Shown here: piece by piece, positions 1-64,000 of the stretch
How positions within the stretch are numbered: position 1 is the stretch's first letter
How the letters are laid out: each line of letters opens with the position of its first letter
NCBI RefSeq assembly: GCF_016433145.1
Contig: NC_058131.1
Location: 574,676,082-574,740,081 of the forward strand
Direction of reading: 5' to 3'
Source: Gracilinanus agilis
Lineage: Eukaryota
DNA length: 64,000 nucleotides
The notes under the pieces: model-generated
Databases searched by the model: none
What the model saw: only the letters and a program-made list of their open reading frames with translations
What the model was told of the DNA's origin: nothing
Made by a program: the position numbers and the translations under genes

Positions 1-783
1 TAAGAGCGAAGGATGTTCTTTATTAATTACAAACATCTCTTTTGAACGTTAGAAAAGTTGATATCAGTTAGTTACAATATGTGTTATAACAATTTCTCAC
101 ATAGAATCTAAGGATGAATGAAATTGTGGCCGTTAAATATTCTAGATTCCTTGATGGTGGATGTTCAAAACTATAAAGTCATAAGATTCTTATGATTGGC
201 ATGCTCTGTGGCAGATTATAATTTTGGGAAGTCATCCTTCCAGTTATCTGTTATCCATAATAGTTAGAGAAAGGGAATCTTTAAGAAGCCTTTCTTTTTC
301 TCCTATCTGACCCATAGTGGTATGGGACCCTTCTTTATGCACTTGGCTTTTCCACTCAAGAACTTCAAAATTAGCCTGACTAGGATAATTTATTGTATTT
401 CTTCCCCTTGTGGTTCCTGATCCCATTAACTGAAAGGGTGAGCAAAAGAGCTCCCTTTTCTATGTATTGAAGAGCTTGAGCATTATGATTACCGTTGAAT
501 GTGAGCTGCCAGTGACACTAGTCTAGGAGTTAGAATTTGCTAGGGAAAAAGTAAAGCCTCAAACCATTACACCCTGACACATTCCTTCTTTCTTTTTTAT
601 TGAACTCAACATTTACAGCTCTGTACCTTTCTAGAACTTATAACACTAAAAAATGGCTTCTATGCAGAGCAGTAGTTCTCCCTTCCTTGACCCCCTGATA
701 CTGTTTGTATCAGCAGCAATTAAAATTTGATTTACTAATTCCTTATTGCTGCTTCTCCAGCTTCTTATTTTTCATCTTCATGG

Positions 784-850
784 AGCTCTAGTGCTGTAAT
801 AGCAGAGCAACACCTCCTCAGCCATCTGGCCCAGGAAAAGAGGCACCTAA
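784..850 (+). pseudogene. CSNK1G1: Degenerate homologue of the CSNK1G1 short-isoform (gamma-1S) alternative terminal exon
   Basis: 784-813 reads SSSAVIAEQH and 818-850 reads SAIWPRKRGT* in a shifted frame. The human 1S tail as recalled is SLRTVTAEHYDVNNSAIWHRGRGT*. The expected acceptor AG is GG (782-783). Confidence 0.55.
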
Positions 851-1648
851 ACAAAATCATCAAAAACAACACAAATGAGCAAGATCAGAATAGAATGAGA
901 TGTGAAAAAACAGGAAAAGGCCAAGAGAAGAGGGCCAGGAATGCCAGCCTTTTCGTTTCAAAGATGAAAGCAGAGTCCAGGGATGTTTGAGTTGAAGGCT
1001 CTCCCTTTGCTAGGAAAGGATCCTCCTCCCTTTGCTTTCTAGAAGGAAGTAATCCACATTAAAGTGAGTAGTTAAAACTTTTTCCAAATCCCGACAGAGG
1101 CTATTAGCTAAGGCAATTATAAAATCATTGGAGACTTTATCGCATCCTTCCATATTCATTGGAAAGATGCCTGCATTTGATTAGGAAAAGAGTCTTGTAC
1201 ATTCATGATTTATGTCCATATTGCCTTAATAAAACATCACCTAGAAGTTGCTTTTGAATGTTATGCCCTATTCTGAAGAGAAGGCATTGTGTTGATATCC
1301 TCAGTGCCAGAAATTACTTTTATTTTTTTCTGGATAGATTTTTAATCAATGAAATCATTTGTAAATATATTGCAATTGCTACTCAAATACTACTAATACA
1401 GAAACTTCAGAGCTTTTTTTTTCTTTTGGGAGTAGACAGTCATGTATTGACTGGTTTTGCTGAAATAAATATAGCCAAACTAACTTTTCCTCAGTGCTTT
1501 GCAGGGATTCTTAATTAAAAGAAAAAATTAAAACAAAATCCACAATTACAGGAAGAATACAACTAATTAACTTGATTTTTGTCATTGCTTGCCATGGCTT
1601 CACCTTTCCTTCTATATATTGCTCTCGTGCTTCCTAATGCCCTAGCAG

Positions 1649-1759
1649 AATGCATCGACAGATCGTCGAGGAGAGTGGGAAATCCAGCCCAGCCGGCAGA
1701 CAAATACCTCGTACCTGACATCTCACTTGGCTGCAGACCGGCATGGGGGATCAGTGCAG
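1649..1759 (+). CDS. CSNK1G1: CSNK1G1 111-nt cassette-type exon ([37 protein letters not shown])
   Basis: Acceptor cctagcag| (TAG 1643-1645, CAG 1646-1648); donor CAG|gtattg; phase 0 at both ends; ends in the [12 protein letters not shown] motif typical of CK1-gamma. Confidence 0.9.
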
Positions 1760-3384
1760 GTATTGCCTTTATTGCCTTTTTCTGACTTTCCTAGCTTGGC
1801 TTTTGGAATGTTGGCATGCTTCTGAAACTCTTCTGTCTTTGGAATGGAAACCTCTACCCAAGGGTAAGCTATTCTTCATATTTTTGGCAGAGCCACCCTT
1901 TTGCTGATTTTTTGGCTTAATCAAACTTACGGAGGTGTTGATCTCACTTCTAGGCATTGTCAGATGATTGTAGGAATGTCAGTAAGCAACTAACATCCTT
2001 ATGATTTCAAATGTTTCTGATTGACTTAGTCTTGTAATGCAGAAAGATAAGCCATATAGTATATACTCTTCATGACAAACTATATTATTTACCTTCAGGA
2101 TTGCCTAGCCATTTTAAACATATCTGTCTGTACTTGAAAAGACATTTGAAGGCTTAAGAGTTGAATTAGTGTTGACCAGACAGAAACTGTATTGGTAATA
2201 GAGAACTTTGAACAAATCATAGTGGTATGAGAAATATCCCTTAGGCAATCTTACGGCACACTAGTACTTGGAAGTAGTGTTCACTGGCTAGCTTTGGCCA
2301 AAGGTTATATAAAGCTTGCTTAGCAGTGGTCATGCTGATATGTACTGTGGAGTACAGGAAGTTTAGTATGTGAGCATATGCCATTATATGTTTTTTCTAC
2401 TAGGTGATTAAGAGGTTGGATTATTTCTTTTCTTTTCCAATAAAAACAAAACAAATAACATCCAGAAGAAACGCCATCATTTATTTCTGATGTCATCTAG
2501 GTTACCTTGATTCCTTCTTCTCCTCTTGAGTACTAAGAAGACCAGTTCCTTACATTTTCTTCATCACTAATTATATTAACTTTATTCTTTATCTTTTTCT
2601 TCATTGGTGATTTGCCACATTCATTACTGTGTACTTGTATCAAGGAGGACCCGCTTGTAAGAACCCCATCTTGATATATTTTCTTTTTTTAGATGTTTCA
2701 GAGAAGTAGTCATTCAATTTCAGAATACGTTGTTGCCTTTGATGTGAAATTGTGGAATACTGTAGTGCATTCTTTGTAATGATTTGATAGATTGGAAGAT
2801 CTGTGGGGAACCCAAACTCAGGTGGCATTAGGAATGCACAATTATATGAAATTTCCAAATGTGGAATTTTAGTTTTTATATTGAGTTTGATTTAAGAATC
2901 AGTTTTTCCTATATAATTTTTCTCCCTATCCACCTCTCCCACCCCATTTCACCCCTCAAAAAAAATCCAACCGTTCATCCATAGAAAGAATGTGCCATCA
3001 AGTTTTCTCTTGCACATAAGACATTTCTCTGTTACCCTGTTTGTGCTTGTGTCTGATACCAAGTTATCTTAAATTCATAAAAAATAAATGTAAAATTCTG
3101 TATTTAGATTTTAAGAACCATTTGATTCAAAAAATCAAAAATGCAAAGAAAGTCTGAACAGTAAATAGTTCCATTTTAAAAAGACCTTAGTCTTTTTAAA
3201 GTATATTTTATACTTTTTATAGTAGACTGTAAGTTTAACATGATTCATCTATGTAATGTGTAAACCAAAACTGATTTATCTTAGATATACTAATAAAAGC
3301 ATAGGGTTCATAATAAGAGAATTTATAGTCCTACTTTATGTAGTCTGCCCGGATCCGACGGCATCCGGAGTATTCTACTCAGTT

Positions 3385-3820
3385 GTGTCTTGTGTGAAGA
3401 ATAATATACTGGAGTTAATCCAAAAGACAGGAACCATGACAGTAAAAGAACTTTATCCCTGGCCATATGAGGATCAGTAGTAGGAAAGGTGACTGTTTAG
3501 CCTGGAGAAGAAGAAACTTAACAAGAGCATGATGGCTTTTTCAAGTATTTCAAGGCCCTCCATGTAAAACTTTGTTTTGCTTGAACCCAGATGATAGAAG
3601 CTAGGAGCAGTATGTGAAAAGAGGCAGATTTTTACTTACTATAGAAAAAATCTACACAAAAGTTAAACAACTTTTCAGAAACACAATGGGCCGCCTTTGG
3701 GGAAATTAGGTTGCCTTACTGAAGGTATTCAAGTGGAGACTGAATGAACTCTACTTCTCAAGGGTACCAATTCAAGAACCTCAAGCCTCTAAGGTTCCTT
3801 CCAAATTTGAGATTTTTTCA
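3385..3820 (+). mobile_element. CR1/L3 LINE 3' fragment
   Basis: cctggagaagaagaaactta...ttcaagtatttcaagg...gaggcagattt resembles the L3 3' end as recalled; boundaries approximate. Confidence 0.6.
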
Positions 3821-4869
3821 GTTTTTCCAGACTCAATTCCAGCAACACTTCTTTAATGATATTATGTAATAGTTACTATATCTCTGAATTTTAAACAAAA
3901 ATATTCTAGCCTTTATCATCAACCCTGAGCCAAAACCATTATGCCAGTACCTTGGTAAGTACTGCAATGCTCAAAAGTAGTGCCTACTGGCACAATAGTA
4001 AAGTGTTTGGCAATCACTCAACATAGCCATACCAGAAAAAGGAATGATATCTAATTCTCCAGTTTGTCAGGTCTTCAAAGTTCTTGGATTTTGAAATTTG
4101 TTCCTGCAGTTGCTGCTATGCAAGACTATGTTGTTTGGTCTAAAGTCTCAGATTAAATATATTTTACAAAACTGACTTACTTTGAAGCCATCTTAATTAA
4201 ATTGCCTAGTTGATTTCTTATAAATCCTATTGTAGAAAGATTGTAGGATTTAAAAATATTTAGCTTTTAGTTTGCACTTAGTTGTGTTGAGAATATTTTA
4301 TACCCATTAATCATTTTCACATGATTGAAGTGACTCAGAGAGTTGAGTATTGGTCAAATTCTCTAAATGAGTGAGCAAAAAATGTCACCAGCTATGTTGA
4401 TGACCTCAGGTAAGTTGGCCTTTCTAAGCCTCAGTGGCTTTCTTTGTCAAGTGGTTTTCTAGCTCCCAAGATAAAACTTGTTTCTGTGAATAGTAAAATA
4501 AGTTAGTGTTAAGAAATAGGGAGTAAAATTCTGACTATCATTGGATCTTGGAGCAAGGCTGATTTTTATCCCCGACTCTAGGCCTTCCTTTATAGATATT
4601 TCTTGGATATTGTTAAATAATACTTCAAAAATTTTTGAGATCCCAAAGAAAATAAAACTTGTATTTTGAAATGAAATGCTGGATATTACTTCGTGTTATT
4701 CATATCTATTACCTATGGCTAATTTTATGAAACATAAAGTTCTCTTGAATCCTGTATGAAATTTAATTAAGGAAAAATAAAGTAAACTACAGTACTGATT
4801 AGAGCAATAAATAAGGCTGGGCAAATCAAGTGGAGGGGAGAAAAAGGTAACTTTAAAAAATCAACTCAT

Positions 4870-5000
4870 GGGGACCAACTAAGTGGCTCAGTGGATTGAG
4901 AACCAGGTCTAGAGACAGGAGGTCCTAGGTTCAAATCTGAACCCAGACTCTTCAAAGTTGTGAGATCCAGGGTAAATCACTTAACCCCCATTGCCTTAAA
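4870..5000 (+). mobile_element. tRNA-derived marsupial SINE, 3'-truncated
   Basis: gtggctcagtggattgag...ggttcaaatc (A/B boxes)...cacttaacccccattgcc. Confidence 0.8.
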
Positions 5001-5744
5001 AAGATAAGTAAATTCACTTTAGACATTAGGAAATACTCTAGTGAGTTGATTATATGATTCATTATCATCATCATCATATTCCATTTATGTGATGCCACAT
5101 AATTTTTCAAAACACCTATATGAACATAATTCCATTTAATCCTAACATCAACTCTTTTAAGTGGTCAATGCAAGTATTGTTATTTCTGTTTTACAGAATA
5201 GAAAACTGAAGTTTGGTGAGGTTGCAGCACCTTGCTTGTGCTCTCAGTCTTAGTAAGGGGCAGAATTATCCTAGAACTAGACTATCTTGACATTTAATCC
5301 TTTGTCCTACCTTCTAAACCATTCAAGCAAAATGGACATGTTCTCAGATCACCCTTGAGTTCTAGAATTCAAGAGTTGTAGACTCACAAGGCAGCTGTTA
5401 GTATCTATTGGCCCTGTGGAGTGTTTTCTTTTTTATTATGTCCAAGAGTAGAAACCTTAGTTTTTGTTTTATGTTTTCTGCTGACTCGTTTGTATCTTGC
5501 TTTCTGTTCTCTTTAACATGGGATAAATTCCACTTCAGTTGCATTTAAGCATATACTAAACACTTGCTATGTGCAAAGCATTATGAGGCATTGGAGACAC
5601 AGCTAACTAAAACAATCCTTGTCCTCCAGCTGCAATAACAAAAGAGAAGGCTTTGTACAGAGAGGCAAGAACACTGGACTAGGGGCTCTTTGCCCTTCTA
5701 CTCTCTTGGCTAGACCTTTCTAGTTTAAACAGCTTCTATAATTC

Positions 5745-5746
<2 letters not shown>

Positions 5747-5782
<36 letters not shown>
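5747..5782. repeat. (AT)n microsatellite at a SINE tail
   Basis: About 18 AT units. Confidence 0.95.
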
Positions 5783-5785
<3 letters not shown>

Positions 5786-5977
5786 AACCCTTTCATCTTA
5801 GAATCAATACTGTATAATGGTTCCAAGGCAAAAAAGAACAGTAAATAGCTAGGCAATGGGGGTTAAGTGCCTTGCCCAGGGCCACACAGTCAGGAAGTGT
5901 TTGAGATCAGATTCTAACCCAAGACCTTCCATCTCTAGGCCTGGCTCTCAATCCACCAAGCTACCTGGCTGCACCCC
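5783..5977 (-). mobile_element. SINE1_Mdo-like SINE
   Basis: Reverse complement of the SINE at 28141/32646. Confidence 0.85.
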
Positions 5978-6752
5978 CTTGTAGGATATACTTTAACACT
6001 TGTGTGTTTCTCCAGAGCAGCTCTTTAAGTGCTTTTTTCACCTAAAGCTCTGCTGTTTACAGAATGAATTTATTAGCATTATCACAGGTGTGCAGTTAGA
6101 ATTTTAGCATAAAAATCACATGAAAGGTTTGAGAAATAAGAAAATGAGCCCATTCTCCAACAGTGTGAAGAATCAGGCAAGCATGATTCTTTAGATTTGG
6201 GACTCTGCTTTTAAGCACTTCAGGAATACTCTAGGGGGCACTCTTGTTCAAATAAAGATTGGACTTCTGAATCTCATTCCAACCATGTTAGTCTAGGATG
6301 CAGTGATCTTTTAGGCCCAAGGTGTGTAGTAAGTGCTTTCTCCAATCAGCAGTTTGGATCTTTAGTCCTATGGTGGGACTTGAGATGGAGCCATTCAACT
6401 TCACTTTGCAGTTTTTGTCATGATGTTTGATGTGATAGGTTTAAACATCAAAAAACTCAGAAGATCCCATCTGGCATTAATGACCTACCTTGTAAACAAA
6501 GTTTACAAAACAAAGCTGTAAAAAAGGATGAATCCTAACTGCTGCAAGTAGGAAAGATGTGTATAAACAGATATTTAGCTACACTAATAGTTCCAAATTA
6601 TAGTTGGAAAAAGTAGCCTCTGAAAAATGAAACAAGACTGAAAGAGTTTAAAAAATAAGGTTGGCTGTTGGGGGATAGGAGTGGTGGTTATCATAGCCTG
6701 CTGTGCCAACAAAAAGACAAAGAAATCTTGTTACTTGAGCAGAAAAGGAGCT

Positions 6753-6951
6753 AGGGAGGTGGCTCAGTAGATACAAAGCCAGGCCTGGAGATGGGAAGTC
6801 CTGGGTTCAGATCTGGCCTCAAGATATTTCCTAGTTGTGTGACCCTGGGTAAGTCATTTAACTCCCATTGCCTAGCCCTTACTACTCTTGCCTTGAAAGT
6901 GATACTTAGTATTGTTTCTAAAATAGAAAGTAAGGATTTATAAAATAAAAT
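6753..6951 (+). mobile_element. SINE1_Mdo-like SINE with TSD
   Basis: TSD aaaaggagct (6743-6752) / aaaaggaact (6952-6961); A-rich tail. Confidence 0.85.
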
Positions 6952-7453
6952 AAAAGGAACTGGCCAAAACTGCAGAGAAGTTTCTGGAGAAAATTGTGAA
7001 TATATTGTTTCCTAAGCAATATTATTTCTTTCTTTGTTGTAATGTTTCTTGTAGCCTAATTTCCAGTTTGCTGAATTCATGTAATTATAGCCTAAAGAGA
7101 AATCATTCATCAAATTGTTTTAACCTTCAGAGAACAGCTGTGACATTTTTAATTTCATGATTTCCTTAGAATAAACCTTCACTCAAAGAAGAAACTCTGG
7201 TAATTTGTTAATTTCACCAGCAGAAATATTATTTAGGTTTTGTCTTCTCATCTATTGCATGTCCAGATGCTTAAATGCAATTCCTAAAGTATCATTACTA
7301 TCAACACAGAAAATTAAGTGTTCCAGGGACTGTCCAAGTGGAAGCCTTGCCTTGTTTTCTTCCGCCTAGCCCCATGGAAGGCCACCTGATCTCAGGACCT
7401 AGCAGCAACTTTGTAGTGAGCAGCCTCTGTTACACTCTGCCTTTTTGTTTCAG

Positions 7454-7560
7454 GTGGTGAGCTCAACAAATGGAGAGCTGAACGTTGATGACCCAACAGG
7501 GGCACACTCCAATGCACCCATCACAGCGCATGCCGAGGTGGAGGTAGTGGAGGAAGCTAA
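7454..7560 (+). CDS. CSNK1G1: CSNK1G1 penultimate constitutive coding exon ([13 protein letters not shown]...EVVEEA+aa)
   Basis: Acceptor ttttgtttcag|, donor AA|gtacgt, 107 nt, phase 0 to 2; peptide matches CK1-gamma-1 as recalled. Confidence 0.95.
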
Positions 7561-7643
7561 GTACGTTTATCTTTCAGAGGGCCTTTTGACCATGGATTCA
7601 GATATGTTGGGGGTTTTTTCTCCTTTAGTACTCCACTTTGAAT

Positions 7644-7728
7644 NNNNNNNNNNNNNNNNNNNNNNNNNNNNNNNNNNNNNNNNNNNNNNNNNNNNNNNNN
7701 NNNNNNNNNNNNNNNNNNNNNNNNNNNN
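7644..7728. other. Assembly gap (85 N)
   Basis: N run. Confidence 0.99.
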
Positions 7729-7729
7729 A

Positions 7730-8042
7730 TGGCCATGGATGAGGAGGGAAGCAAGGTGTAAAAAGACTGGAATGGATGAGGCCATAAATACTTTCCAAGA
7801 TAAACAGAGAATGTCATATTTGATTATGGAGGTGATTGGAAGGTACTGGAGTTTATTGAGTGGAGTGGGTAGGAAGAGAGTAAGATCTTCATTTTAGGAA
7901 GAACATGTGACAGCTGAATGAAGGATAGTAATGGGGAGGCACTAGAGACTGGAAGACCAACCAATAGGCTACTGTGATAGTCCAGTAAGAAGCAATGCAA
8001 CCTGCACACCAGGTGGTAGCAGTATCAGAGGGGAGAAGGAGT

Positions 8043-8076
<34 letters not shown>

Positions 8077-8430
8077 TGAGATGCTATAAAGGTTAAATCA
8101 ATAATCCTTGCCAAAAGATTAGATATAAAGGATGAGAGAATACAATGAGTCAAGGATGACACCTAGGTTGTGAACTTGTATCACTATGAAGATGGTGAAA
8201 CCTTTGGCAATAATAGAAAATTCCCAAAGGAGGGAGGTTTGAGGAGAGGAAGAAAATGAATTCCACTTTGGTCTTTTGAATTTAAGATGTCAACAAACAC
8301 ATCTATTTAAACATTTTGGACAAGCAGTTGGACATGCAAAGTGTTGGTCAGTAGAAAAATTCAGGGTGACAAATAGAAGAGAGAATCATCTACATAGGGA
8401 TGATAATTGATTTAATGGGAACTGATCACT
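7730..8430 (-). mobile_element. LINE2 fragment (contains an internal (TA)n at ~8043-8076)
   Basis: ttttaggaagaacat...gaccaaccaataggctactgtgatagtccag...ggatgacacctaggttgtga is similar to the L2 at 51722-55380. Confidence 0.65.
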
Positions 8431-8521
8431 GGGACAGTGGTTGCTATTAAGGTCTCACCTTACTAAAAGCTTGAGGTTTGAAGCTTCATGGTTTTAGTTT
8501 AAGGCCTGAGGTACTCTGTCC

Positions 8522-8745
8522 TGGGCCAGTTAGGTGGTACAGTGGATAGAGGATAGGGCATGGATTCAGGAAGTCCTATGTTCAAGTTTGATCACGGCAA
8601 GTCACTTAGTCTTCTCTGCCTCAGTTTCTTCATCAATAAAATGAGCTGGAGAAGGAATGGCAAAACCATTCCGATGTCTTTGCCAAGAAAATGTTAAAAG
8701 GGGTCATGAAGAGTTGGACATTACTGAAACCAACTAAACAACAGC
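8522..8745 (+). mobile_element. MAR1-like SINE (CORE with RTE-type tail)
   Basis: gcctcagtttcttcatc...aatgagctggagaaggaatggcaaaaccattcc...tttgccaagaaa...ggggtcatgaagagttggaca. Confidence 0.8.
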
Positions 8746-9179
8746 AATTTTTCCCAGAGCAAATACTGATACAAGATACAAGCTCCAGTAAGATATACAG
8801 GCATTATTCATTGGATTTGTTAAGGCTCTGAAAAGTATTGGAACAGTTAAAAAGCCTGGAAAGCATTCCAGTTGGGCTCAATAGGGATGACTTCTGATTT
8901 TAGAAGGATCACGGTGATGGCATTCTTTCTAGTTTCCTCACTCTGTCTCTCATACTGACCTATCTGCAGATATGAGGGAAAAAAAAAAGAATTATTCCAT
9001 TGGCTCAGCCACTGGTCCCATTGTCTGAGCTGTTTATTGCCTTGAGAATCCAAACCCCTAGTGATGTTAGTAAATCTCTTGAAATCACACATTAACAATA
9101 AACAATCTTCCATCAGTTCATTCCTACTCATCACAGTAATTCTGAACCCCTGCCTTTCATTATTCAAAACTTAATCAAT

Positions 9180-9520
9180 TCTTTTTAATCCCCATTCCCT
9201 CATTTTCATGTTCCTCAACCAAACCTTTCTTTACAAAATCCTATTCTTTATCTATTCACCCCTTCCAGTATGCTCTCTGGAATACATGCTCATAGGTAAC
9301 ATTTTTTCTTTCATTTGAATATTTTTCCTTTCCCACCCCTTTGATTTTCAGATTCTCACCGAGACCCGATTCCCTCATGATACTCCAGTTTCCCTGGTCA
9401 CTCTTTCCAGCACTAGTTGTACTCTTATGCATTCCTCCATCTAACTGGTCCTGATGTTGAAGTTGAAATACTCCTTGCCTTCCAATCCCAGACTCTACTT
9501 CTAGCTCCATCATCACTCAC
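9180..9520 (+). mobile_element. LINE2 fragment covering the start of the ORF2 endonuclease
   Basis: ccccttccagtatgctctctggaataca reads PFQYALWNT, cf. PFHCTLWNT in the L2 at ~55240 (-). Confidence 0.55.
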
Positions 9521-9600
9521 TAGTCAGTAGCCAATAGTGTCTCCTTTAAGGTTCTCTCTCTCTATCTCTCTGTCTCTGTCTCTGTTTGTCTCTGTCTGTG

Positions 9601-9838
9601 NNNNNNNNNNNNNNNNNNNNNNNNNNNNNNNNNNNNNNNNNNNNNNNNNNNNNNNNNNNNNNNNNNNNNNNNNNNNNNNNNNNNNNNNNNNNNNNNNNNN
9701 NNNNNNNNNNNNNNNNNNNNNNNNNNNNNNNNNNNNNNNNNNNNNNNNNNNNNNNNNNNNNNNNNNNNNNNNNNNNNNNNNNNNNNNNNNNNNNNNNNNN
9801 NNNNNNNNNNNNNNNNNNNNNNNNNNNNNNNNNNNNNN
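9601..9838. other. Assembly gap (238 N) next to a CT/CTGT microsatellite
   Basis: N run. Confidence 0.99.
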
Positions 9839-9907
9839 CATAGTAGCTAATGTACTCCAGCACGCTTAGAGTCAAACCAACAAACTAAGGGCATTTCATT
9901 ATCATCT

Positions 9908-9911
<4 letters not shown>

Positions 9912-9959
<48 letters not shown>
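9912..9959. repeat. (AT)n microsatellite
   Basis: About 24 AT units. Confidence 0.95.
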
Positions 9960-9963
<4 letters not shown>

Positions 9964-11744
9964 CTTGTTTCCATAATCTTCTTCAATCCTGCATTTCGGG
10001 GGGAAGGGGGTTGCATGTTACTTTATTGCTGTTGCTGATCTTTCTTAGCTGTGATGCCTGCAGAATGTCATTTTTACAAAAAAAAATTTTTTTTTGCCAG
10101 AGAAAATTACTGACTCAAAATGATCATATTATAAAAAAGTGTATCCTGTAGTCCCAAGCTTCACAAAACAGACTTCCCTACTTCATGTGGGGTGTGTTTA
10201 AAAATGTTCCCTAAATTTAGATTGTTGGCCATAGTGATCTTAAATTAGGGGCTCTATTGCCACTTCTTTCACTATAAATCTTTCTAGACCCCCTACTGAA
10301 TGCATTAGGACTAAAATAAGGTAGATTATGTCAACAATCCCAAAGTCTCTGGATGGAGAAGAATCTTTGGAAGGGAAAGAATTTATAAAATGTCATTAAC
10401 ATTAATAGTTGAGGGAATTACTGCTTTGCCCTTTCTGCTTCTTCTGCATGTGTACTTATTTCCTTTCTAGCATCACCTCTTCTGCATGATCTGTGTTTAA
10501 ATTCTTTGGAACAAGGGTGTGGGGGCAGGGGGGGGGGCTAGATTGGGGGGGATTGGTGGGAATCATCATTTCCATCACCTTGCTTCCTCTTCCTCTTGAC
10601 AAAGCAAAGCCAAGTTTGGGTTCTAACAAGTGTCCTTCCAGAATGTTTGCCCTTTGGTTATTTATCTATTCATTGCCAGGGCTGGCTAAAATGTGGCTGA
10701 TTTTGGATGAAAATCTTTGAGTCCCTTCAGGAATCACGATCCAAAAGAATGATCAAGTTGGGTTGTTTCTCTAAAAGACAATGTATTAATAGGATCTTTT
10801 TGTCCTGGGTAGTCTCTTGAGACTTTGATAGTTTGAATAAAAAAAAAAGTAAAGAAACAATCCAGACTCAGTACATTTTTAAACAAAAAGACATTAACCT
10901 GTGTCTACTTTATTCTCCTATCTTAGCATAGGTTTAAATTTTTTTTTTCTATTCTGTTCTCTTGGACTTTATTTGCTAAACAGAATTTGCTTTGGAAATT
11001 ACCTTTCTTTGGATCTTAGAAGTTGAGACTTTATTCTCAGTAGACAAAATGCCGGTGAAGATGAACTGGGCTTCAGTTTTACATTTGAGTGCCTCCTCAA
11101 TGCAAAGCATTTTTACAATTCAATTTACTCTGCTGCTGAAGGGCACCTGCCACTTTTTCAATGAATAAGAGACTCAGTGAACATAGAGTGAGGGATAGGG
11201 ACTGGACTTGTGATATCATTGGTAGGAATATTGTCTCAGATGACAAAAATTTCCTCTTACTGATGCTGGTCATATTTTCTAGAATTGCCTAGAGCACTAA
11301 GAGATTAAATGACTTATCTAATGTCATACATCCAGTATATTTTAGAGATAGTACTTGAACTCAATTCTAACCAGCTTTGAAACAAGCTCTCTCTTCATTA
11401 CATCTTGCTGCCTCTAAAGAGACAATTCAAAGGTAGTTTTTGGGTAGGGAACCATTGTCATTGTAAAGGGACAATCTCTTGTTTTTCAGGAAAATGTACT
11501 GAGTTTTTCTTTTTGCCATTTTTTTCTTTTCCCCTGAAAAGCTATAGTAAGCTAATGTAAGCCAATGTGTTCCTGCTCTTCTAATGCAATTTGACCTAGA
11601 CACTGTGCCATTGGGATTGCCAGGAGTGTTCCTCACTTCTGCCACCACAATCCTCTACCACTTAGAATACTTTTGTTTAGGAACTCCTTGGAAGGAAGGA
11701 AGGAAAAAAGAAAGGAAGGAGATAGGGAAGGGGAGGAAAGAAAC

Positions 11745-12010
11745 AACCATTTATTAAGTGCCTACTATATTGGGCACTGTACTAAGCACTTCACAAATAT
11801 TATCTCATTTGATCCTTAAAACAACCCTAGGAGGTGGGTGCTATTATTCCCATTTTACAGTAGGGGGAACTGGGGCAGACAGAAGTTAAGCAACTTGCCC
11901 AGTCACATAACTATTGTGACTAAATTAAATAGTTAAATCTGAGAACAGATTTAAACTCAGGTCTTTCTGACTTTAGGCCCAGCACTCTATCTACTATAAC
12001 ACTTAGCTAT
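11745..12010 (-). mobile_element. MIR/CORE-type SINE
   Basis: catttattaagtgcctacta...cccattttacag...aacttgcccagtcaca...aactcaggtctttctgact. Confidence 0.75.
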
Positions 12011-13713
12011 TATGTTTAGATGTGAACCCACATTATGTACACTACATGTAACATAAGATACAGACATTCTTTGCTTCCCATAAATATAATATATATGCCA
12101 TGGGATGATTTATCCCTTGCAAAGGAACACACTCATTTCATTATATTTTGGTAAACTTGTACATTAATTTTATGTATGTGTGTGTGCGTGTGTGTGTATG
12201 TTTTGCATATGTGATATAGAATTTTCCATAACAGACTATATTGGTATCAAAACCTTAGCTTATAGAGATAGAAAAGTTGAAAGTTCCATCAAAATATTCA
12301 CTATGAAAGAACTACTTTTCCTATAAACATTGTCAAGAATAAAGGAATAGATGATCCTTAGAATCAGCTTAGCTATTTGAGATATCTATAGATCTTCTCA
12401 AATTTTTTTTCTAGCTTTTATCCAGACCTTTTTGAATTTCATATGCTAATCACTACTACTCTCATCATAGTGGCCAATCTATCTTACTTAAGAAAATTAT
12501 AGGATGCCACTATGTCCTAACTTTTGAACTTCTGTAGGAAGATTTTTAGAGTAACCATTATTCCAAGATCATTCTGTGTAATTGTTTAGATCACCTTATA
12601 TATTTCCTTAATGAATACAGCTGTGGTATCACTTGCCATAAAAGCTTATCTTGGGCAAAGTGTGTGTTTTGCTTTGTGTTGAGAGTCTAATAATGCCTTG
12701 CTGCTTTGGCAGTTTTGAGACTTTAGAGCTTTACCAACATGTATTTAATTTTGGAATACTCACTCATGTTATAGTATGGAATTGAAAGAAACAACATTGC
12801 TTTGTCTTTCCTTTATCATTTTACAAAAATGAAAGACTGATTTCTCCCTTTCCTCAAGACACATGATATAGATATTGATTTGATGATTTTTATATGGGAG
12901 TAACTTTAGTTCAGGGTAAAATAAGGAATCTTGGTGATCTATTGACTTGTATGGAGCAGACATGGGTCCCTTTTTTACAGAAAATAAGTGAGTTTGGTTC
13001 TTAGATCCTTCCCTAGTGAAGATTATTGCGATTATGCTTATAGTAGGCTTAATCAAAATTAAGGTCCATTATCATCCCTTTTTGAGTCAGTCAGCTGTTA
13101 CTGACTTGAAGCCAGTTCATCTGGAATCTTTTTCATATGCTTAGTAGAAGAAACACTAACTCACAGCTTCTCCCACACACTCATCAAGAGCTAACAGAAC
13201 AGTGAGATTCCAATTTTTCATCTCAGAGTAACCATAAAGTTAACCTGGTAGCATTTTGTAAGGTCTAAGTGTCCTTGTTTTCTTGTTGGGAGCCAGAAAC
13301 AATGTTTAGACTGCTTTAGTTTCCTCTCAGCAACATCATTTGGTCTATCCTCAATAGTCCAGATTCCTTTCTATTTCCTAACAGCAGGCTTTCCTTAAAA
13401 GCTCATCCCCACCTCCCCTTTTTGCCCCATCCTTAACTGAAATTTTATTGTTTCAGTGCTTGTGCCAGGTACTAACTGTCCGTTCTCTTTGAAAACATCC
13501 ACTCAGTAACCTCTGCCTCCCCCTCACTTGCTTTCTCTTCCTTCTCCTCAAGGAGGAGTTAGGCTAAAATCAGATGTGCATTGCATGTTTGCATGGCTCA
13601 CAGTAACTCACTTCCATCTCACCTCTGTGAACTAATCTTTCTTTCTCTCTTTCTCTCTTTTTCTCTCTCTCTCTTTTCCTTTCTGTGTTTTTCTCTTTAC
13701 ACACTCTCTGTAG

Positions 13714-13737
13714 CTGCCTGAAAATGCTCAACTTGTG
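13714..13737 (+). CDS. CSNK1G1: Candidate 24-nt microexon of CSNK1G1 (EEAK-CCC becomes EEAN-CLKMLNLW-CCC)
   Basis: Branch-like CTAAT at 13632-13636, then an AG-free pyrimidine tract of ~75 nt, TAG|ctgcctgaaaatgctcaacttgtg|GTGAGT. It is frame-preserving (phase 2-2) with no stop and resembles the recalled CSNK1G3 NCQKVLNMW insert. Confidence 0.72.
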
Positions 13738-14467
13738 GTGAGTCCCTCTCTCCAGTCTACATGCAAGGGGAGCGGACCAGACTAGACTGGGATTGGCAAA
13801 ACCAAACAAAAGTGACTTAGGAAAACTGAATTGCTTCAAAATGCCACCCTGTGCCATAATTATCCAATCTGGGGAATTATATCCACAAGGTGGGGATGGG
13901 GGTAAACAAAGAAGGCCTAAACCCAGAAATTAGGCTGTCCTGTGTATGCATTCAAAACCCATCCCTCTAAAAAATTTTTCATTCCTTTTTTGGCTTAGTA
14001 TATTATATTGCCCAGTCCCTCCCCCCAATTAACATGACCAGATAATGTCAGAAGGAGATGGACAGAGTTGGGGAGTCATAACTGCTACGTCTCCCCCCCA
14101 AGGGATTATTCCTCACAACAAAGGAATTCAAAATTATAAGGATGATGCCTTACTTAAATGATCTCAAATGATGTCATGGTCTCTAGCAGAGAAATGAACT
14201 TCTTTGAAAAAAAATCTGTAGCTTCTGTTGTTTGTCAACAGGTTCCACTCTCTAGGAGTTTTTGTGAGTTCTCTGACTTAATTGAGAAGAGTATGACCCA
14301 AGTATTGATTCTCTGAGGGATACCTACGAGGGGAGGAAAGGACAATTTTGTTTAATGACTCTGTCTCTATAAGATCACAGAACATTTAGTCAAGAAGTAA
14401 TTCAGGTGGAGTAAGCTGCTAAAATACTGAACCCTAGCCTTTTTGTGCTAAGCAAAATATCCTAGAA

Positions 14468-14895
14468 GAGTGATGGCGAACTTTTTAGAGATGATGTGTT
14501 GGGCCCTGCCACCCTTCTTCCCCTTACCCCACACAGGAGAAGGGAAAAGCTCTCCCATTGGGCTGCTGGACAGAGGGGTAGACAAAGTGAGAAATGTCCT
14601 CATTGAGTATAGAGGGGGAGAGGAGTGCTCCAGGTGCTCTGCTTCCCTCCAGCTCTGCCACCTGTGAGCCACCCACCTTACTCCCTGTGGATTCCCAATG
14701 GACTGCTGGGCAGAGGAGTGAAGAATGTGAAAAAATGTCATCAGGCACGGTGGAGAGGAGGAAGGGAGCAGCTCTGCCCAAGTCCCTCTGCCTTTCTAGT
14801 AACATCCTGGAGGAGCGGAGGGATAGGTGGCTGTGCCCACAGAGAGTACTCTGTGTGCCATCTTTGGCACCTATGCCATAGGTTCACCATTACTG
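14468..14895. mobile_element. Non-autonomous hAT DNA transposon (MITE), OposCharlie1/OC1-like
   Basis: Perfect 8-bp TSD TCCTAGAA at 14460-14467 and 14896-14903. TIRs gagtgatggcgaactt / aggttcaccattactg match at 12 of 16 positions. Confidence 0.88.
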
Positions 14896-16364
14896 TCCTA
14901 GAATTTATGATAGGGAGTACCATACAGAATACATTAAGGGGTTGTCTGAAAAATATGGATATGCTAAAGAATCCATGTGTGGTGAGGAATGTTCCTACTG
15001 AGTCGTAGGGTGGCCTTCCTACCTACCAGCCTTCTCCCTGGACATTGCCTGAAATCCTCCCAGCCTCTCCTGAGCTTGTCTGTCTGTTGTAGTCTGGGGT
15101 TGTATCTCTTCCACATTGTCTGCATGCATAGGGGGTCACATTCCGTATAATGGCCACACCCTTTGGACTGCTTTGTTTTTGCTTGTGTTCATTGACCAAT
15201 CTGGGCATCCTCTCCTGAACCCTGAATGACCAAGCCAACTGAAGAACCATGTTGGCCAGGAAATGGGGGGGGGTCCCTTTAAGGAGAAGGGGTGGGAGTA
15301 ATAATGAAATACAAAAATGGGTATTTTGAAGGTAGAAATCTTACTTTTGGGACATGCATGAGTGAATTTGACCCCTTTTTTTCTGAGCAGATAAATGTTT
15401 GTAAGTCTGACTTTGTCATGTTCCATCTCTCCCTTGAGATGTCAGTCATATTTCTCTGAATCAGTAAATGAGCAAATATTTTTACTACCTTTAGTTTGCC
15501 CAACATGGTGCTAGGTGCACAATAAAATAGGTAAATGGATATTTTATATTTCTCAATCCTCAAGGAGCTTACAGTCAGCTGAAAAATCATATTCATGAAA
15601 AGCCAACCAATGATATAAGGCAGTAAAAAAGTACCAGAGGAATGATATAAACAGTAAATGCTATGGAAGGTCAGGACGGGAAGAGGCCACTAGAGTAAGG
15701 TTTCACAGGAGCTAAAACTGGAGCTGGGCATTGAAAGAAATGGATAAGTAAGGTAGAGAGGAGCTGTGAGGAGTATTCCCAGGCTCCATGAGAGAGTGGA
15801 AATGGACAGTGAGTAAAGTTGAAGAATAATAGATTTAGTGCTTGGAAAGGCCTTTAGAAATGATCTAGTTTCCCTCATTTTACAAAGAAAGAAACAGGGG
15901 CCCACATAAACTGTGACTTGCCCTAAGTGACACAGATAATAAGGAAATAAGTCAGAATTTGATCTTGGAGCCGCTGACTCCATATCCATCCCTCTTTCTG
16001 TTAAATCGTGGCTTAAAAACCTGGGGAAACTTATTTCAGCTTGCAATTAACAAGGCTGGTTGGAGTCTGGCTTGACTTATTTGGGACCTAAAGCTGTTGG
16101 TATGATCTTTGAGGCACAGAGTACTGAGAGATTTAGAGAGACTCAAACCTAGCCTCCTCATTCTTTTCTGAGACTTGGTAATATCTACATGAAGTGATTT
16201 AGTGATATTCAGCTTAATATCCAATAAGTATTCTCCACTCTCCTAATTAACTCCTTTGCTAGGTGTGTCTACAGAAATAAGGAATAGAAAAACAGATTGT
16301 GGGGAGTAGTCTCCCATAGGGTGATGTGGTGATGATGGTGATAATAATAATGTATGTATACTAC

Positions 16365-16570
16365 ATAATAGAGCTTTGAGATTTTCAAATGCTTTTCAAA
16401 AGTATCTCAATATTTTTTTGATCACAGTAACCATGGGAGGTAGGTACTGTTGATGAGGGAAAATGAGGCTGAGATTTAAATGACTTATCCAGGTTCATAC
16501 AACTAGTGTTTCAAGGCTGAATTTGAACCCAGGTCTTCCTGTCTCCAGGTCCAGCACTCTATCCAGTGAT
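16365..16570 (-). mobile_element. MIR/CORE-type SINE
   Basis: gaaaatgaggctgagatttaaatgacttatccagg...tttgaacccaggtcttcctgtctccaggtccagcactctatcc. Confidence 0.75.
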
Positions 16571-18627
16571 GATTTTTTTTAACAATGCATATTACATCTT
16601 CATTAAATAGACAATATAAGTACAATCCATGTATTCAAATTCAGTAACTTAGCCATGCCGCTCTGCTCTACAGATAGTTGATTTCAGCATCAAAACATTA
16701 GGTCATAATATACCAGTTAGATGAGATCTGATAAACAATTTATGAAATATCTTGTGGCTTTTTTCATCTTGTGGCCAAATATCATTAATCTCCCTGAAAA
16801 TTATGGTTAACAGGGCCATTAAAATGTTAACTCCTTGCAACTTAAATTGTCTTATTTTAACTAACTTTTGGATGGTCACACATTTCCTTATGCTTGTGTT
16901 TAAGTCCAGAAAACAAATGCTAATATTTGCTTACATCCTTTGTTGACACATGATTGATCTTACAGTCAGCCTTTGCAAAGCATTAAATAATCAAAGACTG
17001 ATAATTATTTTAAAATGTTTATTAAAAGCCTATACATCCATGTTTTTCTGTGAACTTTTAAAAGTAAACTACAAATGTCCTTGATATACTACTTGCAGAA
17101 AATTTTTTGGAAGGACTCTAAAATCCTCTCATGTTCTTAATCAGTTTCTTACATTCAGATGGCTAGGTCTTATGCCTGACCAATTATTAATTTCCATTTC
17201 TAAGAATTTTTCTCTGTTATGGTTTTGAATATCCATTCCTTTGAGGGGGGAAAAGGTCTTAAGAGAGTTTTTTTTGTGTTTAATTAAGGTCCCTATATAG
17301 AAACTCCACATTGGTATGCTTAGAGATCATAAAAGTACAGCCTGTTATTTTTCAGTATGTACTTTTTACTTTCAAATATGTCAAATTTTAGGGAGTCCAT
17401 CCTAAGTTCAGAGTATTGTGAGGTCCTGTTTTACAGGAAAATTTGCATAATTTTTATTTCCAAGGTGTCTGAATGAAAAACAGGGTCTTAACAAGTCTGA
17501 GAGAGCCAAGCTTAATTACCCTTAAAGATTTTCTTTTAAGTTATTAAAAGTCTGAATTCTGTCTACTATATGATTTTCCCCCATTCCATGGGCAGTGTTA
17601 ATGGTCCTCTATTTCCACACCTGACATTTTCATTTTTCTGTGTAATCACCCCCCCTGAAAGGAACCTCCTCACCATTCCACTTCTGGACTTCTCATTCAC
17701 TGCAAAAATTGGCTTTCCTCTTTGTCCCTGCAACCAGGAAAACAAAGGACAGGGATGAGCCTCAGGCAAAGTGTATCTCATATGTTTAGCTCTATCAGTT
17801 GGCACTCTAAGGTTCAGCAAAGGAAGCTGGCCTAAATTCAGCATGGTGTTTCACCCTTAATCCTAAACATGACCAGTTGTTAAACACAATATTGAACATC
17901 AGCTAAAGTCTAGGAAAGGCTAATTTTTGTCTTGTTCGATGTCATTTAGTAACCACTTGTCAGACTAATGATCCCCAATAGATTTTAAACAGTGTTTTTA
18001 AGGCGTTCTTATTTTTTTTTCTTTGTTCACTATTAGTAGCATGCTCAAAGGCCCCCATTGTGAGCTGGAGCTTTTCCTGTTCTCTCTACCAAGAGGTTCT
18101 CGATTGTCCATTAGATTCCACAAGAGCTTCAAGCATCTGCTTTCACTGGGATTTGTGTGCCTCGAGTCACTCCTTGCCAATAGTGCCTGTAGACGGTCCA
18201 TGTCACCAGTCTGAAGAGTTTTGCTGTTCAAAGAAAAAATGCAAGCAGGGTGTTGGGATGCAGCCCAGCAAATTCCCAGGCCTACTTTTGTTACAAAGAG
18301 AAGGCAAAAGGATTTTATCTTAAAGCTAAAATGAGTCACTAACCTTTCCCTCCAGGCCCTCTAAGTTCCTGGTGCTTAGTGTCCTGCCTTTACATTAGTG
18401 TTGAGGGGGTGGGGGTTGGGAATAGATTGGGTATTTTCAGATTGAGACAGAGCAGTCATGTCTCCAAGATTTCTTAGCAGTTACCCATCCTGCATGCTCT
18501 ATGTGGTGTGCTCCCATCCCCGTTATCAAGGGGAAAGAAGCCCACCACCCACAATTCAGAGGGTTGTAGTAGGTGTCTGCCAGGGCTCCAAGCCATCCAC
18601 TGACTTGTGCTGTCCTTTGTGCTCCAG

Positions 18628-18682
18628 GTGCTGCTGTTTCTTTAAGAGGAAAAGGAAGAAGACTGCCCAGCGCCACAAGTGA
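18628..18682 (+). CDS. CSNK1G1: CSNK1G1 last coding exon (g+CCCFFKRKRKKTAQRHK*), carrying the palmitoylation Cys cluster and basic tail
   Basis: Acceptor tgtcctttgtgctccag|; the first base completes AAG (Lys); TGA at 18680-18682. Confidence 0.96.
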
Positions 18683-21600
18683 CCAGTGCCTCCCAGGAGT
18701 CCCCTCCCCTCCCCCAAGCCCTGGGGACTCTTCAGTTGCACCTGCAGCTCCTGCCATTGCTTGTTAGAAAGGACTCCTCTCTGGGAGGAGAGTGGAAGAG
18801 GAGAGGGTGGAGATCAAAAACCAAAAAGAGAAGAAAACAGATGCCCCAAAGGAAGCCAGCATGGGGTTGGCCAGTGCTGAATCAGTTCACTGCTTAATTG
18901 CAAGCCCAAGCCAGAGGCTCTTTGTGGGATCCAGACTCCAGGCAGCTCCATCACTGCTTGCACTTGGGGCTGCCTAGTTGACTCTCCTTCCCATTGTTTA
19001 CAGTGAAGGTGTCATTCACAAAAACTTGACTACTATTCTCTTCCTCAGTTTACTCCTGTGCTCTGCCTTTCCTTCCTCCAGTGAAAAGACTAATAAGTAA
19101 AGGCTTTATATTCTAAAGGTAGGCTGAGAGGACCTTTCCCAGACAGGGTGGGCAGCTAACGAGTGGGAGAAAGGCAAGCCTGGAGTTGGAGAAAGATTTC
19201 CTCCACCTTCCAGGCTCCCATCAACAGAATTCTTCTTTTTATTCATCTGTGCTGCCACCGATCCCTGATCCAGCCATGGATTGCTGGTTCCTTCCCTGTT
19301 TCCCTCTCTACTTGTGATGCTACTATGCACACAAGCTGTGAGAAATTTGCAATCTACTGTCCCTGTAGAGTTGGTGTTCTTGGCTTTCTTGGTGAACAAG
19401 CGCTATTCTCCAAACAGTAATAGGACAGTGCAAATTATTTTGGAAAAAGAAAAATTGACCTTATTGCACTTTTAATTTTTTAATAACATGGCAGATGCAT
19501 ATTGTGTCTGATTATTTTGGGGTTTTACTTTTTCTTTGTGGAGGAGTGGGGCTAGTGCAGCCACTGAGGGAGAAACATGGGTCCAGAGGACATTCTCAAC
19601 ACAAGGATCTTGGTCTTCAGTACTCAGAAAAAAAGAAGCCAAACCTCAAGCCATCTGAATCATCTCACTCAGATTGGCAAGGTCTGTAAGGAGCCATACT
19701 TGAATTTCCAGTCCTACTTTTCAGCTATTGAATATATCCCTCCCAGAGCCTCATGACCTGACAGTTCGGAGGCCCTCACTTGCGTGCACATAAGACAAGC
19801 TAGGTTGGACCGAAGAGTAACTTCAGCTAGATGAATTATCATAAGAGAAGCAGATAACCAACCAGGAAATCAAAAATGTTATGCTTCTCACACAGCATGG
19901 GTCCTATCTGGCTAGATAACTGTGACTTTCAGAAGACATTGGGGTAAAATTGAAACAAGCACTACCACCCATTTCTGTGGAGAAAAAAAGAGGAAGAAAG
20001 CCAGCATGGCAAGGAGTGGACTTGTTCTTTGCCTTCTGACTATGGGATGAAACTGGGGATGTTTGTCAGCAGCTGAAACAAAGCCTGGAGTAGACCATGT
20101 CTGCTTACCAGACTGCCCTTGCAGCTCGACTGTAGACCATGTGATCTGCCTAACATAGCTAAGCTTATGTAGACCTCTCCAAGAAGGTCAATAAACCTAG
20201 CTAGCAGCAAAAAACAGTGTTGAGAAATGGAACACTGGAATAAATGGGCTAAGGCAAGATCGCTTGGTTCTGGAAAACCTTGGGGAAAAGGGAACTATAG
20301 GGAAAGATTTTAAATCACTTTGTCAATATATATAGCAGGGATAAGTGTAAGATGGGTGGGGACAGTGAGCCTAGACAGGTGACAGAGAACTTCAAGTAGA
20401 ACGATGAAGAAACTAGGTCTCCTTCCACCTGAAATACTCTGCACACCATCATTTCATGCTGACACACCACTGGGAAGGGGCTCAACTCTTCCACTTCCTG
20501 CGTGAACAGGGCATAATCTAGATTTAGTATTTTCATTCTAGATTTTCATTGGAATTCAGTGGCTTGACCAGACAATGATAAAAAAAAAAAAAAGTGATAA
20601 GATTCTGGCCTAGCATCCTAGATTATTGATTAGCAGAGGGCAGAGGAATTATTATCAGGGAAGGAAGGGTCTTATTTGGGGGAGGATGATGGGGAAAGAA
20701 ATATTCTCCCATCTTAGTCTCTTATTTGCAGAAGAGCTAGAGAAAGCTCTCTATGAAGGAAGGTGGCGTCCCTTGGTCTTATGATTTTGTCACATGAAAA
20801 TCCTGGTCTCCAAATTTGGGGGTGTACCTTTGAACTTACATGTGTGGAGATAGTTTCTAGTAGTTAGCCATTTTCTGCTACCAAGTCTCTCGTTGCCTTA
20901 CTTGAATGGAGCAGAAGCAGTGCTGGCTAGAGCCATAGTGGGGCTCCAGCTGCCCCAGGAAGACCTGGGCTGGGAGTTTAGCTTCACTGACTTCTTATTT
21001 GTGTAGCTCAGATAATAATTGTGATTTTTCTTTTTGTTTATTTAGCAAGAAATCTATCTGTATGTGAAATGCAGTGGTAGGGAGGTTCCCCGTTTCCTCT
21101 GTACCCCCCAGAAGACTTTGAATGTTTGGGACTTCACTTCCTTGCCCTGTTCCCTGGTGGTTATGCCCCAGTTTGTAAGACTTAGATGGCTTTGTGCTGA
21201 TTTTGAATTGGTGCATATGCAATTCCTTAACTACTCCTTCCTTATCCCTTCCCAAAGAAGGACCTGCCAAAAGGCACCCAGGAGAATTCTAGAAAAAGGG
21301 GCACATCCTAGAAGAGCCTGGTGTGGCCTGGCAATCTCAAACCTAACCAAGTGCCTCTCACCAAAAAAAAGTAAAGGCAGTGTCCCAGCCTTGCCTGGCC
21401 ACCAGGTAAACCCACCTGCAGATGTGTCTATGGTTTTTCTTGGGTCTCACATTTTTTTTTTGAAGGGATAGCTCTTGAAGGGTGGGATTTGAGTAGATGG
21501 AGGGGTTCCTTCCCAATGACCTATTCCTCTGATGCCCTCTGAAGATTTAGCTTTCATTAAAGAGGTGTAGAAATGAGGAGCCAGATCCCCAGCATTCTGA

Positions 21601-23293
21601 TAATGTTTCCTGCCTGCCTAGGGCCTTTGCTTCAGTGGGGTCACAGCACTGTCACTTGGAAGAAGCAACTAGACTCAGGAGTTTCAGGGTCTTCTGATAA
21701 AAAAAACAAAAACAAAATGGATTATAGGAGACCTGCATCCAGTGAATATTAGGAACAGCCTTCCCTGCATAGCTAGAGAAAGAGTTCTCAGAGACAAGTT
21801 AGCAGACAGCTACACCTCTACTTGTAAAACAGGGCTTCCTTTCATTCTAACCCTGTGATTGACTAGCAATGTGACCTCTAGGGAGACAATTCTTAATGTG
21901 TGAAATTCCAAAACTATTTGCGGTGATGATTTTGCTCTAATTCCATACTTCAGTAATCCAAACTCTAAATAAGTCATAATCGTTCCTGGCCATCAAGGAC
22001 TGATGAAAAACATTCATCCTTCAATTTAAGTTCAGGAAACTCCCATTGTTTACTTCAGCTGACCCTATACTATACTGCTGAAACTCACCTATGCATATGC
22101 AGATTGTTGTTAGTTACACCCTGAATAGATGGAGGTCATACTGGGATTCCATCATCATCTTTCCTAGTCCTAAGCTCCCTGGCTATACCCATTGACCCCA
22201 AAGAGGCTTCAATTGTTGTGTCTGAATCAGGTAAATGGCCCTGTTATTGGTTTGGCCAACAGAGTATTTTCCCCATGTTAGCAGGGCAGAGCTGGGAACT
22301 GTGTTGTAGCTCAAGTATGAAAAAATGAACCGTTCCATCACCGCTAGCCCTGTCTCCAGATCTGCTCTGGAGCTTCCCATGGACCAGGCAGATTTTCATT
22401 TCAGAGTGCCAGATGAGGTGAGATTCCCTGAACTAGAGCCCAGGAGACTGAGCAGCTTTTTCCTCCAGCAGTCAGCTTGCCTTTGTAATGGCTTCAGGGA
22501 ACAATATCTGGCTGCTTTCTGTCAAATGGGGCCAAGGAAAGGGAGAGTGCTTGTGCTTGGGGGGGGGGGGGGGAGGCTCACTTTCTGCCTGCTTTAGGCT
22601 CCCATAGAGAACTGACTAATGCAGGGGCAGGTAAAACAACAGCTTCAATAGACAGCCGTTATCGGGAGGATTCCAGCATGTGAGTAGTGATTGCTTATTT
22701 ATTCTCAGTATACTTGAAAACGCATTAAAGCATCTGCTGCCCATTAGCCAGAAAAGGTATCTCCTTTTAAAGCAGCTTCCAATATAGCTAAATGGAAAAG
22801 TACATATAATGCTCATTCAGTGTTGATTCTCAGTGTTAGTAACTGCTTTTTAACACCAAGAATATGCAGCACTTGGAACATTACTTCAAAGTGGTTACTA
22901 AGGATCACAGCCTTAATTTTTTTTTAAATGTTAAGACATAACCCCTCCTTCTTGCCCAATGAGCATGGCATGCATTTCTTAAAAGTACTGCTTCCAATAG
23001 AGTATCTCTCAAGAGGAACTTGCCTTCCCCCCCCCCCCTTTAATGTACCTCTATGCCTAGGCATGCTTATACTCTAGCCCTCCTTTGTTCCTTTCCTTCC
23101 ACTACCGCTAGCCATTTTTTCTTGGTCTCTCCCTTTCCTGCATTTAAGTCAGTTTTCCATACCAGGTTAGCCAGCCTGAATAGTATCCAATGTCAGAGTA
23201 GGAGATGGGCCAGGATTCCCTGGGTTTGAAGCATGTGATGCAGCCTTTGGGAAGCAGTTAGAATCCACCATGGCCAATACTGCCTCTTTTCTG

Positions 23294-23294
<1 letters not shown>

Positions 23295-23324
<30 letters not shown>
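23295..23324 (+). repeat. (GCT)10 / CTG trinucleotide repeat in the CSNK1G1 3'UTR
   Basis: Ten uninterrupted GCT units. Confidence 0.95.
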
Positions 23325-23329
<5 letters not shown>

Positions 23330-25160
23330 CAGTTACTATTTGACCCTCAAGGGGATCATTTCATACCCAAGGTGAAAAATGACCATGCCTAGGAGTCCAG
23401 AGAGTTGGAATGATTGCCTTGGTCTCCCTTTCTGCCATCAGTGTGTGCTTTAAAAACAAGGAAACAAACAAAAGGCACTGCCTTGTAGGAAGCTGCTTTT
23501 CCACAGAGAAACTAGGGCTCAGCCACCTGCACACAAGCCTTATGGATGGCTCCTAGGTCCCAGCCCCTACTAGGGTCTTCACCACGGAAGGATCAGTTAG
23601 GAATCTGAAGTGATTACTTTGGTTTTTATTTTATTGTTGCTTTTGTTTAAAGGAAAGGAAAATGTGGCCCTTTTGAGGGTACTTGAAGTTTTGAGCAGTG
23701 TTTTAACCACAAAGTAGGAATTTCAATGTACTTGACTAATTAAGCAGTCTTAAAACATTGGTATGTTTTCCTTAACTCCATTTCCAGGTAACTGAGTGCA
23801 AAAGAACTGGTTTCTTCGTTGTACTCAAAACAGTAGATAGATTTAAATTCCACTGAATATAGACAGTGGAAAGCATATTTTCTCCAATCCACCAGGAAAT
23901 CCACTCCAGTATTTGTGTATAGATCAGCCTATGGAGGAAAAAGTGAATGTGTATTTCATGTATTTCTAGTTTGATTTACCAAACTCATTGTTATAAAGAA
24001 ACCTCAGTTATCTAAACAAGATGTTTTTTCTTTCACTCCAGTAAAATTTCTGATGCCATCGTTATCTGCAAGGTGTCACATTAGAGAGGTGTCCCTGGTA
24101 GTATATGGGGGTGATCTGTAATCACCTTACTAACAAATAATTACCAGGAATGTGGTGATCTTGACAGTTGGCTTTCTTCTCTCCCACCCCTCCACTGTGC
24201 ACGTGACTTTTTCTTTTTCAATGTTCCTCTTCTTGAGCTCTAGACCAAATCCCAGGTCATCTCTTGCACAGAAAGCCTTTAAAAGGTTTGTCAGTCTGTT
24301 AGGAATGTCTCAGGAAAATGAGCCATTTCTCGGGGGGCAGGGAGGGGGGGGTAGGGGATGGAATTATATACTGACATGTGTATGTATATATGGTTTTCCT
24401 AACCCTACCTGCTTACAGCTCAAGCTGCTCTAAACTGTGTTCCTGAGTATTCTTGGAAGAAAACAAATGACAAATTAGTGCGGTGTGCTGATCCTGGTAA
24501 AGATTCTCATTTGTTGAAAGAAAGAAGAGTAACAGTAGAAAATATGTAGATGATACCAAAAAATATTCTAACCCCCAATGGAAAATAATATTAAGTCACA
24601 AATTCCCACTGGATATATTGCAAGCTATAATTTATTATATTATTATTTTGTCTATTTCTTTAACCTTTGCCCTTGTACTTTCAAGAGGGGATGTTGGGGA
24701 TATCGATTGCAACTTTTTTTTTTACTGTAAAATGTATAAATCAGCTGTGGAAATCATTTTTTAAATTGATATTGCGTGGATGTGTCTGATTCTTGTTAAA
24801 TGCCTTTTTGAGTTTTTTATCTTTTATTTGAAATATGTAATGCAATATTTTATTCATAAAACCCTGGCACTGGTCTCAAAGCTCAGCTGTGAAAATGAAA
24901 CTTGTAGTATTTTTTAACATGAATGTCAATTTAAAGTGTATTTGAAATGGTTCTACCGGGATAAGGGCTTATATACCACTGGGAAAAGCTCCTCTGAGGG
25001 GGGAGTGGCTTTCTTTGGAGAACATGGGTCCTGATATCTTTGTCTCTGAATTGCCCATTTCCTAGGGCAGCAGGAGAAACACAAATGTGATCTTAAAAGT
25101 ACACCTCTTCTCCACTTTTGGGAGGGGAAGGGACTCAGTTTGCACCCTTTTTGTATGTAA

Positions 25161-25166
25161 AATAAA
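25161..25166 (+). terminator. Distal poly(A) signal of CSNK1G1
   Basis: TGTA at 25152-25155 and 25156-25159, AATAAA at 25161-25166, then a strongly T-rich downstream element at ~25198-25230. Confidence 0.65.
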
Positions 25167-26879
25167 ATGTCTTACCTTTCAGGCTGGTCCTATTTAGTTT
25201 TTCTTTTTCTTTTCTTCTTTTTTTCTTTTTCCCTGTCACATTTCTAGGGGCTAAGACTCAAGCCAGGACCAGCCTTGGTGTGATTTAGGCTCTCCACCCA
25301 TCTCCCTACCCTGGTGCTACTGAGACACTAGCATTAGTATTTTCATTCCTTTTGGGTGGAGCCTTGCCCTCTCCCGGTGGTCCTATCCAGTGCTTATTCC
25401 GAGTTGGAATGTCACTTGGTGCATTTCAGATCTTTTTCTTTAGTCATTTCTGTAACCATAAAAGCTCAGAGGAGAGGGGGAGGGGGAGGGGACCGGAAGC
25501 AGCTGCATTGATAGAAGTTATTCTGAGACGGAGATGAAGGTCCCTTGAGATATCAAAAGAATTGTCCTCTGTGCAAGAGGCTCTGCACAAATTATATCCG
25601 GTATGAACCTCTGTAGAGGAGATGATCTTGGAACTCTCTGTGATTGATACATTGTATCTCAAGGTCAATGGTGGAAGAAATACTTAAGTTGCATTTTCAG
25701 GACCCTGAAAATTTAGCTGCATTATTAGCTCAGATATAGTTTAGGAATGAGTTCAGACTTTCACAGTGCTTATAAAATAAAACTATACAGATCCTCAAAG
25801 AACAATTGGAAACCGAATTCTCTCATTCTCTATGTGGCAAGTATGTATATACTTTCTAACCCATCCCCATGCTAAAATCCTCTACAGTTTTCAACATTGT
25901 ATATATAATTCAGTTCTCAGTTCAATTCAGCAAACCCTTTTTGAGCACTTATTTAAGTGTAAAACACGATGGGCTTGTTATGGGAGATATGAAGACCTAA
26001 AGGGAAAAGTCCCTGACCTTTAAGAATGGTGCTATATTGTGCTATTGGATGGGGTTGGGAAGGCAGGGTTGATGTTCCAAATGAGAAGAAAAAATACTAA
26101 GAACAAAATTTAAAAGTGGGAATATGGTGGAAATTCCTTATGAAAGGAAACAGTGGACTAGTTTCAGGAATGCTTTATGAAGGTCAGAACAATCATCTCA
26201 CGGAAGTCATACAGGGTCTTATTGGGGGAGATTTGAGATTTTGATTTTCATTATTCAGCTTTCTCTGACCATTTCTAGACAAGAGATTGCCTGCAAGTCA
26301 GCTGCCCTGTTGAATTGATCATAAATCCAGCAAGGCAATCTTTTCTGGGTTCATTCAAACATTAAAAAAATGTAAAGCAACTTTGGGGTCGGTCAGATGT
26401 CATCTCTAAGCCAGCCACATCCCTTGGAAGCTATTGTTTACTCTTTTCAATTTTTCCACAGCCTAGAAATAGCACTATACATAGGAATTTGTAACAGACT
26501 GGCCCCTTCAAATACATGCTTCAGGGAGTCAGATAAGTGCGAACAATAGTCCAGTGACAGATAAAGGAGCTTGGGATTTAGAGATGAGACTATCAACTCT
26601 TTTTAACATGCTAGAGTAGGAAAAAATGAACCCTTAATCTAATAGGACAGGCCACTCCTTCTAAGGACGTTATCCATTTAAGCAGAAAGCCAGCAAACAA
26701 AATTGCATGAAACCCATTGGAGGTATAGCAGCTAAACCCAGGTTGGTGAAAGATAGGGAATTCCTATTTTTCGTAGGCAATGAAAGAAATGCATATAATC
26801 CCCAGACAAGTTGTGCTCATCCGGCAGTACACCCGAAATCAGCAATTTAGGGTGAGGTAGGGAGAGGGAGGAGTGTCTG

Positions 26880-27780
26880 CCCGCCTCAGAGGTTCCTTTG
26901 TGCTGAGGCGTCATCCAATCTTTGCTCCGTTTTATCTCCTCTTATCCATCCCTGCCCAGTTGTTTTTCCTATTGGCTGGTAGGAGTTAAAGGGTTGGCCA
27001 GCCAGGGAGCCCAATGAGCTGGCGAGAACGTGGCAACCACCTAAAGAGACCGCGTCTGCTCCAGTTCGGACTCTGAGAACCCTGGCTCCGCCCCGGAGTG
27101 GGATTCTCTATGTATCGTCAGCAGAGGGGTGGAATCGAGTGTCTGCTGTCCTTGAAGCCCAGGAGAGAAAATCCCGGACCCCCCTTTTCTGTGGATCGTA
27201 GTGGCAACCGGGGGTAGGGGGGGGTGGTCCCCGCCCCGTCCGCTTCCTGCCTCCGCGTTCCCCAGGCCGCGGCCGCGCCCGCAGGTTTCATGCTGCGTCT
27301 GACGGAGCGGAACATGAAGCTGCTCGTGGTGGCCGCCTTCGTCTTGGGCTCGGTTCTTTTCTTGCTCTTGCCGGGATTCTCTGCGGCCGACGAGAAGAAG
27401 AAGGGACCCAAAGTAACCACCAAGGTCTGTGCTGGACTAGGAGAAAGAGGCGCCCTCCCCCCGCCCCGTTCTGGCCCGAGGCCGGGGCGGACGGAGGTCG
27501 GGGCCCTCGTGGTCGATACCTTCATTCCAAGCTGGGATGGGCCGGAGGGCGGCCGGGGCGGCGGTGGGGCAGGGGGTGCCCAAAGGGAGCCGAGGGAGGA
27601 AGTCCCCGGAACGTGGCCTTTGAGCCTGGGCTTTCAGAGGCCAATTTGAGAGCAAGCAGATCCGCCTTCCCTAGAGGAGACCGAGTTGTTTGGACGCAGG
27701 GCGTTTCTCGTGGGGTCCCTGCAATCGGGAACGAGCGGAAATCTGTACTCTTAAATAGCCGAACCATTCTAGGCCCGTGA
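26880..27780 (+). promoter_or_regulatory. PPIB CpG-island promoter with CCAAT boxes and a GC box
   Basis: Dense CpG at ~27030-27780; CCAAT at 26915-26919 and 27011-27015; ATTGG at 26971-26975; CRE-like GCGTCA beside the first CCAAT; CCGCCC near 27090. Confidence 0.8.
27290..27424 (+). CDS. PPIB: PPIB exon 1 ([45 protein letters not shown]; signal peptide)
   Basis: ATG at 27290; donor AAG|gtctgt; 45 codons. Confidence 0.95.
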
Positions 27781-28042
27781 CCCCAGTCGGGAACTGGAAT
27801 AGGAGCAATTTATGACACTGACCTTGCTCATTCGCAATACCTGGAGAAAATGGCTTAAGGAATTTGGGGTGATTTTTTTTTCAAACCTTTTTGCAGTTTC
27901 TCACTTGCCTTTTCATAACATAACACCCAAGCTAGTCGATGGTAGTAGACATTTTAAATTCAAAAGTTCCATAAAGCAGTTTGCAAATACTTCTGAGCTT
28001 TAATCAGGGCTCGTGGTAGCCTTTCCGCTCCTTTCTGTAGAG

Positions 28043-28650
28043 CAGCAGTTCCCAAATTTTTTTGGGCTCAGGACCCATTTTATATAAAAAATTATTGAAG
28101 ACGCACACACACACATTTTTTTCTTTTAAAAGTGGGTTATGGGGCAGCTGGGTAGCTCAGTGGATTGAGAGCCAGGCCTAGAGATGGGAGGTCCTAGGTT
28201 CAAATCCGACCTCAGACACTTCCCAGCTGTGTGACCCTGGGCAAGTCACTTGACCCCCATTGCCTACCCTTACCACTCTTTCCACCTATAAGTCAATACA
28301 CAGAAGTTAAGGGTTTAAAATTTAAAAAAAAAAAAGTGGGTTATATCTATCCGTGTTTATGGCATTAAAAGTTTTAATTTTTAAGATATTTAAAATGACA
28401 GCCAATCTATACATGTTAACATAAATAACATTTTGTCTGCTTCTGTATTCAATCTATTTCAATATGTTGTTTTGGTTAAATTTTATGAGGAAATCCTGAC
28501 CACACAGATATGTAGTTGGAAAGGGGACTATTTTATGATAGGAAATAATGTCTTAGTATTGTTTTGAAAATAATTTTAAATTTGAAGATCTCCTAAAAGG
28601 GTAATTGGTTTCCATTTCATATACTTCAGTCATTATTTTGGGAACCACTG
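28043..28650. mobile_element. Old hAT-Charlie (Charlie1/MER33-like) DNA transposon relic in PPIB intron 1, interrupted by a SINE
   Basis: TIRs cagcagttcccaaa / tttgggaaccactg match at 12 of 14 positions. Internal gtgggttatatctatc, acatgttaacataaataac and cacacagatatgtagttggaaa recall Charlie1. TSD not preserved. Confidence 0.7.
28141..28335 (+). mobile_element. Young SINE1_Mdo-like SINE with a perfect TSD
   Basis: TSD aaaagtgggttat at 28128-28140 and 28332-28344; poly(A) tail; TT/AAAA L1-endonuclease site. Confidence 0.93.
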
Positions 28651-28831
28651 TTGAGTAACTTGACTCTGACCTAGTGAGAATAAGAATGGAGGTATCTTTC
28701 TCATTCATTTCACTTGCATTAATTGCCATTGGGCATACCAGCTTTCCCCACCAAGAACCCAGCCTCAAAGTTAAGGGAAGGAGAGGGGGGAATGCTGAAA
28801 AAGTTTATAATGAATAATCTGTTTATTTCAG

Positions 28832-28945
28832 GTATATTTTGATCTTAAAATTGGTGAGGAAAATGTAGGCCGAATTGTCATTGGTCTCTTTGGGAAGACA
28901 ACTCCAAAGACAGTGGAAAATTTTGTGGTTCTGACCACTGGAGAG
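28832..28945 (+). CDS. PPIB: PPIB exon 2 ([38 protein letters not shown])
   Basis: Acceptor tttatttcag|, donor GAG|gtaagt; 114 nt. Confidence 0.97.
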
Positions 28946-29337
28946 GTAAGTGACAGGGACTTGATCCCAGAAGAGTAATGAGCTCAAGTCTTTCAGGTTG
29001 TACCTATTTTTTAAAAAAGGCATTTTAACCCTATCTGTGGGCCAGAAGGTGACAGAAAACCCTTCTGCAATGTGTTTATTTGCCTCCCTGACTCTCATCA
29101 TAACAGGAAGGTAAATGAGAGACTATAATTTCCCTAGCAATGAACAGAAAGAAAATTGGCCTTTCTGACAAGGGCCAGTGAAGAAGAGCCATTTATAGCT
29201 TTGCCTGGTGACACTGACCCTGCTTGCTCCTCAGAACAGGGTGGGGTTACCTTTGAGGAAGGGACACTTCTACCTCTGCTAGGTTTGTGGAAGTACAGTT
29301 TCTTATAGATCCCTTACTTTTATGTCCTTTTTTCTAG

Positions 29338-29436
<99 letters not shown>

Positions 29437-29954
29437 TAATACCTAACCTGAACTTACAGTTTCTCCAAAAAACAAGTCTATTGCTGCTGCTCAGGGTGGG
29501 AGTATTGGACAGGGTTTTGTAAAACACATTATATATCTACTTTCTCCAGTTTCCCAAAGATACTTACCTTCACTGGGGGAATCCAGCAGGGATAGGGAAA
29601 AAGGGCATAAGGGTATTCCCCATAGGCAACAGAAACGCTGGTCTCGGCTTTATAGCAGCTTGCTAATTATTTCAAGTAAAACTAGCACAATTTTAGTGAG
29701 TTCACAATCTAGGTATTTCATAGAGAATCCCAAATGAATGTCATAAGTTAGGTTTGTTTAAAGGTGGGGAAGAGTAGTATTGAGGAGTAGCATCAGAGTC
29801 CCTGAAGAGCTAAATAAGAAGACTTTATGGAAAAGAATAGGGCCATGGGCTACCCTGGCATTCATACAGTAGACCTCTGCCACATCTTTCTGTGACTAGA
29901 GCACATTTATGTAGTTTATAGTCTCATAGCCTACTCTTTGAAACTTAACTGTTA

Positions 29955-30410
29955 ACCAACCTTTTTTTTTTTTAAACCTTTACCTTTCCCCTTAGAATCA
30001 ATACTGTATATGGGTTCCAAGGCAGAAGAACCATAGGGGGGAGAGGGGGCAGCTGGGTAGCTCAGTGGATTGGTGGATTGAGAGTCAGGCCTAGAGACAG
30101 GGAGGTCCTAGATTCAAATCTGGCCTCGGACACTTCCCAGCTGTATGACCCTGGGCAAGTCACTTGACCCCCGTTGCCTACCCTTACCACTCTTCTGCCT
30201 TGAGCCAATACACAGTATTGACTCCAAGACGGAAGGTAAAGGGTTTTTGTTTGTTTGTTTGTTTTAAATAAAGAACTGTAAGGGCTTGGCAATGGTGTTC
30301 AAGTGACTTGCCCAGGGTCACACTGATAGGCATTATCAGATCTAATTTGAACCCAGGACTTCCCAATCTCTAAGCCTGGCTCTAAACCACCTGAGCCCAC
30401 CTCCCTGTTC
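29955..30410. mobile_element. Nested SINEs: a + strand copy (~30047-30270) inside an older - strand copy
   Basis: The minus-strand SINE is split at ccaaggcagaagaac / aagaactgtaagggcttggcaatgg by a plus-strand SINE. Confidence 0.8.
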
Positions 30411-30889
30411 CCCTTCCCAACCTTTTTACATTCTCAATACATTTAAAGATATTCTTTGTATCTCCCACAGAGTTATTTTTCATACAGTATGCCATCTGTC
30501 TCCTCCCCCTCAAAAATAATTTTATTTCTTGAGCATCTCCTGGGGCAGTGCAATGTGCTAGGTCTTCTTGGGCCTTTAAAATAGGCCTTATCTGAAGGAG
30601 CTTACAATCTAATTGGGATCCTGACACCCAAATACAAAATTAACTTTGATGTTTTAGTACTTGCAGAAAACCTTAGAAGAGCTATCTGTGAGGCAGTATG
30701 ATATTCACAAATGAATTTTTATTCATAGTAGGGGTGGGGAAATCACTAGACTGATGCTTAGAGAAGAAATGGGTCTTGACTCTAGTTGGGAGGGGTGGAA
30801 GGTTGGGGATGGGGTCTGCATTGTATAAGTAAAAAGCATTACCCGATTGGGAAGTGAAAACAATCTGTCCAGATGGAAGGGTTCTTTTA

Positions 30890-32050
30890 GTGGGCATTTA
30901 CTGAGAGCCTACTATGTGCTCAGTGCTATATTTGGCATTGGAGATAGAAAGGCAAAAAAACGAAATCGTACCTGTTTTCAGGCAGCCTTTTTTTAATGAG
31001 GGATGACAGGATCTACGCACACATGGGGAGTAGCAATAAGAAAGTATGGTTGGAGCAAAGTATACGTGGAAGGATAGGAAGGAGATCCCAGTTTGTGAAG
31101 AACCCGGAGTGTCAGAAGCGTTTACATTTGATTCTAAAACTAGAGAGCCTCTGGAGCCCGGTTAGGTGGCAGCGCGGTCAGATCTGTTCTTTAGGAAAAT
31201 CACTTTCATGACCGTGTAGAAGATGCAGGGAGAGCCTTGCTACAGGGAGACCAAGGAAGAGAGATATTGACTGGGCCAGGAGAAAGGTGTGGATCCCAGT
31301 GACGTAAGACATACAAAAGGCGTGATTTGGCAACTGCTGGACACGTGGGGTGAGTGACCACGTGGAGACGTCATTTAGGTGCCCCGAAGAAGAGCAGTGC
31401 CTTGAGAGCCGGCTTGGAGAGCTATCCTGGAGCTCCATGAAGTCTGTTTTAGTTTGGGTTTTATTCAGTAAAGAGTCGAAAAATAGTGTCTTAACCAGAA
31501 AACAGACATAATCAAAATTGTGTTTAGGATGGTTAATCTAGTGGCATGTGGATAAAACTAGGAGTAAGAGAAGGGATTGATGGTAGCTAGTTAGGAAGTG
31601 ACTGTGCTACTCCAGATATAAAAGGGTGCGCGGTGGCATTGGGGGCGAAAAAGGAAATAATAGATTTCCAAGGCTTTGCAGAATAACTGGAAAACATTCG
31701 TGAATCTATGGATTAAATGTCAGCTCTGACACTTTTAACAGATGTTTGACCAGAGGTAAATCACTTAATATCCAACCCGGCTTAGGTAAAATATTGCCCT
31801 CTTCATAGGATTGTGCTGAAGCTTGAGTGATAATTTTTAAAGGATCTAGATTATTGTTATTCTGTGAGGACATGAGAGAAGATGGAAACCAGGATAATTT
31901 GGAAGTTTTGAGACTGGTTAAATTAGGGATAACCAGTAATAGAAATTGGGAATATAACTGGCAGCAATTTGGAGAGTTTGGAACATGTTGAATGTGGAGC
32001 CTCTAGATGTTCAACAGGCAGTTTAAAGTGCAAAATGGGAGCTTAAGAAG
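30890..32050 (-). mobile_element. LINE2 fragments in PPIB intron 3
   Basis: catttactgagagcctactatgtgctcagtgct (L2 3' end) and ctttaggaaaatcacttt; boundaries approximate. Confidence 0.55.
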
Positions 32051-32109
32051 TTAGATTATTATGATTATTATTATTATTTAACTCTTATCTCCTGTCTTAG
32101 TATCAATTT

Positions 32110-32290
32110 TTTTTAAACCTTTTTTCCTAGGATGGATACTCAATATCTGTCCCAAGGCAGAAGAGCAGTAAAGGCTATGCAATGGGAGTTAAGTGACTTG
32201 TCCAAGGTCACACAGCTAGGCGGTGCCCGAGGCTAGATTTGAACCTAGGACCCCCAATTCCAGACCTGGTGTTCTATCCACTATGCTACC
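32110..32290 (-). mobile_element. Marsupial SINE
   Basis: ccaaggcagaagagcagtaaaggct...aagtgacttgtccaaggtcacacagct...tttgaacctaggac. Confidence 0.8.
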
Positions 32291-32645
32291 TTTCCCAAAT
32301 ACCAAAAGTTTTCAACTACACTAAAACATTTATTAGCACCACAATGCTTCCTACATGGCACTTTGCTGATATGTGCATATGAGGATTTACAAAGTTTCTG
32401 TCTTTAAGGAACTTATAATCTAGTATAAGGGGATGCCAACAAGAGTACACAAAAATATGTGGCAAGTGTCTGAGAGGTACAGACCAACCTCCAGGGATGG
32501 AGCATTATTAACCAAGAAAAATCTAAAAGATGGTGTTTTGAACTGGAGCTCAGTGGAAGGGTAGAATTTCAACAGGTGGAGGGGGGCAGGGCATGAGGTA
32601 GTATAGGCAAAAAAAAAACTCAAATAAAAGTAGAGAAAGGAGGGA

Positions 32646-32848
32646 GCAGTTGGATGTAGCTCAGTGGAATGAGAGTCGGCCCTAGAGATGGGAGGTCCTG
32701 GGTTCAAATCTGGTCTCAGACACTTCCCAGCTGTGTGACCCTGGGCAAGTCACTTGACCCCCATTGCCTAGCCCTTAAGTACTCTTCTGCCTTGGAGCCA
32801 ATACTCAGTATTGACTCCAAGACGGAAGGTAAAGGGTTTGAAAAAAAA
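32646..32848 (+). mobile_element. Young SINE1_Mdo-like SINE
   Basis: Full-length body with A tail; flanking tagagaaa(g/a) duplication. Confidence 0.88.
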
Positions 32849-35094
32849 ATAGAGAAAAGATAGAGGGGCCTTCTGCAGGCAGTTACACCAGTCTGACTGA
32901 AGCAAAATACACATGGAGTATAGCATGAGACAACTTGGATAAAGTTTGCGAGCACACCTTGAATGGCAAATCAAGAAGTTTCAACTGAAACTGGGGAAGA
33001 TGAGGGATTATTGAAGAGTTTTGAGCTAAAGAGCAGTCAAATGTGTGCAGAAAGATAATACAAAGACTTTGTGTAAAGGGTGGATTGGAAAGGAAGAGGC
33101 TATTTCTGCTTGGGGAAAAGGTTCCATAGAAATTATAAGAGAAAATGTAGAACCTGACAACATTTCTACTACTTAAATCCAATTGATAAGGACAAGATTT
33201 TCAAACAAAATATTGGATGATGCTGATAAAATATAAAGAAATGAGAAGAGGCAATTGGTGAAAGATGGTTCAGTTTTTTTGGTGGCATATTGAATTTGTG
33301 ATATCTGTATGATGCTAAGAAGAAAGGTAACATCCAGAGATAATTGAGGGAGTCATCTGCCAAGAATGGATAATAGTTGAGGCTGTCCACAGAAGAGAAA
33401 GGCTGGTGAAGAAGACTGTAGGTGGTGGCCATCTAAGCAGAGATTATAAAGATGGGAGAGGGGGTTAGGTTAAACATTTTTAAAGCTGAAAGAATCTTTA
33501 AAGTTTGAGAAGGGAATTCATTCCCTTCACAGGAGAGAAGTCTAAAGAACGTCAAAGCACATCTAGGGCAATCCCAAGGAAACTTGGGGCTCAGATCAGT
33601 TAAGTGATATAAGCAAGGTCACACAAGTAGTAAACAAGTTATTCTGGACTTTGAACCCAGGTCCTCTGGTTCCAAATCTACTGCCCAACTAACTCTGCCT
33701 TTTAAATTTGGAACAGAAACTATATTTCTAGGGATTGAGAAAAGCATGTGGATATGATTAAAAAATAGAAACATTTACGTAGTGACTACTTTTTTTTCCA
33801 AGTTACTCATAAAGTCTTGGGTGTTTTTTAAGGTTTTATACTTCTTTTATACCAGCCATTTCCCAATATTCTCTTTTCCCTCCACCAGTGTCTTCCCTTG
33901 GAACAACAACAAAAAATTAAACAAAACCCACCAACAAAATAACTATCTCTTAGTGTACGTGACAGTATCCATAGTGATCTCTGCACTTGTTCCCCAAAGC
34001 AAAAGAGAATGTTTCATAATCTGCCTTCCAGGGATGGGTTTTGCTTTTAATGAATTCAGCTGCCTTTTCATGTTGTTTTTATTTGCATTGGAGTGGATGT
34101 GTATACTTTAATAGTTTGTCCCTCTTTGATCTGTATCAGTTTATAAAAGCCTTCCATATTTGAATTCTTCATTGTTTTATAGAGCAGTGATTTTTCATTG
34201 CATTTACGTGCTGCCATATGTTAAGCCATTCCTATTCAACAGGAGCTTTCTTAAAACCTTCAGTAAGGGACAGTATATGTGAGGAATATATTATTATTCA
34301 CTAGTTTGTTTGGTTTATTTTTTTAAGACAGGAAGTAAAGGGAAAAGGGACAATGCATTAGCCAGGATCCACTAGGGAAAGTGGAGCAATTAGTATGCTA
34401 TGTATCCTGGTGGATGTTTTCTACAAACTGGTTGGGAAGTTTGGGGGCCTGGAAGAAACCTGAGGCCCATTTATACAATAAAATTCTATTTGTCGGGGAT
34501 CACTCTTCAGTCTTCCGGGGTGTTCAGTGCCCGAGTAGAGCTAAGTAATGAAATACATCTTTTCTCATTCCCTGTCCTCTCCTCTAACAAGAAAAAGACT
34601 GTTTTAAATCTTACTGAGTCGTTTTGTTTTTTCTCCTCTCCCTAACCATCCAGTAGCCAAACAAGCAAAGCTTAGCAGTTTGGGTTAACTTCGACTAGCC
34701 ACCAACATCCTTCCCCACCATCTGCTTATTGCTCTGTGTTTGCAGAAATTCAGCTAGGTTTCCTTGTTCCTGCTTTCATTCCACAGCTTTTCTTCTGTAC
34801 CTGTCCTCATTTCATTCTTTCTCAAGCTTCATTACAGCTTAAGCCATAAAGTGTAGCACAGTTCTAATTACATTTCCATAAATGTTTTGTCATTTATGCT
34901 TTTCAGTCATTGGGACTAGAGTTTACTCATCCGTGAGATTTGGCAATTGTTCCAGGGAAAGTGACTGCTTTGCTGCCACACTTCTTTCTTATCAAGCTCA
35001 TCCTAGGTGTGCACGTATACAGAGGTGTCTTTACCTCTTGAACCACGTTTGATATCCTCATTAATTTTCCCCTTTAACTCAGGCTATGCTTTAA

Positions 35095-35343
<249 letters not shown>

Positions 35344-35494
35344 TAGGAGACAAGGTGGGAGGAAGTGAGGATGCCCCGGCGGGACTGCGGGGAGCTTCCG
35401 GAGCCTCCTCCTCCCTTTTACCCTTTAGTGCCATCTTCTCGGGGCCAGATCGGACTCACTAACCCTGGCCTCCTTCTCTTCCCTCCTTTATCAG

Positions 35495-35617
35495 GACGTG
35501 GTCCGGAAGGTGGAAAACACCAAAACAGACGGGCGGGACAAGCCCCTGAAGGATGTGACAATAGCCGACTGTGGCACGATCGAAGTCGAGAAGCCTTTCG
35601 CCATTGCCAAGGAGTAG
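35495..35617 (+). CDS. PPIB: PPIB exon 5 ([40 protein letters not shown])
   Basis: Pyrimidine tract plus cag| acceptor; TAG at 35615-35617. Confidence 0.97.
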
Positions 35618-35810
35618 GGTCCCCTGGAGACCTGCTGTAGAGGCTGTGCAGGAAGCATCCCGTGTCTGGGGACCGAGGCCTGGTCTGGGCCCCTTTCCAG
35701 CCCTGGGCTCCTAGTACAGCCCGTGGTGCCGACATCTGACTGAGCTGACCCAGAATCCATCCTTACATTCCACAGCCCCTCAGGCCCGGTTTTGTAAAGA
35801 AACACACGCC

Positions 35811-35816
35811 AATAAA
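35811..35816 (+). terminator. PPIB poly(A) signal
   Basis: AATAAA ~190 nt after the stop codon, followed by a T run. Confidence 0.8.
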
Positions 35817-36242
35817 GAAGAAAACATTTTTTTAATAGAAAGTGAGTGGGCTGGGTTCATCCCTTGCCCTCCCTAAGCATCTCAGCTTAGCCCAGCCCAG
35901 AAGCACCATCCCCATGAAAGTTCTTGAGGGAATGGTAGGGCTTGTTTCCTGTAGAACTGGGCTCCTTCCTTCACCCTCTCTTCTCTCTCCCTTCCCTCGG
36001 AGGCCGGCCAGAGAGCTAGTCCTGTCCTGGACTAGGCTGTGCCCCCTAGTCCTCGCCCTTCCCCTCTCCCTGCAACTGCATTTCCAAAGAGTGAAGTTTT
36101 TGCTTCTCTCCTCAGCCTCCAACCTGGTCCTCGTCTCCATCCTCCCACCTTGTAGATAAGCCCTTGCTTCTTCCTCCCTGTGGTTCCTTTCCTCCAATAC
36201 AAACAGCCCATTTTCTTGGGCTCATCCCTAAGAGACTCTGCT

Positions 36243-36248
36243 TTTATT
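36243..36248 (-). terminator. Candidate proximal SNX22 poly(A) signal
   Basis: TTTATT on + (AATAAA on -), ~184 nt downstream of the SNX22 stop. Confidence 0.5.
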
Positions 36249-36431
36249 CTGCGTTCTTCCTATTCTGCAAAGGCCGAGTGGAGTCCCTCAGAACCGGCCC
36301 CTGCACGGGGCCACCATTGGAGAACAGGAGGGATGAGGGCGCCCAGCTTCGTGTTAGTAAGAATTGACCAGCAGGGAAGGGCGGGCAGGTGGGCAGCAGA
36401 ACCCATGGGAAGTTCTGCTCTGTTTAAGGCC

Positions 36432-36547
36432 TCAGCTGTCGTGGGGGGGTACAAAATAGGGGTCCTTCGGCTGGGCCACACGGGGGCATCTGCTGCAACT
36501 GTAGAGGCCCTGCAACACGCCGCTCACCACCATGTTAGGGATCAGCT
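36432..36547 (-). CDS. SNX22: SNX22 exon 7 (ELIPNMVVSGVLQGLYSCSRCPRVAQPKDPYFVPPHDS*)
   Basis: Acceptor cccttctag|; resembles the recalled human ESLPNVVVNGVLQGLYS; stop at 36434-36432. Confidence 0.9.
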
Positions 36548-37098
36548 CTAGAAGGGGGAAACACAGGCTGAGTAGGAGGCTCCTCGCTTGGTAGTGTGGC
36601 TGCTTACACGGCTCTCCCCTGGTCCTCTTCTGGCCCTCCCTCGGCTCCATGCGGTTCCCTTTCTAGGTGGGAGGGAAGGCTGGGAGCCCCGGCACTGCCC
36701 AGTCGCTGTGCTGCCCGTTTGCCGGGCCAGATGTGGGGCCGGCCAGGAAGTGACCCATTACAGAGCAGCGCTGAGCCAAGCTTCTTCGTCCATCCTTAAG
36801 GATGACATTCACTCGCTGGCTCTCAAGTTGGAACCAGGCGGAGACGGCAGCCCAAGAACAGCCATCGGAGGCATCTGTTGGATCCCCACGTGGGAGCCTC
36901 AGGAGGGGGTGGGCTCCTGAGGCCCATCTGCTGCATTCATCCAGATCAGCTTGGTTCTAGGAGCTGCTCCCTTGGGTTGTCTCAACTATTGGGGTCATGC
37001 CATTAGAGCAGGGACAGGGAGGTCCCCCGTCCCAGGTGGGTGCCAAGATTTGACTTCATAATTACTGCCATTTTCTCAGCCCTGGACATTTTACTTAC

Positions 37099-37166
37099 CT
37101 AGAGAAGGGCTTTGCAGGTAGGGATCCCTGTGGAATTTCAGGACTGGTCTGTGGGGTTGGTGAGCA
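37099..37166 (-). CDS. SNX22: SNX22 exon 6 (AHQPHRPVLKFHRDPYLQSPSL)
   Basis: Acceptor ttttccctctag|, donor G|gtaagt; 68 nt. Confidence 0.9.
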
Positions 37167-37560
37167 CTAGAGGGAAAAGAGGTTGGTCAGATCTTGCTAC
37201 TTACATAAAGCCCCAATTGTGCCTGGGATGGAGGATGCCTTGAATGGAAAGAGGGCCACCAAGAACAGAAATGCAAGTTGAACGGGATCTAGGACACCAA
37301 ACAAGAATGCTGGGGACTTTGCATTCTTATACAGTCTCTGGACAATTTGGGGGGAGATATAAAGAATTGCCTTTGTGACTGGGCAAATCACTTTGGGTCT
37401 CGATCTGAGGAAGGTCCTTTCAAGCCCTAAATCTGACACTTAAGACAACCTGGTACAGGTTTCCTTTGGAAGAAATGCCCTCATTGGGACCACAAGGGGG
37501 CAGCAGGCACCTGAATCCCTGGCCAGGGAAGCAGGACAAGGGGTAAGTTCTTCAATTTGC

Positions 37561-37593
37561 CTGCTGTTGCTGGGCAGAAACTTGCCCAGTGAG
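37561..37593 (-). CDS. SNX22: SNX22 exon 5 (SLGKFLPSNS), 33 nt, with an apparent GC donor
   Basis: Acceptor ccctttcag|; phase 2-2 is needed to join exons 4 and 6; the donor reads AG|GCAAAT. Confidence 0.75.
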
Positions 37594-38043
37594 CTGAAAG
37601 GGAGAAGAGGCACATCAATGACTGGTGCCAGCCCCTGTGAGTAGCACCTGAACCAGAAAAAGTCCCTGCAGCTCTCCAGGGAGGCGAGGGTGAGGGTAGG
37701 GGTGGAGACAACTTGGACTGTCCCAACCTCTAGGGCCCTATTAGTTAAGCTGCTGGCCAACTTAAGAGTGAATGGGAGGGAATTTTAAGGCTAAGAGCCC
37801 ACCTGGAAAAATATTAAGAGTACTGGGATAAGAATCAGTTATGTGATGGAAGAAGTGTTAGAGCCTTAAGGAAGGGCAGCAAACCCAGGTACAAAGACAA
37901 AACAGATTTGCGCTGGTGCCTACATGCTGGATTTAGGTACCTCCAGGCCCAGATGTCCACTGATGTCCTTAAGGTTTATCTGAAGACATAACCTGAGGAC
38001 CCTTCTCATCCCACCCTCCTTTAAGCTTCCACAATCAACTCAC

Positions 38044-38138
38044 TCCATGTCGCTAGCTTTGGAATCTGAAGGGAAATGTCGAAGCTTCAAGAATTCCAGC
38101 ACTTCCTTGGGGACTTCCTGATTGAGATACAGGACACC
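38044..38138 (-). CDS. SNX22: SNX22 exon 4 (GVLYLNQEVPKEVLEFLKLRHFPSDSKASDM)
   Basis: Acceptor ctccccag|, donor GA|gtgagt; 95 nt. Confidence 0.93.
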
Positions 38139-38613
38139 CTGGGGAGCACAGTCAATACACACTTATTAAATGCTTACTATGATATGCATTGGAAATAAAA
38201 AGACAAGAGTGAAACAGTTCCTGCCTTCAAGGAGCCTACATTCTAATGAGAGAGACAGATGTATATACACAATACTTCTGTAGAGAACAGAAACATAAGG
38301 TGGTTATGGGATGGGCCCCCACAACCAAGGTGACAAGGTGTCAGAAAAGACTTCATGTAGCAGGTTTTTGAAGTGAATCATGAAGGAAAGTGGGATCCCA
38401 CCAGAGGTGAGGAAGGGGTGGATTCCAGGCATGGTTCAGGGATACTGAGGGCCAGCCACATAAACACAGATACACAGGCAATCCTGTGTTACCCACTTGA
38501 TATACATCATCATCATCACAACCCTGTGGTGAAAGGATTTCTACAAAAAGATTCTCTACTGAGATCTGAAGTTAGTCCCTAGACAAAAAGAAGCCCAATT
38601 CTGCCCTTCTCAC

Positions 38614-38718
38614 CTGGATATAAGCCTCTAACCCCTGTCGTCGTTGCTCCAGAACCTTGTGCCTCCAGTTAGGTACCCGTTTGGGAGGAAAGTCAGGCAC
38701 TTTGCAAGACTTCTTAAT
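38614..38718 (-). CDS. SNX22: SNX22 exon 3 ([35 protein letters not shown])
   Basis: Acceptor ttggacag|, donor CAG|gtgaga; 105 nt. Confidence 0.93.
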
Positions 38719-39171
38719 CTGTCCAAAGCCATAAGAAACCTGCTTTAGAACTCCCAGTTCTACCTAGACCTGGGGCCCTAGATAGAGACTCATCCTCCCA
38801 GAACTTTACCCTAACTCTGCCTCTTCTGGGTAGGTTCCTGTAGAGGAGAGGTAAATTCAGACTTCTTAAGCTAAATAAATACCCTGAGAGACTACTTCTA
38901 ACGGTAGGTAGGGAAGACCCTAAAAAGCCATAGACTCCAGTGTACCTTGACTTGCCCCCAGACTGGAATCCTCCCACTGTGCCCACCACTCCTTTCCCCT
39001 CTTCACCCCGGGAGAGACTGGTGTTTTGAAGGAAAGGTGGGTGTCAGACCAGTAGCGCCGGATACCAGCTCGACCGAGGGCAGAAGTTTTGCCCCAGGTA
39101 GAAGAGAAGGTAGGGCTCTCCCGCCATTCTGTTCTCTGTATCCCGGGGAACAGGCCCAACCTACTTCTCAC

Positions 39172-39255
39172 CTGCTTGTGCAGGGCATGGAATTCACTGT
39201 AGCGCCGATAAATGGTGTGCTTTCTCCCGTTGCAGAGGACCTCCACCCTGAACAC
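39172..39255 (-). CDS. SNX22: SNX22 exon 2 (VFRVEVLCNGRKHTIYRRYSEFHALHKQ)
   Basis: Acceptor cttttag|, donor CAG|gtgaga; 84 nt; PX RRYSEF motif. Confidence 0.95.
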
Positions 39256-39599
39256 CTAAAAGGCGTTGAAGGGGGGAGGCAGTAAGGAATGAGAACGAGT
39301 GAGCCACCCAAGTCCGGGCAAATTCAGGGCAGAAGAAAGAATGTAAAGGAATAGCCAGGGAGAACTAGAGGGTCGCCACTGCTAGTCTCTTCTCTTTCTA
39401 CCCCAGCGCGGGTGGGAGGGGACTCAATTCCAACCCTCTCCCAGTAGCCAATTTCTGCAGTCGGGCATCGCCCCTCACAAAGGCCGTTTCAGAGCTGCCT
39501 CAGCTCTAGGGGGATCCCCGGGACACCTAACAGAGCTGCTCACCTCCCATTCCTCTCCCTCTTCTAGCAAGTTAGGGTGGGTGGGGGAGTGAAGGAGTT

Positions 39600-40450
39600 A
39601 GAAGCAATTCCACTCCTCTGCCCCGCAGGGCAAAGTTCATCAATTACAAGGTTCAAAGACCACCCCCGCACCCCCTCCAACCTCCATTTCCCCACTCCGC
39701 TGGGATGTAATTAAGTGCCGCTAACCCCGCTGGGGGCGGCGGACGCGGAAATATCTGCCTTCCGTCCTCCAGCCCCGGCCTCTCAATTAACATCCAGGAG
39801 AAAGATGCATGGGGGATGAAGTCCCCCAAACTCGAGTGGCGGAGGGAGAGAAACTTCGGAATGAAACTAGTCCGAGCGTCTCTTCACAGCTCCTATTCAG
39901 GTCTCTCCAGCCCCGTGCCCAGGGTTACCTTCCGTCCCCCAATAGCGAACGGCGCCTCCCCGACGCTTTGAAATCCTCCAGGCAAGGAACTCCAGGACTC
40001 GTTTCCCGGAGGGAGCGACGGCCCCAGCACTCACCATATGTCCTTTCTCCAGGTTCCTCTCCGACTCCGCAGCCTCCGGCCCCACAGAAGGAATGTGTAC
40101 TTGTAGCATCCCCAACCCCATCCCACTTCCAGCCCCGGCGCTCTGCGACTGCAGGATCCAGGGCTCCGGCTCCGGGGCGCTCCCTCGAGGGTTAGACAGA
40201 GCGACTGGCCCCGCCTCTCCCCCCCCCCCCGCCCCGCCAGGCCCGCCCCACCTGGGCCCCGCCCCCGCTCTTCTCCCGGGTGCGGAGGTTCCCCTCCTCC
40301 TCCCGTCCGAAGAAAGTAGGGCGGGCAGGCTAAGGCTACCTGGGGCGGAGGTCAGCTTTTGGGGTGCCCAGCTCCAGAGAATTCTGGGAGCACAGGGAAG
40401 CCTACGCGAGGGTTCCAATCTTTTCGACCAGCTTCTCTTTGCTGGGCTGG
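39600..40450 (-). promoter_or_regulatory. SNX22 CpG island/promoter with clustered GC boxes (copy 1; copy 2 at ~44578-45428)
   Basis: High CpG density; several CCCGCCCC/GGGGCGG motifs at 40210-40350. Confidence 0.75.
40035..40109 (-). CDS. SNX22: SNX22 exon 1 (MLQVHIPSVGPEAAESERNLEKGHM)
   Basis: ATG at 40109-40107; donor ATG|gtgagt; 25 codons; resembles the recalled human MLEVHIPSVGPEA. Confidence 0.92.
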
Positions 40451-41020
40451 AAGGACGCTGGAACGTAGACGGAATGACTTCCCTCTAGATGCTTATGTTC
40501 TGGTGGAGCGCCCAGACCGTTTAGAAGAATAACTCGGACTGAGCAGTCAGGGCTTTGCCCAGTGTGCTGAAATTTAGAGAAGGCTGACCCCATCTCCAGG
40601 TCCCCAGAGATGGAAGAAATAATGGAGTATAAAGGGACTGAGCCTACAGAGGGAGAGTATCTGAATTTATATCCTAAGTTATTCGCTATGACCTTTTCTT
40701 GTTGTGGTAGAGTCCTTCATTCGTGCCCAATTCTTCCGGACCCCAAGGACCACGGCACGCCAGACCCTTCTATCCTCCACCATCTCCCGAAGTCTGGCCG
40801 AGTTCATGTGACGTTTCCATGACTATGCATCCATCTCATCCATTTCTCCTTTTGTCTTCAGTCTTTCCTAGCATCAGCGTCTTTTCCAAGGAGTCCTGTC
40901 TTCTCACTGACCTTGGCCAAAGGATTTAAGCTTCAGCTTCAGTATTTGACCTTCCAGGTTAGTTAATCACTCATCTTGTCCGAGCTTCAAAATGAGTCAC
41001 CTCCTACCCAACCAGAATCT

Positions 41021-41764
41021 NNNNNNNNNNNNNNNNNNNNNNNNNNNNNNNNNNNNNNNNNNNNNNNNNNNNNNNNNNNNNNNNNNNNNNNNNNNNNNNN
41101 NNNNNNNNNNNNNNNNNNNNNNNNNNNNNNNNNNNNNNNNNNNNNNNNNNNNNNNNNNNNNNNNNNNNNNNNNNNNNNNNNNNNNNNNNNNNNNNNNNNN
41201 NNNNNNNNNNNNNNNNNNNNNNNNNNNNNNNNNNNNNNNNNNNNNNNNNNNNNNNNNNNNNNNNNNNNNNNNNNNNNNNNNNNNNNNNNNNNNNNNNNNN
41301 NNNNNNNNNNNNNNNNNNNNNNNNNNNNNNNNNNNNNNNNNNNNNNNNNNNNNNNNNNNNNNNNNNNNNNNNNNNNNNNNNNNNNNNNNNNNNNNNNNNN
41401 NNNNNNNNNNNNNNNNNNNNNNNNNNNNNNNNNNNNNNNNNNNNNNNNNNNNNNNNNNNNNNNNNNNNNNNNNNNNNNNNNNNNNNNNNNNNNNNNNNNN
41501 NNNNNNNNNNNNNNNNNNNNNNNNNNNNNNNNNNNNNNNNNNNNNNNNNNNNNNNNNNNNNNNNNNNNNNNNNNNNNNNNNNNNNNNNNNNNNNNNNNNN
41601 NNNNNNNNNNNNNNNNNNNNNNNNNNNNNNNNNNNNNNNNNNNNNNNNNNNNNNNNNNNNNNNNNNNNNNNNNNNNNNNNNNNNNNNNNNNNNNNNNNNN
41701 NNNNNNNNNNNNNNNNNNNNNNNNNNNNNNNNNNNNNNNNNNNNNNNNNNNNNNNNNNNNNNNN
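41021..41764. other. Assembly gap (744 N) between the two SNX22 duplicate units
   Basis: N run. Confidence 0.99.
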
Positions 41765-42076
41765 CGTCCATCCTTAAGGATGACATTCACTCGCTGGCTC
41801 TCAAGTTGGAACCAGGCGGAGACGGCAGCCCAAGAACAGCCATCGGAGGCATCTGTTGGATCCCCACGTGGGAGCCTCGGGAGGGGGTGGGCTCCTGAGG
41901 CCCATCTGCTGCATTCATCCAGATCAGCTTGGTTCTAGGAGCTGCTCCCTTGGGTTGTCTCAACTATTGGGGTCATGCCATTAGAGCAGGGACAGGGAGG
42001 TCCCCCGTCCCAGGTGGGTGCCAAGATTTGACTTCATAATTACTGCCATTTTCTCAGCCCTGGACATTTTACTTAC

Positions 42077-42144
42077 CTAGAGAAGGGCTTTGCAGGTAGG
42101 GATCCCTGTGGAATTTCAGGACTGGTCTGTGGGGTTGGTGAGCA
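42077..42144 (-). CDS. SNX22: SNX22 exon 6, copy 2 (possibly an assembly artefact)
   Basis: Copy of 37099-37166 at +4978. Confidence 0.55.
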
Positions 42145-42538
42145 CTAGAGGGAAAAGAGGTTGGTCAGATCTTGCTACTTACATAAAGCCCCAATTGTGC
42201 CTGGGATGGAGGATGCCTTGAATGGAAAGAGGGCCACCAAGAACAGAAATGCAAGTTGAACGGGATCTAGGACACCAAACAAGAATGCTGGGGACTTTGC
42301 ATTCTTATACAGTCTCTGGACAATTTGGGGGGAGATATAAAGAATTGCCTTTGTGACTGGGCAAATCACTTTGGGTCTCGATCTGAGGAAGGTCCTTTCA
42401 AGCCCTAAATCTGACACTTAAGACAACCTGGTACAGGTTTCCTTTGGAAGAAATGCCCTCATTGGGACCACAAGGGGGCAGCAGGCACCTGAATCCCTGG
42501 CCAGGGAAGCAGGACAAGGGGTAAGTTCTTCAATTTGC

Positions 42539-42571
42539 CTGCTGTTGCTGGGCAGAAACTTGCCCAGTGAG
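42539..42571 (-). CDS. SNX22: SNX22 exon 5, copy 2 (possibly an assembly artefact)
   Basis: Copy of 37561-37593 at +4978, with the same GC donor. Confidence 0.5.
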
Positions 42572-43021
42572 CTGAAAGGGAGAAGAGGCACATCAATGAC
42601 TGGTGCCAGCCCCTGTGAGTAGCACCTGAACCAGAAAAAGTCCCTGCAGCTCTCCAGGGAGGCGAGGGTGAGGGTAGGGGTGGAGACAACTTGGACTGTC
42701 CCAACCTCTAGGGCCCTATTAGTTAAGCTGCTGGCCAACTTAAGAGTGAATGGGAGGGAATTTTAAGGCTAAGAGCCCACCTGGAAAAATATTAAGAGTA
42801 CTGGGATAAGAATCAGTTATGTGATGGAAGAAGTGTTAGAGCCTTAAGGAAGGGCAGCAAACCCAGGTACAAAGACAAAACAGATTTGCGCTGGTGCCTA
42901 CATGCTGGATTTAGGTACCTCCAGGCCCAGATGTCCACTGATGTCCTTAAGGTTTATCTGAAGACATAACCTGAGGACCCTTCTCATCCCACCCTCCTTT
43001 AAGCTTCCACAATCAACTCAC

Positions 43022-43116
43022 TCCATGTCGCTAGCTTTGGAATCTGAAGGGAAATGTCGAAGCTTCAAGAATTCCAGCACTTCCTTGGGGACTTCCTGAT
43101 TGAGATACAGGACACC
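43022..43116 (-). CDS. SNX22: SNX22 exon 4, copy 2 (possibly an assembly artefact)
   Basis: Copy of 38044-38138 at +4978. Confidence 0.55.
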
Positions 43117-43591
43117 CTGGGGAGCACAGTCAATACACACTTATTAAATGCTTACTATGATATGCATTGGAAATAAAAAGACAAGAGTGAAACAGTTCCT
43201 GCCTTCAAGGAGCCTACATTCTAATGAGAGAGACAGATGTATATACACAATACTTCTGTAGAGAACAGAAACATAAGGTGGTTATGGGATGGGCCCCCAC
43301 AACCAAGGTGACAAGGTGTCAGAAAAGACTTCATGTAGCAGGTTTTTGAAGTGAATCATGAAGGAAAGTGGGATCCCACCAGAGGTGAGGAAGGGGTGGA
43401 TTCCAGGCATGGTTCAGGGATACTGAGGGCCAGCCACATAAACACAGATACACAGGCAATCCTGTGTTACCCACTTGATATACATCATCATCATCACAAC
43501 CCTGTGGTGAAAGGATTTCTACAAAAAGATTCTCTACTGAGATCTGAAGTTAGTCCCTAGACAAAAAGAAGCCCAATTCTGCCCTTCTCAC

Positions 43592-43696
43592 CTGGATATA
43601 AGCCTCTAACCCCTGTCGTCGTTGCTCCAGAACCTTGTGCCTCCAGTTAGGTACCCGTTTGGGAGGAAAGTCAGGCACTTTGCAAGACTTCTTAAT
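43592..43696 (-). CDS. SNX22: SNX22 exon 3, copy 2 (possibly an assembly artefact)
   Basis: Copy of 38614-38718 at +4978. Confidence 0.55.
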
Positions 43697-44149
43697 CTGT
43701 CCAAAGCCATAAGAAACCTGCTTTAGAACTCCCAGTTCTACCTAGACCTGGGGCCCTAGATAGAGACTCATCCTCCCAGAACTTTACCCTAACTCTGCCT
43801 CTTCTGGGTAGGTTCCTGTAGAGGAGAGGTAAATTCAGACTTCTTAAGCTAAATAAATACCCTGAGAGACTACTTCTAACGGTAGGTAGGGAAGACCCTA
43901 AAAAGCCATAGACTCCAGTGTACCTTGACTTGCCCCCAGACTGGAATCCTCCCACTGTGCCCACCACTCCTTTCCCCTCTTCACCCCGGGAGAGACTGGT
44001 GTTTTGAAGGAAAGGTGGGTGTCAGACCAGTAGCGCCGGATACCAGCTCGACCGAGGGCTGAAGTTTTGCCCCAGGTAGAAGAGAAGGTAGGGCTCTCCC
44101 GCCATTCTGTTCTCTGTATCCCGGGGAACAGGCCCAACCTACTTCTCAC

Positions 44150-44233
44150 CTGCTTGTGCAGGGCATGGAATTCACTGTAGCGCCGATAAATGGTGTGCTT
44201 TCTCCCGTTGCAGAGGACCTCCACCCTGAACAC
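44150..44233 (-). CDS. SNX22: SNX22 exon 2, copy 2 (possibly an assembly artefact)
   Basis: Copy of 39172-39255 at +4978. Confidence 0.55.
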
Positions 44234-45012
44234 CTAAAAGGCGTTGAAGGGGGGAGGCAGTAAGGAATGAGAACGAGTGAGCCACCCAAGTCCGGGCAAA
44301 TTCAGGGCAGAAGAAAGAATGTAAAGGAATAGCCAGGGAGAACTAGAGGGTCGCCACTGCTAGTCTCTTCTCTTTCTACCCCAGCGCGGGTGGGAGGGGA
44401 CTCAATTCCAACCCTCTCCCAGTAGCCAATTTCTGCAGTCGGGCATCGCCCCTCACAAAGGCCGTTTCAGAGCTGCCTCAGCTCTAGGGGGATCCCCGGG
44501 ACACCTAACAGAGCTGCTCACCTCCCATTCCTCTCCCTCTTCTAGCAAGTTAGGGTGGGTGGGGGAGTGAAGGAGTTAGAAGCAATTCCACTCCTCTGCC
44601 CCGCAGGGCAAAGTTCATCAATTACAAGGTTCAAAGACCACCCCCGCACCCCCTCCAACCTCCATTTCCCCACTCCGCTGGGATGTAATTAAGTGCCGCT
44701 AACCCCGCTGGGGGCGGCGGACGCGGAAATATCTGCCTTCCGTCCTCCAGCCCCGGCCTCTCAATTAACATCCAGGAGAAAGATGCATGGGGGATGAAGT
44801 CCCCCAAACTCGAGTGGCGGAGGGAGAGAAACTTCGGAATGAAACTAGTCCGAGCGTCTCTTCACAGCTCCTATTCAGGTCTCTCCAGCCCCGTGCCCAG
44901 GGTTACCTTCCGTCCCCCAATAGCGAACGGCGCCTCCCCGACGCTTTGAAATCCTCCAGGCAAGGAACTCCAGGACTCGTTTCCCGGAGGGAGCGACGGC
45001 CCCAGCACTCAC

Positions 45013-45087
45013 CATATGTCCTTTCTCCAGGTTCCTCTCCGACTCCGCAGCCTCCGGCCCCACAGAAGGAATGTGTACTTGTAGCAT
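45013..45087 (-). CDS. SNX22: SNX22 exon 1, copy 2 (possibly an assembly artefact)
   Basis: Copy of 40035-40109 at +4978. Exon 7 of this copy would fall at 41410-41525, inside the gap. Confidence 0.55.
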
Positions 45088-46159
45088 CCCCAACCCCATC
45101 CCACTTCCAGCCCCGGCGCTCTGCGACTGCAGGATCCAGGGCTCCGGCTCCGGGGCGCTCCCTCGAGGGTTAGACAGAGCGACTGGCCCCGCCTCTCCCC
45201 CCCCCCCCGCCCCGCCAGGCCCGCCCCACCTGGGCCCCGCCCCCGCTCTTCTCCCGGGTGCGGAGGTTCCCCTCCTCCTCCCGTCCGAAGAAAGTAGGGC
45301 GGGCAGGCTAAGGCTACCTGGGGCGGAGGTCAGCTTTTGGGGTGCCCAGCTCCAGAGAATTCTGGGAGCACAGGGAAGCCTACGCGAGGGTTCCAATCTT
45401 TTCGACCAGCTTCTCTTTGCTGGGCTGGAAGGACGCTGGAACGTAGACGGAATGACTTCCCTCTAGATGCTTATGTTCTGGTGGAGCGCCCAGACCGTTT
45501 AGAAGAATAACTCGGACTGAGCAGTCAGGGCTTTGCCCAGTGTGCTGAAATTTAGAGAAGGCTGACCCCATCTCCAGGCCCCCAGAGATGGAAGAAATAA
45601 TGGAGTATAAAGGGACTGAGCCTACAGAGGGAGAGTATCTGAATTTATATCCTAAGTTATTCGCTATGACCTTTTCTTGTTGTGGTAGAGTCCTTCATTC
45701 GTGCCCAATTCTTCCGGACCCCAAGGACCACGGCACGCCAGACCCTTCTATCCTCCACCATCTCCCGAAGTCTGGCCGAGTTCATGTGACGTTTCCATGA
45801 CTATGCATCCATCTCATCCATTTCTCCTTTTGTCTTCAGTCTTTCCTAGCATCAGCGTCTTTTCCAAGGAGTCCTGTCTTCTCACTGACCTTGGCCAAAG
45901 GATTTAAGCTTCAGCTTCAGTATTTGACCTTCCAGGTTAGTTAATCACTCATCTTGTCCGAGCTTCAAAATGAGTCACCTCCTACCCAACCAGAATCTAT
46001 GTCAGATTCTATAAACTGAACACCTAGGTAACAATCATTAGGAAGGTACTGAATGTCAAATGGTTCCAGTCAATAGTTGTACCCCAGAGACTTGTGAGGA
46101 TGGGTGCCCTGGGGATCCTTAACTGCCTCCCCCACTTTGCCTTAAAAATTGATTTTAGG

Positions 46160-46350
46160 GCTCAGTGGATAAAGAGTCAGGCCTGGAGCCAGGATATCCT
46201 GGATTCAAATGTGACCTCAGAAACTTCCTACCTTTGTGACCCTAAGCCAGTCACTTAACCCCAATTGCTTAGCCCTTACCACTTCTCTGCCTTGGAACTG
46301 ATACTAATGGATTCTAAGACAGAAGGTAAAGGTTTAACAAAAACAAAAAA
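46160..46350 (+). mobile_element. Marsupial SINE
   Basis: gctcagtggataaagagtcaggcctgg...ggattcaaat...cacttaaccccaattgcttagcccttaccact. Confidence 0.8.
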
Positions 46351-46499
46351 AATTTATTTCAGAGTGTTTTTGATGATGCTTATCTAAGGCAGGAAAAATA
46401 CTAGTCATGGTTCTATCTCCATTTTTGGAAAATATTTTTCTCTCCTCTCCTTCCCTTTGTTCTTTTAAATAATGATGATAATAATTATAATTTTTTTTA

Positions 46500-47100
46500 C
46501 CACTACTCTTTGTTTTTTTTTTATCACCTTTTATTACCCACTGTATTCTTCTTGTTTTTTAAACTCTTACCTTCCATCTTAGAACTGCCCCCTCCCACTG
46601 TATTCTTCTGGTGCACTCCTCCTCTCCCACTTCCAGAAAGATATCCTTTAGAATAAAGTTTGAAGAAAGAAAAATAAATGTCCACAAACCTAAACAATGT
46701 ATCAAAAAGTATGACTTTATTAGCAGAATCCTTCATATCTAGGCCCCCAGTTCTTCAAAGCATAGAAGGGAAAAGTCTTACCATCTCTGTCTCTGATTTG
46801 GGGTCAAGTTTGGCTATTATAATTTAACAATCCTCAGTTTTTATTGTTTTGTTGTTTCCATTTATACTGTTGTAGTCATAAGATATATTGTTTTCCTGGT
46901 TCTTACTTCATTGTGTTTCAGTTCATATAAGTCTTTCTAGGCTTCTCTGTGTTCCTCATTTTCATCATTTCTTGTTGATCCTGTAATAGTCTATTCCATT
47001 GATGGGCCACTACCCCTTTGGCCCTTCCCTAATCCATGAGCATCTACTTTGTTCTCAGTTTTGTGTTCCCACAAAAAGTGCTGCCATAAATACTTTGTCC
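46500..47100 (-). mobile_element. Old L1 3'-end relic
   Basis: T-rich start followed by an L1-like 3'UTR (ttgtagtcata...gtgctgccataaatact); similar relics near 33780-34240 and 61560-62100. Confidence 0.45.
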
Positions 47101-47685
47101 TTGGCTTTCTGGTAGTATAGGTTTTTCAAACCTTACTCTCTACCAGTTACATGACCTCTGTCTCTGTTTCCTAAAATCTGCCCCCACAAGAAGAATGTTT
47201 AACATTGCAATTTTGTTGTGTAAAGGTTGTAAGAGGAAGGGAAAACCCATAGAAGCTCACTTTTTCCTAGGATGGGGGAAGGGGTATGCGGAGAAAGGGC
47301 TAGAATTATGTCTGGAAGATTGCATTCCCCACACATCCAAAAACTTGCTAGATATTGCCCTTTCTGCCTTCACAACATCTCTCAAACTTTTCCCCTTCTC
47401 TTTATTTACAGGGCCACCATCCTGGTTCTGACCCATATCCCCTCTCACCTAGATGATTGCAACAGCCCCCTAATTAGTCTCTCAGCCTACCAATCCAGTC
47501 TCTACTGTCTCTCATCCATTGTCCACACAGCTGTCAAAATAATTTTCCTAAATAAAACATCTGACCATGTCACCACCCTACTCAAACCTCAGTGTCTCTC
47601 TGTTACCTTTAGGAAAAAATATAAACTCCTTTTTTCATCATGCTTGTTAAAGGTCAATTTAGATTTTCATTCTTTTGAAATAATT

Positions 47686-47890
47686 AGTTGTTCAGTCATA
47701 TCCAACCCTTTGTGACTCCAGTTGGGAATTTTTTGGCAAAGATACTGGAATGGTTTGCCATTTCCTTCTCCAGCTCATTCTACCGATGAGGAAACTGAGA
47801 CAGACAGAGTTAAGTGATTTGCCCAAGGTCATACAGCTAGTAAGTATCTGAGGCCAGATTTGAACTCAGAAGACTCTACAGTGGAAGTTC
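47686..47890 (-). mobile_element. MAR1-like SINE
   Basis: Reverse complement of the 8522-8745 type. Confidence 0.8.
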
Positions 47891-48057
47891 TATCCACAAC
47901 ATTACCTAACTCAGACCCTAGAGAAGCTGTGAGTTCAATCTCTCTGGGTTTCTTTCTGGAGTAACCCAGTTAGGCACTCCCTATGGTAAAAGTCCCTGAG
48001 GAGCAGAATCAGCCTCCCCTCACTTCTTGGCTAGATGTTCAAGTGATAAAGAGATAG

Positions 48058-48230
48058 GGGGCAGCTAGTGACTTGGAGCAGGAAGTCCTGGGTTCAAATC
48101 TGGCCTTGGACATTTCCTAGCTGTAGGACCTTAAGTCCCTTGACCCCAGTTGCCTACCCCTTACAGCTCTTCTGCCTTGGAACTGATACTTTTATTGCTT
48201 CTAAGATAGAAAGTAAGGATTAAAAAAAAG
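48058..48230 (+). mobile_element. Marsupial SINE
   Basis: ggggcagctag...ctgggttcaaatctggcc...ttctgccttggaactgatac. Confidence 0.78.
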
Positions 48231-49065
48231 AGAGAGAGAAATAGATACGTAAATACATGCATACATACACATACACATATTTAAAAATAAGGACACATTT
48301 TTAATGTCAGAAAATTCTCCTCTCTGATATAATTAGGTCTTTATTTTGTGATCAATCAAATTGCATCCAGACCTCTGGCAATGCTATAGGAGGACACACA
48401 CATGCATTGTCTGATCTCTATCCTAGTCTAAGTCTCCACCTTCACAGAATCCTTCTCTAAGACCCCAGAATAGTTAGAATTCTTGAGATGATCTTAGTCT
48501 AAACCCAACTCATTACCATATAGCCAGGGAAACTGAGTACAAGAAAGAGGAAATTGGTTGGAGTCCCAGTCAGAATCTGAGCCCAGGTCTATAGGTCTTT
48601 CTATCAGCCTGTGCTGTGGACTTCAGTACTGAATTTGCTGAGTTTGTAGTAGGGCTGTCCTTCCCACCCTTTGCCTTCCCTAGTTATACTGGAGCAAGAA
48701 TGAGCTGGAGGTCTGGACCCTGACCTGCTCTTGCCCTGGTCTCTCTTGCCCTTTTAATTCACTTTAATCCAACAAGCATTTATTAAGTACGTACTATGTA
48801 CCAGGAACTGTGCCAGCAAGGTGTGGGGTGGGAGAAGGGGCAGCACTGCTTCCTTGGTGCCCTTCTTATCCTAAATGGCTCCCAGATCTCCAAGAGCAGC
48901 ATTCTTTAGGAGCCCCGCCATCAGGATTGGATCTATTTCTCTTTAAGGAGAAATGACCACTGGCAAGGAGAACTATTGGAGTTTCGTTTCCTTATGTTAA
49001 ATTCCACAGCTTCATCCTGTGGGGGCTTTGTCTGAGCTCTTTCACTCTCATAGCAGTATCTTTTT

Positions 49066-49412
49066 TTTATTATTTATTTTTATTTTATTGATTAATTATG
49101 AAAAAATTTTCCATGGTTCCATGATTCATGTTCTTTCTCTCCCCTCCTTCCATCCCTCTCCCAGAGCCAACAAGCAGTTCCACTGGGTTTTACATGTGTT
49201 ATTGATCAAGACCTATTTCCATATTATTGATATTTGTACTAGGGTAATCGTTTAGAGTCTACATCTCCAATCATATCCCCATGGAACCATGTGATCAAGC
49301 AGTTGTTTTTCTTCTGTGTTTCTGCTCCCACAGTTCTTTCTCTGGGTGCAGATAGTGCTCTTTCTCATAAGTCCTTCGGGATTGTCCTGGGTCATTGCAA
49401 TGCTGCTAGTGG
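49066..49412 (-). mobile_element. 5'-truncated L1 (3'UTR only) with TSD
   Basis: TSD agcagtatcttttt (49052-49065) / agcaggatcttttt (49413-49426); homologous to the 3'UTR of the L1 at 52772-53470. Confidence 0.85.
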
Positions 49413-49649
49413 AGCAGGATCTTTTTGAAGGAGAGAAGTAAGCTGGATAGATCAGTGTCCACCTAGGGTAGGATAAGTTTGGTAGATACTGTAGTGGTTT
49501 GTCATTTCCTTCTCCAACTCATTTGACAGATAAGGAAACTGAGGCATACAGGATTAAGTGATTTGTCCAGGATCATACAGATAGTTTGAGCTCTGGAGTT
49601 CTGACTTGTAGCTGGCCTCAGAGTCTCAATCACTCAGTCTTTATTTACT

Positions 49650-49815
49650 TTTTTAAACCTTTACTTTCTATCTTAGTATCAATTCTAGGCTAGGAATGGG
49701 GATTAAGTGACTTGCCCAGGGTCACACAGCTAAGAAGAATCTGAGGTTCCATTTGATTCCAGGTCCTCCAGACTCCAAGTCTGGTGCTCTATCCACTGTG
49801 GTATCTAGCTGCTCC
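49650..49815 (-). mobile_element. Marsupial SINE
   Basis: ggggattaagtgacttgcccagggtcacacagct...tctatccactgtggtatctagctgc. Confidence 0.78.
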
Positions 49816-50893
49816 TCAAACTTTTTAAAGTATCTGTTATGTGCTAGTCACTGTGCTGAGCACTAGGGATGTTGGAGGATAGTTCCTGCCCTCCAGGAGG
49901 TCACCATCTAATAGGACAAATGGGGTACCAGCATGAGGAGCCCCTGAGAGCAGGGAGGATGGGATGGGCAAGCTGCCTAAAGAGGGCTTGGGGAAGGAGG
50001 CAGAGCTTTCATGATGACTCCTGAGTAGCTCTTTACTTCCGTTCTGGCTAAGAGAGAGAGACCAAGTCTCAAAAGAGACCCAGCCAGAGAGAGAGAGAAA
50101 TAGGGAGAATGTGTGGGGCTTGGGAGTCCAGAAAGTCTTAGGTTCAAATCCTACCCCAGATACTTTCTGTATGACCTTCAGTTTCCTCTTCTTTCAAGTA
50201 GGAGTAATAATAGCCAGCTCAGGAGATTATTGGGAGACTCAAATAAAATCATGTATGTAAAGTGTTATTATGTAAATCGCAGCTTTTTATTATTAACCTT
50301 ATTTTGATGGTAGTGGCAATTATGACCGGCTTTGCCCCAGCCTAGGCATAAGTCAGCCAGGCCCCATCCATCATATAAGATTTAATAATCTCAGTTTGCA
50401 GGAAATTACAAACTTGGGCCTTTGTAATCCTTGCTGCCATGAAGTCTGGACCTTTTCCCCTGTCCCCTTATTTTATAACCCTAAACCTTTTCATCTCCCC
50501 TTTCCTCCCTAAGCTTTGCCCCTGTCCACCCAGAACTTGGTCTTAGAGATTAAAGAGAAATAAAAATGGGCATGAGCAATGGACTTGGTAGCAAGAGACA
50601 CGTGTGAGGGACATGTAGTCAAGGGACAATTCCAAAACTGAGGACTGCCTGGCCTTTGTGGTGTTTCTCTCCTTCCAAAGCCCCAGAGTTTGTAGATGGG
50701 GCTGATGTCCCTGAGGAAAGTGTAGCTCCACTGTTCTGCAGTGGATGGAACGGCCTGGGGCTGGCTTGCGGCAAGGAGTTCTGATGGCAGCTCCTTGGAG
50801 CCAGGAGGACAGTACTCACTGCCCCCGTTTCCTCCTGGCATGGTGGGAACATTAAAAAAAAGTTTTAAAATCTTGAAAACTTAAACACCAAAA

Positions 50894-50936
<43 letters not shown>

Positions 50937-51249
50937 CATACATAAAGCATTTAGCAGAACACAAAAAGAGGATCTTTTATGAAACTGTGAATCTCTATTT
51001 CCCACAGCTTTAAAAGTATATGATTAATTTTATGCATTACTTTTAAAGTTGTGCCATTGGTCTTGCTTGTTTCATTCTGAACTTCCTTCTGTTCTCTTCT
51101 GTGCACTTAAAAAAAGTTTCAACATCCTTTTTTCAGCATCACTTTTGCTAACTTTCTTTCCTCTCATCATTCTCCTCCCTCACCTAAAAACTCAGTTAAA
51201 ATCAACAGGTCCAAGGAACAAGAGTTAAGAGGGATTGAGGGGTTGGGGA

Positions 51250-51462
51250 TATAGCTAGGTGGCTCAGTGGATTGAGAGCCAGGCCTAGAGATGGGAGGGG
51301 CTGAGTTCAAATCTAGCCTCAGATACTTCTTAGCTGTGTGACCCTGGGCAAGTCATTTAACTCCCATTGCCCAGCCCTTACTGCTTTGCCTGGGAACCAA
51401 AATATAGTATTGTTTCTAAGATGAAAGGTAAGGGTTGAGAGAGAGAGAGAACAGGGAGAGAA

Positions 51463-51499
<37 letters not shown>
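51250..51499 (+). mobile_element. Marsupial SINE with a (GA)n tail (51437-51499)
   Basis: agctaggtggctcagtggattgagagccaggcc...; the tail is replaced by GA repeats. Confidence 0.85.
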
Positions 51500-51502
<3 letters not shown>

Positions 51503-51607
51503 GGGGGAAAGGGGGGGAAGATCATGAATCATGTAACCATGGAAAAATATTCTAAATTAATTAGTTGACTAATTAATTAATTTTAAAAAGGGGGGATTAG
51601 GAAGGGC

Positions 51608-51712
51608 TTTTTTTTTTAAACCCTTACCTTCCAGATGTGAGGCCAGATTTGAACCCAGGACCTCCCATATCTAGGCCTGGCTCTCAATCCACTGAGCTAC
51701 CCAGCTGCCCCC
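51608..51712 (-). mobile_element. Internally deleted SINE with a perfect TSD
   Basis: TSD taggaagggc at 51598-51607 and 51713-51722; head and tail are present but ~100 nt of the core is missing. Confidence 0.85.
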
Positions 51713-51721
51713 TAGGAAGGG

Positions 51722-54700
51722 CTTCTTGAAGAAGACAAGATTTTATCGAGGACACTAAGGAAGGCAGAAGGCAGAGATGAGGAGAACATTGCACGCATGA
51801 GGGACACCCTGTGAAAATTCCCAGAGTTGGGGGACAGAATGTCTTGTTCGAGGAACATCACGGAGGCCGGTGTCACTGGGCTGCAGAGTACTTGTGGGGG
51901 AGTAAAATATGAGAAAACTGGAAATGGAGGGTCAGGGTAGACTTTTAAGAGCTTTGAATACAAAACAGGATTTTATATTTTATCCTAGAGCTATTAGAGA
52001 GCCTAGAGTTTATTAAATAGGGAGACGACATGCCCCCATACTTTAGGAAAATCACTTTAATGGCTAAGTATAGGATGGACTGGAGTGAAGAAGAAATATG
52101 TGGCAGACAGACCCACCAACAGGCTATTGCAGCCATCCAAGTGTGAGGTTAGGAGGGCCTGGACCAGGTTGGTGGCAGAGTCAGAGGAGAGAAAGAGAAT
52201 ATTTGAGAGATGCTACAAAGGTAGAAATGACAGGACTTGATAACTAATTAGATATAGAGGGTAAGAGACAGTGGAGAGGTACAGATGACATTAATATTGT
52301 GACCTTGGGGGACTTGGAAAATGGTGGCATCGTTGGCAGTAACAGGGAAGTCCAGAAATAAGGAGACTTTAGGTGGGGAGGGGAGATTATTGAGTTCACT
52401 TTTGGATGTGTTGAATTTAAGATGTCTAGAAGGCTTTTGGAGATATAAGACTGGAGGTCAAGCAGAGGGGTTTGGGCTAAATAAGTAGATTTGAGAATCC
52501 TTAGCATAGGGATGATAAGTGAATCTATGGAAACTGATGAGATTATGAGAAGAGGGTCCAAGACTGAGCCCTATGGCACCCTTGTGATTATCAGGCAAGA
52601 CATGGATGAAGAAACTGAGAAGAAGCAATCAAAGAGGTTGCAGTAGGACCAAGAAAGAATACTTCCTTGAAAACTGAGAAAAAAAAGAGAGTAACAAGAA
52701 GAAAAGAGTGATCAACGGTATCAGAAGCTGTAGAGAGGTCAAGAAAGATGAGGATCAAGAAAAGGCCATTACTATAAAAGAATGGCTGCCCTTTGATCCA
52801 GCCATACCATTGTTGGGTCTGTATCCCAAAGAGATCATAGATAAACAGACTTGTACGAAAATATTTATAGCCGTGCTTTTTGTGGTGGCAAAAAACTGGA
52901 AAATGAGGGTATGCCCGTCAATTGGAGAATGGCTAAGCAAATTGTGGTATATACTGGTGATGGAATACTATTGCACTCAAAGGAATAATAAACTGGAGGA
53001 ATTCCATGTGAACTGGAAAGACCTCCAGGAACTGATGCAGAGTGAAAGGAGCAGAGCCAGAAAAACATTGTACACAGAGACTGATACACCGTGGTAAAAT
53101 AGAATGTAATAGACTTCTGTACAAGCAGCAACACAATGACCCAGGACAATTCTGAGGGACTTATGGAAAAGAACGCTACCCACATTCAGAGGAAGGACTG
53201 CAGGAGAGGAACAGAAGAAAAACAACTGCTTGAACACATGGGTTGAGGCGGACATGATTGGGGATGTAGATTCAAAACTACCACACAAATGCAACTATCA
53301 ACAATTTGGAAATAAGACTTGATCGATGACACATGTTAAAACAAGTGGAAATGTGCATCAGCAATGGGAGGAGGGGAATTTGGAGGGGGCGAAGGGGAAA
53401 GTAAGAACATGAATGATGTAACCATGTTAACTTTTTTAAAATGTAAATATTAATAAATGTTTTTTAAAAAAAGAAAAGGCCATTAGATTGGGCGCTTAAA
53501 TCATTATTAGTAACTTGGGAGAGAGTAGTTTGGGTTGAATAATAAGGCTGGGAGCCAGACTGTAGATAATTAAGAAAAAGAGTCAGAGGAAAGTGGAGGC
53601 ACCTATTGTAAATGGCCTTCTCAAGGACTTTAGCCACAGTTGTCAGGAGAGATATGGGGTGAGGATAAGCAGGAATGGATGGATTAAGTGGATTTTTTGA
53701 GGATTGGGGAAACATGGATATTTTTTATAGGCAGTAGGGAAAGGGGCCAATAAATAGACAGGAAGAGACTGAAGATAAGTAAGAGGATGGGGACAGAGAG
53801 ATGATGGGATGGAGTTGGATCACTTGTTCATGTAGAGGAGTCGATCTCATAACAAGGGCCACTTCATTCTATGAGACAAGTGAAGAAGGAGATAGAGGCA
53901 AAAAGCACATGAGTAATATGAGATAAGGAGGGGAAGAAGAGGGAGCTCTTGGCAAATAGCCTCAACTTTTAAAATAAAATATGAAGAAAGGTTCTCCACT
54001 GAGAAAGGTGGTAAGAGAGACACTGGAGGTTTGAAAAGGTTTGGAAGAGTCACTGGTGGGTGAGTGGGATAATGAGTCAATTAGGGAGATAGCCTTGTAG
54101 GAAGGAAGGCTCAGTTGAGGCTATTAATACATAAACCTCTAGTGTACCCAATTAGGACAATGGCATGATTTTATTCACATGCATAGGATAAAAGGCATCA
54201 GATGTTGGGAGGGCTTCAAGACCGAGGCTTGGCAGAGCAAGATTAGTGATAGGATAAGGGCACCAGGGATTAAAGAGGACCGTGGAGAGTTCATGTGGTT
54301 CGCTAACACATCAAGATGGGGAAACAATAGTATAGCCAGTACAGGGGTGATTATTTGGGAAAGAGGTAGAGTAGAGGGACTAGAGATCCTAGTGTAGACA
54401 AAGATCAGGGTTTGGAAATGGAAGGCAGAAGGAGAGATGGAATGCCAGTAGCTTGTGATCAGATAAAGGGATTTTAGAGTTCATAAATATGTAAGTGCCA
54501 CAATGGCTGGTGGGTAATGATAAGACTGAAAGTATGGCCATCTTTATGTGTGGCTGAGGTGAAGTAGAGAAGTCAGTTATGGAAAGTGAGTAAGCTGAGG
54601 AACTGGGAGGTTAGGGTGTTTGAGGGAATAGCATCAGGTATGTTGAGTTTCCCTAGTATGAGGGCAAGAGATGGGAAGGAAAAATCACAAGCCATTAAGG

Positions 54701-55380
54701 AAGGAGGGATTTGTGTCCTGCAGCTCTATAGGCTACAGCTACCAGGATTTTGAGTGGGTAGTAGATATAGATTGAGTGAACCCCAAAGGAGGTGAGGGGA
54801 CTGAGGATGGTGGTAGAGAGAACTGAGAAGTGGCAGTGGGAAACAAGGAATATTCCAACTCCCCCCATCCCAGCTCCTAGTCAGGGAGAATGAAAATGTC
54901 ATCAGAATTGGAAAGGGTGGCCAAGGAGCCTGTGTCATCATGAGGGAGCTATGTCTTAGTAAGAGCAAAAAGATGGATAAAGTAAGAAAAGTAAAAAAAT
55001 AAGATTCAATAACCTTTGAAGACATTATAGTTTTTGAAAAGTTACTTATTTCTTCTCCTTCTATTAGAAAATCTGTGTCCAGGAAACTGTTTGCAGAAAC
55101 TAATAATATATTCCCTGCCAAGAGGGCTGCCAAATAGGAGATTGATCACTCGGCCCCTACAAACTGATTTAGAAGCTAGTTGAAAGCAAATTTGTTGCCT
55201 ATAGTCTAGGTATTCCAGAGGGTACAGTGGAAGGGGTGGGACATTGGTGGGGTAGGTAGAGGGGAGTGGAAATAAGGAATCAGGCAGTGATGTGTAGGAA
55301 ACAGGGTTTGACTGAAGACCTGAGGTTTCAGAAATGACTGGGTTGCAGAGAGGATGACTGGGGGGTTTGTTTATCATTAA
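51722..55380 (-). mobile_element. Long LINE2 fossil spanning most of ORF2, interrupted by an L1
   Basis: The minus strand reads PFHCTLWNT*TIGNK, then (with frameshifts) HLFALTKT*LPHDD, GGVGIFL and FGVHSIYIYYPLKILVAVAYR, which are L2 endonuclease-like; L2-like sequence continues to ~51722. Confidence 0.7.
52772..53470 (+). mobile_element. 5'-truncated L1 (ORF2 C-terminus plus 3'UTR) with a 15-bp TSD
   Basis: TSD aagaaaaggccatta at 52757-52771 and 53471-53485; reads KEWLPFDPAIPLLGLYPKE...CPSIGEWLSKLWY..MEYY, the L1 ORF2 tail. Confidence 0.93.
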
Positions 55381-55685
55381 GGGAAATTTTTAGAATGATT
55401 TTCAATGCCAGTAGAATTATGAACTCAAGTTGGAGATATTTCAGAGCCTTGGGCAGTTCAGGCAAGAAAGCAAGAACTTGGAGTGAAAGAAATGGTTTGT
55501 CTAATCTTCTCCTTCAGGGCAGGAAACATGGATAGAAATTCATCCTCTCCCTTCACTTAATGGTGGGGGTCTGGAATGATGGATGGAATTGTTCTCTTAT
55601 TTTGGGGAAGAAGAAAAAAGAATAGTAAGAGTGACAAAAAAATTAAAAAAGATTATTGAAACACTTTTTTTTTTATAGTGTTACT

Positions 55686-55930
55686 AGGCAGTTAGGTGGC
55701 TCAGTAGAAAGAGTGCCCCACTGGAAGTCAGGAAGAATTGAATTCATATCCAGCCTCAGATACTTACTAGCTATGTGACCCTGGGCAAGTCACTTAATCC
55801 TGTTTGCCTCAGTTTCCTCATCAATAATATGAGCTAGAGAAGGAAATAGCAAACCATTCTGGTATCTTTGCCAAAAAAACCCAAATGGGGCCACGAAGAC
55901 TCAGACACATGTGAAAGGACTGACCAACAC
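55686..55930 (+). mobile_element. MAR1-like SINE
   Basis: ggcagttaggtggctcagtag...gcctcagtttcctcatc...gagaaggaaatagcaaaccattctgg. Confidence 0.82.
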
Positions 55931-55955
55931 CACTTTAAAAATTGCCCAGAAGACA

Positions 55956-56663
55956 CTAATACACTGCTGGTGGAGTTGTGAATTGATCCAACCATTCTGG
56001 AAGGCAATTTGATCCAGCAATACCACTACTAATTTTGTACCCCAAAGAGATTAAAAATAGTTATTCAAAAATATTCATAGCTGTACTTTGTGGTGGCAAA
56101 AAAATTGGAAAATGAGGGGATGTCCCTCAACTGGGGAATGGCTGAACAAATTGTGGTATATGCTGGTGATGGAATACCATTGTGCTATAAGAATGATGAA
56201 CTGCTTGATTTCCATACAAGCTGGAAAGGTCTCCACAAACTGATGTGGAATGAAATGAGCAGAACCGAGGACATTGTACAAAGAGACTGAAATATTGTGG
56301 GACAATTATATGTGATCCACTTTGCTACTGATAGCAATTCAATAATCCAGGACAATCCGGAGGAATTTATGAGAAGGAATGCTATCTGCATTGAGAGAAA
56401 GAACTGTGGGAATAGAAATGCAGAAGGAAAACATCTGATTTTTCACTTGTTTATATGGGCATTCAATGTGGGGTTTAGGTTTTTAAAAGACCATTACAAA
56501 AATGATTGATATGGAAATAGGTATTGAGTGATAATACATGTATAACCCAGTAGAATTGCTTGTCTGCTCTGGGAGCAGGGAGGGGAAAAGAGGAGGGAAA
56601 GTACATGAATCATGTAATCACAGAAAAATACTTATAAAAAATAAAAATAAGACAAAATAAAAA
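55956..56663 (+). mobile_element. 5'-truncated older L1 (ORF2 end plus 3'UTR) with TSD
   Basis: TSD tgcccagaagaca at 55943-55955 and 56664-56676; tactgctggtggagttgtgaattgatccaaccattctggaaggcaattt is L1 ORF2-like. Confidence 0.88.
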
Positions 56664-58438
56664 TGCCCAGAAGACAATGAAAGACAGTTCAGAAGGAAGC
56701 AGAGACTAACAGGACAGTTTTGAAAGTAACACATATAATTTATTTTATGCTTCTTAAAAAACAAGTATGAAATGAAGATAGGATTTCATAGAGAATCCTT
56801 TTTGTTTGTATATAGAAATGGTCTTTTCTCTTTTTTTTTTCCCTGTGGCAGTTCAGAATTTAAAAAATAAAATGAAATTTTGGGGAATTGAACTTCCCAG
56901 ATTCCTCGCCTGTAAAACAAGGGGCTTGGGCTCAATGCCTACACAGCCCTCTGATATCTGTGCTGGGTTCCCTTCTCTGTAATATAAGGGGCTTAGGTTA
57001 GAATTAACGCTGAGTGCTCCGTCCAGCCTTGTACCCACTTCATGCAGGAGAATGTTCCAGGCTGACTCTGTGTTCTCCTTTGTGTCAGAGATGGTGAGAA
57101 GACAGAGAGGGTGGCCAGACATCCCAGGCTGAACCCACAGCTGCCCATTCAGTGCAGCTACTTGGCAACCTCTGCCAGCCCCAAGCATTGCTAAGAACAG
57201 GGGTGGAGTCCCTGGAAAATGGGGTAGTGGAGAGCAAAGGTCACATCTATTGAGCTAGAGTTTGGGAGGGGCTGAGCTCAAGGATAGCAAAGAAAACAAG
57301 AAAAAAGGTTTAGACTGGAAGATCACTCTGCTTCCCTCTCCACCCATCTCCTATGCTCTGAGTAACTGAGCTCCTCTTTGCCTTGGGCAGCCAGGGTTTA
57401 TGGGCAGCTGTTTCTCTAGGGCTGACCCAGCAGGTCTGGGTTGGCTGTCTCAGGATGAAGGCACCCCTTCCTCTTCCTCCTCTCCATTCCCTCTGCATAC
57501 AAAACCCCTTTTCACTGCAAGGTTTAAAAAAAAAAAGTTTTCTTAAGTGCCACCCTTGTGTGGCTAAGGCTGCTGAGGAGGGTGGATGAACCCCTTTAAG
57601 AAAATAAACACAACCCTGGGCTCAGCCCCAGGACTGCTGGACACAAAGGCTGTATTCTTCATGGGTTCAATGCTCCAGCTAGATCATCTGCACCCTGGCT
57701 AGGCAGTGGAGGCTGGGAGGGGGCCGCACCTGCTGGAGTTTGGGGGTGAGAGGACTCCATGGAACCCTGGGACCATTCCCATATGGGATTTCTAGGTTCC
57801 AGGAAAAATCCCTAGATGAAGTACCATAAGGTACCCTCCAAAAGCCAGTCAGTACCCCAGTTCTCCACTGGGTAGATTGAGGGCTCCTCAGTTCTCAATT
57901 GGCTGTATATAAAAGTGACCCTGGATAAGAGGCTGCAGGCTCTGAGTGGAAAGAGTTTTGGCCCCAGAAAGCCTCTTGGACTGGGTGCAAAGCATTACTC
58001 ATTCATGATGGGATCTATATTGGGCTTAGCCTGGAGTAGGAGAGGGAGGCTATAACTGTATCTCCTACTTCTAATAGGTAATAATCTCATTAATTAGAAT
58101 AATACTATACATTTGTAGAACATTTAAATACTATTCTCCAGTGATTTCACATTCCTTTTCACATCTGATTCTCTCACCAACTCTGTAATATAGGCCAGAG
58201 AGGTTTTCTTATCTTTGTTTTACATTTTATCTTCTTTACAGTTGAAAACTGAGGCTTGAGAAATAAAATGACTTATTCAAAGTCATCAGCTACCAAGTGG
58301 CAAAATCAAGAACTGCCACTTTGAATACCCAGGGATCCAGGGTTCTTTCCCCTATTTTCAGATCTACCTCCTTTTTTCCTCAAAGGTTATTTGTTTATTT
58401 TATTTTTCAATAAACAAACATTTATTTTCATTCCCTCC

Positions 58439-59460
58439 TGGGTGAGACAGAATTGATGCTATTCTCAGGATGCACATCGGCTTGCAAAGGCTAGTTTGTT
58501 CCATTTTATTGACTGAGGACTCCAGGACAAGCTCAGGAGGGAGACTGAGGAAGGACAGAAAGGACCGTTAACAGCTCAGTTGCTCCCCTTACCTCACCTG
58601 AATTGGGTTGGAAGCACAGGAGTTTTGATTTATAGGTCAAGGCCCAGAGTATGTGTGAGTGTGGCTTGTGTATATATTGACTGCTTGCTGCCTGGTCAGT
58701 TGGCATTTCTTAGCCCATCACTGAAGTCTTCTCTTTCATGAAGGGGGATAAACAGCTGCCTCTTTTTACTCCTATCTTCTGTTCCATGTTTTGTCTTTGA
58801 GCGAATCATCATTTTTATCTCCCACTGATGGGGGCTCGTCCGGGATTCCTGGAACAGTAGCGAGACCCTTGACACCCTCCCCTGATTGGTAGGATGTCCC
58901 ATTGGTCATTCTGGTGCCCTCCCCAAGGAGGGATAATTGGGTGAGCCTCTGTCAGCTTCCAAGCCCGAAGGGATAAGAAGGTGAGAGTAAAAAAAGCAGA
59001 GAAGGTCCAGATGGGGAGGGGAGAGAACTGTGACAAGAATTTGGGTTTGTGTGCCCACAACCCAAACCTGTTGAGATTTTGTGGGGTTGGAACACCCCGG
59101 CTTGTCCGCAAGATGGCCTTAGCTGGTGAGCCTGAAGTTTGGGTGCCACCTGGGGTCTGATTCACCAGATTCGCTGAAAGAGCTGAAAGATCTGGTGAGT
59201 CTGAGAGGTGAATCAGGGAGGTTGGCTTTCAGATCGAAGAACTGATCAGCTTAATGCTTGCGGGTGGGTATTTGACAGGGTTCTAGACACTGAGGTTTCC
59301 ATACAGGTAAAGATCTGGGAATGGGCCAGGGAAATCCAAAGAGTCCCAAAAGGGTCCATCTCCTTCTCTGCAGATCTGGGAGGTTGGGCTGGAGCAGACT
59401 CAGAACCTGAGGCAAACTCTTTCAGTGCCGCAGGGTCTATTTTATGTGATTTTATGTTTT
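58439..59460 (-). mobile_element. Possible solo LTR of an endogenous retrovirus
   Basis: Minus-strand TATAAA (58634-58629) and AATAAA (58510-58505) lie ~120 nt apart and are followed by ...CA at 58439. No TSD was found. Confidence 0.35.
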
Positions 59461-59959
59461 AAGTTTGTCCCTCTCCCTTTGCATTTCTCTCTCTCTCTCT
59501 CTTTTTTTTTTAAATTTTACCTTCTATCTTAGAACCAATACTTCCCTGTCCAAGATCCTGAATCCAGTGACCAGAGGGTGGCCTCTATGCCTCCAGGCTG
59601 TGGCTGCCACTGCCACCTTGGTGGAGGAGAGCAGAAAGTGGGCTTGAAATTAGTAGGAGAAAGAAGGGGGACTCTCTGGCTAGAGGCCTGGGTCCTGATA
59701 AAGACAATGGATTGACCCCTATTTGAGAGATGCCCTTCCAGATTCTCTCCTAGCAGCAGACACAGCTATGAGGACAGCTGAAAAAGGATGGACTGCACCC
59801 AAGCGAAGGGGCTGGACAGCTGAGGCTTTGGAGGGACACCCCTGAAGGTGACATTCAGAAGGACACTGTGGACTGGTGATGAGGTTGGATTGATGGCATT
59901 TGGACTGGGAATCTGTGGGCTTTTATTTGTTTTATTCCTTACATTGTCTTGATTTGTTT

Positions 59960-60150
59960 ATTTATTTAAAACTTGGAATCAGTGCTTCTGTGGATCAGTT
60001 CCAGGACAGAGGAACAGTAAGGGCTAGGCAATGGAGGGGCTAAATGACTTCCCCAGGGTCACCTCACTAGGAAGTGTCTGGTCACATTTGAACCCAGGAC
60101 TTCGTTTCTCTAATCCTGACTCTCAATCCACTGGGCCACCCAGCTTCCCC
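59960..60150 (-). mobile_element. Marsupial SINE
   Basis: gtaagggctaggcaatgg...aatgacttccccagggtcac...tttgaacccaggac...ctctcaatccactg. Confidence 0.78.
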
Positions 60151-62269
60151 CTGCTGCTATTGTTTTTTACAGTATTTTGTTATTTTAGTTATTGTATATT
60201 TTATTACTATAAAATATAGTCTTTATTATGGTACTATAACTATTAGAATATATAAATACAATTATCATAATATTATGCTTAGATATTACTTATTACATCT
60301 TTAGGTATATAATTGGATCTTAGATATTATTTATTATATATTATAATATTGTTTTATATTATGTATAATATAGTATATTAGTTATAAAAGCACAAACATT
60401 TCTCCTGGTTCTGCTAATTTCTCTTTGCAGTCAATTCATATAAATCTTACCAGGTTTCTCAGATTCCATTCCTTTCATCATTTCTTATGGCATAATAGTA
60501 CCCAGCTGCCCTCAAAAAGCTAAGTAACAATACAAGGAAGTAGGACAATTGTCCAGTGATAAAATAAGTCTAGAACTCATAGATAGTGATTAAGATGGCC
60601 CGAGAAGTCTTCATGTTTAAGCTGGGTCTTGAGTCTTAACCGCTTGGGGATAGCTGGGAAGAGGGCAGGACATTCCAGGGTAATGTCAACATGGAATCTA
60701 AGAGAACCCCAAGTTTTAGGGTTAGCTTGTAAGCTGGAAACCCCAAGTTCATCCCTGTTCCAGTGAGAATTCGCCCAGAGGGAAGTTTCAGATTTAGCTA
60801 GCACTTATAGACTGAATACCAGACCTTAAGATATTTAATAGACCTAGCTAGGTGGAGTTAACAAATTTTAATCAAATGCTAAGTACCCTTTTATCCTAGT
60901 AGTCTTCCCCTTTGTATCAGAGATCCTTCCCTAGAAGACCAAGCCCTGGGCAGGGACCATCCTTTTTGTGTCCATGGTAAATAGCCCCTTCCCAGACACC
61001 CTAGCCTCTGGCTATGGTTCCTTTCTCAAGCTTGCACACTCTCATTTCCTTGTAGCCATGGTAAAGTCATATGTCCCTGTCCCTCAGTTCCCCCAAAGCT
61101 ATATAAGTTTCCCAAATTCTATGGTACTTTGGAGCCTTCAATCTCGCGTGGTTGGCGGTCGTAGGGGTCGGTGGCCAGAGCAGCCAGAGTCTAGGGGCTC
61201 CCTGTGGAAGCCTTGAGAAGTTATGCTGAACCCCTCTCCTTAAGTAAAGATGTGGTTTTTCTGACTATTAAATAGTTCTGTTTTTTCCAGTTCAACAGTA
61301 GGTAAAGATTCAGATGAGCAAGCACAGCTGGCAGCAAGAACTCCTACCATGTTTGTGATCAGGAGATCATAGAATGTGAAAACTGAAAGATGCCAATTCC
61401 TTCATTTTACATATGAAGAAACAGTTCTGCAAGCTTGGAACCAAGATCACTTGCCAGCTCCAGGACCTTCTGTTTTCGCTTTTCTTTTCCCATCTTCCCA
61501 GAAAATGCTCAGATTTTTTTCAGTCTGAAAAGGCCTTTTCTCTGTCTATTCCAATATTCTCTCTGCTTTTTTTTTAATTAAGTTTGATGTCTTCTGTTTC
61601 TTTCATGAGTAGAGCTATTCTTCATATCTTTTCTCTTCCCCATGCAAAAATAGCATTTTTTTTTAAAGAGGAAAAAATATCAGTACAAACCATCAATAGG
61701 TTGAAAAAGCCAGAAAACATATGCAGGTGCTATCTCACCACTTCACCAACAATGTACTAGTTTGCCTATCATTCTACAACTCTTCCAACATTTGACTATT
61801 GTGATTTTTGGTTATCTTTGCCAATTAGCCTAGTATGATAGGAAACCCCAGAGTTGTTTTGATTTGCATTTCTCTTATTATTAATGACTTGGAGCATTCT
61901 TTCTTGCAGTTGTGAATACTCAAGAGTTCTTTTTTGTTTTCAATTATTTGCTACCATAAAAAAATGCGGCAATGATTATATTGTATATAGGACCATTTCC
62001 CCCCTCCCTTATCTTTGACCTTTAGGGTTCTTTGCCTAGTAATGGGATCTCCAGGATAAAATGTATGGAAGTTTTAGTTACCTTTTATTTTTTCATTCAG
62101 ACCTTGAGATACTAGATAAAACTAAAACTGGAGGGTTCATGTCACACTTCTGAGTGTTATTAAGGTAAACTTCCCAGAACTTTTTCTGACAAAGTGCTCT
62201 CTTAAGCATGTTTCTCACAACTTGTGCTTGTCAAGGCAATTACTTATTATTAAAAAAAAAAACACAACA

Positions 62270-62440
62270 GCACAAAAAACAATTCTTACCTTCTGTCTTT
62301 AGAACCAGAAGAGCAGTTAAGAACTAGGCAATGGGGGGGTTAAATGACTTGCCCAGGGTCACACAGTGTCTGGGGCCTCATTTGAACCCAACACTTCCCA
62401 TTTCTAGGTCTGGCTCTCATCCATGGAGCCATCTAGCTCT
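62270..62440 (-). mobile_element. Marsupial SINE
   Basis: aggcaatggggggg...tgacttgcccagggtcacacag...tttgaaccc...gagccatctagct. Confidence 0.75.
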
Positions 62441-62588
62441 CCCTTTGTCAAGCAATTTTTGACCCCAAATATCCCAAATTGCAGAAAAGGGAAGAGAATG
62501 GAATTTGCAAACTATAGACAACTGAGATTGACTTTAATTTCTGGCTAAAAAAATCTAGGAAATTATTAAAGAGATAGTTAATGAACAT

Positions 62589-62850
62589 TTGGGGCAGCTC
62601 CTTGGCACAGCGGTTAGAGTTCTGGGCCTGGAGTCAGGAAGACTCGTCTTCCTAAATTCAAATCTAAACTCAGATATTTACTAGTTGTGTGATCCCACAC
62701 AAGGCACTTAATTAAACCTGTTTGCCTCAGTTTCCTCATCTGTCAAATGAGCTGGAGAAGGAAATGACAAACCCCTCCAATATCTTTGCCAAGAAAATCC
62801 CAAATGGGGTTACAAAGAGTGGGACACAACTGAAACAACTGAATGAGAAA
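62589..62850 (+). mobile_element. MAR1-like SINE
   Basis: ggggcagctc...gcctcagtttcctcatctgtcaaatgagctggagaaggaaatgacaaac...gggacacaactgaaacaactgaa. Confidence 0.82.
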
Positions 62851-63017
62851 CTGTGTCCTTAAAAACCTCCAAGATGGTTAGTGAACTCTCTGTGCATTCT
62901 CATCAGTGTCTTCAGACAATTCTTTCCTTTTTTCCTGCAATCGAATTGTATTCCAAATTTCAGTCTTTAGAGCCTCATCCTTCCTGGGTTGATTTGCCTT
63001 TTAGAAGTGTAGCCCAT

Positions 63018-63220
63018 GGGGCAGCTAAGTGGCTCAGTGGATTGAGAGTCAGGCCTAGAAATGGGAGGTCCTAGGTTCAAATCTGGATTTAGATATGTCT
63101 TAGCTGTGTGACCCTGGACAAGTCACTTAACCCCCATTGCCTAACCCTTACTGCTTTGCACTAGAACCCATACACAGCATTGATTCTAAGACAGAAGGTG
63201 AAGGTTTTTTAAAAAAAAAA
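63018..63220 (+). mobile_element. SINE1_Mdo-like SINE
   Basis: ggggcagctaagtggctcagtggattgagagtcagg...A tail. Confidence 0.87.
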
Positions 63221-63388
63221 AGTGGAGCTCATAGTATCTTAGCTATCTTCCCAAGTTCTCTCCTGGTCAGTTTTCTCTTCTCTACATCTACACTCTTTTC
63301 CTTGGTTATTTCATTTACTCCTGTGGGTTCAATGACCACTTATGTGTTGATGACTATCATCTATCTCTAGTCCTAAACATTCTTTTGG

Positions 63389-63566
63389 NNNNNNNNNNNN
63401 NNNNNNNNNNNNNNNNNNNNNNNNNNNNNNNNNNNNNNNNNNNNNNNNNNNNNNNNNNNNNNNNNNNNNNNNNNNNNNNNNNNNNNNNNNNNNNNNNNNN
63501 NNNNNNNNNNNNNNNNNNNNNNNNNNNNNNNNNNNNNNNNNNNNNNNNNNNNNNNNNNNNNNNNNN
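63389..63566. other. Assembly gap (178 N)
   Basis: N run. Confidence 0.99.
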
Positions 63567-63796
63567 AAACATTATATATAATTACAAAGGAAACCAATTT
63601 ATAGCTAATTAAAAAAAACATTTTACTGATGTGGAGAATGAGGCTTGAGTGGCTAATAAAAAAGAAACTTAAAAAACCTGGCAAAGTGGCAGAGCCATTC
63701 TGGATTCTAGGAGTTCCATTCAGAAAATCCTTTCCACTGAACTGCCTTAGCTTGTTCTTATCCACATGGTAAACAAATACATTGTCAGAAATCTAT

Positions 63797-64000
63797 CTTC
63801 CTTCCTTCCTTCCTTCCTTCTTCCTTCCTTCCTTCCTTCCTNNNNNNNNNNNNNNNNNNNNNNNNNNNNNNNNNNNNNNNNNNNNNNNNNNNNNNNNNNN
63901 NNNNNNNNNNNNNNNNNNNNNNNNNNNNNNNNNNNNNNNNNNNNNNNNCTCCTTCCTTCCTTCCTTCCTTCCTTCCTTCCTTCCTTCTCTCCTTCCTTCC
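63797..64000. repeat. (CCTT)n microsatellite spanning a gap
   Basis: CCTT units on both sides of the N run at 63842-63948. Confidence 0.93.
63842..63948. other. Assembly gap (107 N) inside the (CCTT)n repeat
   Basis: N run. Confidence 0.99.

What the first reader, a model, noticed from the sequence alone, without database searches (positions are those of the whole stretch)
13582..13743. Hidden 24-nt microexon that rewrites the residues next to the CK1-gamma-1 palmitoylation cysteines
Seen, and missed by the ORF track: branch-like CTAAT (13632-13636), ~75 nt of AG-free pyrimidines, TAG, a 24-nt exon at 13714-13737, and a consensus GTGAGT donor. It fits exactly between the phase-2 ends of exons 7454-7560 and 18628-18682, turning EEAK-CCCFF into EEAN-CLKMLNLW-CCCFF. 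That removes a Lys and adds a fourth Cys and a Trp beside the CCC cluster. Established: this Cys cluster is palmitoylated and anchors CK1-gamma to membranes, where it acts on LRP5/6 in Wnt signalling. Recalled: paralogue CSNK1G3 has a similar optional NCQKVLNMW insert, implying an origin before the vertebrate paralogue split. Two RBFOX motifs (TGCATG at 13582-13587 and 13590-13595) lie just upstream of the branch point, a position usually repressive. Inference: a tissue-regulated switch controlling kinase lipidation or localisation.
Basis: partly seen in the sequence, partly recalled or inferred. Interest (0 to 1): 0.72.

Follow-up and report, generated by a model that had tools for sequence, protein, structure and literature searches.

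The report
Known conserved CSNK1G1 tail microexon
The 24-base segment is a genuine, very old alternative microexon of the kinase gene CSNK1G1 that inserts eight residues next to its lipid-anchor cysteines, but it is already annotated in many vertebrates and listed in microexon catalogues, so it is not a discovery.

Summary
A 24-nt exon (13714-13737) has a TAG acceptor, a GTGAGT donor, a 75-nt pyrimidine tract that is 92% pyrimidine, and a 108-nt AG-free zone. It fits the phase-2 ends of exons 7454-7560 and 18628-18682, turning EEAK-CCCFF into EEAN-CLKMLNLW-CCCFF.

It is not a chance pseudo-exon.
- The same exon with the same splice sites sits in whale, two bird and three teleost CSNK1G1 loci. 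It is 22-24/24 nt identical, and all 8 third-codon positions are identical.
- It lies inside a conserved intronic island of about 230 nt.
- Public protein records carry exactly NCLKMLNLW in mouse (XP_017168762.1), bats, shrew, marsupials, turtle and birds. Teleosts and axolotl carry NCVKMLNLW.
- CSNK1G3 has the paralogous NCQKVLNMW insert, including in a mouse cDNA product. One CSNK1G2-like fish locus has none.

A 2025 zebrafish study deleted a conserved, developmentally rising "csnk1g1" microexon. I could not check that it is this exon.

The two UGCAUG motifs are real and conserved in amniotes, but not at that position in teleosts. Any effect on palmitoylation or localisation remains inference. 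No RNA reads from this genome could be examined.

The parts
7454..7560 (+). Penultimate constitutive coding exon of CSNK1G1 ([35 protein letters not shown] plus AA, ending in phase 2), with a GTACGT donor.
   Evidence: Pfam CK1gamma_C at E=3e-10. tblastn with CK1-gamma-1 proteins gives 100% identity.
13582..13595 (+). Two UGCAUG (RBFOX-type) motifs 8 nt apart, 131 and 123 nt upstream of the microexon.
   Evidence: The identical TGCATGTTTGCATGG is present in gray whale, mousebird and barn owl. It is not conserved at that position in catfish, loach or milkfish.
13612..13636 (+). Conserved branch-point region TTCCATCTCACCTCTGTGAACTAAT, with the candidate branch A inside CTAAT.
   Evidence: Alignment A2: CACC, the following TG and the final A are invariant from mammal to teleost. 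Use as a branch point is inferred.
13637..13711 (+). CU-rich polypyrimidine tract (92% pyrimidine) inside a 108-nt AG-exclusion zone. It is expanded in this genome relative to whale, birds and fish, and is rich in UCUCU/CUCUCU (PTBP-type) motifs.
   Evidence: PTBP binding is inferred from motif content only.
13714..13737 (+). 24-nt frame-preserving cassette microexon. Inclusion replaces Lys with Asn-Cys-Leu-Lys-Met-Leu-Asn-Leu-Trp immediately before the CCC cluster.
   Evidence: The exon is 22-24/24 nt identical in seven CSNK1G1 loci, and 8/8 third-codon positions are conserved. The peptide is present in 15 of 120 CK1-gamma-1 cluster representatives and in further cluster members.
13738..13789 (+). 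Consensus donor GTGAGT followed by a deeply conserved downstream intronic element (CCCTCTCTCCAGTCYACAT ... GGGGAGCGGACCAGNCTAGACTG).
   Evidence: Alignments A1 and A2: window versus bird identity is 0.94-0.97 for 13727-13779, and most of the element is alignable to loach and milkfish.
18628..18682 (+). Last coding exon (G + CCCFFKRKRKKTAQRHK + stop), carrying the palmitoylation Cys cluster and the basic stretch.

Best explanation
Window 13714-13737 is a genuine, alternatively included 24-nt cassette microexon in the last intron of CSNK1G1 (casein kinase 1 gamma-1).

What is shown:
- Skipping gives the tail ...EEAK-CCCFFKRKRKK.... Inclusion gives ...EEAN-CLKMLNLW-CCCFFKRKRKK....
- The exon, its splice sites and about 230 nt of flanking intron have been held nearly invariant since before the teleost/tetrapod split.
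- A paralogous exon of the same length, phase and position exists in CSNK1G3.
- Both tail forms are annotated side by side in many species.

What is inferred on regulation: inclusion is regulated in the manner of conserved neural or developmental microexons. The architecture fits repression in non-neural cells and activation as neurons mature. It has a distant branch point, a long CU-rich tract and a CU-rich stretch just after the donor (PTBP-type sites on both sides), a conserved downstream G-run element, and, in amniotes, two upstream UGCAUG sites.

What is inferred on the protein: the insert replaces the acidic segment next to the acylated cysteines with a hydrophobic, Trp-containing interfacial segment and adds a fourth Cys. 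This would raise intrinsic membrane affinity and could change the extent, kinetics or site of S-acylation, and hence where the kinase sits.

The confidence given (0.9) is for the shown part, a real, conserved, already annotated alternative microexon. I put regulated neural or developmental inclusion at about 0.7 and the membrane-anchor effect at about 0.4.
For: Sequence anatomy.

Uniqueness: it is the best of only two in-frame open candidates in the intron.

DNA conservation:
- The exon is present with AG/GTGAGT in whale, two birds and three teleosts.
- It is 22-24/24 nt identical, with 8/8 third positions conserved against 14-22/35 in the neighbouring exon.
- The flanking island is conserved.

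Protein records:
- NCLKMLNLW is identical in mouse XP_017168762.1, Pipistrellus, Myotis, Sorex, Dromiciops, Trachemys and six bird species.
- NCVKMLNLW is found in teleosts and axolotl.
- 37 cluster representatives carry the skipped form.

Paralogues: a CSNK1G3 exon of the same length and phase exists.

Regulation: a zebrafish 'csnk1g1' microexon was chosen as conserved with mouse and changing during brain development. Its PSI rises from 0.005 to 0.39 between 12 and 72 hpf.

Protein function: the Cys cluster is required for CK1G localisation (PMC9254030). For the 13 residues ending at FF, the summed interfacial free energy is -5.6 kcal/mol with charge +1 when the exon is included, against +4.5 kcal/mol and charge -2 when it is skipped.
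Against: I could not confirm that the zebrafish 'csnk1g1-ME' is this particular exon. The table with coordinates is not among the held supplements. The only support is indirect: several isoform pairs differ in length by exactly 8 residues.

No UGC motif lies between the pyrimidine tract and the AG, so the canonical SRRM4 layout is only half met.

The UGCAUG pair is not conserved in teleosts.

csnk1g1 is not among the genes for which the zebrafish deletion study names phenotypes (abstract; Results).

The effect on acylation or localisation is entirely inferred.
Confidence: 0.9

Rival explanations
1. It is a chance pseudo-exon: good-looking splice sites in an intron that are never used.
For: From sequence alone, short AG...GT segments are common. 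There are 20 AG...GTRAGT combinations in this intron.
Against: The exon and its flanks are conserved from mammals to teleosts, with all third-codon positions fixed. The exact peptide is present in annotated isoforms of many vertebrates, and its CSNK1G3 paralogue is present in a mouse cDNA product.
Confidence: 0.02
2. It is a real alternative exon but not a neural or developmental switch: it is included at a low, broadly similar level in most tissues, or is regulated mainly in muscle and heart through the upstream RBFOX sites and PTBP.
For: The canonical SRRM4 UGC element is absent upstream of the AG. Upstream UGCAUG sites usually repress (established RNA-map knowledge). Zebrafish PSI reaches only 0.39 in whole embryos.
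Against: The zebrafish study picked its csnk1g1 microexon because it changes during mouse brain development and is conserved in fish. Its PSI rises steadily while the brain forms. The architecture resembles PTBP-repressed neural microexons.
Confidence: 0.2
3. The conserved island is kept mainly for an RNA secondary structure that presents or hides the exon. One candidate is pairing between the upstream UGCAUGU and the downstream ACAUGCA. Another is a hairpin just after the donor.
For: RNAalifold draws a hairpin CCCUCUCUCC/GGGGAGCGG after the donor and a helix enclosing both splice sites. The upstream TTGCATGT is complementary to the downstream ACATGCAA in the window.
Against: The covariation term is only -0.53 kcal/mol, and most predicted pairs are invariant. 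Single-sequence folds are no more stable than shuffles, with z from +0.2 to +1.5. The downstream CATGCA is lost in whale and fish without compensating changes.
Confidence: 0.05

Closest known systems
CSNK1G3 C-terminal microexon (insert NCQKVLNMW)
   Same: It is 24 nt, with the same phase-2 junctions and the same position directly before CCCFFKR. It starts CTGCC and ends TGTG|GTGAGT, has a CU-rich acceptor, and has an upstream UGCAUG at -147. Six of the 8 internal residues are identical.
   Different: It is in a different paralogue. Leu becomes Gln, Met becomes Val and Leu becomes Met. The flanking intron is not alignable beyond short motifs.
Vertebrate-conserved neural microexon programme (3-27 nt, SRRM4/SRRM3-dependent; Irimia 2014, Gonatopoulos-Pournatzis 2018, from my own knowledge; MicroExonator set as used in PMC12626420)
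   Same: The length is a multiple of 3 and at most 27 nt. Exon and flanking-intron conservation is extreme. A UC-rich tract lies upstream. A csnk1g1 microexon is in the conserved mouse/zebrafish set, with PSI rising during development.
   Different: No UGC lies between the tract and the AG. SRRM4 dependence and neural enrichment were not tested here.
c-src N1 exon (18-nt neural microexon repressed by PTB on both sides, with a downstream enhancer holding G-runs and UGCAUG; from my own knowledge)
   Same: It is a tiny exon with CU-rich elements on both sides, a distant branch point, and a conserved downstream element containing a G-run.
   Different: Here the UGCAUG motifs are upstream rather than downstream. 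No factor binding was tested.

Membership tests
CSNK1G1 (CK1 gamma-1) C-terminal tail | CK1gamma_C domain (PF12605) in the preceding exon. | tested here: met
   E=3e-10, 41.3 bits against a cut-off of 21.2.
CSNK1G1 (CK1 gamma-1) C-terminal tail | Terminal CCCFF cluster followed by a basic stretch, with the gamma-1-type ending KRKRKKTAQRHK. | tested here: met
   The tail is identical to those of 24 CK1-gamma-1 cluster representatives.
Annotated CSNK1G1 microexon isoform (NCLKMLNLW) | The same peptide at the same junction in independent public records. | tested here: met
   mouse, bats, shrew, marsupials, turtle and birds are identical. Teleosts and axolotl differ by one residue.
Conserved neural/developmental microexon class | Length of at most 27-30 nt and frame-preserving. 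| tested here: met
   24 nt, open in phase.
Conserved neural/developmental microexon class | Strong conservation of the exon and flanking introns. | tested here: met
Conserved neural/developmental microexon class | Neural or developmentally regulated inclusion. | tested here: inconclusive
   Literature only: zebrafish csnk1g1 microexon PSI rises from 0.005 to 0.39. Identity with this exon was not verified. No reads from this genome were available.
Conserved neural/developmental microexon class | UGC motif plus UC repeats just upstream of the 3' splice site (SRRM4 enhancer). | tested here: inconclusive
   UC repeats are present. There is no UGC in the last 100 nt of intron; the first UGC is inside the exon.
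RBFOX-regulated exon | Conserved (U)GCAUG within about 300 nt of the exon. | tested here: met
   The pair is conserved in mammals and birds. In teleosts there is only a single GCAUG, at other positions.
RBFOX-regulated exon | RBFOX binding and RBFOX-dependent change in inclusion. | not testable with these tools
   Needs CLIP data, knock-down or a minigene assay.
S-acylated membrane anchor modified by the insert | The added Cys is acylated, or the insert changes acylation or localisation. | not testable with these tools
   Only a hydrophobicity calculation was possible.

The most novel reading that the evidence does not exclude
The microexon is one half of an ancient regulated module shared by CSNK1G1 and CSNK1G3 and older than their split. 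It was absent from the one CSNK1G2-like locus checked. The module converts the acidic juxta-cysteine segment into a Trp/Leu-rich interfacial segment with a fourth acylatable Cys. In maturing neurons this would retune the stoichiometry or kinetics of S-acylation and the membrane domain where CK1-gamma acts, for example on LRP6 or CERT. This functional link has not been studied in any paper I could find.
Probability: 0.3. Interest if true: 0.5.

Novelty: already known. Interest (0 to 1): 0.25.

Why it matters
The exon's existence and conservation are already in public annotation, so the finding adds nothing new there. It is, however, a clean example of what an ORF track misses. What remains open is function. 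The eight residues sit directly against the cysteines that anchor CK1-gamma to membranes, and the coding and flanking sequence has been frozen since before the teleost/tetrapod split. Even so, csnk1g1 is not among the genes with named phenotypes in the zebrafish deletion study. A simple biochemical comparison of the two tails would show whether splicing tunes lipid anchoring of this kinase.

Tried and rejected
That stretch was only read, aligned and folded.

2. Joined spliced model. Only exon 7454-7558 was searched, by reference. The later protein search used a database protein, not window sequence. The 8-residue exon is too short to search alone. Scripts translated the 24 nt with its three junction bases only.

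3. Literature.
- Full-text searches for CSNK1G1 or CSNK1G3 with 'microexon' gave one relevant paper.
- The MicroExonator supplements held no gene name, and a gene ID I recalled from memory gave no hit.
- The table giving coordinates of the zebrafish csnk1g1 microexon is not among the held files.

4. RNA structure. The idea of long-range pairing or a donor-proximal hairpin was rejected. There is no covariation and the fold z-scores are positive.

5. Chance pseudo-exon: rejected.

6. Loci that could not be fetched: Trachemys (gene range too long), and Sorex, Pipistrellus and a butterfly (not on record). Pre-vertebrate origin was therefore not tested.

7. Unnamed Logan and ENA fragments identical to exon e1 were not fetched, because their organism is unknown and could be human.

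Full report
**Observation.**
- Exon 7454-7560 encodes ...[11 protein letters not shown] and ends with AA (phase 2), followed by a GTACGT donor.
- The last coding exon, 18628-18682, starts with G and then reads CCCFFKRKRKKTAQRHK-stop.
- Between them, CTAAT lies at 13632-13636.
- 13637-13711 is 92% pyrimidine.
- The AG-free zone upstream of the acceptor AG at 13712-13713 is 108 nt.
- The 24 nt at 13714-13737 read C-TGC-CTG-AAA-ATG-CTC-AAC-TTG-TG and are followed by GTGAGT.
- With the junction bases, Lys is replaced by Asn-Cys-Leu-Lys-Met-Leu-Asn-Leu-Trp.
- TGCATG occurs at 13582 and 13590, and there is no other GCATG within 13300-14100.

A scan of the whole 11-kb intron for AG...(3-51 nt)...GTRAGT found 20 combinations. 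Only two are in-frame and open, and this one has the best pyrimidine tract.

**Gene context.** Exon 7454-7558 matches Pfam CK1gamma_C. tblastn with database CK1-gamma-1 proteins places three terminal coding exons in the window: about 1646-1765, 7454-7560 and 18628-18682. PPIB exon 1 lies at about 27.2 kb on the + strand and SNX22-like exons lie on the - strand. This is the gene order I recall for the CSNK1G1 neighbourhood.

**Is the exon used elsewhere?**

Exon 7454-7558 alone, by reference, was searched against 1.84 billion cluster representatives. A database protein from that search, P0016 residues 270-332, was then used for the word search.

*CSNK1G1 records.* Among the 120 listed CK1-gamma-1 cluster representatives, 37 end ...EEAK/DEAK-CCCFF and 15 carry the insert.
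- NCLKMLNLW is letter-for-letter identical in mouse XP_017168762.1, Pipistrellus, two Myotis species, Sorex, the marsupial Dromiciops, the turtle Trachemys and six bird species.
- Teleosts have NCVKMLNLW: Misgurnus, Tachysurus, Salmo, Anguilla, Chanos, Carassius and Sinocyclocheilus. So does the axolotl.
- Included and skipped forms are annotated side by side in the same species. Examples are Dromiciops X4/X6 against X7/X9, and Numenius X1 against X2.

NCQKVLNMW precedes CCCFFKRRKRKTIQRHK in a mouse cDNA product (BAC27983.1). The same 90% cluster also holds bird and coelacanth entries.

**DNA conservation.** I fetched CSNK1G1 loci from gray whale, speckled mousebird, barn owl, a catfish, a loach and milkfish.
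- In all of them a 24-nt exon with the same acceptor (...CTGTAG) and donor (GTGAGT) lies in the last intron.
- It is 24/24 identical to the window in both birds, 23/24 in whale and catfish, and 22/24 in loach and milkfish.
- All 8 third-codon positions are identical, against 14-22 of 35 in the neighbouring exon. This points to constraint on the RNA as well as the peptide.
- Alignments A1 and A2 show a conserved island at window coordinates of about 13573-13800, in otherwise unalignable intron.

The island contains, in order:
1. TGCATGTTTGCATGG, identical in mammals and birds.
2. The branch-point region TCATCTCACCTCTGTGAACTAAT, whose core is conserved to teleosts.
3. The CU tract, which is expanded in this genome.
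4. ACACTCTCTGTAG, then the exon.
5. GTGAGTCCCTCTCTCCAGTCCACAT...GGGGAGCGGACCAGNCTAGACTG, which is largely conserved to loach and milkfish.

In teleosts the UGCAUG pair is replaced by a single GCAUG at -71, -75 or -280.

**Paralogues.** A CSNK1G3 locus from the bird Leptosomus has a 24-nt exon in the same phase: CTGCCAGAAAGTGTTGAACATGTG|GTGAGT. It has a CU-rich acceptor and a UGCAUG at -147. A CSNK1G2-like locus from the fish Dallia has a last intron of under 260 nt with nothing resembling the exon. An origin before the gamma-1/gamma-3 split is therefore well supported. Absence from gamma-2 rests on one locus, and pre-vertebrate origin was not testable.

**Regulation.**
- Calhoun et al. 2025 (PMC12626420) took microexons that change during mouse brain development and are conserved in zebrafish. 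They deleted 45 of them, including 'csnk1g1-ME'.
- Their source data give PSI of 0.005, 0.12, 0.17, 0.26 and 0.39 at 12, 24, 36, 48 and 72 hpf.
- csnk1g1 is not among the genes for which they name phenotypes.
- I could not see their coordinate table. Identity with this exon is therefore likely but not shown. The only support is indirect: several isoform pairs differ in length by exactly 8 residues.
- From the anatomy I infer PTBP-type repression, with CU-rich motifs on both sides and a distant branch point, and activation through the conserved downstream G-run element.
- The amniote UGCAUG pair is a candidate RBFOX site. By the established RBFOX RNA map its upstream position is usually repressive.
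- The SRRM4-type UGC upstream of the AG is absent.
- The RNA-structure explanation was tested and dropped. The alifold covariation term is -0.53 kcal/mol and the fold z-scores run from +0.2 to +1.5.

**Protein consequence (inference).**
- The three cysteines, and palmitoylation, are needed for CK1G localisation. The C-terminus is needed for membrane localisation and Wnt signalling of Xenopus CK1-gamma (PMC9254030 and its citation of Davidson 2005).
- I compared the 13 residues ending at the FF that follows the cluster. The insert changes them from [13 protein letters not shown] (Wimley-White interfacial sum +4.5 kcal/mol, net charge -2) to CLKMLNLWCCCFF (-5.6 kcal/mol, net charge +1).
- That predicts higher intrinsic membrane affinity and one more acylatable Cys. 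Nothing here tests it.

**Limits.** There is therefore no expression evidence from this genome itself. Unnamed database fragments whose organism could be human were not fetched.

**Verdict.** It is already annotated and catalogued, so novelty is 'already known'. Only its biochemical role is open.

Noticed in passing
window 24859-24945 (+): An open frame reads ...KPWHWSQSSAVKMKLVVFFNMNVNLKCI-stop. It lies 6 kb downstream of the canonical CSNK1G1 stop and 2.3 kb upstream of PPIB exon 1. It matches the alternative C-termini (...EEAK-CIMFHKPWHWSQSSAVKMKFVVFLNMNVNFKCI) of annotated primate, lemur and squirrel CSNK1G1 isoforms P0208, P0214, P0216 and P0217, a tail without the CCC cluster. No AG acceptor is obvious directly upstream in this genome.
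   Followed up: partly
window 36787-40488 versus 41765-45466: There is a near-identical direct duplication with an offset of 4978 nt. The second copy starts at the first base after the N run 41021-41764. SNX22-like ORFs occur twice with identical translations. It looks like an assembly duplication at a gap rather than biology.
   Followed up: partly
window 13637-13665: The CU-repeat part of the polypyrimidine tract is about 22-30 nt longer here than in whale and birds. This pushes the UGCAUG pair from about -100 or -90 out to -131 and -123.
   Followed up: no
window 601-1400: Translating all three + frames showed nothing resembling the alternative CSNK1G1 tail found in database isoforms. That tail maps at 24.86 kb instead.
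   Followed up: partly
P0225 (Apodemus speciosus CK1 gamma-1, 474 aa): This protein ends ...EEAN-VLLFL. That is the last exon read in the wrong frame after an Asn codon, and it looks like an annotation pipeline mishandling the microexon.
   Followed up: no
P0278 (MCV4627140.1): A 75-aa 'casein kinase I, partial [Escherichia coli]' record on a 228-bp contig clusters with mammalian CK1-gamma-2 tails. It is evidently eukaryotic contamination in a bacterial assembly.
   Followed up: no
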